A DNA stretch of 41,399 bases from an uncultured Victivallales bacterium (lineage in GTDB: Bacteria > Verrucomicrobiota > Kiritimatiellia > JAQICX01): NCBI GenBank assembly GCA_964441455.1, contig CAYTUX010000069.1, positions 1 through 41,399 on the forward strand, in the 5' to 3' direction. Shown here one piece after another: positions 1-41,399 of the stretch; within the stretch, counting starts at the first letter, position 1; each line of letters opens with the position of its first letter. The position numbers and the translations under genes were made by a program. The notes below the pieces were generated by a model. The model did no database searches. It was not told the origin of the DNA and saw only the letters and a list, made by a program, of their open reading frames with translations.

Positions 1-172
1 AATGAAGTTTTTTCTGGGCGAGCAAAGCAACGCTTTGTAAAACAATAACTTACAAGGAATTTTTTTTTTGAACATCATTACGGAGTCAAGAGTTCTGAAC
101 TTCTAATTATATAATCATTTAAGGGAAAACCGACGATTATTGAAAAAAATGGGGGAATTTCGAAAAAAAGTA

Positions 173-201
173 TTGCATTTTTAAGCGATAAAACATATAG
201 T
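173..201 (+). promoter_or_regulatory. Candidate sigma70-type promoter for tRNA-Phe (TTGCAT-17 nt-TATAGT)
   Basis: TTGCAT at 173-178, a 17-nt spacer, and TATAGT at 196-201. It lies about 29 nt upstream of the mature tRNA 5' end. Based on consensus resemblance only. Confidence 0.35.
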
Positions 202-229
202 TCTCGCCATTGTTTGACAAACAACTCTT

Positions 230-305
230 GGCGAGATAGCTCAGTCGGTAGAGCAGAGGATTGAAAATCCTCGTGTCCCCAGTTCGATTCTGGGTCTCGC
301 CACCA
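230..305 (+). tRNA. tRNA-Phe (anticodon GAA), CCA encoded
   Basis: 76-nt cloverleaf. Acceptor stem GGCGAGA/TCTCGCC; D arm AGCTCAGTCGGTAGAGC; anticodon stem GAGGA/TCCTC with loop TTGAAAA (GAA); T arm CCCAG-TTCGATT-CTGGG; 3' ACCA. A T-run follows. Confidence 0.95.
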
Positions 306-428
306 ACTTTTTTTCTATTTTATATGAGCGAGATGCGTCTCGCCTCCGACAATCTTAGCACTTAAATCCTATGAGAATGTCAAGCCCAGTTTTGGCAAAA
401 AATTATACCTGCGGTAGCATTAATAATT

Positions 429-1769
429 TTACTTATATTCCGGCAGCCAATCTTTTTCAACTTCAAGAAATTCGTCACACATTTCTCTGATTTTATCAAG
501 AGAAAGTTCAGAAGCTGTGTGAGGATCAAGAAATGCAGCCTGATAGATTGAATCTTTCTTAAGGTTCAATGCTGCATCAATAACTAAGGAATGGACATTG
601 ATGTGAGTTCTGTTCAAAGCAGCCAACTGTAACGGCAAGTCGCCGACATATGTAGGCTGAACGCCATTCTTGTCAACAAGACAGGCAACTTCAACAATTG
701 CATCTTTGGGTAAGTTTGTAATAATACCATTATTAACAACATTACCGCCAATTCTTGCGGGAACATCTGTTTCCATCGCCTGCATAATAATAGAACCATA
801 CTCATGAGAAGCTTTGTGTGTAAGTTCAGGATTACCAATAAATTCCTTAGCCTGCTTCTTCCAGCCTGCAATTTGATTTATACAACGTCTTGGATATTCA
901 TCCAAAGGAATGTTAAACTCCTCAATGAATTCAGGATACTTACTCTTAATCCAGTAAGGATAATACTCCGCTGCATGTTCTGAAGATTCCGTAATGTAAT
1001 AACCAAAGTGTCTCATCATATCAAGACGTATCATATCGCCAAACTTTTCTGCACCCTCTTTGCGGGCTTCGGCAACTTTCTTTGCTGCAATTTTCTTGAT
1101 TTCAGGATACAAATCTTTTCCATTTTCAGTCACTTCAAGCAACCATCCCATATGGTTGATACCGGCAATCTTCCACTGAATATCATCCATATTCTTGTCC
1201 ATTTTAAGAACATGATTCAATAAACTGCTTGCACAACCTTGAACAGAGTGACACAAGCCCACCGCATGCACATTTGAGCCATGCAAAACAGAACCGGTTA
1301 CAATTGACATCGGGTTTGTATAGTTCAACAACCATGCTGACGGACAGACATCTTCAATATCCTTTGCAATATCAAGCATCACATTTGCTGTACGCAATCC
1401 TCTGAAAATTCCACCAATTCCAAGTGTATCAGCAATAGTCTGACGCAGTCCATATTTTTTAGGAATTTCAAAATCCCATACAGTACAAGGCTCATAACCT
1501 CCAACTTGAATTGCATTAACAATATAAGAAGCTCCACGAAGTGCATCCTTCCGGTTCTCAACGCCAAGATAAGGCTTTATCTGCATCCTACTTTCGTTGA
1601 TGTTAGCGTTCAAAGTATCAAGCATTCTTTTAGATTCATCCAGTCTCACCGGATCAATGTCATACAAAGCTACTTCAGAATCTTTTAAAGCTTCTCTGCA
1701 CATGCTGTCGCCAATAATATTTTTAACAAAAACGGTACTGCCTGCACCCAAAAATGTAATTTTAGCCAT
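429..1769 (-). CDS. Glycoside hydrolase family 4 (NAD/Mn-dependent alpha-galactosidase/alpha-glucosidase-like)
   Basis: 446-aa ORF. The N-terminal Rossmann motif MAKITFLGAGSTVF, the length, and the conserved CHS/GINH region are typical of GH4 (MelA/AglA-like) enzymes. Confidence 0.85.
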   Translation of the reverse strand: MAKITFLGAGSTVFVKNIIGDSMCREALKDSEVALYDIDPVRLDESKRMLDTLNANINESRMQIKPYLGVENRKDALRGASYIVNAIQVGGYEPCTVWDFEIPKKYGLRQTIADTLGIGGIFRGLRTANVMLDIAKDIEDVCPSAWLLNYTNPMSIVTGSVLHGSNVHAVGLCHSVQGCASSLLNHVLKMDKNMDDIQWKIAGINHMGWLLEVTENGKDLYPEIKKIAAKKVAEARKEGAEKFGDMIRLDMMRHFGYYITESSEHAAEYYPYWIKSKYPEFIEEFNIPLDEYPRRCINQIAGWKKQAKEFIGNPELTHKASHEYGSIIMQAMETDVPARIGGNVVNNGIITNLPKDAIVEVACLVDKNGVQPTYVGDLPLQLAALNRTHINVHSLVIDAALNLKKDSIYQAAFLDPHTASELSLDKIREMCDEFLEVEKDWLPEYK

Positions 1770-1909
1770 TCTATTTCCTTACTGGTTATTAATGTGTAAT
1801 AAAAATTTCTTCTTCCATTTATATATTTTGGGGAATTTTACTGTATTACTTAACAGATGTCAAAAAAAGAATCCTAGATAATCAACTTTTCGGAGGGGTT
1901 TGCCTTAGT

Positions 1910-2149
1910 TTATAATGAACCACGCAAATCAGCAGTATATTGTTTTTCTACAGGAGGCTTGGAAAGATACAGATATCCAAAAGGAATACGCAATTTCTTT
2001 GCTAATGTCTGTGCTTGCTTAAAAGTTGGTCTGGCTTTACCTAATTCCCAATCGGTATATTTCTTGTTGACAGCAAAAATACTTGCTTCATCAATACCTG
2101 CCCTTTTTCTAGCCCAAACTAATATTTCCGGTGTATATGCTACACTCAT
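1910..2149 (-). CDS. Short XRE-type helix-turn-helix protein; resembles only the N-terminal HTH module of HTH+ImmA/IrrE regulators and may be a truncated remnant
   Basis: The sequence SVAYTPEILVWARKRAGIDE...WELGKARPTFKQAQTLAKKLRIPFGYLYL matches the HTH pattern. GGAG lies 7 nt upstream of the ATG at 2149. The ORF stops where related proteins continue into a metallopeptidase domain. Confidence 0.5.
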   Translation of the reverse strand: MSVAYTPEILVWARKRAGIDEASIFAVNKKYTDWELGKARPTFKQAQTLAKKLRIPFGYLYLSKPPVEKQYTADLRGSL

Positions 2150-2319
2150 TATTAATCTCCTCATATCGAGGAATTTTCTTAGCCTTTTTATTTCTTTATT
2201 ATATCTACAAAACTTATTGTGTAATTATACAATAATCAGAATACTTCAAGCAAATTTCTCCTAATTCTTCAAAAAAATTATAATTCCAAGTAAATCAAAC
2301 TATATTTATATTCTTTTTC

Positions 2320-2626
2320 GGCTCTTCGTAAATTATTGTGGATAAATCCCAGAGGGATGACATCTTGGTAGCCTTGGGTTTTAACCCAAGGCATTGATAT
2401 ATAAAAGCATTGAACCCTGTAGGGGTGACATTGATATAAAATTCTTTTTCGTATTTCATTAGATGCCATCCCTTCCATGCTTCGCCTTTGGTATGCAGAA
2501 CAATGACGGGATTCGGTTGTCTATTTTTATCAGCTTCACACGGTTGAAACCGTGGGCTACAAAGATTTCACCCCGCCGGGGTTCTTGTTAATAACAATTG
2601 TTATCCACAAAATATTACGAAGAACC
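2320..2626. mobile_element. MITE-like 307-bp element E1 with about 25-bp terminal inverted repeats and an internal hairpin cluster
   Basis: Left end is GGCTCTTCGTAAATTATTGTGGATAA (2320-2345). The reverse complement of the right end (2601-2626) is GGTTCTTCGTAATATTTTGTGGATAA. The interior is homologous to element E2 at 33200-33505. Confidence 0.6.
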
Positions 2627-2805
2627 AGGTTTCTTTCCATTTGTTTAACCATTTTTCTATTCTTCGCTTCATAAAAACTCCTTTTATTCAATAAATCAAG
2701 GTTAAACCTTTAAAAAAGAAAAACTTGTATTTTTTAGGAGTAAGTTATATCATCTATCGTGTGTAGTTAATGGTTAAGCAACTCCTATTTAGAAAGGAAA
2801 TATCT

Positions 2806-3417
2806 ATGGGAATAACAATACATTACAAAGGTCAGATGGATGACACTAGTATGCTTCCAATGCTGATTGAGGAAATTCAGGATATAGCTGATACAAAAGG
2901 ATGGAAATCAAACATACTTAATGAGGACTGGGGAACCAAACCTAATGCGTCAATAGTTAGCAGAGGTCAGATAGAAGGTGATCTGGGACTCAAGGGTATC
3001 AGTTTCTCACCCGGCGAAGGCTGTGAATCAATGAGTCTCTTTTTCGACAGATATGGGCATGTCATGGATCCGATGACAATGTTGTGTATTATTGATGGAA
3101 CCATAAAGCCTACAGATGCATGTGTACATGTTAAAACACAATTTGCAAACTCAGAGACACATATATGGATTATCAGTATTCTCAAATATCTTAAGAAGGA
3201 ATACATTAGCAACCTTGAAGTTATCGACGAGGGTGGATATTGGGAAACAGGTGATGTTAAAGAGCTTGAAAAAAGAATGAAGTTTCTTGGTGACAAAATC
3301 AATGCCATTGCAAATGCGATTTCCTCTGCCCCAATCACAGATACAGATAAAGAAAAAATGTCTGTCGAGGAAATAGCCTCTAAAATTGAGGATATCATCA
3401 GAAACATGGATTCTTAA
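2806..3417 (+). CDS. Hypothetical protein (203 aa), no recognisable domain
   Basis: Long ORF with AAAGGAAA 8 nt upstream of the ATG at 2806 (the ORF track begins at 2770). The acidic helical C-terminus gives no motif I can name. Confidence 0.6.
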   Translation: MGITIHYKGQMDDTSMLPMLIEEIQDIADTKGWKSNILNEDWGTKPNASIVSRGQIEGDLGLKGISFSPGEGCESMSLFFDRYGHVMDPMTMLCIIDGTIKPTDACVHVKTQFANSETHIWIISILKYLKKEYISNLEVIDEGGYWETGDVKELEKRMKFLGDKINAIANAISSAPITDTDKEKMSVEEIASKIEDIIRNMDS

Positions 3418-3647
3418 TTTTTCGGTTGCAGATAAATATGTGCGTTTTAACCAATAAAATCAGCAAATAAAATCTTAATTCAGTCAGCTTTGGGTTATAT
3501 AAACATAAAAAAGTTGTAAGTACTGTTTTAATTTATATTTAGATAATATTGGCAGAATTACTGTAAAAACACGCTTTGCGAATGGACGCTACACTGCGTT
3601 CCGCTGCTTGACATTCGTCAACCCTCTTACCCTGCGGACGTTTCACC

Positions 3648-3995
3648 TTGGGAAGCCATTTAGTTTTTTATGAAATAAAAATCTTAAACGAAGCTCTTGA
3701 AATTATTAATTGGTATCACCTCCAAATCCACGTAAAGATAATGAGAGCAGCAACCGGAAATGAAAACAATGATATATCCGACAAACAAGATTCAGATGGC
3801 TCTGCAAAAGTGGCACTGATAGGCATAGACCGTTCAATTGCCGCATGGGGTAAACTGCTTTCATATTTTCCGGAGCAGGAAGATGAGTTATTAGACATAC
3901 TAGTGCATTTGGAAAAACTTAGAAGAACAACTGAAAATGAATTTCCTGACGCCCGAGCATTTATACGCCCCGGTTTTGATGATGACCAACAGTGA
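3648..3995 (+). CDS. Hypothetical small helical protein; start uncertain (TTG at 3648 or ATG at 3741), possibly a gene fragment
   Basis: ORF only. No convincing RBS for either start. The first about 35 nt overlap a 28-nt repeat that is also found upstream of ileS, which argues for the later start. Confidence 0.35.
   Translation: MGSHLVFYEIKILNEALEIINWYHLQIHVKIMRAATGNENNDISDKQDSDGSAKVALIGIDRSIAAWGKLLSYFPEQEDELLDILVHLEKLRRTTENEFPDARAFIRPGFDDDQQ
3656..3683. repeat. 28-nt repeat CCATTTAGTTTTTTATGAAATAAAAATC (copy 1)
   Basis: Matches 14921-14948 at 27 of 28 positions. Contains the near-palindrome GTTTTTTAT-GAA-ATAAAAATC. Confidence 0.7.
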
Positions 3996-4035
3996 AGAAT
4001 TAAACAGAATGCCCTATGTAATTGCAAGCCCTAAG

Positions 4036-4458
4036 TTAATTGATTCTTGGGAACAAAAAAAGGCCTTGCTTGTATATTTCTTGAAATATTTCTTTAATCG
4101 GTTCAACAGCCTCATTATATTCTACCTGAAAAAAATATATGTATTCAGCATTACTGTTCTTTATGCTTCTGAACCATACAAAACTAATTGCCTTTTGCCA
4201 TCCAACATCCAGGTCAATCACTTCACTTCTACCAATAACCAGTTTTATTTGCTCAAATTTGTCTTCTGTTTTTGAGAGAAAATCGTCTAAATCCATTTCT
4301 GGTTGCTTTATTCTGCTAAAACTTTCGTTACAGTCTAACTTATCAAACCATGCATTCTTACTTGGTATATCCAAGTTGTGTAACCGGTATATAAATTCTT
4401 GATTTGTTTTATAGTCTTCTGTTCCTAAGTTTAGCCAAATCCCATTGTCATATTCCAT
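4036..4458 (-). CDS. Hypothetical protein (140 aa) immediately downstream of the DUF4143 ATPase gene
   Basis: Strong RBS AAGGAGG 8 nt upstream of the ATG at 4458. It lies 41 nt downstream of the ATPase stop on the same strand. No recognisable domain. Confidence 0.6.
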   Translation of the reverse strand: MEYDNGIWLNLGTEDYKTNQEFIYRLHNLDIPSKNAWFDKLDCNESFSRIKQPEMDLDDFLSKTEDKFEQIKLVIGRSEVIDLDVGWQKAISFVWFRSIKNSNAEYIYFFQVEYNEAVEPIKEIFQEIYKQGLFLFPRIN

Positions 4459-4499
4459 AAAACATGCCTCCTTGTGTTGTATTGAAAAACAAAACAACC

Positions 4500-5654
4500 T
4501 TAAACAAAAACGTCCCCTATCTGATTCCATGGAATGATTTTTATTCCATTACGTTGTGTTCGGGCTTCACCACCATAAATAATAGAACTTGAATTCAGTT
4601 TAATACTGTTCTCAACAACTTTGATACCTTTAAAAAAGTCAGAGGAAACAGTTTGTGATGACTTGATTTCCCAAGCCGAAACCTTCGCACCGTTTTCCGC
4701 AAACAAATCGACCTCGACACCATTACTATCTCTATAGAAACATAGCCGATCATTTATGCCTGCATTAGCGTATTGCTTAATTGCCTCGCTAACAACAAAT
4801 GTTTCAAAAATAGCTCCACGTAACGGATGCCCTACTAGATGTTCAGGTTTTTGTAGTCCTAACAAGAAACAGGCCAATCCTGTATCAAGAAAATAAAGTT
4901 TCGGCGTCTTAACCAGACGCTTACCTATATTTGCATGCCATGGTTGAAGAAGCCTGATAATTCCACTTTCCTGAAGAACTGACAACCAGCTTTTTATTGT
5001 ATTATGAGTAATTCCACACTCGTTACCTAGAGAATGCATATTCAACAGCTGTCCGGTACGCCCTGCACATAACTGGAGAAACATTTCAAATCTGTGTAAA
5101 TCAGTAACGGCAAGAATCTGCCTGACATCACGTTCAACATATGTGGAAATGTAGAATGAAAGGGCTTCTGTTGGATTCAAATGCTTATCATGAATTCTTG
5201 GATAAAATCCGGAGTAAAGCATTTCGTTAATTGTTACAGGAGCTGCCTTATGATAAAGTTCATCATAAGAAAAAGGGTACAATCTGGCAATAGCCGTTCG
5301 ACCAGCAAGAGATTGCGACACTGGTTCCATCATCTCAAATTGTCTGGAACCTGTTAAAATAAACACTCCTGTCTGCATTGAAGCATCAACAATAGTCTGA
5401 ATATACGACAACAACTCTGGAACATGCTGTATTTCATCTAAAACAGCACCATCTGGAAACTCATTAAGAAATCCCCGTGGATCTGTTCTTGCATAATTTC
5501 TCTGATCAAGGTCTTCTAAAGACACATAGGGTTTTTCAGGGAAAATAGCACGGCAAAGAGTGGTCTTTCCCGATTGCCTTGGTCCTGTAACAGTTATAAC
5601 CGGATACTGTCCTGCCCATTCTAATATTTTATTTTCTAACTTTCTTTTAATCAT
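4500..5654 (-). CDS. AAA-family ATPase of the COG1373 type with a C-terminal DUF4143-like (predicted PD-(D/E)xK) region
   Basis: Walker A GPRQSGKTT; a Walker B-like VFILTGS/LDEIQ region; C-terminal EVDLF...WEIKSS pattern. The length and order are typical of this family. Confidence 0.85.
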   Translation of the reverse strand: MIKRKLENKILEWAGQYPVITVTGPRQSGKTTLCRAIFPEKPYVSLEDLDQRNYARTDPRGFLNEFPDGAVLDEIQHVPELLSYIQTIVDASMQTGVFILTGSRQFEMMEPVSQSLAGRTAIARLYPFSYDELYHKAAPVTINEMLYSGFYPRIHDKHLNPTEALSFYISTYVERDVRQILAVTDLHRFEMFLQLCAGRTGQLLNMHSLGNECGITHNTIKSWLSVLQESGIIRLLQPWHANIGKRLVKTPKLYFLDTGLACFLLGLQKPEHLVGHPLRGAIFETFVVSEAIKQYANAGINDRLCFYRDSNGVEVDLFAENGAKVSAWEIKSSQTVSSDFFKGIKVVENSIKLNSSSIIYGGEARTQRNGIKIIPWNQIGDVFV

Positions 5655-5812
5655 GATGACAGCATAATGACATTTTTTATGTAAATTGTCAATTATATTT
5701 ACAAATTACATAGATAATTTACCGCAACCAAAAGAATATTAACAAACAAAACTAATCTAACTAATAAAAAAAACAAAATTATTCAAGCATTCTTTTCACA
5801 CCCATATGCATT

Positions 5813-6082
5813 TTAGTTCTTAAGTATTATTCCGCTACTATAATACCATTTTGACACTTTTCCATAGACTTCTGAAACGGAATCACCTTTGAATTGTTTC
5901 TTGTCCTCCAGCAACTCGCTCAGAAAAGAATCATATACCTCACTTTTTAACTTCAAAACAACTGGATATGTTTTTCGCTCATAAATTGTTAAAGTTCCAG
6001 TATACAATATCCATTCATTGGAACGCAAATGCCTTCCAAAAACTTCTTGGTCTGCTTTGTATCTTATTGTTGCTCTCGGCAT
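5813..6082 (-). CDS. Hypothetical protein (89 aa) trailing the hsdMS gene
   Basis: ORF on the same strand, starting 26 nt after the hsdMS stop. No recognisable domain. Confidence 0.45.
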   Translation of the reverse strand: MPRATIRYKADQEVFGRHLRSNEWILYTGTLTIYERKTYPVVLKLKSEVYDSFLSELLEDKKQFKGDSVSEVYGKVSKWYYSSGIILKN

Positions 6083-6108
6083 TGTCTGTTAAACCTTTTT
6101 CTTATTTA

Positions 6109-8664
6109 TCATTTTGTCTTATATTCCCCTACCGATTCGGCAGCCATGCTCAATGTTGGTTCTTCGGCTGATTTATCTTCGCCCCAGACTTTGGCAATCC
6201 GGTCTTTTATCTTTTGCTCAAATATTTCTATTAGTTGTTTGTTTGCGTTTACAATTTCTTGTTCTTTTTCTATTTTAGCAACTATTTGTTTTTGTATTTC
6301 AATAGGAGGCAATGGAAATTTTATTTTAATGATAGCATTACCGTTAAATTGCGGTTGACCGCCTCCTGTCATTAACTTAGCCGCTTGACTAATATAATTG
6401 GAACTCTGAGCAAAAGCCCAATAATATTTTGGATATACCCTTTTTTTGTCGAAATTCAGACGAATAAGAAATGAAGCAAAAACGGCCGGATACGATTCTT
6501 TAAAAATCATAGTCTTTCCATATGTTGCCCCTGTTCTTGCAACTAAGATATCATCTTTACTAACTATACTTTTCTGTGCATCTAATGTTAAATCAATATA
6601 TCTAGCATTTTCTTTTATCAATTCGCCATCTACTCCAATATCTGTAATTCTAATAAAACGAGCATTGCCTTCGTCTTTAGCTTTTTCTGTAAATCCATAT
6701 TGTGGTTTTGCAACCTCACCCAACTCGACCATTTCCCAAGCGGGGTCAATGTCTATTTTGGGTTTGTAGTTTTCAACTACCATTTTTGCCCCATCAATTA
6801 TTTTCTGGTAGCCTTCTATTTCAGCTACTATCTCCTCTTGAACCGATAATGGAGGTAGCGGAATTTTAACCCTTTTAACTAACTCAATATTTAAATTCTT
6901 AACTACCCCCCCCGTTGCAGACTGAGCAAATTGGTCTTTAACAAATTGAGAAGAAAGAATATTAAAAACATAATTCTTGTTTAAATTATTTTTGAGTTGT
7001 TTAAAAACTAACCAACCATCATGAATTGCACCAGTAATATTTACAATATAAGGACGTCCAAAACTCATTGAGTTTGAAAGTATGAAATCTCCAGGTTCAA
7101 CTAATCTTGATTTTTTCAAGCCTTCTGGTCTTATTTTTTGTTTAGTTGAATTTACAAACTTAGCCCCCTCTTGAACATCACCAATTTTAATCCAATTTAT
7201 GCCATTGACATCATCCGTTATATAATCTTGAATTGGTCTTGGTGAACCTCCTCGCTTAATATCAAATAATTCATTAAGTGTACACAAATCAAATTCTGTT
7301 TGCCCTAAAATTGTTTCTTTGTACCTCTCGCCGCTCAAATTATAATCGCCATTTTTTGCAATCTTTGATTTCAGTACAGCATGAGCCATTTCGACTTCGC
7401 TCAAAGCCCCTGCTTTAAATTGTTTCAATAAGTCAATTGCTTCTTCCAGCTGTCCACCTTTAATAATATTTCGTTGAGCACCCAGATTGAATCCATCGTT
7501 ATCAACTTTTACAAATAGTATCTCATTACTTGTTTTGGCAAATTGCCTATCCATCAGCAAAATAGAAGTCTTTACTCCACTATATGGATTAAATACTCCG
7601 GCGGGCAAACTCACTACGGCATACAGATGATTCTCAACCAGCATTTTACGAAGTTCTTTGTAGGATTTACCACTTTGGAAAATTACTCCCTCGGGAACAA
7701 TTATACCTGCTCTACCGGTTGGATTAAGATGTTCGGCAATGTAGTCAACAAACAAAACCTCTGAACGATTTGACTTTACTGTAAATTGTGAGTGAGGTCG
7801 AATCCCCCCTTTTGGACTCATAAATGGAGGGTTGGCAAGGATAACATCAAACCTGTCATCCCAACGATCTTCACTTGATAAAGAATCATATTCATAGATA
7901 TGCGGAGATGTGAACCCATGCAGATATAAATTGACCAGACTCATACGAACCATATCGGGAGATATATCATAGCCGATAATGTTTTTTATCAGCTTCTTTC
8001 TCTCATCAGGAGTCAGGTTGTTGTTTTTCTCTTTGATATGTTTAAAGGCAGATATAAGAAAACCGGCTGTTCCACATGCTGGATCAAGTATTGTATCCGA
8101 TTTATCCGGATCTACAGCTTTGACAAGAAAATCTATTATGTGTCGTGGAGTTCTGAATTGCCCGGCATCGCCTTGTGAACCCATGATAGAAAGCAGATAT
8201 TCAAATGCATCTCCAAGTTTTTCACTATGGGTGTATTCAAACCTTCCAATCTCTTTTAGAAACATTCGGAGCGTTTCCGGATCGCGATATGGCAGATATG
8301 CATTTTTAAAGATATCTCTGAACAGTTGAGGTATGTTAGGATTTTTCTCCATATTCTCTATGGCTTCAGAATACAATCGGAGCAGGTCATTTGCTGAGAC
8401 CTGTGGACTCGTAAGGTTATCCCAGCTATATTTTTCAAATTCAACAGTTATCTCTTCTTCAGGATTGGCTGGATCTTTGATTTTGTAATCTGAGAAAAAC
8501 TTTGCTTTTCCGCCAAGTTCAATGGATTCTTTATCCATATCATCCATAAATTTATATATCAATGCAATTGTAATCTGCTCAATCTGCGATTTCGGATCCG
8601 GCAACTTCCCTACTAAGATATCCCGGCAATCATCTATTCTTCTCTTTGTCTGTGTATCTAACAT
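6109..8664 (-). CDS. hsdM: Type I restriction-modification fused methyltransferase-specificity subunit (HsdM N-terminal about 480 aa plus HsdS with two target-recognition domains)
   Basis: N6-adenine MTase motifs DPACGTAGFL (motif I) and LANPPFMS (motif IV). These are followed by two TRD-plus-conserved-helix units: LPPLSVQEEIVAEIEGYQKII and LPPIEIQKQIVAKIEKEQEIV. AGGA RBS precedes the ATG at 8664 (the ORF track extends to 8712). Confidence 0.85.
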   Translation of the reverse strand: MLDTQTKRRIDDCRDILVGKLPDPKSQIEQITIALIYKFMDDMDKESIELGGKAKFFSDYKIKDPANPEEEITVEFEKYSWDNLTSPQVSANDLLRLYSEAIENMEKNPNIPQLFRDIFKNAYLPYRDPETLRMFLKEIGRFEYTHSEKLGDAFEYLLSIMGSQGDAGQFRTPRHIIDFLVKAVDPDKSDTILDPACGTAGFLISAFKHIKEKNNNLTPDERKKLIKNIIGYDISPDMVRMSLVNLYLHGFTSPHIYEYDSLSSEDRWDDRFDVILANPPFMSPKGGIRPHSQFTVKSNRSEVLFVDYIAEHLNPTGRAGIIVPEGVIFQSGKSYKELRKMLVENHLYAVVSLPAGVFNPYSGVKTSILLMDRQFAKTSNEILFVKVDNDGFNLGAQRNIIKGGQLEEAIDLLKQFKAGALSEVEMAHAVLKSKIAKNGDYNLSGERYKETILGQTEFDLCTLNELFDIKRGGSPRPIQDYITDDVNGINWIKIGDVQEGAKFVNSTKQKIRPEGLKKSRLVEPGDFILSNSMSFGRPYIVNITGAIHDGWLVFKQLKNNLNKNYVFNILSSQFVKDQFAQSATGGVVKNLNIELVKRVKIPLPPLSVQEEIVAEIEGYQKIIDGAKMVVENYKPKIDIDPAWEMVELGEVAKPQYGFTEKAKDEGNARFIRITDIGVDGELIKENARYIDLTLDAQKSIVSKDDILVARTGATYGKTMIFKESYPAVFASFLIRLNFDKKRVYPKYYWAFAQSSNYISQAAKLMTGGGQPQFNGNAIIKIKFPLPPIEIQKQIVAKIEKEQEIVNANKQLIEIFEQKIKDRIAKVWGEDKSAEEPTLSMAAESVGEYKTK

Positions 8665-8734
8665 AAATTCCTTTGTTATTATTGCATGATGCAATGTAAT
8701 AAAACGCAACATTTTTTATTTTACAAATATATAA

Positions 8735-8770
8735 GACGCAAAGCATTGAGACGCAAAGCATTGCGTCTCT
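8735..8770. repeat. REP-like palindrome GAGACGCAAAGCATTGCGTCTC preceded by a tandem half copy
   Basis: AGACGCAAAGCATTG half copy followed by the full palindrome at 8748-8769. Same sequence family as 9064-9087 and 9249-9270. Confidence 0.8.
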
Positions 8771-8802
8771 ATGGATTATTTCAAAAAAAAACGTATTACG
8801 GT

Positions 8803-9402
8803 TTATTTAAAAAATTTGTCTTTATTCCAATTTTGTTGATTCTCATTAATATATTTTCTGATATTTTCAAATGATTTATCATTGCGGATTATATGATCGT
8901 GAAAACGGGGTTGCCAGGCAAAATCGGCACGGATTTGACGGGCATTTTTGGTAACACCAATTTTAAACCCACGAATAATGGATGCCAGATTTTTTGATTG
9001 CCCCCCAAATTGATTTATATGATCATTGGTCGTCGCCGCGGTCGTCGTCGCGGTCGTCATCGTAGAGACGCAATGCTTTGCGTCTCTTTTATTATATTCA
9101 TTTTCACCAATTATGACAATGGCATGAAAATGATTTGGCATTATTACATATTCATCCATCATTAAATTCATATCTGGTCGCATTTCAAATGTTTTTAACC
9201 ATTCGGTTTTCACGATTTCCCCAATGGCTGACAATTTCATTTTATATGGAGACGCAAAGCATTGCGTCTCTACGATTTGTCCAAAATAACATACCCTGTT
9301 TTTGGTGCAAATGGTAACAAAATATGTGGCATTCCAACCATAATCCCAATTTTGCAATCGGGTGGATGAAATACGGTATTTGTTTTGAAATTTATCTAAC
9401 AT
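8803..9402 (-). CDS. IS200/IS605-type Y1 (HUH) transposase homolog of the REP-associated (RAYT-like) kind
   Basis: HUH motif MPNHFHAIV and C-terminal WQPRFHDHIIRNDKSFENIRKYINEN. Size 199 aa. Two palindromic REP-like units and a Thr/Ala-rich run lie in-frame. Confidence 0.8.
   Translation of the reverse strand: MLDKFQNKYRISSTRLQNWDYGWNATYFVTICTKNRVCYFGQIVETQCFASPYKMKLSAIGEIVKTEWLKTFEMRPDMNLMMDEYVIMPNHFHAIVIIGENEYNKRDAKHCVSTMTTATTTAATTNDHINQFGGQSKNLASIIRGFKIGVTKNARQIRADFAWQPRFHDHIIRNDKSFENIRKYINENQQNWNKDKFFK
9064..9087. repeat. REP-like palindrome AGAGACGCAATGCTTTGCGTCTCT inside the RAYT-like ORF
   Basis: Stem of 9-10 bp. Translates in-frame as RDAKHCVST. Confidence 0.8.
9249..9270. repeat. 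REP-like palindrome GAGACGCAAAGCATTGCGTCTC inside the RAYT-like ORF
   Basis: Identical to the copy at 8748-8769. Translates in-frame as ETQCFASP. Confidence 0.8.
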
Positions 9403-9439
9403 TATTTATCTTTTTGTTTTTATTTTTCTCTGCTTCCTC

Positions 9440-11965
9440 TTAAGCGGCAAACCGCTCTAAATTGATATAATCTTTAATGTAAACAGGAATGACTTCTCTG
9501 TATTTTGCAGCAACTGCTTTGAATTGCGAATTGGTAAGCGTTGGATTTGTATGTAATGACTGAAAATCTTTTGCTTCAATTATTTTTCTTAATTCCTTAT
9601 CCACAATATAAGCCTTAAAGAAATATTTTAAAGCCCTGGTATTGACATCTTCATCCGGCGGATAAATTGAGATAAATTTCTCAAATTCTTCTTCAAGAAG
9701 TTCATCTTTAGATTTGAATTTAGGAATTATACCAAAAATCTTTTCAACCACTTCTCGAATAGATGTTTTTCTGTCAATCTTTGCAGCCTTTCTAAGTTTC
9801 TCCAGAGTAAAATATTCTTCAGGCTTATTGAATATCTCATCTTGTATATAAGTTGTCACATATTCCCAGTTATCCAGCTGCACATTTTTCTTAATAACAT
9901 CATCCATAACAATTCTATCTTTAAACTTAAAGAGCATCTGATCAACTTTCATTCCATCGTAGCCGACCTCCTGCTCTGCAACCATTACAACCGGATCCGG
10001 TTTGATGCTTGTGAACTGGTTTGTACCTTTGGGTTCACCAGGCTTTCCTGTTCCTGTAGTAGGTTTAGGCAATTCAAGTTTCTCATCATAATCAAAAGTT
10101 TCTTCAAAATATTCACAATTTGCAAAAAAATCAAAAAGTTTATACGACTCTTTATTGTGTGTAATGATTTCATCATCACCTAATTGATCTTTATGTTTAA
10201 ATTGAAAAGTATGTTTTCTTGTTCCACGACCTTTTATCTGCACAAAGTCTGCCGGACTATAAATTGGTCTTGCCATACATAAATTAAGTAAGTCCGGACA
10301 ATCATATCCAGTGGTCATCATCCCGACAGTTACACAAACTCTTGTCTTGCTTGAAACATATCCTTCAAGCCATGTTGTCTTGCCATTCAATTTGTTATTT
10401 GAAAAATTTATAGTCATCTGCTGAGAATCATCAACCTGTGAAGTAACCTGAACTGCAAAGTCTGAGTTGTATCTGCCGGGATATAGCTCTTCTGCAAATT
10501 CATTTAAGACTTCTGCTAGCCTTCTGGCATGATTCTGACTGACAGCAAAAAAGATTGTCTTTCCAATCTCATTTGTAATAGGATCTCTAAATGCATTTTC
10601 CATAAATATTTTACATAAACTACGATTTGTCTCGTCTGAAAAGAATGTTTTTTCAAAACTACGAGGCATAAATGTGCTTTTTTCTTCACCCTCTTCTGTG
10701 TCGAAAACAATGGAATATCCTTTATCTGACAAAAGTTGAGTTGTGATTTCAGTTCTCACATCAACAACTGTTGGGTTAATCAGGAATCCATCCTTTACTC
10801 CATCAATCAAAGAGTATTGATAGGTTGGTTCGCCTCCTTCACAACCAAAAGTATTATAGGTGTCACGCAACATTCTCCGTTCAACTTCTCGCGGATCATT
10901 CTCTTTGACTTTCGAGAATTCAACACCTTTCAGATAATCTTTAGGAGTCGCTGTTAAGCCTAATTTATAACCATTAAAGTATTCAAATACTGCACGAGCA
11001 TTTCCTGATATTGATCTATGTGCTTCATCTGAAATAATTAAATCAAAGTCTGTTGGAGAAAAAAGATAGCTATACTTGTTATCAAAACTTAGTGATTGAA
11101 CTGTGGTTACTATGATATCCGCATTATGCCAATCTGTTCTATGCTCCTTGTATATAGATGTTGTGTAGTCAGGTCTTAAATAGTTGTTGAACGCTTTCCA
11201 TGCTTGATTTTCCAACTCTAATCTATCCACCAAAAACAACACACGTCTGGCATTTTGAGTTCGCAGAAACAGACGAATAATAGCGGCGGCTGTTAAAGTT
11301 TTACCCGTTCCTGTCGCCATTTCAAACAGAAAACGATCTTTATCATCGGCAACAGCTTTCTGAACTGCAAGAATGGCTGTTTTTTGATAGTTTCTTAGAA
11401 AACGCAGTCCATTATCAAAAATAAAATCATTACTAGAATCTATCGTACCGTTCCAGCCGGGCATCTCTTTGTAGTCAGGCATTTGTACTTTAACAATATA
11501 ATCATCATCAACGGGTTCCTTGACTAAAGCTTCTCGGTCAGGATTCCACTCTTTGATTGCACCAATCTCAGCTGCATTTGGAAATTTGTAAATTGGTTTG
11601 GGATTCCCCTTCTTCAAATTCCACAAAAAGTGAACAACTCCATTCGAAAGAATGACAAATTGAGCATTCACTGTTTTTGCATATTTTCTGGCTTGCTCTT
11701 TGGCAACCAATGGATGTAATTTCTCCTTTTTGGCTTCCAGAACACAAATAGGTTTATTATTGCTATCAACTAATAAGAAGTCCAATGAACCAGATTTTGT
11801 TTTTTCAAAATCATTTCCCCATGCATCAGCCTCAGTTTGAGTAATCTTAACATGATTCTCAAGCAATATATTTGCTTTCCCGTGTTCATCATCAAAAAAA
11901 CGCCAACCGGCTTCTTCAAGCAGTTTGTTAATCTTTATCCGGGCATGTGCTTCGTTATCTGACAT
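9440..11965 (-). CDS. hsdR: Type I restriction enzyme R subunit (SF2 DEAD/DEAH helicase-nuclease, EcoEI-like C-terminal region)
   Basis: N-terminal ARIKINKLLEEAGW nuclease-type region; Walker A ATGTGKT; DEAH box IISDEAHRS; later helicase motifs (QIKGRGTR). 841 aa. Confidence 0.9.
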   Translation of the reverse strand: MSDNEAHARIKINKLLEEAGWRFFDDEHGKANILLENHVKITQTEADAWGNDFEKTKSGSLDFLLVDSNNKPICVLEAKKEKLHPLVAKEQARKYAKTVNAQFVILSNGVVHFLWNLKKGNPKPIYKFPNAAEIGAIKEWNPDREALVKEPVDDDYIVKVQMPDYKEMPGWNGTIDSSNDFIFDNGLRFLRNYQKTAILAVQKAVADDKDRFLFEMATGTGKTLTAAAIIRLFLRTQNARRVLFLVDRLELENQAWKAFNNYLRPDYTTSIYKEHRTDWHNADIIVTTVQSLSFDNKYSYLFSPTDFDLIISDEAHRSISGNARAVFEYFNGYKLGLTATPKDYLKGVEFSKVKENDPREVERRMLRDTYNTFGCEGGEPTYQYSLIDGVKDGFLINPTVVDVRTEITTQLLSDKGYSIVFDTEEGEEKSTFMPRSFEKTFFSDETNRSLCKIFMENAFRDPITNEIGKTIFFAVSQNHARRLAEVLNEFAEELYPGRYNSDFAVQVTSQVDDSQQMTINFSNNKLNGKTTWLEGYVSSKTRVCVTVGMMTTGYDCPDLLNLCMARPIYSPADFVQIKGRGTRKHTFQFKHKDQLGDDEIITHNKESYKLFDFFANCEYFEETFDYDEKLELPKPTTGTGKPGEPKGTNQFTSIKPDPVVMVAEQEVGYDGMKVDQMLFKFKDRIVMDDVIKKNVQLDNWEYVTTYIQDEIFNKPEEYFTLEKLRKAAKIDRKTSIREVVEKIFGIIPKFKSKDELLEEEFEKFISIYPPDEDVNTRALKYFFKAYIVDKELRKIIEAKDFQSLHTNPTLTNSQFKAVAAKYREVIPVYIKDYINLERFAA

Positions 11966-12168
11966 TCCTTAGACATCCTTTGTCGCTTTTATAGTGGTTT
12001 AAATAATTTTCTAATAATTGTAGAGTATATTTGCTCTTTTGTACATTACTTTTTAACGAATCGTAGTAAAGAAAAGTTGCATAATCCATTAACCAAGATA
12101 ATTCTTAGTCTGGAATGACAACGTCTTAATTGTCATATTCTTTTAACCAGAAATATACTGTGTTTTTA

Positions 12169-12939
12169 TCAGAGGTTAATAAAATACATTTTAGGCCATA
12201 ATTTACCTGTTACAAGCAGTCTTTTAGAATTAGGTTCATAGGCGATGCCATTTGCAACAGCTTCAATATTCTCTTTAGTGCTTTCCGGAACAAGTTCAGA
12301 AAGATCAATCCTTTTTTCAACTTTTCCTGTCGTTGCATCAATAACAACAATCTGATTTGTCATCCAGATATTTGCATAAATCTTTTCATTGGCATATTCA
12401 AGCTCATTAAGATTGATTACAGGGATTTTTCCATCTTTAATCTCAAGTCTTTTAACAATTGAAAATGTTTTCGGATCTCGAAAAAATAGAGTTGAAGAAC
12501 CATTGCTCATAATAATGTGTTTTTCATCGTGAGTAAGCCCCCACCCTTCACCAATATATTTGAATATCTTTTCAAACTTGAGTTTTTTGATATCATACAC
12601 AAGGCATACACCAGCTTCATAGGTCAGCCAATATAGTTTGTCTTCATATATTGTTGATCCTTCACCAAAATAAAGTTTTGGTAATTTAAAAAATTTTTCT
12701 TCTTCACCATTCGGATACTTGGTCATAATAAAATGTGAAGTTCCATAGCCGCCGGTGCTTTCACATAAATAATCTTTGTAGAAAAACAGACCTTGTGTAA
12801 AATTTTTATTATTATGGTTTAAGGTTTTGGCGACAACCGCTTTTTCAATTGGAGCTTGTTTGGCGGAACAGCTTGATGTCAATACCATTGAAGCAATGGC
12901 AGCGATGATGGTTGAAAAGCGAAAAACAGAAGTCTGCAT
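12169..12939 (-). CDS. Glutaminyl-peptide cyclotransferase (beta-propeller plant/bacterial type), probable lipoprotein
   Basis: The FTQGLFFYKDYLCESTGGYGTSHF signature region is typical of glutamine cyclotransferase. Signal peptide with a lipobox-like LTSSC. The ATG at 12939 has AAGGG upstream and sits 1 nt after the atpD stop. The alternative ATG at 12966 overlaps atpD. Confidence 0.8.
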   Translation of the reverse strand: MQTSVFRFSTIIAAIASMVLTSSCSAKQAPIEKAVVAKTLNHNNKNFTQGLFFYKDYLCESTGGYGTSHFIMTKYPNGEEEKFFKLPKLYFGEGSTIYEDKLYWLTYEAGVCLVYDIKKLKFEKIFKYIGEGWGLTHDEKHIIMSNGSSTLFFRDPKTFSIVKRLEIKDGKIPVINLNELEYANEKIYANIWMTNQIVVIDATTGKVEKRIDLSELVPESTKENIEAVANGIAYEPNSKRLLVTGKLWPKMYFINL

Positions 12940-12940
12940 A

Positions 12941-14484
<1,544 letters not shown>

Positions 14485-14920
14485 AAATGTGATATTCCTC
14501 GAAATTAATTAAGATTCCCAAAAAAAATAACTTTCTTATATTATCAATAAATCTTTGTTTTGACAAGCAATAATTAATAATGTATCTTTCCTAAAGTTCA
14601 AACAACATAGTCCGGATAAGATTAACTTTCGTATAAAGGTAAAAAACAGTTGTATTTGTATAGAACTGAAATTAATAAATTTTAATGTAAGTATAAAACA
14701 CAATTTATGTTTTTATACGATTTACTAACTGAGGCTTTAGCCTGTATTATTCATAAACTTTGTGACGAAACAGCGTAGAGTGCTTAAAGTCAATGAGATA
14801 GTGCAGAATAACAGATGCAGATTTATAAACATAAATCAAATTTGTTATTCAAGCTAACTCTTTGAATTTGAGTGCAATACGCTGTTGCAGTAGATTTTTA
14901 TGAATAATTCAGGTTAGAGT

Positions 14921-14948
14921 CCATTTAGATTTTTATGAAATAAAAATC
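14921..14948. promoter_or_regulatory. 28-nt repeat copy 2 containing the perfect palindrome GATTTTTAT-GAA-ATAAAAATC, 22 nt upstream of the ileS ATG
   Basis: 9-bp inverted repeat at 14928-14948, located just 5' of the AAGGAA RBS of ileS. Matches 3656-3683 at 27 of 28 positions. Confidence 0.4.
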
Positions 14949-14970
14949 AGAAACATTTTAAGGAATAACA

Positions 14971-17900
14971 ATGTATAAACCAGTATCAAATAGAGCAGAC
15001 TTTCCTGAGGTAGAGAGAGAATCTCTGGCTTTTTGGAAAGAAAACAATACATTTCAGAAACAACTTGATAAAAACAGAGACAAACAAGAGTTTGTTTTCT
15101 ACGACGGTCCGCCGTTTGCAACAGGTCTGCCTCACTACGGTCATCTTCTGGCGGGAACAATAAAAGACATTATTCCCAGATATCAGTCAATGAAAGGCTA
15201 CTATGTTGACCGACGATTCGGTTGGGACTGTCACGGGCTGCCCATTGAAGCTCTTGCTCAAGATGCCTTAGGTCTGTCAGGAACAGCTGCAATACAAGAA
15301 GTTGGAGTTGATGTATTCAACGAACAGTGCCGTTCAATGGTTCTGAAATATGTTTCAGAATGGAGACAGACTGTCACCAGAATGGGACGTTGGGTTGACT
15401 TTGAAAACGACTACAAAACAATGGATGCCTCCTATATGGAAAGTATCTGGTGGGTTTTCAGTCAACTATGGAAACAAAACAGAATATATAAAGCATATAG
15501 AATAATGCCATACAGCTGGAAACTGACAACTCCTCTTTCAAATTTTGAAGCCGGAAACAATTATAAAGATGTACACGATCCGGCGATAACTGTCAGATTT
15601 AAAATTCTTTCAGAACAGAAGTGGGGAGAAAATGCATATATTCTTGCATGGACAACAACTCCATGGACACTACCTTCAAATCTTGCTCTCTGCGTCGGTC
15701 CTGACATTGATTACGTTGCTGTCAAAGATGCAGACTCTGAAAAAAATGATATTTATATAATGGCGAAAGCCCGTATACCTGCTTACTACAAAAAAGCAGA
15801 AGATTATGTTGTAGTTGCAGAAATGAAGGGTAGTGAAATTGCCGGGCACAAATATGAACCCTTGTTTCCATACTTTGAAGGACGGGAAAACTGCTTTCAG
15901 GTTTTGCAGAACGATTTTGTTACAACAGAAGACGGCACAGGTATTGTACATATGGCACCTGCATTTGGAGAAGACGACTATCGTATATGTACAGAAGCAG
16001 ACATAGAGCTTGTGGATCCACTGGATCGTGAGTGCAACTTTGGTCACCTTGTTCCGGAATACGAGGGTCAATTCTGCAAAGATGCCGACAAGGCAATTAT
16101 CAGACGTTTGAAAGATGAAGGCAAAATTATTCATCAAAACACAATAAAACATAGTTATCCTTTCTGTGACCGAACAGACACCCCTCTAGTATATAGAGCT
16201 ATTGAAGCCTGGTATGTACGTGTGACAGATCTGCGAGATGAACTTATAGAGAATAACAGCCAAATACATTGGGTTCCTGAACATGTGGGGGAAAAACGCT
16301 TTGGTAACTGGCTTCAGAATGCAAACGACTGGAATATAAGCAGAAATCGTTTTTGGGGATCATGTATTCCTCTTTGGATAAATGAAGAAGATGAAGAGGA
16401 TATCATATGCATTGGATCAGTTGAAGAATTGGAAAACCTTAGCGGTGTAAAAGTTGATGATCTTCACAAACACTATGTTGACAAAATCCTAATCAAAAAG
16501 GATGGCAAAACATATCGCAGAACACCTGAAGTTCTTGACTGCTGGTTTGAAAGTGGTTCAATGCCATATGCTCAATGTCATTATCCCTTTGAAAACAAAG
16601 AAAACTTTGAAACTCATTTTCCCGGGGATTTCATTGCAGAAGGACTTGATCAGACCAGAGGCTGGTTCTATACCCTTACAGTTCTTTCAACAGCACTTTT
16701 TAAAAGACCTGCATTCAAAAACGTAGTAGTTAATGGACTTATACTTGCCGAAGATGGCAAGAAAATGAGTAAGAGACTGCAAAACTATCCGGATCCAAAA
16801 GAGTTGATAAACCAATATGGAGCCGATGCAATACGTCTGTATATGATTAACTCTCCGGTCGTTCGTGCAGAAGAGCTGAAGTTTTCAGAGACAGGCGTGC
16901 AGCATCTTATGCGCGACATACTTATTCCTTTATGGAATTCATATAGTTTCTTTGTAACATATGCAAATATAGACAGCTGGCAAGCTGATTCAGGTGTTCC
17001 TCAAAAGCCCATCAACGTTCTTGACCTGTGGATTCGCAGTTCCCTTGAAACTCTTATTGAGGATGTAACTGATGCAATGGATAATTACGAGTTGCAGAAA
17101 GCAGTTCGTCCATTTGTCAGTTTCATTGAAAATCTTACAAACTGGTATATCCGCAGAAGCAGAAGAAGATTCTGGAAATCTCAGGATGATGGCGACAAAC
17201 AGCAGGCATACGCAACATTGCATTATGTTCTGCTGCAGCTTTCAAAGATCGCAGCTCCATTTATACCAATGATAAGCGAAAGTATATATAGAAATCTGAA
17301 GACAGATGATATGTCTGAGTCTGTCCACCTATGCGACTTCCCTTCAACACAAGCCGGAGAAAAAGATGTTGTACTGGAAAAACAGATGGAACTGGCAATG
17401 ATGATTGTCAAAATGGGACGTCAATTGCGTACTGACAACAACTTGAAGGTAAGACAGCCGCTTGCAACAATTCATGCCGTTACAAAAGACAGACAAGCAC
17501 TTGAATACGTAAATGCTCTTCAGGATATCATCAAAGATGAACTGAATGTTAAAGACGTTATAACCAACGACAACGAAGGAGTACTTGCTGATTATCAGGC
17601 AAAAGCCGCATTCAAAAATCTTGGACCAAAGCTTGGACCAAAGGTAAAGTTCGCTGCAAAAGAGATAGCAAACCTGAATTCAGAAGAACTTGCTGCCATT
17701 GTCAATGGCGGAACAACATCAATAACCATTGATGGAACACCCTTTGAACTTGATCAGAATGATGTTATAATCGAAAGAGTTCCAAAAGCCGGACTTGTTG
17801 TGGCGGCAGAAGGTGAAATGCTGGTGGCAATTGAAACAGAACTATCTCCTGAACTAATTCAGGAAGGACTTGCCAGAGAACTGGTAAACAAAATTCAGAA

Positions 17901-18114
17901 CATGCGTAAAACCGCTGAATATGAAGTGACTCAAAGAATCACCACTGAAATTCAAGGTGATAAGGAAATAGAAAAAGCGGTTGAAGAATTTATAGACTAC
18001 ATAAAGTCAGAAACGCTGACTCTTGATATTACTATGGTTGACTCCAATGATGAAACATTCACTCAATGGGACATCAACGGACACAACGTTTACATCAAAA
18101 CAGTTAAGACTTAA
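14971..18114 (+). CDS. ileS: Isoleucine--tRNA ligase (long, type 2-like form)
   Basis: HIGH-region PPFATGLPHYGHLL, KMSKS-region KMSKRL, and an editing-domain insertion. 1047 aa. AAGGAA RBS. Confidence 0.97.
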   Translation: MYKPVSNRADFPEVERESLAFWKENNTFQKQLDKNRDKQEFVFYDGPPFATGLPHYGHLLAGTIKDIIPRYQSMKGYYVDRRFGWDCHGLPIEALAQDALGLSGTAAIQEVGVDVFNEQCRSMVLKYVSEWRQTVTRMGRWVDFENDYKTMDASYMESIWWVFSQLWKQNRIYKAYRIMPYSWKLTTPLSNFEAGNNYKDVHDPAITVRFKILSEQKWGENAYILAWTTTPWTLPSNLALCVGPDIDYVAVKDADSEKNDIYIMAKARIPAYYKKAEDYVVVAEMKGSEIAGHKYEPLFPYFEGRENCFQVLQNDFVTTEDGTGIVHMAPAFGEDDYRICTEADIELVDPLDRECNFGHLVPEYEGQFCKDADKAIIRRLKDEGKIIHQNTIKHSYPFCDRTDTPLVYRAIEAWYVRVTDLRDELIENNSQIHWVPEHVGEKRFGNWLQNANDWNISRNRFWGSCIPLWINEEDEEDIICIGSVEELENLSGVKVDDLHKHYVDKILIKKDGKTYRRTPEVLDCWFESGSMPYAQCHYPFENKENFETHFPGDFIAEGLDQTRGWFYTLTVLSTALFKRPAFKNVVVNGLILAEDGKKMSKRLQNYPDPKELINQYGADAIRLYMINSPVVRAEELKFSETGVQHLMRDILIPLWNSYSFFVTYANIDSWQADSGVPQKPINVLDLWIRSSLETLIEDVTDAMDNYELQKAVRPFVSFIENLTNWYIRRSRRRFWKSQDDGDKQQAYATLHYVLLQLSKIAAPFIPMISESIYRNLKTDDMSESVHLCDFPSTQAGEKDVVLEKQMELAMMIVKMGRQLRTDNNLKVRQPLATIHAVTKDRQALEYVNALQDIIKDELNVKDVITNDNEGVLADYQAKAAFKNLGPKLGPKVKFAAKEIANLNSEELAAIVNGGTTSITIDGTPFELDQNDVIIERVPKAGLVVAAEGEMLVAIETELSPELIQEGLARELVNKIQNMRKTAEYEVTQRITTEIQGDKEIEKAVEEFIDYIKSETLTLDITMVDSNDETFTQWDINGHNVYIKTVKT

Positions 18115-18129
18115 CCGGCAGGATTCACA

Positions 18130-18178
18130 CTTCTTCCTAAACCATCATTTTCATATATGAATGATGAGATGGAAGAAG
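18130..18178. other. Two-part perfect hairpin just after the ileS stop (CTTCTTCC...CCATCATT / AATGATG...GGAAGAAG), with no U-tract
   Basis: Stem segments of 8 bp and 7 bp are seen directly. Neither orientation has a following T-run, so this is not a canonical intrinsic terminator. Confidence 0.3.
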
Positions 18179-18301
18179 AACCAAAGTAATTGGAGACCCC
18201 AACGAAAAAATCAGCCGGGGCGTAGTGATCGGCGGTATTTTTCTTTTTAGTTCTTCTCAATATGTATTGATCACTGCCGTCAGTGTAATCGAAACAAGTC
18301 A

Positions 18302-19264
18302 TTATTGACTGATCATTGTGAATACCCAAAACACTACAGGTATTGTGATCAGGCTTACCACGTATGTTCCGAGTGTTAATGAAGAGGCAATGGCTCCATC
18401 GCATCCATATCGAGATGCAAGCACTGCCGCAACAGCCCCAGAGGGCATTGCTGCCTCAAGGATCAGCACTTCCTCCTCAATCATTGGTAAACCCAAAAAC
18501 ATTCCACCGACACCTGCAAACAGCGGTTCTGCAATAAGTTTTATTGCCGCTATTGCAACAATTAATACTGCAAGTTTCCGAAAATTAACTGCACGCAGCA
18601 TGAGACCTATTCCAATTGCAACAAGGACTTCGAGCGAATTCCCGACAACAGTAAATATTTTATCCACAAATTTTATAACAGGATTCTGCATTGGAAAACC
18701 AATAATTGAAAAGGTTAATCCTGCCGCAAGTGCAATAAATATGGGAGAGCGCAAAAAATTTAATAGCACTGGCGCTATGCGTTCCGACTGTGTTTCGTCA
18801 CGCCCAAAGTACATCGCAAGAGCAGCACCGATCGTGAATCCGGGGATGCAGGCACCGAATTCGCCGATAATCATTGCATCCATCATGGCATCTGAATTTC
18901 CTGCAAACACCTGGCTGATTAAGGTGTAGCCCAAAGTTGATGAACTGCCAAAGCCTGCAACCAGGGTGAATGCCCCGAGTTGTTTTCGATTGAGTCCAAG
19001 CCGGCTGCCAACCATCCATCCTAAAAAACAGCACAACAATATTGACATCAACATGAGGGCTGCGGGGATCATCTTCCCTAATGAAAATGTTCCACCTGAA
19101 ACACTTACGAAAATGAGGGCAGGCAGAGCATAATCGGTAACAAGCCGAGAAAATATCGACTCATGTTCATGTGAAACAATGCCGCGTTTTTTCAGCCAAT
19201 ACGTAAACAGTATCAAAAAACAAAGAATCAGGACTGATTCGAGAAGATTATAAAATTGTGTCAT
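18302..19264 (-). CDS. AEC (auxin efflux carrier) family permease
   Basis: 320 aa with about 10 hydrophobic segments. The N-terminal pattern LLESVLILCFLI...FSRLVTDYALPALIF is typical of Mem_trans/AEC proteins. Confidence 0.8.
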   Translation of the reverse strand: MTQFYNLLESVLILCFLILFTYWLKKRGIVSHEHESIFSRLVTDYALPALIFVSVSGGTFSLGKMIPAALMLMSILLCCFLGWMVGSRLGLNRKQLGAFTLVAGFGSSSTLGYTLISQVFAGNSDAMMDAMIIGEFGACIPGFTIGAALAMYFGRDETQSERIAPVLLNFLRSPIFIALAAGLTFSIIGFPMQNPVIKFVDKIFTVVGNSLEVLVAIGIGLMLRAVNFRKLAVLIVAIAAIKLIAEPLFAGVGGMFLGLPMIEEEVLILEAAMPSGAVAAVLASRYGCDGAIASSLTLGTYVVSLITIPVVFWVFTMISQ

Positions 19265-19330
19265 TGGAACATTTACCCTTTCAAAATATACTTTAGTAAA
19301 ATAGACCGTTTTTTTTCGTTGCTAGAGTTG

Positions 19331-19618
19331 TCATATATTTTCCTTTATCGAAAGACTCAAATCAGCGGTACTGCATTTGTCTTGTTCAATCATTTTAGCT
19401 TTTAAATGTTCGGGGGCAAAATCCGCATCATTTGGCCAGCCGATGTTGTGAAGTATGGGGGATAGAGTAAATTGTTTGAAAAGAGAGATATCTTTTAGTG
19501 GTTCAAAAACCATCCCCCATAGGGAATCCTTTAAATCAACCTCGTCTTGAATTCCATCATTGAAAACCAAATGAACCTTATAGTCTGATGAATATTTTGC
19601 GTCAATAACTTCAAGCAT
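19331..19618 (-). CDS. DUF2442-family small protein
   Basis: MLEVIDAKYSSDYKVHLVFNDG...GWPNDADFAPEHL matches the DUF2442 pattern. The start was moved to the ATG at 19618, because the longer ORF-track version overlaps the upstream gene. Confidence 0.65.
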   Translation of the reverse strand: MLEVIDAKYSSDYKVHLVFNDGIQDEVDLKDSLWGMVFEPLKDISLFKQFTLSPILHNIGWPNDADFAPEHLKAKMIEQDKCSTADLSLSIKENI

Positions 19619-19620
19619 AA

Positions 19621-20718
19621 TTACTCCAACGGGAAGACAAACAGATCTGAGGATCCGTAACTGTCCGACGTAAAATCGACAAAATTGCCCGACGGCGATA
19701 TCGACGGATGCACATGAATGGTCTGATCCTGAACGGGGCTGGTATTCGGCCAGCATAGGATCTCGCTCTTTCCGGTTTTCAGATCTATAAGCCACAACTC
19801 GTTTTCCTTTGTCGCCTGTACATCGGAAATGATAAACGTACTCTCTCTGTTGATCGACGAGTGCCCCAATTTACGATCGGGGCTCCCAAAGTGATCCTGA
19901 CAATCTTCACCATTGCGATTAATCGAACAAATCGTTGCGGGCGTCCAGCCCGGCACTGATTTTTTGTGAAAATACAAACGGTCACCTGTGAAATCCCAGT
20001 ATTCGTGTGTGGCACGAAATCCGTATGGCATGGTCAAAAACGGTCGAGCCTCGCCCTTCTCAACGTCAAGAATCCATGTTCTTGCACGCTTTTCAAGTGG
20101 AAGCGACATATCATCTTGCGTGTCCGGTCCCGGATCAAACGTTACCAGATTGCTATCGCCCGGGCAAATCTGTGCGTGATTCAACTTGCCCTGCCATTCA
20201 AAAATCTCTTGGTATTCACCCGTCGCGATAGATATGAACGCAAGCATCGTCGACTGGTACTTGGAATCACATGACACCACCACGCGATCCCCCGTGCCCG
20301 AAAGTGCCGGCGGCGCATCCGAAGGCTTGGACGGGAGTTTTCCTTCAAAATCGATTAAGACCCTATCTTCGCCCGTGCAAACGTCCACGGCATAAACACG
20401 CCAGCCGGCCGTGTAAATAGCCTCATGACCATTGCGTGCGATACCGAACGAAATCTTGCGAAAATCAGTTACGTCGCTCAATTGCGCTATTTCGCCACTT
20501 TCCAGTTCCGCCTGATAGAGCTGGAAAGCGCCGGTGCGATCAGACGAAAATATTACATATCGCTCGTCGCTGGTAAACGCTTCTACTTCTTGATAGCAGC
20601 TCACACTTTTTGGTGTGCCACTCGTCATTCGCCAAACCATCTTTCCGGTCTTCTCATCAGTCAAAACCTGCTTTTCCGAAGGTAGTCTTTTTAACATTGC
20701 TGTCTCCAATCTTGTCAA
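19621..20718 (-). CDS. Oligogalacturonate lyase-like beta-propeller protein (PL22/Ogl family)
   Basis: Resembles Ogl in its overall order: FSSDRTG...LY propeller repeats, THEYW, and C-terminal HVHPSISPSGNFVDFTSD...DLFVFPL (compare the Ogl motifs HPHPSFTPDD..FTSD and THEFW). Confidence 0.7.
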   Translation of the reverse strand: MTRLETAMLKRLPSEKQVLTDEKTGKMVWRMTSGTPKSVSCYQEVEAFTSDERYVIFSSDRTGAFQLYQAELESGEIAQLSDVTDFRKISFGIARNGHEAIYTAGWRVYAVDVCTGEDRVLIDFEGKLPSKPSDAPPALSGTGDRVVVSCDSKYQSTMLAFISIATGEYQEIFEWQGKLNHAQICPGDSNLVTFDPGPDTQDDMSLPLEKRARTWILDVEKGEARPFLTMPYGFRATHEYWDFTGDRLYFHKKSVPGWTPATICSINRNGEDCQDHFGSPDRKLGHSSINRESTFIISDVQATKENELWLIDLKTGKSEILCWPNTSPVQDQTIHVHPSISPSGNFVDFTSDSYGSSDLFVFPLE

Positions 20719-21032
20719 CGTAAGAGTTCAGCGATTCTTTTTTTATACTCATAAAAAAAGATTTCGCAACAACGACTTGTTAGCTGTATCGTCTTTCAAA
20801 AAGCCATTGAGAAGTCAAATTACGTTTGTTTTTTTTAACGCTTCAGCGTTTTTTTTTAATTTCATGACCTCGATAACAATAGGTCATCACAAATCGGTGC
20901 TTGCACGCCGATTCCTTTTAAGCGACTTGTTTTTACGTTTTCTTTTTTGCCTACGAAGCAACTTTTTCTGCGAACATTGGCGTTTTCGTGCGGCTGTAAG
21001 CCGTCGCGATCAAAGGCTTGTTCGCACATTAT

Positions 21033-22379
21033 TCAAAATCCAAAGCCGCACAGATCCATATCTTCTCCAGTCTCCAGATACATCAATGCGAGAAACAGGT
21101 AACCGACACCATCTACGGACTCGTAGAGATGAGTTCCTTGGTGCCCTTGAAACATACCTCCTTCATAGAGTCCATCGGCGGCTTCTTTTGCCAGGACGCG
21201 GGCATGGTCGAGCATGCTCTTGTCCTTGAGAATGTTGCCCGCCCGAATCAGGAAATGAATGCATCGCCCATATTGTTCAGCGTACGCGCCTTTTCCGCCA
21301 TTTGCCGGGGTACTGTCTGCTATTACCTTCGCCCATCGGTGAATTGCATCTAGATAAATCTTGTCGTTCGTTTGTTCATACAGCGTGACGCATGCTTCGG
21401 CGACGGCCATTGGATAGTCGTGGGTTGGCCATTGATCTCCGTTCCACACATCCGCATAGTAGCAAGGCCAATACCCCTTCTCTTTTAGTTCTTCCGGCAT
21501 GCCGTCTTGAACTCGAAGTTGACCATAGTATTTCAATGCCTTGCTGTCATAGCCGTATTTCAGATAGGCGTAGATGCCCAATTGTGCCATCTCAGCAAAT
21601 TCATCGTTTGCGGTATACTTCGCAGCCCGCAGAAGAGACTGAGCCCATACTCCGATCTCGGTTGTACACACCTTGGAGTCCCATCGATTGAAATCGGGCT
21701 GATTGATCACCAGTCCGGTCGATTTCCCGCTATGGGAATAGCTGTAGCGTGCGATCTTCAGTGCATTTTCAAGCAGTTCAGTATCCTTGGTTTTGCTATA
21801 TAGCCATGCGATCGACTCCACCAGAATCCCGCCCGACTCAATGAATGCATGACCCTTCTTGCCGTCGTCATGCCGATTGAATCCCCCCGTTTTCTTGTCG
21901 TAGATATGGCGGGGAAACATCGTTCGGATATATCGTTCGCACTTCTGGCGATCATGACGCCAGAACAGTTCCCATGCCGGCGTAATCGGTCGTAATTCGT
22001 GGTAGCCGCCACTGAAGTGTATGACCTTATCCTTAACCGCATCGTAGTATTGGTGGTTTCCCCACAGAAACATTCCCTGGTCATCCACACAACGGTTAAG
22101 GAATGCCTTGATGTAGAGATTCACCGAGTCTGCATACTGAGGTTTGCCGGTGAGTTTGGAGAGGGCACAGGCAGCAACCAAGAGTGGCTGATCCCAGTAG
22201 AGCGTCGTGCCTTGTGGTGCACCGATGAGACGATAGACTCTCTTCGGCGAATGCGGTTTATCTGGTGGGATGCCGGTGCGAGTGTCGAGCACAGACATCC
22301 ACATCGAGGTGATGACAGAACCATAAACATCCGTTCCCGTTTCCATCATTTTGCGAAAATGATTTTCAATAAGCTCCAT
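21033..22379 (-). CDS. Unassigned enzyme, possibly an alpha/alpha-toroid (six-hairpin) glycosidase/lyase-like protein
   Basis: Long ORF rich in Trp/Tyr/Gly helical repeats, and neighbour of the Ogl-like gene. AAGGAAGG RBS precedes the ATG at 22379 (the ORF track extends to 22454). The fold assignment is a guess. Confidence 0.5.
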   Translation of the reverse strand: MELIENHFRKMMETGTDVYGSVITSMWMSVLDTRTGIPPDKPHSPKRVYRLIGAPQGTTLYWDQPLLVAACALSKLTGKPQYADSVNLYIKAFLNRCVDDQGMFLWGNHQYYDAVKDKVIHFSGGYHELRPITPAWELFWRHDRQKCERYIRTMFPRHIYDKKTGGFNRHDDGKKGHAFIESGGILVESIAWLYSKTKDTELLENALKIARYSYSHSGKSTGLVINQPDFNRWDSKVCTTEIGVWAQSLLRAAKYTANDEFAEMAQLGIYAYLKYGYDSKALKYYGQLRVQDGMPEELKEKGYWPCYYADVWNGDQWPTHDYPMAVAEACVTLYEQTNDKIYLDAIHRWAKVIADSTPANGGKGAYAEQYGRCIHFLIRAGNILKDKSMLDHARVLAKEAADGLYEGGMFQGHQGTHLYESVDGVGYLFLALMYLETGEDMDLCGFGF

Positions 22380-22507
22380 GTAGCCTTCCTTCTTTTCCAT
22401 ACGTTGCGCTTGACCATCAACCGTTGCGACCAACAAGACAAAGTCTGCTGTCAAGTCCTAATTTAAATTTGTCAATTTTATTTACCTGCGGAGCTAGTCC
22501 ACACCTG

Positions 22508-22531
22508 TCTAACATTCTAACGTTCTAACAA
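22508..22531. repeat. Three 8-nt-period units TCTAACNN (GTTAGA on the minus strand) just downstream of the rdgC stop
   Basis: TCTAA starts at 22508, 22516 and 22524. The same motif and period occur at 27049-27073. Confidence 0.6.
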
Positions 22532-22536
22532 TATAA

Positions 22537-23640
22537 CTATTTATAAGCTTTTCTATCCTTCATCCAGACATGAATATCATCAAGAGTCTTAGCCCATTTT
22601 TCATCATCATATCTAACTTCTAAAAATTTATCATAAAGTGTAAGCACAACTTGTGTCATTCCCTGTGTGAATAACATTCTCTCCTGAAATTTGCTTTCTC
22701 CGGCAAGCTGCTCGCCCTTCGGCAGCTTGGTTGATCTGAAGATAAATTCATCTGCATCAAAATGCGTTTCCCAGACCTCATCTTTTCGGGCAATAATCAT
22801 CTTTGCCTGTTTAATTTTCTTGTCGCCAAGTAGTGCCGTCGTCGCCTCACTGCTTGCCAATGGCAAACCATTTCTTAGCTGCGTAACATGTGCTCCCTGA
22901 ACACCTGTATTAACTAAGGTCACCGGACCATCAAGCATAATGCCAAACTCACCTGATAGTTCTAAATTTATTATACCGCTGAGTTTCTCACAGAAATAAC
23001 ATACCCAAGTCAAAAATTCACGACCAAAAAAGTCTTCAGGAGCCGGTTCTTCGACATCGGGAGAAAAGCTGCAAACCGGAATATCTCTAATATTGATGTT
23101 TGCTCTCTTGACAGCTGCACTTTCAGGCGTAAGAGGAATTAATTTCTTATTTGTAGTCTGTTCAAACATATGAATAAAAACATCTGTCTGCTTATCTGTT
23201 GTGCATTCCGCATATACAATATTCTCATTAGAATCATAAACCATTTCAATACCTGTCAGCATTGGCGGCATCTTCGGCAGCAATCTTGCTGTAATCTCTT
23301 TTTTAATTGCACTCTTCTCTTTACGACTTAAAAAATCTTTACCCTCCGCCTGCATTTGTGCAATCTCTTCAAGTTTACACTCTGCTTTCAAAAGTGCTGT
23401 AGGTATCTTTCGCTCTGCTTTCATAAGTGTCAGATATAGATATCCGGAAATAACAACTGTCTCTTCCTTTATATCAGTATCTAATAAAAACCTGCTGGTC
23501 ACCCAACCATGCACCGGCTCGTCACCTAAAATTGTTAACGGCGGTGCAACATTATTCTGAAAACATTTCAGATCTCTGGGATCTATTCCCCCCGGCAGAT
23601 AAAACATTTTGAATGAAACATTTTTTTCACTAAAAGACAT
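22537..23640 (-). CDS. rdgC: RdgC-like recombination-associated protein
   Basis: GWVTS...ERKIPTALLKAECKLEEIAQMQAEGKDFLSRKEKSAIKKEITARLLPKMPP parallels the E. coli RdgC region GWVPP...[49 protein letters not shown]. Confidence 0.7.
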   Translation of the reverse strand: MSFSEKNVSFKMFYLPGGIDPRDLKCFQNNVAPPLTILGDEPVHGWVTSRFLLDTDIKEETVVISGYLYLTLMKAERKIPTALLKAECKLEEIAQMQAEGKDFLSRKEKSAIKKEITARLLPKMPPMLTGIEMVYDSNENIVYAECTTDKQTDVFIHMFEQTTNKKLIPLTPESAAVKRANINIRDIPVCSFSPDVEEPAPEDFFGREFLTWVCYFCEKLSGIINLELSGEFGIMLDGPVTLVNTGVQGAHVTQLRNGLPLASSEATTALLGDKKIKQAKMIIARKDEVWETHFDADEFIFRSTKLPKGEQLAGESKFQERMLFTQGMTQVVLTLYDKFLEVRYDDEKWAKTLDDIHVWMKDRKAYK

Positions 23641-23645
23641 ATAAT

Positions 23646-24797
23646 TTAATCCTCTTCACTATTATTATTTAAAAACTGAAATATAAACTCGGCGGCCTTT
23701 TCATCGGCATTACCATGACCAAGCTTCTGATTTACCTCCTGTATATTACTCTGCATAATCCGGCGTTGTTCGGTATTTGTCAAAAGTGGTCTCAAAGCAT
23801 CTGAAAGCTTTTCAGGTGTTGTATTATGCTGAATCATCTCAGGGCATATTGTCTTACCTGCAACGATATTAACCATACCAATATTCTTAATCTTTATTAA
23901 CATACGCCCAATCAAGTATGTCAGCAGCGAAGTCTTGTAAACAACAACCATTGGGCACTCCATAAGCGATGTTTCCAACGTGGCGGTGCCGGAAGTTGTA
24001 AATGATGCATCAGCCTGTCTAAGCACCTCTCGTGTATTGTCAACAATTACGTCAATATTTTTTGGCAGCTCTATTTTCTGCATGACTTCAATAATCTGCT
24101 GCTCCGCAGTTTTTGTTGCTGCCGCCACAATAAAATGTGCATCCGGAAATTGTTTTTCGAGCAGAACACATGCTTTTAACATTGGTTTAAGAATCATTGC
24201 AATCTCTTTTCTGCGACTTCCGGGAAGTATGGAAATTTTCTGTTTTGCACCATGCCATGGCAGCGAAAGTACAGGCAGCATCTTTGCCGCATTTGCTTTG
24301 TCAACTAATGGATGCCCGGCAAATTGAACCTCAATGCCGCTCTGATCTTTGAAAATCTCTTTTTCAAAAGGAAATATTGTTATGAGCAGATCAATAATCT
24401 GAGCAATTTTGGGAATTCTCTTCTGATTCCATGCCCATACCTGCGGACAGATGTAATGAACCGTCTTTATACCAAGTGCGTGAACCCGCTCGGCTAAACG
24501 CAAATTAAATCCGGGATAATCAATAAAAACAACCGCATCAGGATGCTCTGCTTCCGCCTTATCAAGCATCTCAAAAAATACCTTTTTGAAAAAACCTATA
24601 CGGCTTATAACTTCAGTGAAGCCAATTGCTGCAAGCTCTTTCACATCATAGAAAGTCTCAACTCCCTCAGCTCGCATTAATTCACCGCCAAGTCCAAAAA
24701 AAGTGCAATCAGGCATCTTCTCTTTTAATGATGCAACCAGTTTTGCACCATGCATGTCTCCGGAAACTTCTCCGGCCATTATCATTATCTTTTTCAT
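23646..24797 (-). CDS. lpxB: Lipid-A-disaccharide synthase
   Basis: MKKIMIMAGEVSGDMHGAKLV N-terminus and GT19 family features. The start is set at the ATG at 24797, because the ORF-track N-terminal extension translates a GC hairpin repeat. Confidence 0.9.
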   Translation of the reverse strand: MKKIMIMAGEVSGDMHGAKLVASLKEKMPDCTFFGLGGELMRAEGVETFYDVKELAAIGFTEVISRIGFFKKVFFEMLDKAEAEHPDAVVFIDYPGFNLRLAERVHALGIKTVHYICPQVWAWNQKRIPKIAQIIDLLITIFPFEKEIFKDQSGIEVQFAGHPLVDKANAAKMLPVLSLPWHGAKQKISILPGSRRKEIAMILKPMLKACVLLEKQFPDAHFIVAAATKTAEQQIIEVMQKIELPKNIDVIVDNTREVLRQADASFTTSGTATLETSLMECPMVVVYKTSLLTYLIGRMLIKIKNIGMVNIVAGKTICPEMIQHNTTPEKLSDALRPLLTNTEQRRIMQSNIQEVNQKLGHGNADEKAAEFIFQFLNNNSEED

Positions 24798-24833
24798 AAA
24801 ATATTTTCTCTTTAAATCAATCCAGCCCCGTCC

Positions 24834-24853
24834 GGGCGGCATTCTTGCCGCCC
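24834..24853 (-). repeat. GC hairpin H1 (GGGCGGCA-TTCT-TGCCGCCC), 36 nt upstream of the lpxB ATG
   Basis: Perfect 8-bp stem. Member of a four-copy family located in 5' leaders of minus-strand genes. Confidence 0.7.
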
Positions 24854-24871
24854 TTCCCAATTATAACTCTC

Positions 24872-25819
24872 TTACGACGGGTTGTTCTTGATACATTCAC
24901 ATATTTGTGTCGCCAGACTAAGAGCATCCAATGCAGGACGACCTCCGACAACCGGATCACTCTGCTCCTTAACACAACGAATAAATGAATCAATCTCATC
25001 TGTCAACTGATCACAATCCGGAAGTTTAATCTTCTTGGTGCTGATCCCAATTGCCTGCTTCTTAATTATTACACCACTACGATTGTTGTAATCAAGAGAC
25101 AGATAACCATCTTCCTGAAATACACGAATCTTACGCAAGGGCTCTCGACTAACTCGGCTGGCTGTAATATTAGCAACTGCACCATTTTTAAAATTTAATC
25201 TTGCATTAGCAATATCTTCTGATTTACTTATTACAGGCACTCCGACAGCATGTATATGAACTACAGGAGAATTTACAATATGCAAAATAATATCCAGATC
25301 ATGAATCATCAAATCAAGCACAACACTCACCTCTGTACCCCGAGGCAGCATCCCAAGACGTGGAGGCGGAAAAGAACTCATTCTTAAAGCTTCAATAAAA
25401 CGTGGCTTGTTAATCTTTTTTTCAATATACTTTATAACAGGATTAAACCTTTCAATATGACCAACCTGGAGAATCAAATCCTTTTCCTCTGCAAGATGTA
25501 CAATAGCCTCCGCCTCTTCTGTTGAAGCGGCAAGTGGCTTTTCAACCAGAACATTAACCCCCAGTTCAAGTAACTGTGTTGCCATCTCATGATGTTTGTC
25601 TGTCGGTACAGCAATACTTGCCGCATCAACTTGCGACGCAAGCTCCTCAATAGATGTATAAGCCTCACAACCAACTTTCTTGGCAATTTCCTTCGCCCGC
25701 TTTTTGCTGATATCATAAACTCCGACTAAATCAGTCATCTCATGTTCAGCATGCACTCTTGCATGATGCTGTCCAAGACTGCCAACGCCAAAAACTGCTG
25801 TTCTTATCTTCTTATCCAT
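24872..25819 (-). CDS. Gfo/Idh/MocA-family NAD(P)-dependent oxidoreductase (possibly GnnA-like UDP-GlcNAc 3-dehydrogenase, given its lpxB/gmhB neighbours)
   Basis: Rossmann motif AVFGVGSLGQHHA, and EKP motif LVEKPLA. The family assignment is firm; the substrate is inferred from context only. Confidence 0.85.
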   Translation of the reverse strand: MDKKIRTAVFGVGSLGQHHARVHAEHEMTDLVGVYDISKKRAKEIAKKVGCEAYTSIEELASQVDAASIAVPTDKHHEMATQLLELGVNVLVEKPLAASTEEAEAIVHLAEEKDLILQVGHIERFNPVIKYIEKKINKPRFIEALRMSSFPPPRLGMLPRGTEVSVVLDLMIHDLDIILHIVNSPVVHIHAVGVPVISKSEDIANARLNFKNGAVANITASRVSREPLRKIRVFQEDGYLSLDYNNRSGVIIKKQAIGISTKKIKLPDCDQLTDEIDSFIRCVKEQSDPVVGGRPALDALSLATQICECIKNNPS

Positions 25820-25860
25820 AATTATTTATTCCTTCTTTTAAAATCAATCATTCTACGTAC

Positions 25861-25880
25861 GGGCGGCAATCTTGCCGCTC
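25861..25880 (-). repeat. GC hairpin H2 (GGGCGGCA-ATCT-TGCCGCTC), 41 nt upstream of the oxidoreductase ATG
   Basis: 8-bp stem with one position that pairs only as G-U (G-T). Preceded by CGTAC as in copies H3 and H4. Confidence 0.7.
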
Positions 25881-25950
25881 CTACAGAGGGCGAGGCAGTA
25901 ACCCCTACAAAGCTCTCCCCACTATTTTCTAATTTACAAATTTTCGAATT

Positions 25951-26071
25951 CCTCACTTTTCCCATCAGATCCAAAGTGCTCCTCCCCTGTTTAGGGGAGG
26001 TGGCCACGCTGTCATTTGCTTTTAAACAAAAAGCAAATGACGGCGTGGACGGAGGGGTAATCCTGCCATTT
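25951..26071. repeat. Core repeat copy A (long form; middle hairpin extended by about 33 nt)
   Basis: The 54-nt block CTTTTCCCATCAGATCCAAAGTGCTCCTCCCCTGTTTAGGGGAGGTGGC is identical to copies B-D. It is followed by CACGC-TGTCATTTGC...GCAAATGACG-GCGTG, then GACGGAGGGGTAATCCTGCCATTT. Confidence 0.8.
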
Positions 26072-26103
26072 ACGCATTCTCGAATTTTCGCACTTTCGAA
26101 TTT
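26072..26103. repeat. 8-nt-period A/T-rich satellite (TTTACGCA/TTCTCGAA/TTTTCGCA/CTTTCGAA)
   Basis: CpG at 26073, 26081, 26089 and 26097, an exact 8-nt spacing. Confidence 0.75.
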
Positions 26104-26629
26104 ACATCAAAACCTTATCCAATATTTTCGCCAACTCATCAATGCTCCCAACACAATAATCAGCTTCACTATCTTTTATATCTTTTGAAACCAATATTGT
26201 CCTGCAACCGGCAGCCTTACCTGTAAGAACATCGCCCTCTCTATCCCCTACCATAAATGAATTTCTTAAATCAATATCGTGTTTTTCGGCAGCTGCAAAA
26301 ATCATACCGGGCAGAGGTTTTCTGCATTCACACTCATCACCTGCCAGATGAGGACAGTAATACATGTCCAGAAGCTCACAGCCAAATTCTTCTTTCAGCT
26401 TCTTTTGAAGCCTATCATGCATTTTTTCAAGATCAGCTTTCTCAACAATTCCTTTGCCTACACACTGCTGATTACTTATCATTATTCCAACATAACCATG
26501 AGCAATTGCAACCTTTAAGCTTTGTACAAATCCATCCTGAATATGAAAATCTTCCCACTTTTCAACATATCCCGGACCGGGTGACCTGTTAATTATTCCA
26601 TCCCTGTCAAAAAAAACACACTTTTTCAT
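26102..26629 (-). CDS. gmhB: D-glycero-D-manno-heptose 1,7-bisphosphate phosphatase-type HAD-IIIA hydrolase
   Basis: FFDRDGIIN nucleophile motif; Zn-binding-type CPHLAGDECECRKP; MVGDREGD. 175 aa. Confidence 0.85.
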   Translation of the reverse strand: MKKCVFFDRDGIINRSPGPGYVEKWEDFHIQDGFVQSLKVAIAHGYVGIMISNQQCVGKGIVEKADLEKMHDRLQKKLKEEFGCELLDMYYCPHLAGDECECRKPLPGMIFAAAEKHDIDLRNSFMVGDREGDVLTGKAAGCRTILVSKDIKDSEADYCVGSIDELAKILDKVLM

Positions 26630-26652
26630 TATTATTTACTTGCTTTCCGTAC

Positions 26653-26673
26653 GGGCGGGCCTTGGGTCCGCCC
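26653..26673 (-). repeat. GC hairpin H3 (GGGCGG...CCGCCC variant), 23 nt upstream of the gmhB ATG
   Basis: CGTAC-GGGCGGGCCTTGGGTCCGCCC-CTCCTAC. Same flanks as H2 but a divergent loop. Confidence 0.6.
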
Positions 26674-26760
26674 CTCCTACTGGGAACGCCAAGCTTGAAG
26701 GAAAAACTTGGCAAAACTCCTCCCCACCTAATCTTCCAATACGGAATTGACCCTTTCTTC

Positions 26761-26828
26761 AATTTTCACATTTTCGAATTTACGCATTCTCGAATTTTCA
26801 CATTTTCGAATTTACGAATTTTCGAATT
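26761..26828. repeat. 8-nt-period satellite array (about 8.5 units, consensus TTTTCGAA), abutting core copy B
   Basis: CpG (or CpA) at 26775, 26783, 26791, 26799 (CA), 26807, 26815 and 26823. Confidence 0.8.
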
Positions 26829-26917
26829 CCTCACTTTTCCCATCAGATCCAAAGTGCTCCTCCCCTGTTTAGGGGAGGTGGCACGCGAAGCGTGACGGAG
26901 GGGTAATCCTGCCATTT
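26829..26917. repeat. Core repeat copy B (short form; middle hairpin CACGC-GAA-GCGTG)
   Basis: Identical to copy A apart from the middle hairpin insert. Confidence 0.8.
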
Positions 26918-26953
26918 ACAGCTTCTTTTTTTACCCTTTCCCCTTCTTACCAT

Positions 26954-26977
26954 GCGTCTGGCGTCATGAGTCATGCG
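26954..26977. repeat. GCGTCTGGCGTCATGAGTCATGCG unit (inverted partner at 29897-29918)
   Basis: Its reverse complement matches 29897-29918 over 22 nt. Confidence 0.7.
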
Positions 26978-27048
26978 CACTCTGCAACCTCGCTCGACCA
27001 ACAATAAATACCGGCAGAGGCTTTCCACGCCAATCTAACTGTATTGCG

Positions 27049-27073
27049 TCTAAGTCTCTAACGGTCTAACTAA
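27049..27073. repeat. Three to four 8-nt-period TCTAA units just downstream of the scpB stop
   Basis: TCTAA starts at 27049, 27057 and 27065, plus CTAA at 27070. Confidence 0.6.
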
Positions 27074-27075
27074 TT

Positions 27076-27765
27076 TCACAAATTAAAATTCGTCTGCCTT
27101 GGAGCACCATCTTCTCTTTCCTGACGAGCTAACTCCTCGTGAACCTCTGAAAGCGGCTGTTCCTCTGCTTCCTGTTCATGAGCAGCCTGAGCAAGTAAAG
27201 CAGGCTTTATAGAATCAAGATCGCCCAAATCTTTAAGACCAAAATGATTCAAAAATTCTTTCGTTGTTCCATATAAAAAAGGTCTTCCGGGCAGTTCGCT
27301 TCTTCCCGCAATCTTCACAAGATGCAGTTCCATAAGATTTTTAACAATATTACTGCTGTTTACCCCTCGAACTGCCTCTATTTCAGCCTTTGTAACCGGC
27401 TGGCGATATGCAATGACGGATAAAGTCTCAAGTGCGGGCATAGACAACCTGGCAGGCTTGCCTATTTCAAGATAGTGCCGGAGCCAACGACCGCAATTTG
27501 CTGCTGTCTGAAACTTATATCCCTCGGTCGTCTCAACAATAACAAAACCATTGGGGCGATTATTAATATCTTTAACTAAATCCTCAACAGCATTATTGAC
27601 ATCTTTTTTGCTGACTTTTCCATACTCCTTGGCATAGTCTTCACTGGTATCCGCAACCTCTTTTATACACTTCAATATCTCATTGATACTGATAGACCTG
27701 GTTGAACCAAAAATCATGGCTCCAACAATCTCTCTTAAATCCGGTAATTTCTTTATCTTTGACAT
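27076..27765 (-). CDS. scpB: SMC-Scp complex subunit ScpB
   Basis: Tandem winged-helix pattern ...TLSVIAYRQPVTKAEIEAVRGVNSSNIVKNLMELHLVKIAGRSELPGRPFLYGTTKEFLNHFGL. Follows scpA. Confidence 0.9.
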   Translation of the reverse strand: MSKIKKLPDLREIVGAMIFGSTRSISINEILKCIKEVADTSEDYAKEYGKVSKKDVNNAVEDLVKDINNRPNGFVIVETTEGYKFQTAANCGRWLRHYLEIGKPARLSMPALETLSVIAYRQPVTKAEIEAVRGVNSSNIVKNLMELHLVKIAGRSELPGRPFLYGTTKEFLNHFGLKDLGDLDSIKPALLAQAAHEQEAEEQPLSEVHEELARQEREDGAPRQTNFNL

Positions 27766-27794
27766 ATAAACAATCCTTGTTCTCGTAAAATCCT

Positions 27795-28604
27795 TTAAAG
27801 CAATGACGAGATCTCTTCTTTGCTCTCCAATTCCAAAAATTCTTCTTCCGGTGCATCATCTGATGAAATCATAATATCACTAAATTGTCCATCCTGATAT
27901 ATTGTTATCTTCTTGAGCTTTATAAGTTCAAGCAATGCCAGAAATGTACAGACAACTTCGTGCTTTGTCGACTTCTTCGTAAATAAACTGCTGAACTGAA
28001 CTGACCTTTTTTTTCTTAAAACTCTAACAAGTTCATCAATTTTCTCTGCAACTGTAAACTGATCTGAAAAAATATCCCCGACAACATCTTTTTTAGCACG
28101 CTTCAAAACTCTGTTAAAAGCTGATATCAAATCATATAAATTAACATCTTCAAGCTCTATTCCATCATCACTGTCATCCAATATGGTAAGATCCTGACCA
28201 ATCTCAAAAATATTCTCCTGCTCAAGCTCCTGAACATGCAGTTTTGATGCAATGTCTTTAAACTTCTTATATTCAACAAGCTGTTTAACAAGATCCCATC
28301 GCGGATCTTCTTCGTCATCTTCAAGTTCAGGGCGATCCTCTACCGGCAGCAGCATTCTGCTCTTTATCATCATCAAAGTGGCTGCCATGACCAGAAACTC
28401 ACCGGCAATATTTAAATCCAGCATACGCATAAAATCTAAATATTCCATATACTGCTTGTTGATTTTTTCAATTGGTATATCATATATATCAATCTCCTCT
28501 TTTTTTATCAAGTATAACAATAAATCAAGAGGTCCTTCAAAAACTTCAAGCTCAATTTTGTAATCTGTTTTATCAGCCATTTTTTTATCCAACAAAAAAT
28601 TCAT
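27795..28604 (-). CDS. scpA: Segregation and condensation protein A (kleisin)
   Basis: FEGPLDLLLYLIKKEEIDIYDIPI N-terminal signature. 269 aa. The ATG at 28580 is an alternative start. Confidence 0.9.
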   Translation of the reverse strand: MNFLLDKKMADKTDYKIELEVFEGPLDLLLYLIKKEEIDIYDIPIEKINKQYMEYLDFMRMLDLNIAGEFLVMAATLMMIKSRMLLPVEDRPELEDDEEDPRWDLVKQLVEYKKFKDIASKLHVQELEQENIFEIGQDLTILDDSDDGIELEDVNLYDLISAFNRVLKRAKKDVVGDIFSDQFTVAEKIDELVRVLRKKRSVQFSSLFTKKSTKHEVVCTFLALLELIKLKKITIYQDGQFSDIMISSDDAPEEEFLELESKEEISSLL

Positions 28605-28676
28605 TCTTTTGGGCGGGATGCGTCTCCCCCCTACATTTCGCCCGCGCCAGCTCGTACGGTCGAAAAATCTTTTGCC

Positions 28677-29636
28677 CTACAGTCCCACCGCAGCCTTTGC
28701 CGCATCAATTGTCTTGTCAGAAACCGCTCTTGCTTTTTTTGCTCCCTCTGCAAGAACATCCTCAACATAATCAAGATCATGCACCAATGCTTCACGTCTC
28801 TCTCTAAATGGTTCAAGATATTCCCATAAGTCTTCAAAAAGCTGTTTTTTTGCATGCCCATATCCATAACCACCCTTGCGAAGATTCTCCGCCATCTCAG
28901 ACACCTTTTCTTCTCCTGCAAAAAGTTTATAAATCTGATAAACATTGCAAGTTTCAGGATCCTTAGGATCATCCAGTTCTTTAGAGTCAGTAATTATCTT
29001 CATAATTCTCTTCTTTGTTGCCTTCTTGCCGTCAAACAACAAAATATGATTGTCATAACTTTTCGACATCTTCTGCCCGTCAATTCCCGGAACGACAGCA
29101 ACTGTATCCTGAATAGATGCCTCCGGTAATGTGAAAATCTCACCATATTCATTGTTGAATTTAATTGCAATATCTCTTGTAACTTCCAAATGCTGTTTCT
29201 GATCTCGACCAACAGGAACAATGTTTGACTGATATGCCAAAATATCTGCTGCCATCAAAACAGGATAACTGAACAAAGCATGACTTGCTGCAATACCCTT
29301 GGCAATTTTGTCTTTGTATGAATGGCAACGTTCAAGTAACCCGAGAGGTGTAACTGTCGATAACATCCATGTCAACTCCAACAATCTTGGTATATCACTC
29401 TGCCTGAAAAATGTTGTTTTAGCAGGATCAAGACCTAACGCCAAAAAGTCCAGTGCGACATCAAGTGTGTTCTCTCTTAAAAATTCAGGATCCTTTGATG
29501 ATGTCAGTGCATGATAGTTCGCAATAAACAAAAAGGCTTCACCCTTTTCCTGTAACTCCAATGACGGCTGCATCATTCCGAAATAATTTCCTAAATGCAA
29601 TTTACCCGAAGGTTGTATGCCCGATAATATTCTCAT
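28677..29636 (-). CDS. trpS: Tryptophan--tRNA ligase
   Basis: MRILSGIQPSGKLHLGNYFG (HIGH-type region) and KMSKS. 319 aa. Confidence 0.97.
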   Translation of the reverse strand: MRILSGIQPSGKLHLGNYFGMMQPSLELQEKGEAFLFIANYHALTSSKDPEFLRENTLDVALDFLALGLDPAKTTFFRQSDIPRLLELTWMLSTVTPLGLLERCHSYKDKIAKGIAASHALFSYPVLMAADILAYQSNIVPVGRDQKQHLEVTRDIAIKFNNEYGEIFTLPEASIQDTVAVVPGIDGQKMSKSYDNHILLFDGKKATKKRIMKIITDSKELDDPKDPETCNVYQIYKLFAGEEKVSEMAENLRKGGYGYGHAKKQLFEDLWEYLEPFRERREALVHDLDYVEDVLAEGAKKARAVSDKTIDAAKAAVGL

Positions 29637-29674
29637 CTATTTATTCCTCTATTATATTCTAAATTTTTTCGTAC

Positions 29675-29694
29675 GGGCGGCATTCTTGCCGCCC
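29675..29694 (-). repeat. GC hairpin H4 (GGGCGGCA-TTCT-TGCCGCCC), 38 nt upstream of the trpS ATG
   Basis: Identical to H1 in stem and loop. Preceded by CGTAC. Confidence 0.7.
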
Positions 29695-29896
29695 CTTCTG
29701 CAATTTTCGCTGCAATACTTCATATTGCCTCGTATATTTTCTTCATTTCATTACGAAATGCTCTGCCGAGAGCAAGAAAATTTTTATTTATTTATTGACC
29801 CAGGGCGTTGCCCTGGGCTAGTATATTAAGGGCTTTCAGCCCTTGCGGACGCCGGGGACATATTAGCTCCTGCCCATCAAACATTATCTTTTTTGA

Positions 29897-29918
29897 CGCA
29901 TGACTCATGACGCCAGAC
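29897..29918. repeat. CGCATGACTCATGACGCCAGAC unit (inverted partner of 26954-26977)
   Basis: 22-nt reverse-complement match. Confidence 0.7.
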
Positions 29919-29966
29919 ACATGACAAACCAAGATGCCGATGGTAGCATCGGTGCTCCAAAAATTA

Positions 29967-30050
29967 CTTTTCCCATCAGATCCAAAGTGCTCCTCCCCTG
30001 TTTAGGGGAGGTGGCACGCGCAGCGTGACGGAGGGGTAATCCTGCCATTT
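29967..30050. repeat. Core repeat copy C (short form; middle hairpin CACGC-GCA-GCGTG)
   Basis: Same 54-nt 5' block and same 3' block as copies A and B. The loop triplet differs. Confidence 0.8.
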
Positions 30051-30097
30051 TCGCATTCTCGAATTTTCGCATTTACGCATTTGCAAATTTTCAAATT
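30051..30097. repeat. 8-nt-period satellite linking core copies C and D
   Basis: CpG or CpA at 30052, 30060, 30068, 30076, 30084 and 30092. Confidence 0.75.
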
Positions 30098-30180
30098 CCT
30101 CACTTTTCCCATCAGATCCAAAGTGCTCCTCCCCTGTTTAGGGGAGGTGGCCGAGCCTGCGAGGACGGTGGGGTAATCCT
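30098..30180. repeat. Core repeat copy D (divergent 3' half: CGAGCCTGCGAG, GACGGTGGGG)
   Basis: The 5' 54-nt block is identical. The middle segment is not a clean hairpin, and the 3' block has one substitution and lacks the GCCATTT tail. Confidence 0.75.
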
Positions 30181-30402
30181 TTATTCAAAATTGGACGTTA
30201 GATGTTCGACGTTCTTAATCCATTTTTATTTTTCTTTGTGCTCTTCGTGCCTTCGTGCGAGACATTTTTTCTCTTTTTTCTTTTAATAATCTGCGTTCAT
30301 CTGCGAAGAACCGACCACCGGGAGATAGGCTGGAGCCTGCGACAGCAATGAGTGCAGCGAATGGCCTATCTGCGGATAAATTCTTTTGCATTCAATCGCC
30401 AC

Positions 30403-33078
30403 TTACTTCAGCATCTCCAACTGTTTTTCAAGCTTCTCAAACTTATCCTGTATCTCCTGCAGTAAATCTTTCTGTCTGACAATAACATGATAAGGAGCCC
30501 TGGTAACAAAGTTTTCATTAGAAAGCTTTGCATGTATCTTCTTGATATTTCCTTCAAGATTTGCAAGCTCTTTCTCAATCTTTGCAATTTCAGCATCCGT
30601 ATCAACAACACCATCAAGAGGCATAAGAACTATTCCGATTTCACTGAGCGTTGCAGGCATTGCCTGTTCAGGAATCATATTCTCATCAATAACAACCTCG
30701 GATGCCCGAATCAGATTCTTAATGGAATCCAGATCGCCCTTAAGCAGATCTGCTTCCTCTGAACTGTTCGGCTTAACAAAATATTTCAGAAAAACTGCCG
30801 GCTGAATGTTATAATCTGCACGCATCGTTCTGGCAACTCTAAGCATATCATGTTTGTCTTCTACATATTTAACAATCTCATCACTTATGTCCCATGCTTG
30901 TAACTGTTCTGATCCGGCTGGCTTAGGCCACCGGGCAAGCATAATAAAGTCTCTGTCCGAACCAAACCCCATCGTATGCCATAACTCTTCTGTCAAAAAC
31001 GGCATAATTGGATGCAGAAGCCTTATTGATACAGAAAAAACATGATACATGATCTTGATTGTTTCTCTTTTCTCATCAATATTATCTCCATAAAGTGCAC
31101 CCTTTGCAAATTCAAGATAACGGTCGCAATATTGATGCCTGATAAATTCATACAATGCATGAGCCGCATCATTGAATCTATACTTCTCTAATGAATCACA
31201 ACACTCAATAATTGCTTTGTCAAGCATTGCCAATATATGCTTGTCATCAGGCTTGAGTAAATCTGCCGAAAATTCAAAGTTTGTAATATCAATATCTTCT
31301 TCAAACTTGTCTCTGTGCATCTCCATAAAACGAGCTGCATTCCAAATCTTTGTACCAAAGTTCCTGCCGACTTCAAATTTCTCATTTGAAATATAAACAT
31401 CCTGACCCGTAGCTGTAAGCATGATTAGACTGAAACGTAAAGCATCTGCACTGAATTCTTCAATAATATCCAGTGGATTAATTGAATTTCCAAGACTTTT
31501 ACTCATCTTCAGTCCCTTGTCATCTCGAACCGTTCCATGAATATAAACCTTCTCAAATGGTATGTCACCCATAAACTCAATACCTGCCATAACCATCCTG
31601 GCAACCCAGAAGAAAATAATTTCTGAAGCTGTTGTCAAGTCATTGGTAGGATAATAAAATTTCAAATCTTCATTGCTCTCCGGCCAGCCGAAGGTTGAAA
31701 ACGGCCATACCCATGAAGAGAACCATGTATCAAGAACATCTTCATCCTGACGAATATTATCACTGGAACATTTCTCACATTTAACAGCAGTTTCTTTAGA
31801 CACCCACTCATGTCCGCACTCATCACAATAAAAAACAGGAATACGATGTCCCCACCATATCTGGCGAGATATACACCAATCACGAATGTTGGTTAACCAC
31901 TCTTCATAAACTCTTTCCCAGCGAGCCGGCACAAACTGAATGCTGCCATTCTTAACAGCCTCAAGAGCCGGTGCTGCCAATGGTGCCATCTTCACAAACC
32001 ACTGCGGAGACAATCTTGGTTCAACAGCAGTATGACAACGGTAACAATGTCCAACCGCATGAGCATGATCATCAATTTTTGCAAGCAATCCATTCTCTTT
32101 TAAGACCTTAACCAAAGCAGCTCTGCATTCAAATCTGTCCATACCCTCATAAATTCCGGCACTTTCGTTCATTGTGCCGTCATTATTCATAACATTAATA
32201 GGCGTCAAACCATGCCTGTTGCCCATATCAAAATCGTTTGGATCATGAGCCGGAGTAATCTTTACAACACCTGTGCCAAATTCTGGGTCAACATAATCAT
32301 CATATATAACAGCAATTTCTCTGTCGGCAATTGGCAACAGTATTGTCTTTCCTTCTAAATCCTTGTAACGCTCATCTTCCGGATGTACTGCAACCGCAAC
32401 ATCACCAAGCATGGTTTCCGGACGAGTAGTCGCAACAGTAACAAAACGCCCCGGCTCACCTTTTACAGGATACTTTATATGCCATAAGTGACCATTCTCA
32501 TCTTCATGTTCACTCTCTTCATCAGACAAAGCTGTCTGACATCTTGGACACCAGTTAACAATACGACTTCCCTTATAAACCAAACCCTTTTCATAAAGTC
32601 TCGCAAAAACTTCTGTTACAGCTTCACTCAGTCCTTCATCCATCGTGAAACGCTCACGATCCCAATCACATGATGCTCCCAGCTTCTTCAGCTGATTTAT
32701 GATTGTTCCCCCATACTCCTCTTTCCATTCCCAGACCTTCTCAATAAAAGCTTCTCTACCAAGATCATCCCGACTCCTGCCCTCTTCCTTTAAAGCTCTC
32801 TCAACAACATTCTGCGTGGCAATACCCGCATGATCTGTACCCGGAACCCAAACAACATTACGCCCTTGCATCCTGCGCCAGCGTGCCATAATATCCTGAA
32901 TCGTATTGTTCAAAGCATGCCCCATATGCAGAATACCTGTAACATTTGGCGGTGGAATCATAATACAATAAGGTTCGCCGCCCTTCGAACTGTCACTATG
33001 AAATGTCTTGGATTCAAGCCATTTCTCATACCACTTATCCTCTATCGAATGCGGCTCATAATTCTTTTCCATTGTCAT
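30403..33078 (-). CDS. valS: Valine--tRNA ligase
   Basis: PPPNVTGILHMGHALN (HIGH), KMSKSLGN, and a C-terminal coiled coil. 891 aa. Confidence 0.97.
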   Translation of the reverse strand: MTMEKNYEPHSIEDKWYEKWLESKTFHSDSSKGGEPYCIMIPPPNVTGILHMGHALNNTIQDIMARWRRMQGRNVVWVPGTDHAGIATQNVVERALKEEGRSRDDLGREAFIEKVWEWKEEYGGTIINQLKKLGASCDWDRERFTMDEGLSEAVTEVFARLYEKGLVYKGSRIVNWCPRCQTALSDEESEHEDENGHLWHIKYPVKGEPGRFVTVATTRPETMLGDVAVAVHPEDERYKDLEGKTILLPIADREIAVIYDDYVDPEFGTGVVKITPAHDPNDFDMGNRHGLTPINVMNNDGTMNESAGIYEGMDRFECRAALVKVLKENGLLAKIDDHAHAVGHCYRCHTAVEPRLSPQWFVKMAPLAAPALEAVKNGSIQFVPARWERVYEEWLTNIRDWCISRQIWWGHRIPVFYCDECGHEWVSKETAVKCEKCSSDNIRQDEDVLDTWFSSWVWPFSTFGWPESNEDLKFYYPTNDLTTASEIIFFWVARMVMAGIEFMGDIPFEKVYIHGTVRDDKGLKMSKSLGNSINPLDIIEEFSADALRFSLIMLTATGQDVYISNEKFEVGRNFGTKIWNAARFMEMHRDKFEEDIDITNFEFSADLLKPDDKHILAMLDKAIIECCDSLEKYRFNDAAHALYEFIRHQYCDRYLEFAKGALYGDNIDEKRETIKIMYHVFSVSIRLLHPIMPFLTEELWHTMGFGSDRDFIMLARWPKPAGSEQLQAWDISDEIVKYVEDKHDMLRVARTMRADYNIQPAVFLKYFVKPNSSEEADLLKGDLDSIKNLIRASEVVIDENMIPEQAMPATLSEIGIVLMPLDGVVDTDAEIAKIEKELANLEGNIKKIHAKLSNENFVTRAPYHVIVRQKDLLQEIQDKFEKLEKQLEMLK

Positions 33079-33199
33079 TTAATTTACTCCATAAAATCAA
33101 TAAATCTTTTCTTAAAATATGTAAACAGAGTATATTATAAAAAAATAGAAACTTTTGCAAGAATCTTGTCCCCTTTTCAAAAATTTTCCCTGTTTTTCT

Positions 33200-33505
33200 G
33201 GTTCTTCGTCATTTATTGTGGGTATCTTATTAAATCCCGCAGGGATGTCATCTTAGTAGCCATGGGTTTTAACCCATGGTAGAGACATCAAAGCAATATG
33301 AACCCCATAGGGGTGGCACCTGAGTTAAGAAATTAAGATGTCATCCCTACAGGATTCTATGTTTTGGGTTATTATATACCTCTAGGTTAAAACCTAGGGC
33401 TACCCGGATGTCGCCCCAGCTACTAAATATTTTGTTTTTATTCAACATAAAAATGTTTTGTTGTTTAGTAGCTGGGCTTTTACCCACAATAATTGCTGAA
33501 GAACC
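33200..33505. mobile_element. MITE-like 306-bp element E2 (homolog of E1)
   Basis: Left end is GGTTCTTCGTCATTTATTGTGGGTA. The reverse complement of the right end is GGTTCTTCAGCAATTATTGTGGGTA. Interior hairpins align with E1 and carry compensatory changes. Confidence 0.65.
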
Positions 33506-33542
33506 ATATAATTTGATTAATAAATAAATAAAGGAATAAATA

Positions 33543-35231
33543 ATGTTTGGAGCATATCCATTTTTTGGAGAAAGGCGTGTTGTTGATCTTGATGGGAGTT
33601 GGAATTTCAGTTTTTTAGGAGAGAGAGTTGATTTAGAAGATCTTAATCTTGATGATTTGGTGTTTTCAGAGAAGGCAGCGGTGCCTGGTGTTTTTGATGC
33701 GATGCCTAAGTATGCAGGAAAAAGAGGAACAGCTGTTTACCATAAAAAGATTAAAGTTTCAGTTGGTATACCTGGTAAGATTTTCTTTGGCGGCGGAGGC
33801 ATGTGGTTTCGCATTTATATTGATGGTGAGTCTGTCGGAGAGTGTTCCTTGCCATACAGTGGTGTTTCCTTTGATGTTCCCGCTTCAGCAAACAGAGAAC
33901 GCGACATAACTATTCTTGTTGATAATCGTTTTGATTCACAGAGAGTTCCTTTATTTGATGAATTTTTTGACTTTTATGCATATGGTGGTTTTTATAGAGG
34001 AATAGAGTTTCATGAGCTGCCTCAAACCTATATTAATAGAGTTCAGATTACTACGATTCAGCTTGAACCTGCAATTGTAAACGTGAAAGCATTTATTGGC
34101 GGATCTTTTTCGGATAAAGAGAATTTTGAAGTTTCTTTTGACGGCAAAAGCTTAGAGATGCAGAAAGATGTTACTGTATCTTATGGAGTTGCAGAATTTG
34201 AATTGGAACTTGGAGATGTCGGCATATGGTCTTCCGAACAGCCGGTATTGCATGAACTCACTTTGACGGTTAGGAATGATTCTATTACAGAGCGTTTTGG
34301 CGTTCGTACTGTTGAAGCAAAAGACGGCAAGATCCTTGTTAATGGTGAGGAGCAGAAACTTCTTGGTTATTGTCGGCATGAGGCACATCCGCAGTGCGGA
34401 CCTGCATTACCGCTGCACATATTGATTAGTGATGTTCAGCAACTCAAAGATCTCGGGTGTAACTTTGTTCGGGGATCGCATTATCCACAGGATCAACGTT
34501 TTTTAGATCTTTGTGATGAGTATGGATTGCTGTTTTTTGAAGAAAGTCTGGGCTGGGGGCAGAATGACAACCATTTTTTGAACGAAGACTTTATCAGTCA
34601 GTGTGAAGAGCAGACAAGAATTATGGTTCAGAACAGTTTTAATCATCCATCCATTATTTTATGGGGGTTTCTTAATGAAGGGGCAAGTGACATTGATTGT
34701 TCTAAGCCTGTTTATGAACTTCTTGCAAAAGCCATAAGAGAAGAGGACTCTTCAAGGCTTGTTACTTTTGCAAGTAACAGATATGAAAAAGATATTAATC
34801 TTGATATAGTTGATGTTGTATCATTTAATTTTTATCCGGCTTGGTATGGTCCCCGGGATAGTCATCCAAATCTTAATGATATAATCAAGAGGACACGAGA
34901 GCTGTCAGAACACATAAAGAGTACTCAGACCGGCAAACCATATATTGTTAGTGAGATTGGTGCAGGAGCAATATATGGATGGAAAGATCCTTTAGAAGGT
35001 CATTGGTCAGAAGAGTATCAGACAAAATATTTAGAGACAGTTTGTACTGAAGTTGTTTCAAATGATGACATTGCAGGTATATCAATCTGGCAGTTTGGTG
35101 ACTGCAGAACTTATCAGAATTTTGGAATGCTCGGACGTCCAAGAGCATTTAATAATAAAGGGACTGTAGATGAGTACAGACGACCTAAAATGGCATATAA
35201 AAAAGTAAAAGAGATTTTTACAAGGGGATAA
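33543..35231 (+). CDS. Glycoside hydrolase family 2 (beta-glucuronidase/beta-galactosidase-like), cytoplasmic
   Basis: NFVRGSHYPQDQRFLDLCDEYGLLFFEE (GH2 acid/base region; compare UidA NSFRTSHYP) and SEIGAGA in the nucleophile region. 562 aa with no signal peptide. Confidence 0.85.
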   Translation: MFGAYPFFGERRVVDLDGSWNFSFLGERVDLEDLNLDDLVFSEKAAVPGVFDAMPKYAGKRGTAVYHKKIKVSVGIPGKIFFGGGGMWFRIYIDGESVGECSLPYSGVSFDVPASANRERDITILVDNRFDSQRVPLFDEFFDFYAYGGFYRGIEFHELPQTYINRVQITTIQLEPAIVNVKAFIGGSFSDKENFEVSFDGKSLEMQKDVTVSYGVAEFELELGDVGIWSSEQPVLHELTLTVRNDSITERFGVRTVEAKDGKILVNGEEQKLLGYCRHEAHPQCGPALPLHILISDVQQLKDLGCNFVRGSHYPQDQRFLDLCDEYGLLFFEESLGWGQNDNHFLNEDFISQCEEQTRIMVQNSFNHPSIILWGFLNEGASDIDCSKPVYELLAKAIREEDSSRLVTFASNRYEKDINLDIVDVVSFNFYPAWYGPRDSHPNLNDIIKRTRELSEHIKSTQTGKPYIVSEIGAGAIYGWKDPLEGHWSEEYQTKYLETVCTEVVSNDDIAGISIWQFGDCRTYQNFGMLGRPRAFNNKGTVDEYRRPKMAYKKVKEIFTRG

Positions 35232-35232
35232 A

Positions 35233-35267
35233 GCGACAACTTCGACAGCGGCGACAACAACGATAGC
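35233..35267. repeat. Solo TCGAC/CGACA-rich unit resembling the left arm of the 37445-38384 cassette
   Basis: CTTCGACAGCGGCGACAACAACGATAGC against TTTCGACAGCGTCGACAACAACATCGAC (about 24 of 27 positions). Starts 2 nt after the GH2 stop. Confidence 0.55.
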
Positions 35268-35361
35268 ATAAAGAGATGCGATAAATCACGTCTGTACTTC
35301 TGCATAATTAATGAATCTAAGACCTGAAAATTAAAAACATAAAAAAACAAGGAAAGTAAAG

Positions 35362-36447
35362 ATGGCAAAGAAAAAAGCAATAAAGATCGGGATTCTTGGA
35401 CTGGGCAGAGCCGGTTGGGGAATGCACTGTAATGAACTGACAGGCAGAGAAGAAAAGTTTGAAATTGTTGCAGGCTGTGACCTTTTGAAGCCTTTTAGAG
35501 ACAGATTTCAGGAAAAGTATCCGGATGCTAAGGTATATAAAGATTATGAAGAAATGCTCGCTGACGAAGATATTGAGATGATATCTGTTGCATCACGAAC
35601 TCCGGAGCATGTTGAGCATGCAATAATGGCAATGAAGGCAGGAAAAATTGTTTTTCAGGAAAAACCAATTGCTGTAGATTATAAAGAGGCTCAAAAGCTT
35701 GTAAAAGCCCGAGAAAAATATGATGCTCAACTATACATAAGGCATAATCGCAGGTTCGAACCGATGTTCCAGCATATAAAAGAGATTATTGCATCAGGTA
35801 ATCTTGGCGACGTTTATGAAGTTAAATTAAGACGCAATGGGTATTCAAGACGTGACGATTGGCAGACAATTATTGAGTGTGGCGGCGGGCAGCTTTTAAA
35901 TTGGGGACCACATATTGTGGATCATGCGCTACGTTTCCTTGATTGTCCCGTCGCAGAAATGTGGAGTGATTTGAAAAAAATTGCTGCTGCAGGTGATGCA
36001 GAAGACCATTTGAAAATTGTTTTAAAAGGTGAGAACAGTAGAGTTGTTGACCTTGAAATTAGTGGTGGGTCAGCAATTTCAGAACCGGAATATATAGTTT
36101 CCGGAACAAAAGGTGGTTTGTCAGCCGGTGGTAATGAAATTAAAATGAAATATTTGAGTCCTAAAAAAGAGCTCACCAAAAGAGTTGCTAAGAAAAAGAC
36201 ACTTATTGATGGTGGTTTTGGCACACAGGATGATTTAAAGTGGGTTGAAAAAACAGTTGAAGTCAACCCTAAGAAGAAAATGGATACAGCTTCTATTTGG
36301 GATTATCTATATGCTTCTGTAAGAAATGGGAAAGAATTTCCTATTACACTAGAAGAGTCTTTAGAGGTTATGAGAGTCATTTCTGAGACAAGAAAGGACA
36401 CCATATTCAATACATATAACGAAAAAAGGAGGAAAAAGAAGAAATAA
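35362..36447 (+). CDS. Gfo/Idh/MocA-family oxidoreductase
   Basis: Rossmann motif IGILGLGRAG and EKP motif FQEKPIA. 361 aa with a Lys-rich tail. Confidence 0.85.
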   Translation: MAKKKAIKIGILGLGRAGWGMHCNELTGREEKFEIVAGCDLLKPFRDRFQEKYPDAKVYKDYEEMLADEDIEMISVASRTPEHVEHAIMAMKAGKIVFQEKPIAVDYKEAQKLVKAREKYDAQLYIRHNRRFEPMFQHIKEIIASGNLGDVYEVKLRRNGYSRRDDWQTIIECGGGQLLNWGPHIVDHALRFLDCPVAEMWSDLKKIAAAGDAEDHLKIVLKGENSRVVDLEISGGSAISEPEYIVSGTKGGLSAGGNEIKMKYLSPKKELTKRVAKKKTLIDGGFGTQDDLKWVEKTVEVNPKKKMDTASIWDYLYASVRNGKEFPITLEESLEVMRVISETRKDTIFNTYNEKRRKKKK

Positions 36448-36657
36448 TTATTTATAATCTATATTTGGTAATTACCTGATATATAGTAAGTTAAATGAAT
36501 AATATAATGTGCTTTACTAAAAAATGTAAAAAAATAATAAAAAATCTTGACGATTTTTAATAAAAACTTTATAGTATCGCCACATATTATATGGAATAAT
36601 AGACAAAAATATTTATATATTATTGTAACTAACATAAACATTGAAGAAAGGTGTCAA

Positions 36658-37368
36658 ATGAATAAGACTCCAAATAAAAGTTGGAAACAAGGTTTTACGC
36701 TTGTTGAGTTGCTGGTTGTTATCGCTATTATCGGTATTCTTGCTGGTATGTTGTTCCCTGCAATACAAGGTGCAATTACTAAAGCAAATGCTACATCGAC
36801 AGGTAATAATGGCAGTCAGGTATGGAAAGCACTGTATTCGGACAACTTAGAGAGAGATCAAGTCGGTGATGCAACAATCTGGCCGGAAGATGGTGGCGAA
36901 ATTGATGTTGGTACAGGTGGTTCTGAAGATTTACAAACATATGATACTTCTACAGAATATTTTAAGCTTTGTAGTGAATCTGGTGTTTTTTCCGGTATTT
37001 CTCCTTCAATTCTTTCTGCTTCAGGTTTGCCTTCTGCTACTTCTTGGTCAAATGAAACTGGTAGAGTTGAATTTAAGGATCAACACAATGCATGGTGTGT
37101 TGTAATTCCTAATACATCTGCATCATTCTCACCAGAAACTCCATTGTTCTTTACTAGAAACTTTACCGGTGGAGGCACTATTGATGCAATTGATGGTTTT
37201 GCCCAAGAAGAAAAACCTTTTGGTGACAAGATGGGGGTTGTTATCACTTTTGGTGGTTCAGTTAGAATTATCACAGATAAGCAAGCTTCAAGAGATATGC
37301 AAAAATACTTCAATCCATTGAATGAGAATTATGAATTTTTAACTCCTGGTACTGATTCAGGCGACTAA
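36658..37368 (+). CDS. Prepilin-type N-terminal cleavage/methylation domain protein (type II secretion/pseudopilin-like)
   Basis: KQGFTLVELLVVIAIIGILAGMLFPAI signature. The ATG at 36658 has a GAAAGG RBS. The ORF-track extension to 36547 is AT-rich leader. Confidence 0.85.
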   Translation: MNKTPNKSWKQGFTLVELLVVIAIIGILAGMLFPAIQGAITKANATSTGNNGSQVWKALYSDNLERDQVGDATIWPEDGGEIDVGTGGSEDLQTYDTSTEYFKLCSESGVFSGISPSILSASGLPSATSWSNETGRVEFKDQHNAWCVVIPNTSASFSPETPLFFTRNFTGGGTIDAIDGFAQEEKPFGDKMGVVITFGGSVRIITDKQASRDMQKYFNPLNENYEFLTPGTDSGD

Positions 37369-37396
37369 GGTATTAAAATAGTTTAGCTTTATAAAA

Positions 37397-37429
37397 ATGG
37401 GGTAGTTTTTAACTGCTCCATTTTTTTTT
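37397..37429 (+). terminator. Rho-independent terminator after the pilin-like gene
   Basis: Stem ATGGGGTAG/CTGCTCCAT (9 bp including 2 G-U), loop TTTTTAA, then a 9-nt T-run. Confidence 0.6.
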
Positions 37430-37444
37430 GGTAAAGAGGGGAGT

Positions 37445-38384
37445 ATTCGTTTTTTTTGTTTTTCGACAGCGTCGACAACAACATCGACAACGTCGACAGC
37501 AGAGAAAACCGAGGGTGTTAACAGCATCGAAGTTTGAAGCTGAAAAGGAATATTTATGGATATAGTTGAGAAATATGGTGGCTATAGAAAACTTGATTCA
37601 TTCACGTTGGTAACAATTATTCAGTTAGGTACTTGGAAGTTTTGTAGTAAGTTTCTTAATTACCAAAATGACCCTAAAGGCAGACAGTTTGATCAAATGA
37701 CTCAAGCTGCTCGTTCAGGTCGAGCAAACATTATTGAGGGATCGGAGCGGGCAGGCACTTCAAAGACGACAGAGATTAGGTTGACTGATGTTGCTCGTGC
37801 AAGTTTGGCAGAACTCAAAGGTGATTATGAATTTTGGTTACTTAGCAATTATTTTGTTCCATGGCACAATTCTTGTGTAGATGCTCGAGAAGTATATGCT
37901 GTAAGTTTTGACAAAAGTCCTCCAGGTGTAAGTGATGGACTACATGAGTCGGGTGCATACTTGTTAGACCAATTTTCAAAATTTTCTAATTGGCTTGATA
38001 GCGATGATGCGAATGTAGTTGCAAACACCATGATAATTTTATTGAATAGGGCGTTGAACATGTTAAATCGTCAACTTGAAGCACAAAGTAACAGCTTTAA
38101 AAAAGATGGTGGATTTCATGAACGTGCAGGAACAATTCGTCGTCAGGAAAGAGAAAGACAAAATCCAAATGAGGTCGTTCCTAAATGTCCTGAATGTGGC
38201 AAGTTAATGTGTATACGAATTGCCAAGAGTAGTAAAAATGAAGGAGTGTCATTTTGGGGATGTACAGGATTTCCAGAGTGCAAGGCAACAAAAAAGTTTA
38301 AGAGTTAGTCCAAACACAGCTGTCGAAATGCTGTCGGTGTTGTCGATGCTGTCGCAAGGTTGTCGAAAAAAGAAGAAACGAATC
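37445..38384 (+). mobile_element. 940-bp cassette: four-helix-bundle/Zn-ribbon gene bracketed by imperfect inverted repeats (left arm 37445-37500, right arm 38319-38384)
   Basis: Left arm: ATTCGTTTTTTTTGTTTTTCGACAGCGTCGACAACAACATCGACAACGTCGACAGC. Reverse complement of the right arm: GATTCGTTTCTTCTTTTTTCGACAACCTTGCGACAGCATCGACAACACCGACAGCATTTCGACAGC. Shared blocks are ATTCGTTT, TTTTTCGACA, CATCGACAAC and CGACAGC. Confidence 0.5.
37556..38308 (+). CDS. Four-helix-bundle protein (23S rRNA-IVS protein/Avd family, with suffix-type extension) fused to a topoisomerase-type C4 zinc ribbon
   Basis: YRKLDSF...DQMTQAARSGRANIIEGSERAGTSKTTEIRLTDVARASLAELKGDYEFWL matches the four-helix-bundle family pattern. 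C-terminal CPECGKLMCIRIAKSSKNEGVSFWGCTGFPECKATKKF is a C4 zinc ribbon. AAGGAA RBS. Confidence 0.8.
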   Translation: MDIVEKYGGYRKLDSFTLVTIIQLGTWKFCSKFLNYQNDPKGRQFDQMTQAARSGRANIIEGSERAGTSKTTEIRLTDVARASLAELKGDYEFWLLSNYFVPWHNSCVDAREVYAVSFDKSPPGVSDGLHESGAYLLDQFSKFSNWLDSDDANVVANTMIILLNRALNMLNRQLEAQSNSFKKDGGFHERAGTIRRQERERQNPNEVVPKCPECGKLMCIRIAKSSKNEGVSFWGCTGFPECKATKKFKS

Positions 38385-40586
38385 ATGAAGATAGCAAAAG
38401 TAGTTGTTACAATTTCATTGGATAAAGAGTTTGATTATCTTATTCCTGATCAGATTGCAGACAAAGTTTTTGTCGGCTCCAGAGTGAAAGTGCCCTTTGG
38501 TCGCAGAGAAATTGATGGCTATGTTGTATCCATTGGTATTTTAAAAGAAACACCAAAATTTCAGTTGAAAGAGATTACGAGACTAACAGATGATAGACCA
38601 TTTGTTTCAGAAAAAATTTTAGAGTTAGCAAGGTGGATAGCATCATATTACTGTTCAACAGTTGAGCAGGCAATTAGAGCTGTTCTCCCAGGAGCAATAC
38701 GAAAGCATTCAGTTAAACAGAAAAAAAAGCTTTTTGTATCATATATTGATGATTCAGAACTTCCGGATAAAATTTCAGCAAAGCATCAGCTTATTATTGA
38801 TTATGTCAAAAAATCCGGTGGAATGTTTCAAGTTGACCTGCTTGAAAAATTAGATATAACAGTTTCACCTATTAAAACACTTGAGAAAAAGAGAATTCTT
38901 AAGATTGAACCTAAGGCAGATCGTAGAGATCCGTTGCTCAACAGAAACTACATAGAGACCAAACCTTTAGATTTAATGGATTCCCAGCAGAATGCATTGG
39001 ATATACTTTGTGAACAGATTGATCATAATAATCCAAAGCCGCTATTAATTTACGGAGTAACAGGAAGCGGGAAAACAGAAGTATATCTTCAGGCTATTTC
39101 CCATGCTCTTGAAAGAGGTAAGGGGGCAATAGTTTTGGTTCCTGAGATTTCGCTCACACCTCAGACGGTTGAAAGATTTGTCTCGCGGTTCGGAAAAAGA
39201 ATTGCTGTTCTGCATAGTCATCTGTCAGATGGAGAGCGGTTTGACGAGTGGCATCGAATTCATAAAGGTGATGCGGATATAGTTGTCGGTGCCAGATCTG
39301 CCATCTTTGCACCTGTTAAAAATCTTGGATTGATAGTTGTAGATGAAGAGCACGAGCCAAGTTACAAGCAGGAAGAGGCACCAAGGTATAATGCCAGAGA
39401 TGTTGCAGTAATGCGAGGTAAGATGGAAAGGGCTGCTGTTTGTCTGGGGTCTGCTACTCCGGCTTTAGAGTCTTGGTGGAATGCAAAGAATGATAAATAT
39501 TTTATGGCAATATTGCCCGAACGAGCTGATTCAAAAAAGATGCCTCATATTGATGTTGTAGACTTGAAAATTGAGGCAAAAGAACCTGGTCAGAAAACTG
39601 TTTTTTCACGCAGATTAATTGATGCTATGGGTGATCGTCTTAGAAAAAGTGAACAGACTATTTTATTTTTGAATCGTAGAGGCTTTTCAACTTCGTTGAC
39701 TTGTCCGAATTGTGGTTATGTGTCGGAGTGTAATGATTGCAGTATAACACATACCTATCATAGAGCAACCGATGAACTGATATGTCATATATGCGGCAAT
39801 GTGAAAAAAGTGCCGTTACACTGTCCCGCATGTGATGCTCCGGACTTTAAATATGCAGGAATTGGAACACAACGTATTGAAGACATTGTTCATAAAATCT
39901 TTCCAAAAGCAAGAATTCAAAGAATGGATGCAGATGTGACCAGAAAGAAAACTGCCTATGAAGATATATTGGGCAGATTTAAGGCCGGTGATATAGATAT
40001 ATTAATTGGAACGCAGATGATTGCAAAAGGACTGCATTTTCCAAGAGTCACATTAGTTGGTGTTATTTATGCTGACCAGAGCTTGAACATACCGGATTTC
40101 AGGTCAGGAGAACGTACATATCAATTACTTTCCCAGGTCGCAGGTCGTGCGGGTAGGGGGGCAATATCAGGCGATGTTTTTATTCAGACTTTTAATCCTT
40201 TTCATCCCGCAATCCAGATGGCAAGGCATACCGATTTTAATGGATTTTGTGATCAGGAGATAGAATTTAGAAGAGAATTGCTCTATCCTCCATTTTCCAG
40301 GATTATTTGTGTGACTTTTAAAGGTTTGTCAGAAAGTATGGTATCATTTTGCACGACCGCATTTGCAGACAAATTGTTAAAAGCTTTTAACTGTGAGCAT
40401 GTTATGATATCAGACCCAATTCCATCGCCTTTGTCAAAAGCAAAGGGAATGTATAGATATCAGGTGATGATAAGGGCAACCAAGGATTTTTCATTGATAA
40501 AAAAGAGTATGTTAGATATTTTAAGTGAATTTGATTTAAAGGACATTGATTGCATTATAGATGTTGATGCATTATCAATTCGATAG
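38385..40586 (+). CDS. priA: Primosomal protein N' (replication restart helicase PriA)
   Basis: MKIAKVVVTISLDKEFDYLIP N-terminus; Walker A GVTGSGKTEVY; DEEH box VVDEEHE; Cys-rich Zn region CPNCGY...CSITHTYH...CHICG...CPAC. The start is set at 38385 because the ORF-track 5' extension overlaps the previous gene and the right arm. Confidence 0.95.
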   Translation: MKIAKVVVTISLDKEFDYLIPDQIADKVFVGSRVKVPFGRREIDGYVVSIGILKETPKFQLKEITRLTDDRPFVSEKILELARWIASYYCSTVEQAIRAVLPGAIRKHSVKQKKKLFVSYIDDSELPDKISAKHQLIIDYVKKSGGMFQVDLLEKLDITVSPIKTLEKKRILKIEPKADRRDPLLNRNYIETKPLDLMDSQQNALDILCEQIDHNNPKPLLIYGVTGSGKTEVYLQAISHALERGKGAIVLVPEISLTPQTVERFVSRFGKRIAVLHSHLSDGERFDEWHRIHKGDADIVVGARSAIFAPVKNLGLIVVDEEHEPSYKQEEAPRYNARDVAVMRGKMERAAVCLGSATPALESWWNAKNDKYFMAILPERADSKKMPHIDVVDLKIEAKEPGQKTVFSRRLIDAMGDRLRKSEQTILFLNRRGFSTSLTCPNCGYVSECNDCSITHTYHRATDELICHICGNVKKVPLHCPACDAPDFKYAGIGTQRIEDIVHKIFPKARIQRMDADVTRKKTAYEDILGRFKAGDIDILIGTQMIAKGLHFPRVTLVGVIYADQSLNIPDFRSGERTYQLLSQVAGRAGRGAISGDVFIQTFNPFHPAIQMARHTDFNGFCDQEIEFRRELLYPPFSRIICVTFKGLSESMVSFCTTAFADKLLKAFNCEHVMISDPIPSPLSKAKGMYRYQVMIRATKDFSLIKKSMLDILSEFDLKDIDCIIDVDALSIR

Positions 40587-40606
40587 AGAAAGGTATGATT
40601 TAATTG

Positions 40607-41020
40607 ATGTTTGAGAATTATCGAAAGTATAAAAAGATATTTATTGAAAAACGTCTGGGATTGATAAGAAAATTAATTGACAAAGGGATGTCTGAAGACG
40701 AAATTCTGGAATATTTTTTGTATCCGAATATGTCAAAAAAAGAGCCCGATTTTTGTATATTATATAGCCGTGATGAGGTTTGTCACAGCTTGCCTAGGGA
40801 ACAACTGAATTGTTTTGGATGTTACTGTCCATATTTTGAGATGATTGTATGGAATGATGGTATGAACGATATAAAAGGAAGATGTGCGATCGGGTCTGAA
40901 TATATGACAATATTTACAGCTTCGAATGGAGAACATATTCTGGATTGTTCAAACTGCTGGTTTCCTCATCGAGAAGAAGAGATCAGAAAAAGCCTAAAGA
41001 AAGTTTTAAGTTCTATTTAG
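40607..41020 (+). CDS. Cysteine-rich small-domain protein (COG2158/PF04071-like)
   Basis: Pattern CHSLPREQLNCFGCYCPYF ... DCSNCWFPH. Starts 20 nt after the priA stop. Confidence 0.6.
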   Translation: MFENYRKYKKIFIEKRLGLIRKLIDKGMSEDEILEYFLYPNMSKKEPDFCILYSRDEVCHSLPREQLNCFGCYCPYFEMIVWNDGMNDIKGRCAIGSEYMTIFTASNGEHILDCSNCWFPHREEEIRKSLKKVLSSI

Positions 41021-41276
41021 GTTTAGATATTACTGTTTGAACCAATAAAATTGGCATTTAAAATAGATACTTGTCAGTCTTCGGATGATCCCGCAAGGGG
41101 GATGAAAATTATATTTTAACGGCGGGGTCACCCCAGCTACTACGTTATGGACTTTAATTTATAATTTTAGAGTAATTTATTTTTGTAATAGCTGGGCTAC
41201 AATGCAGCAGTTGATTAACAGCTTAATGTTGGTCTGCAGCATCAGCAGCTGTAGGGCGGGGCTGCCGAGATAGCAG

Positions 41277-41319
41277 CCAACCAGAAAAATAGGGGTAGGG
41301 ACCTTAGATTTCTGGTTGG
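41277..41319. repeat. Hairpin with 11-bp stem CCAACCAGAAA/TTTCTGGTTGG in a repeat-rich tail
   Basis: Seen directly. It lies in a cluster of hairpins (41085-41390), some of which resemble E2 interior units. Confidence 0.5.
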
Positions 41320-41399
41320 TTGACTAAAAGTGCATTTTATCCAATAGAATTAAGGAATATATTTTTATTTTATCACCTTTTGGGTGATAAATTAAAAAA

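Follow-up and report, generated by a model that had tools for sequence, protein, structure and literature searches.

Intrastrand triplex repeats of bacteria

The intrastrand triplex repeats called BoxC, PIT or TMECO have been known for 25 years. To our knowledge, their function has not been established and an in vivo role of the triplex is unproven. In E. coli, the three names BoxC, PIT (potential intrastrand triplex) and TMECO designate one element, which belongs to the G/C-rich class II ITxF motifs (PMC4666352). ITxF motifs are defined by a stem of 6-15 nt and by first and second loops of 1-6 nt each (Holder et al., PMC4666352), and the definition of Hoyne et al. 2000 takes a stem of >7 nt and a second loop of 0-10 nt (via PMC4666352). 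The TMECO consensus reads CCCTCNCCC N3-6 GGGNGAGGG N3 GGGNGAGGG, i.e., with a second loop of 3 nt; TMECO, whose isolated strand has been tested for triplex formation (CD, NMR, melting, polymerase stop), forms a stable triplex in vitro, and in vivo DMS footprinting did not show a triplex (PMC4666352).

Four copies in a housekeeping cluster

We analysed a stretch of 41,399 nt from an uncultured Victivallales bacterium (hereafter, the window). Repeat search and blastn agree on four copies of a GC-rich element, all on the + strand, in direct orientation and in the AT-rich spacers of a minus-strand cluster (valS / trpS-scpA-scpB / gmhB / oxidoreductase), as a sequence-only reading had proposed. Their parts are the following (Y, pyrimidine; R, purine; R1, the covariance model described below):

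25951..26071, + strand: copy A (repeat search, blastn, fold; R1 23-38 bits)
25981-25988, + strand: copy A, Y block, CCTCCCCT
25989-25992, + strand: copy A, first loop
25993-26000, + strand: copy A, R block, AGGGGAGG
26004-26048, + strand: copy A, inserted hairpin, 20 bp with one T.G pair (fold)
26051-26058, + strand: copy A, third strand, GGAGGGGT, then tail AATCCTGCCATTT
26829..26917, + strand: copy B (repeat search, fold, depth profile; R1 43 bits, E 6e-11)
26859-26866, + strand: copy B, Y block, then loop GTTT
26871-26878, + strand: copy B, R block, then linker TGG
26882-26894, + strand: copy B, hairpin CACGC-GAA-GCGTG, then linker AC
26897-26904, + strand: copy B, third strand, GGAGGGGT
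29936-29965: a different module 5' of copy C, hairpin GCCGATGG..CATCGG
29962..30050, + strand: copy C (repeat search; R1 41.7 bits)
29992-29999, + strand: copy C, Y block
30004-30011, + strand: copy C, R block
30015-30027, + strand: copy C, hairpin CACGC-GCA-GCGTG
30030-30037, + strand: copy C, third strand
30098..30180, + strand: copy D (repeat search; R1 32.8 bits)
30128-30135, + strand: copy D, Y block
30140-30147, + strand: copy D, R block
30167-30174, + strand: copy D, third strand, GGTGGGGT
26761..26828, no strand: satellite of 8-nt period, AATTTTCG-like, adjoining the copy B 5' block (TRF, repeat search)
25924-25950, 26072-26103 and 30046-30097, no strand: shorter 8-nt satellite arrays adjoining copies A, C and D

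The sequence-only reading had described an invariant 54-nt block. Copies A, B and D do share 54-55 nt (CCTCACTTTT...), but what all four have in common is a stretch of 50 nt, ACTTTTCCCATCAGATCCAAAGTGCTCCTCCCCTGTTTAGGGGAGGTGGC, before which copy C departs in four bases (AATT). Likewise, the 3' end GACGGAGGGGTAATCCTGCCATTT, said to be conserved, is identical in copies A-C and reads GACGGTGGGGTAATCCTTTATT in copy D, whose 3' tail is truncated. The middle was read correctly, with its stem CACGC/GCGTG, its loop GAA or GCA and the long stem of copy A. The 5' block of copy A also carries a stem, CACTTT/AAAGTG. In copy D, the middle hairpin is of the CGAG..CGAG type with tandem G.A pairs, a type also found at L087, L098 and L126. 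The module upstream of copy C recurs on other contigs.

The core runs from the pyrimidine block CCTCCCCT through a 4-nt loop (GTTT) to its complement AGGGGAGG, which closes an 8-nt main stem, then through TG(G), a variable hairpin and AC to GGAGGGGT. This last block, which follows the middle hairpin, mirrors the purine block, a point absent from the earlier reading. Placed antiparallel in the major groove, it could form G.G-C, A.A-T and T.A-T triplets; eight of eight triplets are of an allowed type in each of the four window copies, and in copy D, where an A has become T, the resulting T.A-T is among them. Copy A has a second loop of 50 nt, the other three copies one of 18-19 nt. Overall it ranges over 17-50 nt, being made of TG(G), a variable hairpin of 5-20 bp and (A)C, so that only about 3-5 bases are unpaired and the remainder is hairpin. 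Of 239 second-loop regions, 128 contain a perfect stem of 6 bp or more, against 32 of 1195 shuffles. Judged by its sequence, this core has the design of a class II purine-motif intrastrand triplex, with a hairpin placed in the second loop.

Comparison with described repeats

The likeness to BoxC/PIT/TMECO is extensive. On both sides, a single strand holds a pyrimidine block, a short loop, the complementary purine block and a reverse-Hoogsteen mirror block; both are G/C-rich with a stem of 8-9 nt; both are intergenic and multi-copy, show no strand bias (here, in the wider family) and often form inverted pairs of two unit types; and both differ largely in copy number between close strains, at variable loci. 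The window element has the block order, triplets, stem and first loop of class II, but not its short second loop, which is 17-50 nt long with a hairpin here and 3 nt long in TMECO. Moreover, the blocks are CCTCCCCT / AGGGGAGG / GGAGGGGT instead of CCCTCNCCC / GGGNGAGGG / GGGNGAGGG, and the window copies, which are single and direct, have a lineage-specific 5' block and 8-nt satellites. Strict TMECO/BoxC membership was rejected, the consensus being unmatched and only the design being held in common. The published searches would miss the element because they limited the loops to 6 or 10 nt.

REP/BIME/REPIN sequences resemble the element as short structured intergenic repeats that form doublets and mosaics with other modules and turn over rapidly between strains; they differ from it by a GTAG-type head, which it lacks, and by the absence of its homopyrimidine/homopurine main stem and mirrored third block. 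It was not assigned to REP/REPIN with RAYT, having no GTAG head and no RAYT flanked by its units. The BOX repeats of Streptococcus pneumoniae (boxA-boxB(n)-boxC) and comparable MITE-like repeats of modular build also have a variable middle between conserved ends and sit in housekeeping-operon spacers, but there is no sequence likeness and BOX is without the triplet design.

A wider family and its mirror rule

A loose pattern search returned more than 119 loci in many phyla, with hosts among Kiritimatiellae, many Clostridia, Omnitrophota, Patescibacteria and Alphaproteobacteria. The covariance model R1, for which only Firmicutes units were used (19 of them; layout H1, TG, H2, C, GGAGGGGT), matches all four window copies, with the scores listed above. 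Comparison of the sequences identifies the window copies as the Kiritimatiellae version of a family spanning many phyla; this version has a 5' block specific to the lineage and is flanked by 8-nt satellites. Outside the window, the units mostly form inverted doublets. In the literature searched, we met no description of this family of triplex repeats with a hairpin, which occurs in Firmicutes and other phyla.

Covariation was followed in 145 distinct units, in an alignment fitted to the covariance model. The triplet rule is obeyed in 95.2% of 1135 cells, against 83.7 +/- 0.6% with shuffled third strands, and the direct-repeat register scores 50%. The third base matches in 61 of the 62 cells whose duplex pair has changed, a covariation that amounts to a handful of unit types and perhaps 6-8 independent changes, since ancestry is shared among many of the units. 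In the main stem, the inner pairs are nearly all C-G or U-A, apart from two U-G wobbles and one G-C cell (col 13/31); the purine is thus kept on the 3' strand of this stem. By contrast, all four pair types occur in the inserted hairpin, which covaries freely, and the claim that the middle stem is under pairing constraint was borne out by double changes in 6/7 pairs (19 units) and 7/7 pairs (145 units).

The rule also appears outside the search pattern. Among 461 hairpins located there, 154 have a perfect mirror copy downstream, compared with 57 having a direct copy downstream, 38 a mirror copy upstream and 31 a direct copy upstream. The hairpin type predicts the third-strand type (diagonal 15/33, 10/22 and 10/21, where each hairpin is counted on both strands so that half is the maximum; off-diagonal <=3). 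Outside the detection core, G is opposite G in 44/62 and 14/17 cells and A is opposite T or A in 160/209; T opposite A accounts for 139 of 209 inner cells of the third strand. A 3' block under a mirror, i.e., base-triplet, rule fits a purine-motif DNA triplex. This comparative evidence suggests that selection acts on the three-stranded fold or on some reader of mirror symmetry.

Copy number, turnover and orientation

Six further assemblies of this population contain the window copies too, and contig depth, when summed over the element, reaches 15-450 times the value for the flanking genes; this recurrence and this depth show that the copies are not there by chance. The proposal of a structured multi-copy miniature repeat is upheld. 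The satellite at 26761..26828 has a depth of 2-7 times single copy. The copies turn over rapidly: in a relative whose scpB and oxidoreductase genes are 96% identical (L011), the corresponding spacers are without the element; another (L010, 86-89% identical) has four copies in other spacers; and one spacer holds one or two copies, varying among assemblies of one population. Across the wider family, the single units lying between co-directional genes comprise 9 sense and 9 antisense ones. For the window and its relatives, the G-rich strand is the transcription template in all copies between co-directional genes (5-6 cases, which are not independent), leaving room for an orientation effect within this lineage.

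Weighing the explanations

We consider it likely that the four copies are a dispersed multi-copy intergenic DNA repeat, built as a class II purine-motif intrastrand triplex motif with a hairpin insert. Three other explanations were weighed against this one.

The element could be an ordinary REP/REPIN- or MITE-type palindrome moved by a transposase, with an incidental triplex potential and a third block kept only through pairing with the doublet partner or as a protein recognition site. Its intergenic and multi-copy nature, the inverted doublets of other phyla and the modular mosaic with other repeats would agree with this, as would the pairing of GGAGGGGTTGT with ACAATCCCTC in doublets. A RAYT-like gene even lies in the window (8803-9402) and Y1_Tnp-like genes occur in relatives, but the former is flanked by another palindrome, GAGACGCAAAGCATTGCGTCTC, and the missing GTAG head also counts against this origin. 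The third block mirrors the purine strand of its own unit even where the doublet stem has to accept a G.T or another mismatch for it, and a plain palindrome gives no reason why purine and pyrimidine are almost never swapped in the main stem. At the window copies we see neither terminal inverted repeats nor target duplications, though the relatives' empty spacers, which do not otherwise align, give no insertion borders. We regard such a palindrome as improbable.

That the hairpins fold in a transcript, as a cis-regulatory or small RNA, is less probable still, and the reading of the element as a gene for a structured RNA, to which the sequence-only reading leaned, is not supported. The middle hairpin does covary strongly, the fold of either strand is better than that of shuffled sequences (z -3.0 to -8.8), and the window lineage keeps one orientation between co-directional genes. 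However, no Rfam family reaches its gathering threshold at the window copies or at any of 18 related loci, a search for RNA-seq runs that contain the locus returned none, the element is missing from orthologous spacers of a strain 96% identical, and the 3' block follows the mirror rule, not Watson-Crick pairing. Occurrence in both orientations had been named beforehand as a sign against RNA, and this is what the 9:9 single units and the prevailing inverted doublets of the wider family display. The mismatches of the middle hairpin, 11 G.T against 4 A.C, give no significant strand signal. According to Holder et al. 2015 (PMC4666352), purine-motif triplexes are not formed by RNA, and pyrimidine-type ones can be; the C-rich version on the gene-sense strand could form a pyrimidine-motif triple helix (C+.G-C, U.A-U). 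But the frequent T opposite A, also seen in copy D, fits a purine motif on the G-rich strand and would place a disallowed A in a pyrimidine-motif third strand. Such an RNA helix also needs six consecutive C+ triplets, which are unfavourable at neutral or alkaline pH.

A G-quadruplex or other structure of the G-rich strand, or a cluster of sites for a nucleoid or Shine-Dalgarno-like (GGAGG) factor, is highly improbable: the + strand has G runs (GGGG, GG, GG, GG, GGGG) and two GGAGG strings, but a quadruplex needs neither the conserved pyrimidine block nor position-by-position mirror covariation, and no start codon lies at a fixed distance downstream.

A possible mode of action and partner gene

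If the element is an intrastrand triplex repeat, unwinding by replication, repair or supercoiling would let the G-rich strand (+ in the window) fold into the hairpin and its third strand, on which the inserted hairpin may act as a clamp. The folded strand might stall polymerases and so promote slippage, deletion and recombination, and spacers would thereby become inflated and hypervariable, as proposed for TMECO in E. coli. We read the repeat as an unstable or mobile spacer element at the DNA level, whose in vivo folding, function and means of spread we infer.

The intrastrand triplex design is much more widespread than published searches could see, the second-loop hairpin hiding such units, and a third-strand base that changes along with the duplex pair gives comparative evidence of a kind not available from the E. 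coli repeats. For annotation, such GC-rich blocks in AT-rich spacers should not be labelled riboswitches or small RNAs. Defined natural variants make the in vivo formation and action of bacterial DNA triplexes experimentally approachable, and a candidate partner gene is supplied. A bolder proposal, which we hold to be rather unlikely and which leans on analogy, is that selection keeps an intrastrand DNA triple helix in vivo across many phyla with a DUF559 nuclease as its dedicated enzyme, forming a new structure-specific mobile or genome-plasticity system; this candidate pairing of triplex repeat and nuclease could be likened to that of REP and RAYT. A small DUF559 (Vsr-like) nuclease gene lies beside units at L034, L099 and L101, and in E. 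coli the DUF559 gene ycjD lies beside TMECO no. 9.

Four Copies of the Repeat and Their Place

The GC-rich repeat is a real family; it is best described as an intrastrand-triplex DNA repeat of the known kind that carries a hairpin and has lineage-specific features. In the window, the repeat search recovered four direct copies (repeat family D1), located in the spacers of a minus-strand cluster composed of valS, trpS, scpA, scpB, gmhB, a gene for a Gfo/Idh-type oxidoreductase, and lpxB:

25951-26071, + strand, copy A (25955-26048 in the repeat search)
26829-26917, + strand, copy B (26833-26926)
29962-30050, + strand, copy C (29966-30059)
30098-30180, + strand, copy D (30102-30195)

The sequence-only reading had proposed four copies in the same orientation in the spacers of this cluster, and both the repeat search and blastn bear this out. 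Its invariant 54-nt block stands for copies A, B, and D, which have 54-55 nt in common when the four intervals of that reading are compared by blastn, and not for copy C, with 50 nt; a 50-nt stretch is the same in all four copies in the repeat search. The conserved 3' end that it claimed is also partly right: the 3' block GACGGAGGGGTAATCCTGCCATTT does not differ among copies A-C, and copy D has GGTGGGG and diverges thereafter. Sequence and fold agree with the variable middle that it described, i.e., a stem CACGC/GCGTG with a GAA or GCA loop, replaced in copy A by a 20-bp stem with one T.G pair. Since an exact 20-mer of the 5' block has no match in 185,579 species genomes and a single chance coding match in the JGI metagenome contigs (L001), this block is lineage-specific.

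Core Design and Relation to TMECO

The block that follows the middle hairpin, GGAGGGGT, is without a complement nearby and is the mirror image of the purine strand of the main hairpin, AGGGGAGG. A Watson-Crick pseudoknot between GGAGGGG and CCTCCCC was rejected, because the two are mirror images and not complementary. In a class II purine-motif triplex, the order from 5' to 3' is a pyrimidine block, a purine block, and a block that runs antiparallel to the latter in reverse-Hoogsteen pairing, with G.G-C, A.A-T, and T.A-T as triplets (Holder et al. 2015, PMC4666352). The E. coli intrastrand triplex repeat TMECO (also BoxC or PIT) has the consensus CCCTCNCCC N3-6 GGGNGAGGG N3 GGGNGAGGG; its triplex is stable in vitro, and DMS footprinting in vivo did not reveal it (Holder et al. 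2015, PMC4666352). The window repeat has the same design, but its consensus and its loop-2 length differ, so that it is not TMECO/BoxC in the strict sense.

A loose pattern (CCTCCCCT, a 4-5-nt loop, AGGGGAGG, 16-46 nt, and GGAGGGG), which does not demand the intervening hairpin, matched more than 119 loci. The hosts among the matches listed include Clostridia, Negativicutes (Phascolarctobacterium), Omnitrophota, Patescibacteria, Alpha-, Beta-, and Gammaproteobacteria, Planctomycetota, Nitrospirota, Cyanobacteria, and Bacteroidota, and nearly all of these matches have, between the second block and the third, a hairpin whose sequence is unrelated. Units 81-88% like copy B were also seen in unannotated contigs from human faeces labelled "Bacteriophage sp." in a phage collection (MT835749, MT835801, MT839043, MT836701, and MT836522). 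We found no description of the hairpin-carrying variant in the searchable literature, and a literature search with sequence strings of the element returned nothing relevant.

The Third Block Follows a Triplet Rule

Among the fetched loci, 461 pyrimidine/purine hairpins, none of them fitting the search pattern, served as a test set. A perfect mirror copy of the purine strand lies downstream of 154 of the 461, a direct copy downstream of 57, a mirror copy upstream of 38, and a direct copy upstream of 31. The type of the third strand is predictable from that of the hairpin, with off-diagonal counts of at most 3:

Hairpin types and third strands (palindromic hairpins count once per strand, which puts the ceiling at half)
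AAGGGGGC with third strand GGGGGA(A/T): 15/33
AAGGGAGC with third strand GAGGGA(A/T): 10/22
AGGGGAGC with third strand GAGGGG(A/T): 10/21

At stem positions beyond the 7-nt detection core, G stands opposite G in 44/62 and 14/17 cells, and A opposite T or A in 160/209.

A covariance model built from 19 Firmicutes units only, with the third block entered as unpaired columns, detected 205 units across 89 loci. The triplet rule is obeyed in 95.2% of the 1135 cells of the 145 distinct aligned units, against 83.7 ± 0.6% (maximum 85.5%) for shuffled third strands; agreement is 50% when the third block is taken as a direct repeat. Where the duplex pair is other than the commonest, the third base matches in 61 of 62 cells, although the independent duplex changes are few (we estimate 6-8) because many units share ancestry. 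Within the main stem, all inner pairs except one G-C cell and two U-G wobbles are C-G or U-A, so that the purine is kept on the 3' strand; C-G, G-C, A-U, and U-A all occur freely in the inserted hairpin. The mirror-copy bias, the matching of types, the facing bases, the triplet covariation, and the fixed purine strand are what a purine-motif triplex would require. Neither a simple palindrome nor an ordinary helix of RNA gives a reason for any of these five.

The same Firmicutes-only model scores copy B at 43 bits (E 6e-11), copy C at 41.7, copy D at 32.8, and copy A at 23-38, lower because of its 33-nt insertion; with filters off, it gives no further match in the window. Allowed triplets are 8/8 in each copy, and the A-to-T change in the third block of copy D yields T.A-T, which the purine motif permits.

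The Inserted Hairpin

Between the second and third blocks, 128/239 distinct cases contain a perfect stem of 6 bp or more, against 32/1195 shuffles. The usual linkers are TG(G) to the left of the hairpin and, to its right, (A)C or T; about three bases are left unpaired, as many as in the 3-nt loop of TMECO. Covariation analysis upholds the proposed pairing of the variable middle stem, with changes on both sides in 6/7 hairpin pairs among 19 equal-length units and in 7/7 among 145. In copy D, the middle part (30148-30166) contains tandem G.A pairs, CGAG opposite CGAG, a recurrent type also found in L087, L098, L126, and the relatives' loci L010 (5048-5094) and L011 (6264-6316). This form and the CACG(G)C-GAA-G(C)CGTG form are both common to Kiritimatiellae, Negativicutes, and Clostridia. 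Mismatches in the inserted hairpin comprise 11 G.T vs 4 A.C, a difference that is not significant.

RNA or DNA

The sequence-only reading leaned towards a structured RNA. This leaning did not survive comparison with Rfam, which gave no match at the element in the window or related loci at gathering or even permissive thresholds, nor the analysis of orientation: in the wider family, 9 of the single units that lie between co-directional genes are sense and 9 antisense, and the majority of unit detections lie in inverted doublets. Such doublets combine two unit types in Clostridia and likewise on Sphingomonas plasmids. In the third block, T often stands opposite A, which fits a purine motif on the G-rich strand and does not fit an RNA triplex of the pyrimidine motif on the opposite strand. 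The purine motif does not form in RNA (Holder et al. 2015, PMC4666352, citing earlier work). A search for RNA-seq runs containing the locus found none. Because of the Rfam result, the even orientation, the inverted doublets, and these T residues, we read the element as acting at the DNA level rather than as RNA. In this lineage, the G-rich strand is the template strand in every copy between co-directional genes, which may reflect an orientation effect; these cases are few and linked. A ribosome-binding (Shine-Dalgarno) reading of GGAGG was also dismissed, no start codon being found at a fixed distance downstream. TMECO has neither promoter nor terminator activity and shows no strand bias; its two types are frequently paired in inverted arrangement, and it occupies loci that are unusually variable among strains (Holder et al. 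2015, PMC4666352).

Gain, Loss, and Copy Number

The element comes and goes between relatives, whose syntenic loci were found through members of the same 90% ScpB cluster. In L011 (GCA_036681025.1), scpB and the oxidoreductase gene are 96% identical to the window; the element is absent from the gmhB-oxidoreductase and scpB-gmhB spacers, and a single copy lies elsewhere in the opposite orientation. In the relative L010 (86-89% identical), the orthologous spacers are short and four diverged copies occupy different spacers; L008 (84%) has one decayed copy only. The same copies are present in six further assemblies of the population; in L002-L007, the gmhB-oxidoreductase spacer has two copies instead of the one in the window. 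The C-D spacer differs by 40 nt within the population. These variants may be alleles or assembly collapses.

Summed depth along copy B over the Logan contigs of the two runs that contain the organism (the sum takes in other organisms and is not copy number)
Flanking genes: 15-17
Lineage-specific 5' block: 235-720
Main hairpin: about 7300
Middle hairpin: about 1100
3' block: about 700

The summed depth is back to 17 at 26932. This profile shows that the specific part of the element exists in tens of copies and that the core is far more widespread.

Proposed Action and Neighboring Genes

Once the duplex opens, its G-rich strand would fold into a hairpin and a third strand, and the inserted hairpin would close the second loop. 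TMECO folds stop polymerases in vitro, and small deletions and rearrangements are concentrated at TMECO loci (Holder et al. 2015, PMC4666352). By analogy, such folding would explain the inflated, hypervariable spacers here and recombination between copies, an example being the spacer with one copy or two. Directly after a unit in L101 (about 7400-7470, - strand), four tandem repeats of the third-strand block (AAGACGGAGGGGTTGC, period 16) resemble the outcome of local slippage at the motif.

Satellites of 8-nt period surround the cores, which lie among other repeat modules. The satellites are AATTTTCG-like and abut every core:

25924-25950, satellite
26072-26103, satellite
26761-26828, satellite
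30046-30097, satellite

Similar 7-8-nt arrays adjoin units in unrelated Firmicutes loci (L023, L027/L080, L100, L104, and L121). These flanking arrays perhaps stem from the same folding; family-wide, the association is weak, at 6.4% of units vs 3.5% of control intervals that are unmatched for intergenic position, and satellites as general companions of units are weakly supported.

The neighbors of the 119 listed loci share no single common protein family, and only DUF559 (Vsr-like endonuclease) recurs, in 4/119. Three small DUF559 genes lie 24-170 nt from units:

L034, 71-454, DUF559 gene
L099, 6371-6730, DUF559 gene
L101, 6999-7361, DUF559 gene with a unit on either side

In E. coli MG1655 (L131 1706-1740, 1908-2261), TMECO no. 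9 lies 168 nt past the stop of ycjD, annotated as DUF559. No DUF559 gene was seen near units in the window or the relatives' loci.

Other Modules of the Spacer Mosaic

Further modules were observed in the window:

29799-29843, + strand, two-hairpin module CCCAGGGCGTTGCCCTGGG..GGGCTTTCAGCCC, 36.2 bits against Rfam Acido-Lenti-1 (RF01687, gathering score 37)
24807-24855, 25834-25882, 26640-26690, 28610-28660, and 29648-29696, - strand, GC hairpins of the (GTAG)GAGCGGCAAGATTGCCGCC-CGTACG type

The Acido-Lenti-1-like module, the only near match in the Rfam comparison, is antisense to the genes, has a similar counterpart in L010 around 800-860, and behaves like another repeat module of the mosaic. 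Five start codons lie 25-45 nt downstream of the (GTAG)GAGCGGCAAGATTGCCGCC-CGTACG hairpins, of which 3/5 carry the GTAG head of classical REPs; the one before the oxidoreductase gene is retained in L011, where the remainder of the spacer differs. At about 33300, the gene strand passes from - to + and the GC skew changes sign, at a MITE-like element (33200-33505). This may be merely a divergent operon border; the GC skew of the window tracks the gene strand and is therefore no readout of replication direction. Inverted arms of 27 nt (26951-26977 and 29897-29923), 96% complementary, enclose scpB-scpA-trpS, the right one being itself a 7-nt-period array, TGACGCA. Finally, a hairpin module, GCCGATGGnAnCATCGGCnCTCCAAAAATT, lies at 29936-29965 before the 5' block of copy C, and likewise before several other copies in metagenome contigs (runs X1 and X4).

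Follow-up and report, generated by a model that had tools for sequence, protein, structure and literature searches.

The region examined lies in a window of 41,399 nt (the whole stretch of DNA that was analyzed) from an uncultured Victivallales bacterium (contig CAYTUX010000069.1). It contains a small gene between a pilin-like gene and priA, flanked on both sides by inverted arrays of a short repeated motif. The features of the region are as follows:

35233-35265 (+): solo forward array (GCGACAAC TTCGACAGC GGCGACAAC AACGATAGC) right after the GH2 stop codon, with no gene attached
37393-37429 (+): intrinsic terminator of the upstream pilin-like gene (15-bp stem plus T-run), the native left boundary of the insertion site
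37445-37462 (+): T-rich outer segment of the left arm (ATTCGTTTTTTTTGTTTT), 18 nt, 83% complementary to 38366-38383
37463-37500 (+): forward motif array, four copies of TCGACAR(C) starting at 37463, 37472, 37484 and 37493 (spacing 9, 12, 9)
37501-37555 (+): spacer with the ribosome-binding site AAAGGA (37544-37549), 6 nt before the ATG
37556-38308 (+): 250-aa cassette gene, the only ORF between the arms
38183-38302 (+): coding region for the zinc ribbon (CPECG...FWGCTGFPEC) within this gene
38319-38366 (-): reverse motif array, five copies of CGACA read on the - strand; as TGTCG on the + strand they start at 38321, 38332, 38341, 38350 and 38361 (spacing 11, 9, 9, 11)
38367-38384 (+): A-rich tail (AAAAAGAAGAAACGAATC) abutting the priA ATG and pairing with the T-rich left end, probably the native priA leader
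38385-40586 (+): priA (PriA_3primeBD, DEAD, Zn_ribbon_PriA and PriA_C domains), the downstream host gene, not part of the cassette

The first-pass annotation had described two arms as imperfect reverse complements that share several sequence blocks and bracket a single gene with its own ribosome-binding site, and this observation was confirmed. The left arm (37445-37500) and the right arm (38319-38383) aligned as reverse complements over 57 columns, with 46 Watson-Crick pairs, 5 G.U, 3 A.C and 1 other. The local alignment score was 51, compared to a mean of 15.4 (sd 2.5, max 31) in 500 dinucleotide-preserving shuffles and a maximum of 22 in 388 equally spaced genomic control pairs from the window. 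When joined by a short linker, the two arms were predicted to fold at -63.4 kcal/mol (z = -9.9), and they were also predicted to pair in the whole 971-nt transcript (z = -4.4). All of the listed blocks are present, but they derive from one 8-nt motif, TCGACARC; the arms are arrays of this motif rather than a plain stem. Of the 15 TCGACAR sites in the window, 7 lie in the arms.

The left arm starts 16 nt after the T-run of the pilin terminator, which ends at 37429, and the right arm ends at 38383/4, immediately before the priA ATG. However, the earlier claim that priA has no leader of its own is not quite right. In L094, a close relative (PriA 92% identical) with an empty pilin-priA site, the same hairpin and T-run directly precede the native leader, GGAAATTCAAAAAAAGAACAAC-ATG (also recorded as AAAAAAAGAACAAC-ATG), which resembles the A-rich outer end of the right arm, AAAAAAGAAGAAACGAATC-ATG. 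The last ~19 nt are therefore probably native leader and not cassette. In contrast, the T-rich outer segment of the left arm is absent from the empty site. No sigma-70-like promoter was detected in a scan of positions 37300 to 38450.

The 250-aa protein is predicted to be a four-helix bundle (helices at residues 14-33, 43-64, 70-97 and 152-184), followed by a TIGR04258 "suffix" domain (residues 153-199; 51.4 bits, cut-off 40) and a C-terminal C4 Top1-type zinc ribbon (PF01396, residues 210-249; 35.4 bits, cut-off 32). Cysteines C211, C214, C236 and C242 were invariant in 25 homologues, and the ribbon matched the Topo III-alpha zinc ribbon. Databases name homologues "four helix bundle suffix domain-containing protein". 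Profile scores for the bundle itself were 25.7 bits for TIGR02436 (cut-off 24) and 25.2 bits for PF05635 (23S_rRNA_IVP; cut-off 33.8), with both matches covering only residues ~44-98. The AF2 model (pLDDT 83.5) showed four long helices, and its best Foldseek matches in the PDB were 2gsc (probability 1.00, TM target 0.64) and 2rld. Likewise, 2gsc was the only four-helix-bundle match by sequence profile.

The same design recurred across the family. Of 82 relatives' loci with unrelated neighbors, 72 carried at least one array of three or more units within 350 nt of the gene, while 10 lacked detectable arrays. Array density was 3.0 arrays/kb within this distance, compared to 0.069/kb in the rest of the same loci (about 44-fold enrichment) and 0.11/kb in 587 kb of control loci. 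Forward copies lie upstream and reverse copies downstream: upstream flanks were forward-only (30) or forward-then-reverse (25), against reverse-only (4) or reverse-then-forward (3), and downstream flanks were reverse-only (24) or forward-then-reverse (17), against forward-only (7) or reverse-then-forward (2). The period is a strict 9 to 10 nt, being exactly 9 nt in 304 of 313 steps in the TTGAC class and 10 nt in 59 of 97 steps in the CGAC class. The core is invariant and the spacers are variable, a pattern expected of a sequence-specific binder and not of a stem kept only for pairing. The core motif (TCGAC, ATCGA, TTGAC, CTCGAG) follows the protein neighbor-joining tree and not the host, as all classes occur within Kiritimatiellia and within Lentisphaerae. 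Array copy number is dynamic: L167, a further relative, has 12.6 copies of a 24-nt double unit upstream and 7 units downstream.

The neighboring genes were unrelated housekeeping genes, belonging to 70 and 43 different Pfam families upstream and downstream, respectively. Occupancy of two sites varied among close relatives. The empty site that the first-pass annotation had asked for exists in L094, where the pilin terminator is followed directly by priA. L094 carries a different cassette at the GH2|GFO site, exactly where the window keeps its solo array (35233-35265), whereas L167 has both sites occupied and the sister strain L009, about 7% diverged in flanking genes, has neither array nor cassette at the GH2|GFO site. 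The solo array could not be defined as a simple deletion derivative of this second cassette, as the homology ends do not fit a clean deletion. The cassette is also younger than its flanks: the window and L009 differed at 1 position in 829 nt of cassette, against 6.8-13.6% in flanking genes, and the window and L167 were 94.7% identical in the cassette, against 83-88%. For the second cassette, L167 and L094 were 97.1% identical, against 84-87%. Synonymous sites are free to vary (24 synonymous and 14 non-synonymous codon differences). However, the near-identical tract shared with L009 (37540-38389) excludes the left array, as a plain conversion tract would.

No transposase domain was found in the cassette protein, and no target-site duplication was detected outside the outermost arrays, where the longest shared word was 5.0 nt, against 4.6 nt in shuffled pairings, for 32 loci. 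An AAAAAAAAG on both sides of the cassette in L167 is probably the A-rich leader. Array lengths varied between copies, and no conserved cleavage motif was found. No reverse transcriptase domain was found in window ORFs of 100 aa or more, nor was one present among the 25 most frequent neighbor families listed for 62 upstream and 60 downstream neighbors of the 80 family loci, and no TR/VR pair was found. PADLOC models of known anti-phage defense systems returned 0 families at E <= 0.1, and PHROGs gave only a weak zinc-ribbon hit. Viral contigs gave 40 hits, all to the zinc ribbon alone, and plasmids contained no full-length member, only one distant suffix-domain protein without a zinc ribbon, in Prevotella. 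An Rfam search of positions 36000 to 39500 returned only chance-level hits and no rRNA. Literature searches for the family, its Pfam/TIGRFAM names and IVS-like cassettes found no description of these cassettes.

The known systems closest to the cassette include the 23S rRNA intervening sequences (IVS) with an S23p/four-helix-bundle ORF found in Leptospira, Coxiella, Brucella and Haemophilus. These share the protein fold class, a single ORF bracketed by inverted sequence that can pair, and a sporadic distribution attributed to horizontal transfer with no known mobility mechanism. The Coxiella IVS carries GACAGAT heptamer repeats of variable copy number just upstream of the ORF (PMC4990558), resembling the GACAG-containing units and copy-number variation seen here. 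However, the present cassette lies between protein-coding genes and not in helix 9, 25 or 45 of a 23S rRNA gene, its protein is twice as long, with a suffix domain and a zinc ribbon, and its arms are arrays of a clade-specific motif with a strict 9- to 10-nt period. Avd, the accessory protein of diversity-generating retroelements (DGR), has a four-helix-bundle fold of the same superfamily and is a pentameric, positively charged barrel that binds an RNA stem-loop (bioRxiv 10.1101/2023.10.23.563531), but it has no zinc ribbon or suffix domain. As no reverse transcriptase or DGR is nearby, the label Avd applies only in the sense of a fold relative.

RAYT/REP systems likewise consist of a single gene flanked by inverted copies of a short repeat specific to the gene's clade, and solo repeats can occur. 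However, the cassette protein has no HUH/Y1 domain (no Y1_Tnp match), and the repeats are periodic arrays instead of single palindromes and are not dispersed, with one solo array in 41 kb. Integron gene cassettes share a promoterless single ORF with an imperfect palindromic site, inserted so that neighboring genes stay expressed, but here there is no integrase or attI, cassettes are solitary at many unrelated intergenic sites, repeats lie on both sides, and the cargo is always the same family. The functional analogy that we favor is with the iteron/heptad operator arrays bound cooperatively by small repressors (ParR-parC of plasmid R1, omega protein of pSM19035), in which arrays of 3 to 10 short motifs lie at roughly one-helical-turn spacing, in direct and inverted orientation, next to the binder's own gene. 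Those binders are ribbon-helix-helix dimers on plasmids, whereas the present protein combines a four-helix bundle with a zinc ribbon, the arrays lie on both sides of the gene, and the unit moves between chromosomal sites.

We interpret positions 37445 to 38366 as one copy of a compact, horizontally exchanged single-gene cassette that is widespread and comes and goes between housekeeping genes in bacteria of the Planctomycetes-Verrucomicrobia group. Its gene encodes a four-helix-bundle protein of the S23p/IVS-protein/Avd fold class with a family-specific "suffix" helix and a C-terminal Top1/GRF-type zinc ribbon. In the model that we consider most likely, held with moderate confidence, the protein would assemble into a ring, probably a pentamer as in solved relatives, and bind the 9- to 10-nt-spaced motif copies that bracket its own gene, each protein clade having its own motif. 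Binding would most likely occur on DNA, where it could set the cassette's own expression and insulate it from the host operon, and could also mark the cassette ends for whatever recombination moves or replaces it. The analysis itself established the cassette anatomy and its recurrence, the strict periodicity, the co-variation of motif and protein clade, the occupied, empty and solo-array states at the same sites in close relatives, and the far younger age of the cassette than its flanks, whereas the role of the protein as reader of the arrays, its oligomeric state, binding to DNA instead of RNA, and the consequence of binding are inferences. In support of this model, the protein has the build of a nucleic-acid binder: the zinc ribbon is shared with topoisomerases, NEIL3-GRF, NERD proteins and restriction nucleases, the fold relatives 2gsc and 2rld were deposited with five chains, and S23p of Xanthomonas (Xcc0516) is a homopentameric toroid (PMC4990558, citing Lin 2006). 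However, there is no direct evidence that the protein binds the arrays, and since motif and protein clade are inherited together, shared descent alone could produce their co-variation. Residues that discriminate the motif classes do not cluster in the zinc ribbon, most lying in the variable insert 98-151, although this result is confounded by phylogeny. Furthermore, array sizes range from 3 to 7 and occasionally far more, so nothing fixes them at five. No recombinase or phage or plasmid vehicle explains movement, and gain and loss could be ordinary homologous recombination plus deletion.

The interpretation offered in the first-pass annotation, a mobile or RNA-processed stem-and-ORF module whose arms pair in the transcript and couple or uncouple priA expression, was partly supported. 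The discrete cassette, its fusion of a four-helix-bundle protein of the 23S-IVS/S23p kind to a C4 zinc ribbon, the recurrence of the arms at other loci and the evolution and exchange of the cassette as its own unit were all borne out. In the RNA-level view, forward and reverse arrays would pair in a read-through transcript into a long stem or local hairpins, and cleavage by RNase III would release or destabilize the cassette mRNA and set the 5' end and expression of priA, mirroring the excision of IVS elements with S23p ORFs; the protein might bind these hairpins, as Avd binds a stem-loop. The stem predicted for this copy is consistent with this view, and as the scan could find no promoter belonging to the cassette, co-transcription with neighbors is plausible. 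However, the comparative data give it no support. Mismatches in 60 arm alignments showed no wobble bias for the transcribed strand (97 G.U versus 118 A.C, with 268 other mismatches), and permuting unit order barely lowered spacer identity (4.35-4.62 versus 4.22-4.37 of 8), which indicates that the arms are complementary mainly because both are arrays of the same motif in opposite orientation. Folding energies of the two strands for the flanks of 78 loci went in opposite directions, upstream favoring + and downstream favoring -, which is uninformative and probably reflects base composition. Many relatives have a complete forward-plus-reverse pair on each side of the gene instead of one long-range stem, and core sequence and period are conserved across hosts with very different GC content, which pairing alone does not require. 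An RNase III-processed stem coupling priA expression is therefore possible for this copy and not excluded, but it is not what the family conserves, and we consider the RNA-level model unlikely.

A resident, vertically inherited transcription factor or nucleoid-type protein, occasionally deleted and with operator arrays regulating neighbors such as priA or hsdR, appears somewhat less likely still. In this view, the varied contexts would reflect old rearrangements. The arrays do abut the neighbors' stop and start codons, type I R-M genes are enriched as neighbors (5 of 62 hsdS upstream and about 7 of 60 hsdR-like downstream), and the lack of a mobility enzyme or target duplication would fit. However, within one narrow lineage (PriA 92-95% identical) two different sites are each seen occupied and empty, with the two cassettes only 65% identical to each other. 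The cassette is several-fold to about 50-fold less diverged than adjacent genes, protein clades cut across host classes and phyla, and the neighbors have no common function. Least likely is that the protein is cargo and the arrays are ends or recombination sites read by an enzyme encoded elsewhere, such as an HUH/Y1 transposase, a tyrosine recombinase or an integron-type integrase. Many copies have a hairpin-like pair on each side, as IS200/IS605-type ends do, and the window carries a RAYT-like Y1 gene with its own palindromes inside a type I R-M operon, so such enzymes exist in this genome. However, the palindrome of this RAYT (GAGACGCAAAGCATTGCGTCTC) is unrelated to the arrays, arrays without the gene are rare, and the cargo is always this one protein family, whose clade predicts the motif. 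An unlikely but not excluded possibility is that these cassettes are a new class of autonomous selfish element, in which the ring-forming protein would read the arrays at both ends, bring them together and promote the cassette's own insertion, replacement or retention without any canonical transposase or recombinase, for instance by recruiting host recombination or replication-restart factors. The S23p ORFs of 23S rRNA intervening sequences would then be reduced members of the same kind of element, which would explain how IVSs spread.

Four-helix-bundle S23p/IVS proteins are very common in bacteria, and their structures have been solved since 2006. Outside DGR Avd, however, they have no known function or ligand, nor is it known how the intervening sequences that carry them spread. 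The family described here offers a concrete, testable candidate ligand, namely clade-specific motif arrays at fixed spacing next to the gene, as well as natural occupied, empty and solo-array alleles in close relatives, which makes both questions accessible to simple binding and comparative experiments. As the cassettes sit in front of essential genes such as priA, tRNA synthetase genes and gyrB, and inside type I restriction operons, they may shape the expression of those genes in a large part of the Planctomycetes-Verrucomicrobia-Chlamydiae group.

The two arms lie where the first-pass annotation had placed them, so that its observation of a gene bracketed by inverted repeats holds. The elements of the locus are as follows.

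37393-37425: terminator of the pilin gene, with its T-run ending at 37429.
37445-37500: left arm, ATTCGTTTTTTTTGTTTTT followed by TCGACAGCG TCGACAACAACA TCGACAACG TCGACAGC.
37556-38308: the cassette ORF, with its RBS.
38319-38383: right arm, GCTGTCGAAAT GCTGTCGGTG TTGTCGATGC TGTCGCAAGG TTGTCG followed by AAAAAAGAAGAAACGAAT.
38385: the priA ATG.

The arms align as reverse complements over 57 columns with 46 Watson-Crick pairs. The alignment score is 51, compared with 15.4±2.5 (maximum, 31) in 500 dinucleotide-preserving shuffles and a maximum of 22 in 388 control pairs taken at the same spacing elsewhere in the window. The arms alone are predicted to fold at -63.4 kcal/mol (z = -9.9), and the full 971-nt transcript is predicted to pair them (z = -4.4). 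However, the arms are more precisely described as arrays of one motif: TCGACAR occurs four times on the + strand in the left arm, while CGACA occurs five times on the - strand in the right arm. Of the 15 TCGACAR sites in the 41-kb window, 7 lie in these ~100 nt.

The 250-aa product matches three profiles above their cutoffs, namely, TIGR04258, "four helix bundle suffix domain" (51.4 bits; cutoff, 40), TIGR02436, "four helix bundle protein" (25.7 bits; cutoff, 24), and PF01396, the Top1-type C4 zinc ribbon (35.4 bits; cutoff, 32). The match to Pfam 23S_rRNA_IVP was below threshold (25.2 bits against 33.8). An AlphaFold2 model built on 25 homologues (pLDDT 83.5) shows four long helices, a fifth helix, and a three-stranded zinc ribbon, and its best PDB matches are Xcc0516 (2gsc) and BT_0352 (2rld, "S23 ribosomal protein family"), both of which were deposited as five chains. 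S23p of Xanthomonas has been described as a homopentameric toroid (PMC4990558), and Avd as a pentameric, positively charged barrel "similar to S23 ribosomal proteins" that binds an RNA stem-loop (bioRxiv 10.1101/2023.10.23.563531). The zinc ribbon is of the kind found in topoisomerases, NEIL3-GRF, NERD proteins, and restriction endonucleases and is a nucleic-acid-binding module. The architecture is conserved: 2279 proteins match at E ≤ 1e-3, and the top 120 are 52-66% identical over the full length and carry names from Kiritimatiellia, Lentisphaerae, and Verrucomicrobia. Sixty-two positions are invariant in 25 sequences. The annotated length of 280-290 aa of several homologues (e.g., protein P0027 of 289 aa; locus L006, 4751-4870; loci L014/L015) is due to read-through of the ORF into the downstream array and does not represent a real extra domain.

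To determine whether the arrays travel with the gene, we retrieved 80 loci from species-representative genomes, among which at least 524 relatives were found, and a few additional loci from metagenomes. The neighboring genes are unrelated. Among 62 upstream and 60 downstream neighbors, 70 and 43 different Pfam families were represented, respectively, including tRNA synthetases, gyrB, PFK, RF-1, NusB, and sulfatases. Nevertheless, 72 of 82 loci have at least one array of 3 or more units within 350 nt of the gene. Array density is 3.0/kb in these flanks, compared with 0.069/kb elsewhere in the same loci and 0.11/kb in 587 kb of control loci. The outer upstream array is forward in 55 of 62 cases, and the outer downstream array is reverse in 42 of 51. 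The window has the simplest and commonest form (forward upstream and reverse downstream), while many relatives add an inner reverse or forward array, so that each flank is a hairpin-like pair. The period is strict, at 9 nt in 304 of 313 steps for the TTGAC class and 10 nt in 59 of 97 steps for the CGAC class, with an invariant core and variable spacers. The core motif differs between protein clades: TCGAC in the clade of the window, ATCGA/CTCGAG/CGATA in a second clade, and TTGAC in the largest. It follows the protein tree, and all classes occur within single host classes such as Kiritimatiellia and Lentisphaerae, although some MAG taxon labels may be binning errors.

Type I restriction genes are modestly enriched among the neighbors (5 hsdS upstream and about 7 hsdR-like downstream). 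Many TTGAC-class cassettes (loci L023, L028, L029, L034, L039, L043, L055, L064, L067, and L075) sit tightly between an upstream ORF ending in ...AF(S/T)GEL*, which we read as the hsdS C terminus, and the start of hsdR (MNEAETRAEHIDPALK...), with the arrays abutting both. This placement could reflect function or just a permissive landing site with conserved flanks. In the window itself, a 199-aa ORF (8726-9402, - strand) lies between hsdR (9440-11965) and an hsdM/S fusion (6109-8712) and looks like a REP-associated/IS200-like Y1 transposase, with the motif MPNHFHAIV and a weak PF01797 hit of 17 bits. The 22-nt palindrome GAGACGCAAAGCATTGCGTCTC occurs just downstream of this ORF (8748-8771) and twice in frame inside it (9063-9086 and 9249-9276). 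The slot in a type I R-M operon that holds four-helix-bundle cassettes in other genomes therefore holds a different selfish gene here. An AAA_14 + DUF4143 ATPase gene (4503-5654, - strand) lies next to the type I R-M genes, with two ORFs without Pfam matches nearby (2770-3414 and 4039-4530), and this is possibly a small defense island.

Loci retrieved from metagenomes on the basis of priA yielded three close relatives of the window. In the first, L094 (PriA 92% identical, GFO 87%, pilin 70%), the pilin terminator is followed after 22 nt by priA, which represents the empty site, while a different cassette, whose protein is 65% identical, is located between GH2 and GFO. In the second, L167 (PriA 95% identical), both sites are occupied, and the pilin|priA copy has greatly expanded arrays: 12.6 copies of the 24-nt double unit CGACAGCGTCGACAGCAGAGAAGA upstream and 7 copies of ATGCTGTCG downstream (L167 3612-3916 and 4728-4794). 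Gene callers annotated this upstream array as a 132-aa ORF. At GH2|GFO, the window has only a solo forward array (35233-35265), and the third relative, the sister strain L009, has unrelated sequence at that position. Thus, each of two intergenic sites is seen occupied and unoccupied within one narrow lineage.

The cassette is also much younger than its surroundings. Between the window and L009, we observed 1 difference in the 829 nt of ORF plus right array, compared with 6.8% divergence in GFO, 13.6% in the pilin gene, and 6.9% in priA; at the priA rate, about 57 differences would be expected. However, the near-identical tract (37540-38389) stops before the left array, which has two differences of its own, and this is what an ordinary conversion tract would look like. 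The window and L167 are 94.7% identical in the cassette, compared with 83-88% in the flanks, and the second cassettes of L167 and L094 are 97.1% identical, compared with 84-87%. As the window-L167 comparison contains 24 synonymous and 14 nonsynonymous codon differences, synonymous sites are not frozen, and recency rather than constraint explains the identity.

Several features point to a sequence-specific, oligomeric binder rather than to selection for base pairing, namely, a conserved short core with free spacers, a spacing of about one helical turn held across hosts with very different GC content, and a motif that changes with the protein clade. The cassette's own protein is the obvious candidate reader, as it is a member of a ring-forming fold and carries one zinc ribbon per subunit. 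In our preferred model, which we consider about as likely as not, an oligomer would bind the arrays on both sides of its gene; within this model, DNA is somewhat favored over RNA as the ligand. The likely consequences would be autoregulation, insulation from host read-through, or marking of the ends for recombination. This model is inferred from sequence comparison without binding data, and coinheritance alone could produce the match between motif and clade. The anatomy of the cassette, its recurrence across the family, and its presence/absence polymorphism are solidly established by the analysis, while the reader of the arrays, binding itself, the nucleic acid involved, and any purpose or means of movement remain matters of inference.

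The interpretation offered in the first-pass annotation, in which the arms pair in a read-through transcript and are processed by RNase III, was addressed by three analyses aimed at an RNA stem, which gave it no support. Arm mismatches show no wobble bias for the coding strand (97 G.U, 118 A.C, and 268 others), strand-specific folding energies disagree between the two flanks, and spacer identity is almost the same in hairpin order as in permuted order (4.35-4.62 against 4.22-4.37 of 8). Nonetheless, this model stays open, although unlikely, for this particular copy. The Coxiella IVS, which carries the same kind of ORF, is cut by RNase III and has copy-number-variable GACAGAT repeats before the ORF (PMC4990558). 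Searches for a means of movement were negative: no transposase, recombinase, or reverse transcriptase was found nearby, no target duplication was detected, and no phage or plasmid carrier was identified. Other repeats in the window include two copies of a ~300-nt MITE-like element (2320-2626 and 33194-33511) that share terminal inverted repeats (GGYTCTTCG..ATTATTGTGGGTA) and nested internal palindromes. In addition, a 27-nt inverted repeat (96% complementary, CATGCGTCTGGCGTCATGAGTCATGCG; 26951-26977 and 29897-29923), with arms 2.9 kb apart, brackets the scpB-scpA-tRNA synthetase gene block.

Among known systems, the ORF-bearing 23S rRNA IVS is the closest, and the present element, which is real and recurrent, is best regarded as a form of this IVS-type four-helix-bundle ORF element. 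Both have the same fold class, an ORF between pairing arms, short variable tandem repeats, and a sporadic horizontal distribution by an unknown mechanism. However, the present element is not located in rRNA, encodes a longer protein with a suffix domain and zinc ribbon, and has strictly periodic, clade-specific arrays. RAYT/REP systems share a clade-specific repeat flanking its gene, but the present element lacks the HUH enzyme and the genome-wide dispersal. By analogy, it would work most like iteron or heptad operators, which are bound cooperatively by small repressors. It is not a DGR, an IS, an integron cassette, or a PADLOC defense system. We found no paper describing these cassettes, although the protein family itself is catalogued (TIGR04258). 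A distant suffix-domain four-helix-bundle protein without a zinc ribbon (31% identity), encoded on the Prevotella nigrescens replicon NZ_CP082843.1 (locus L211), is followed by inverted copies of a different short motif, TAGGAA / TTCCTA (L211 3130-3200). Motif arrays may therefore be a wider property of the superfamily.
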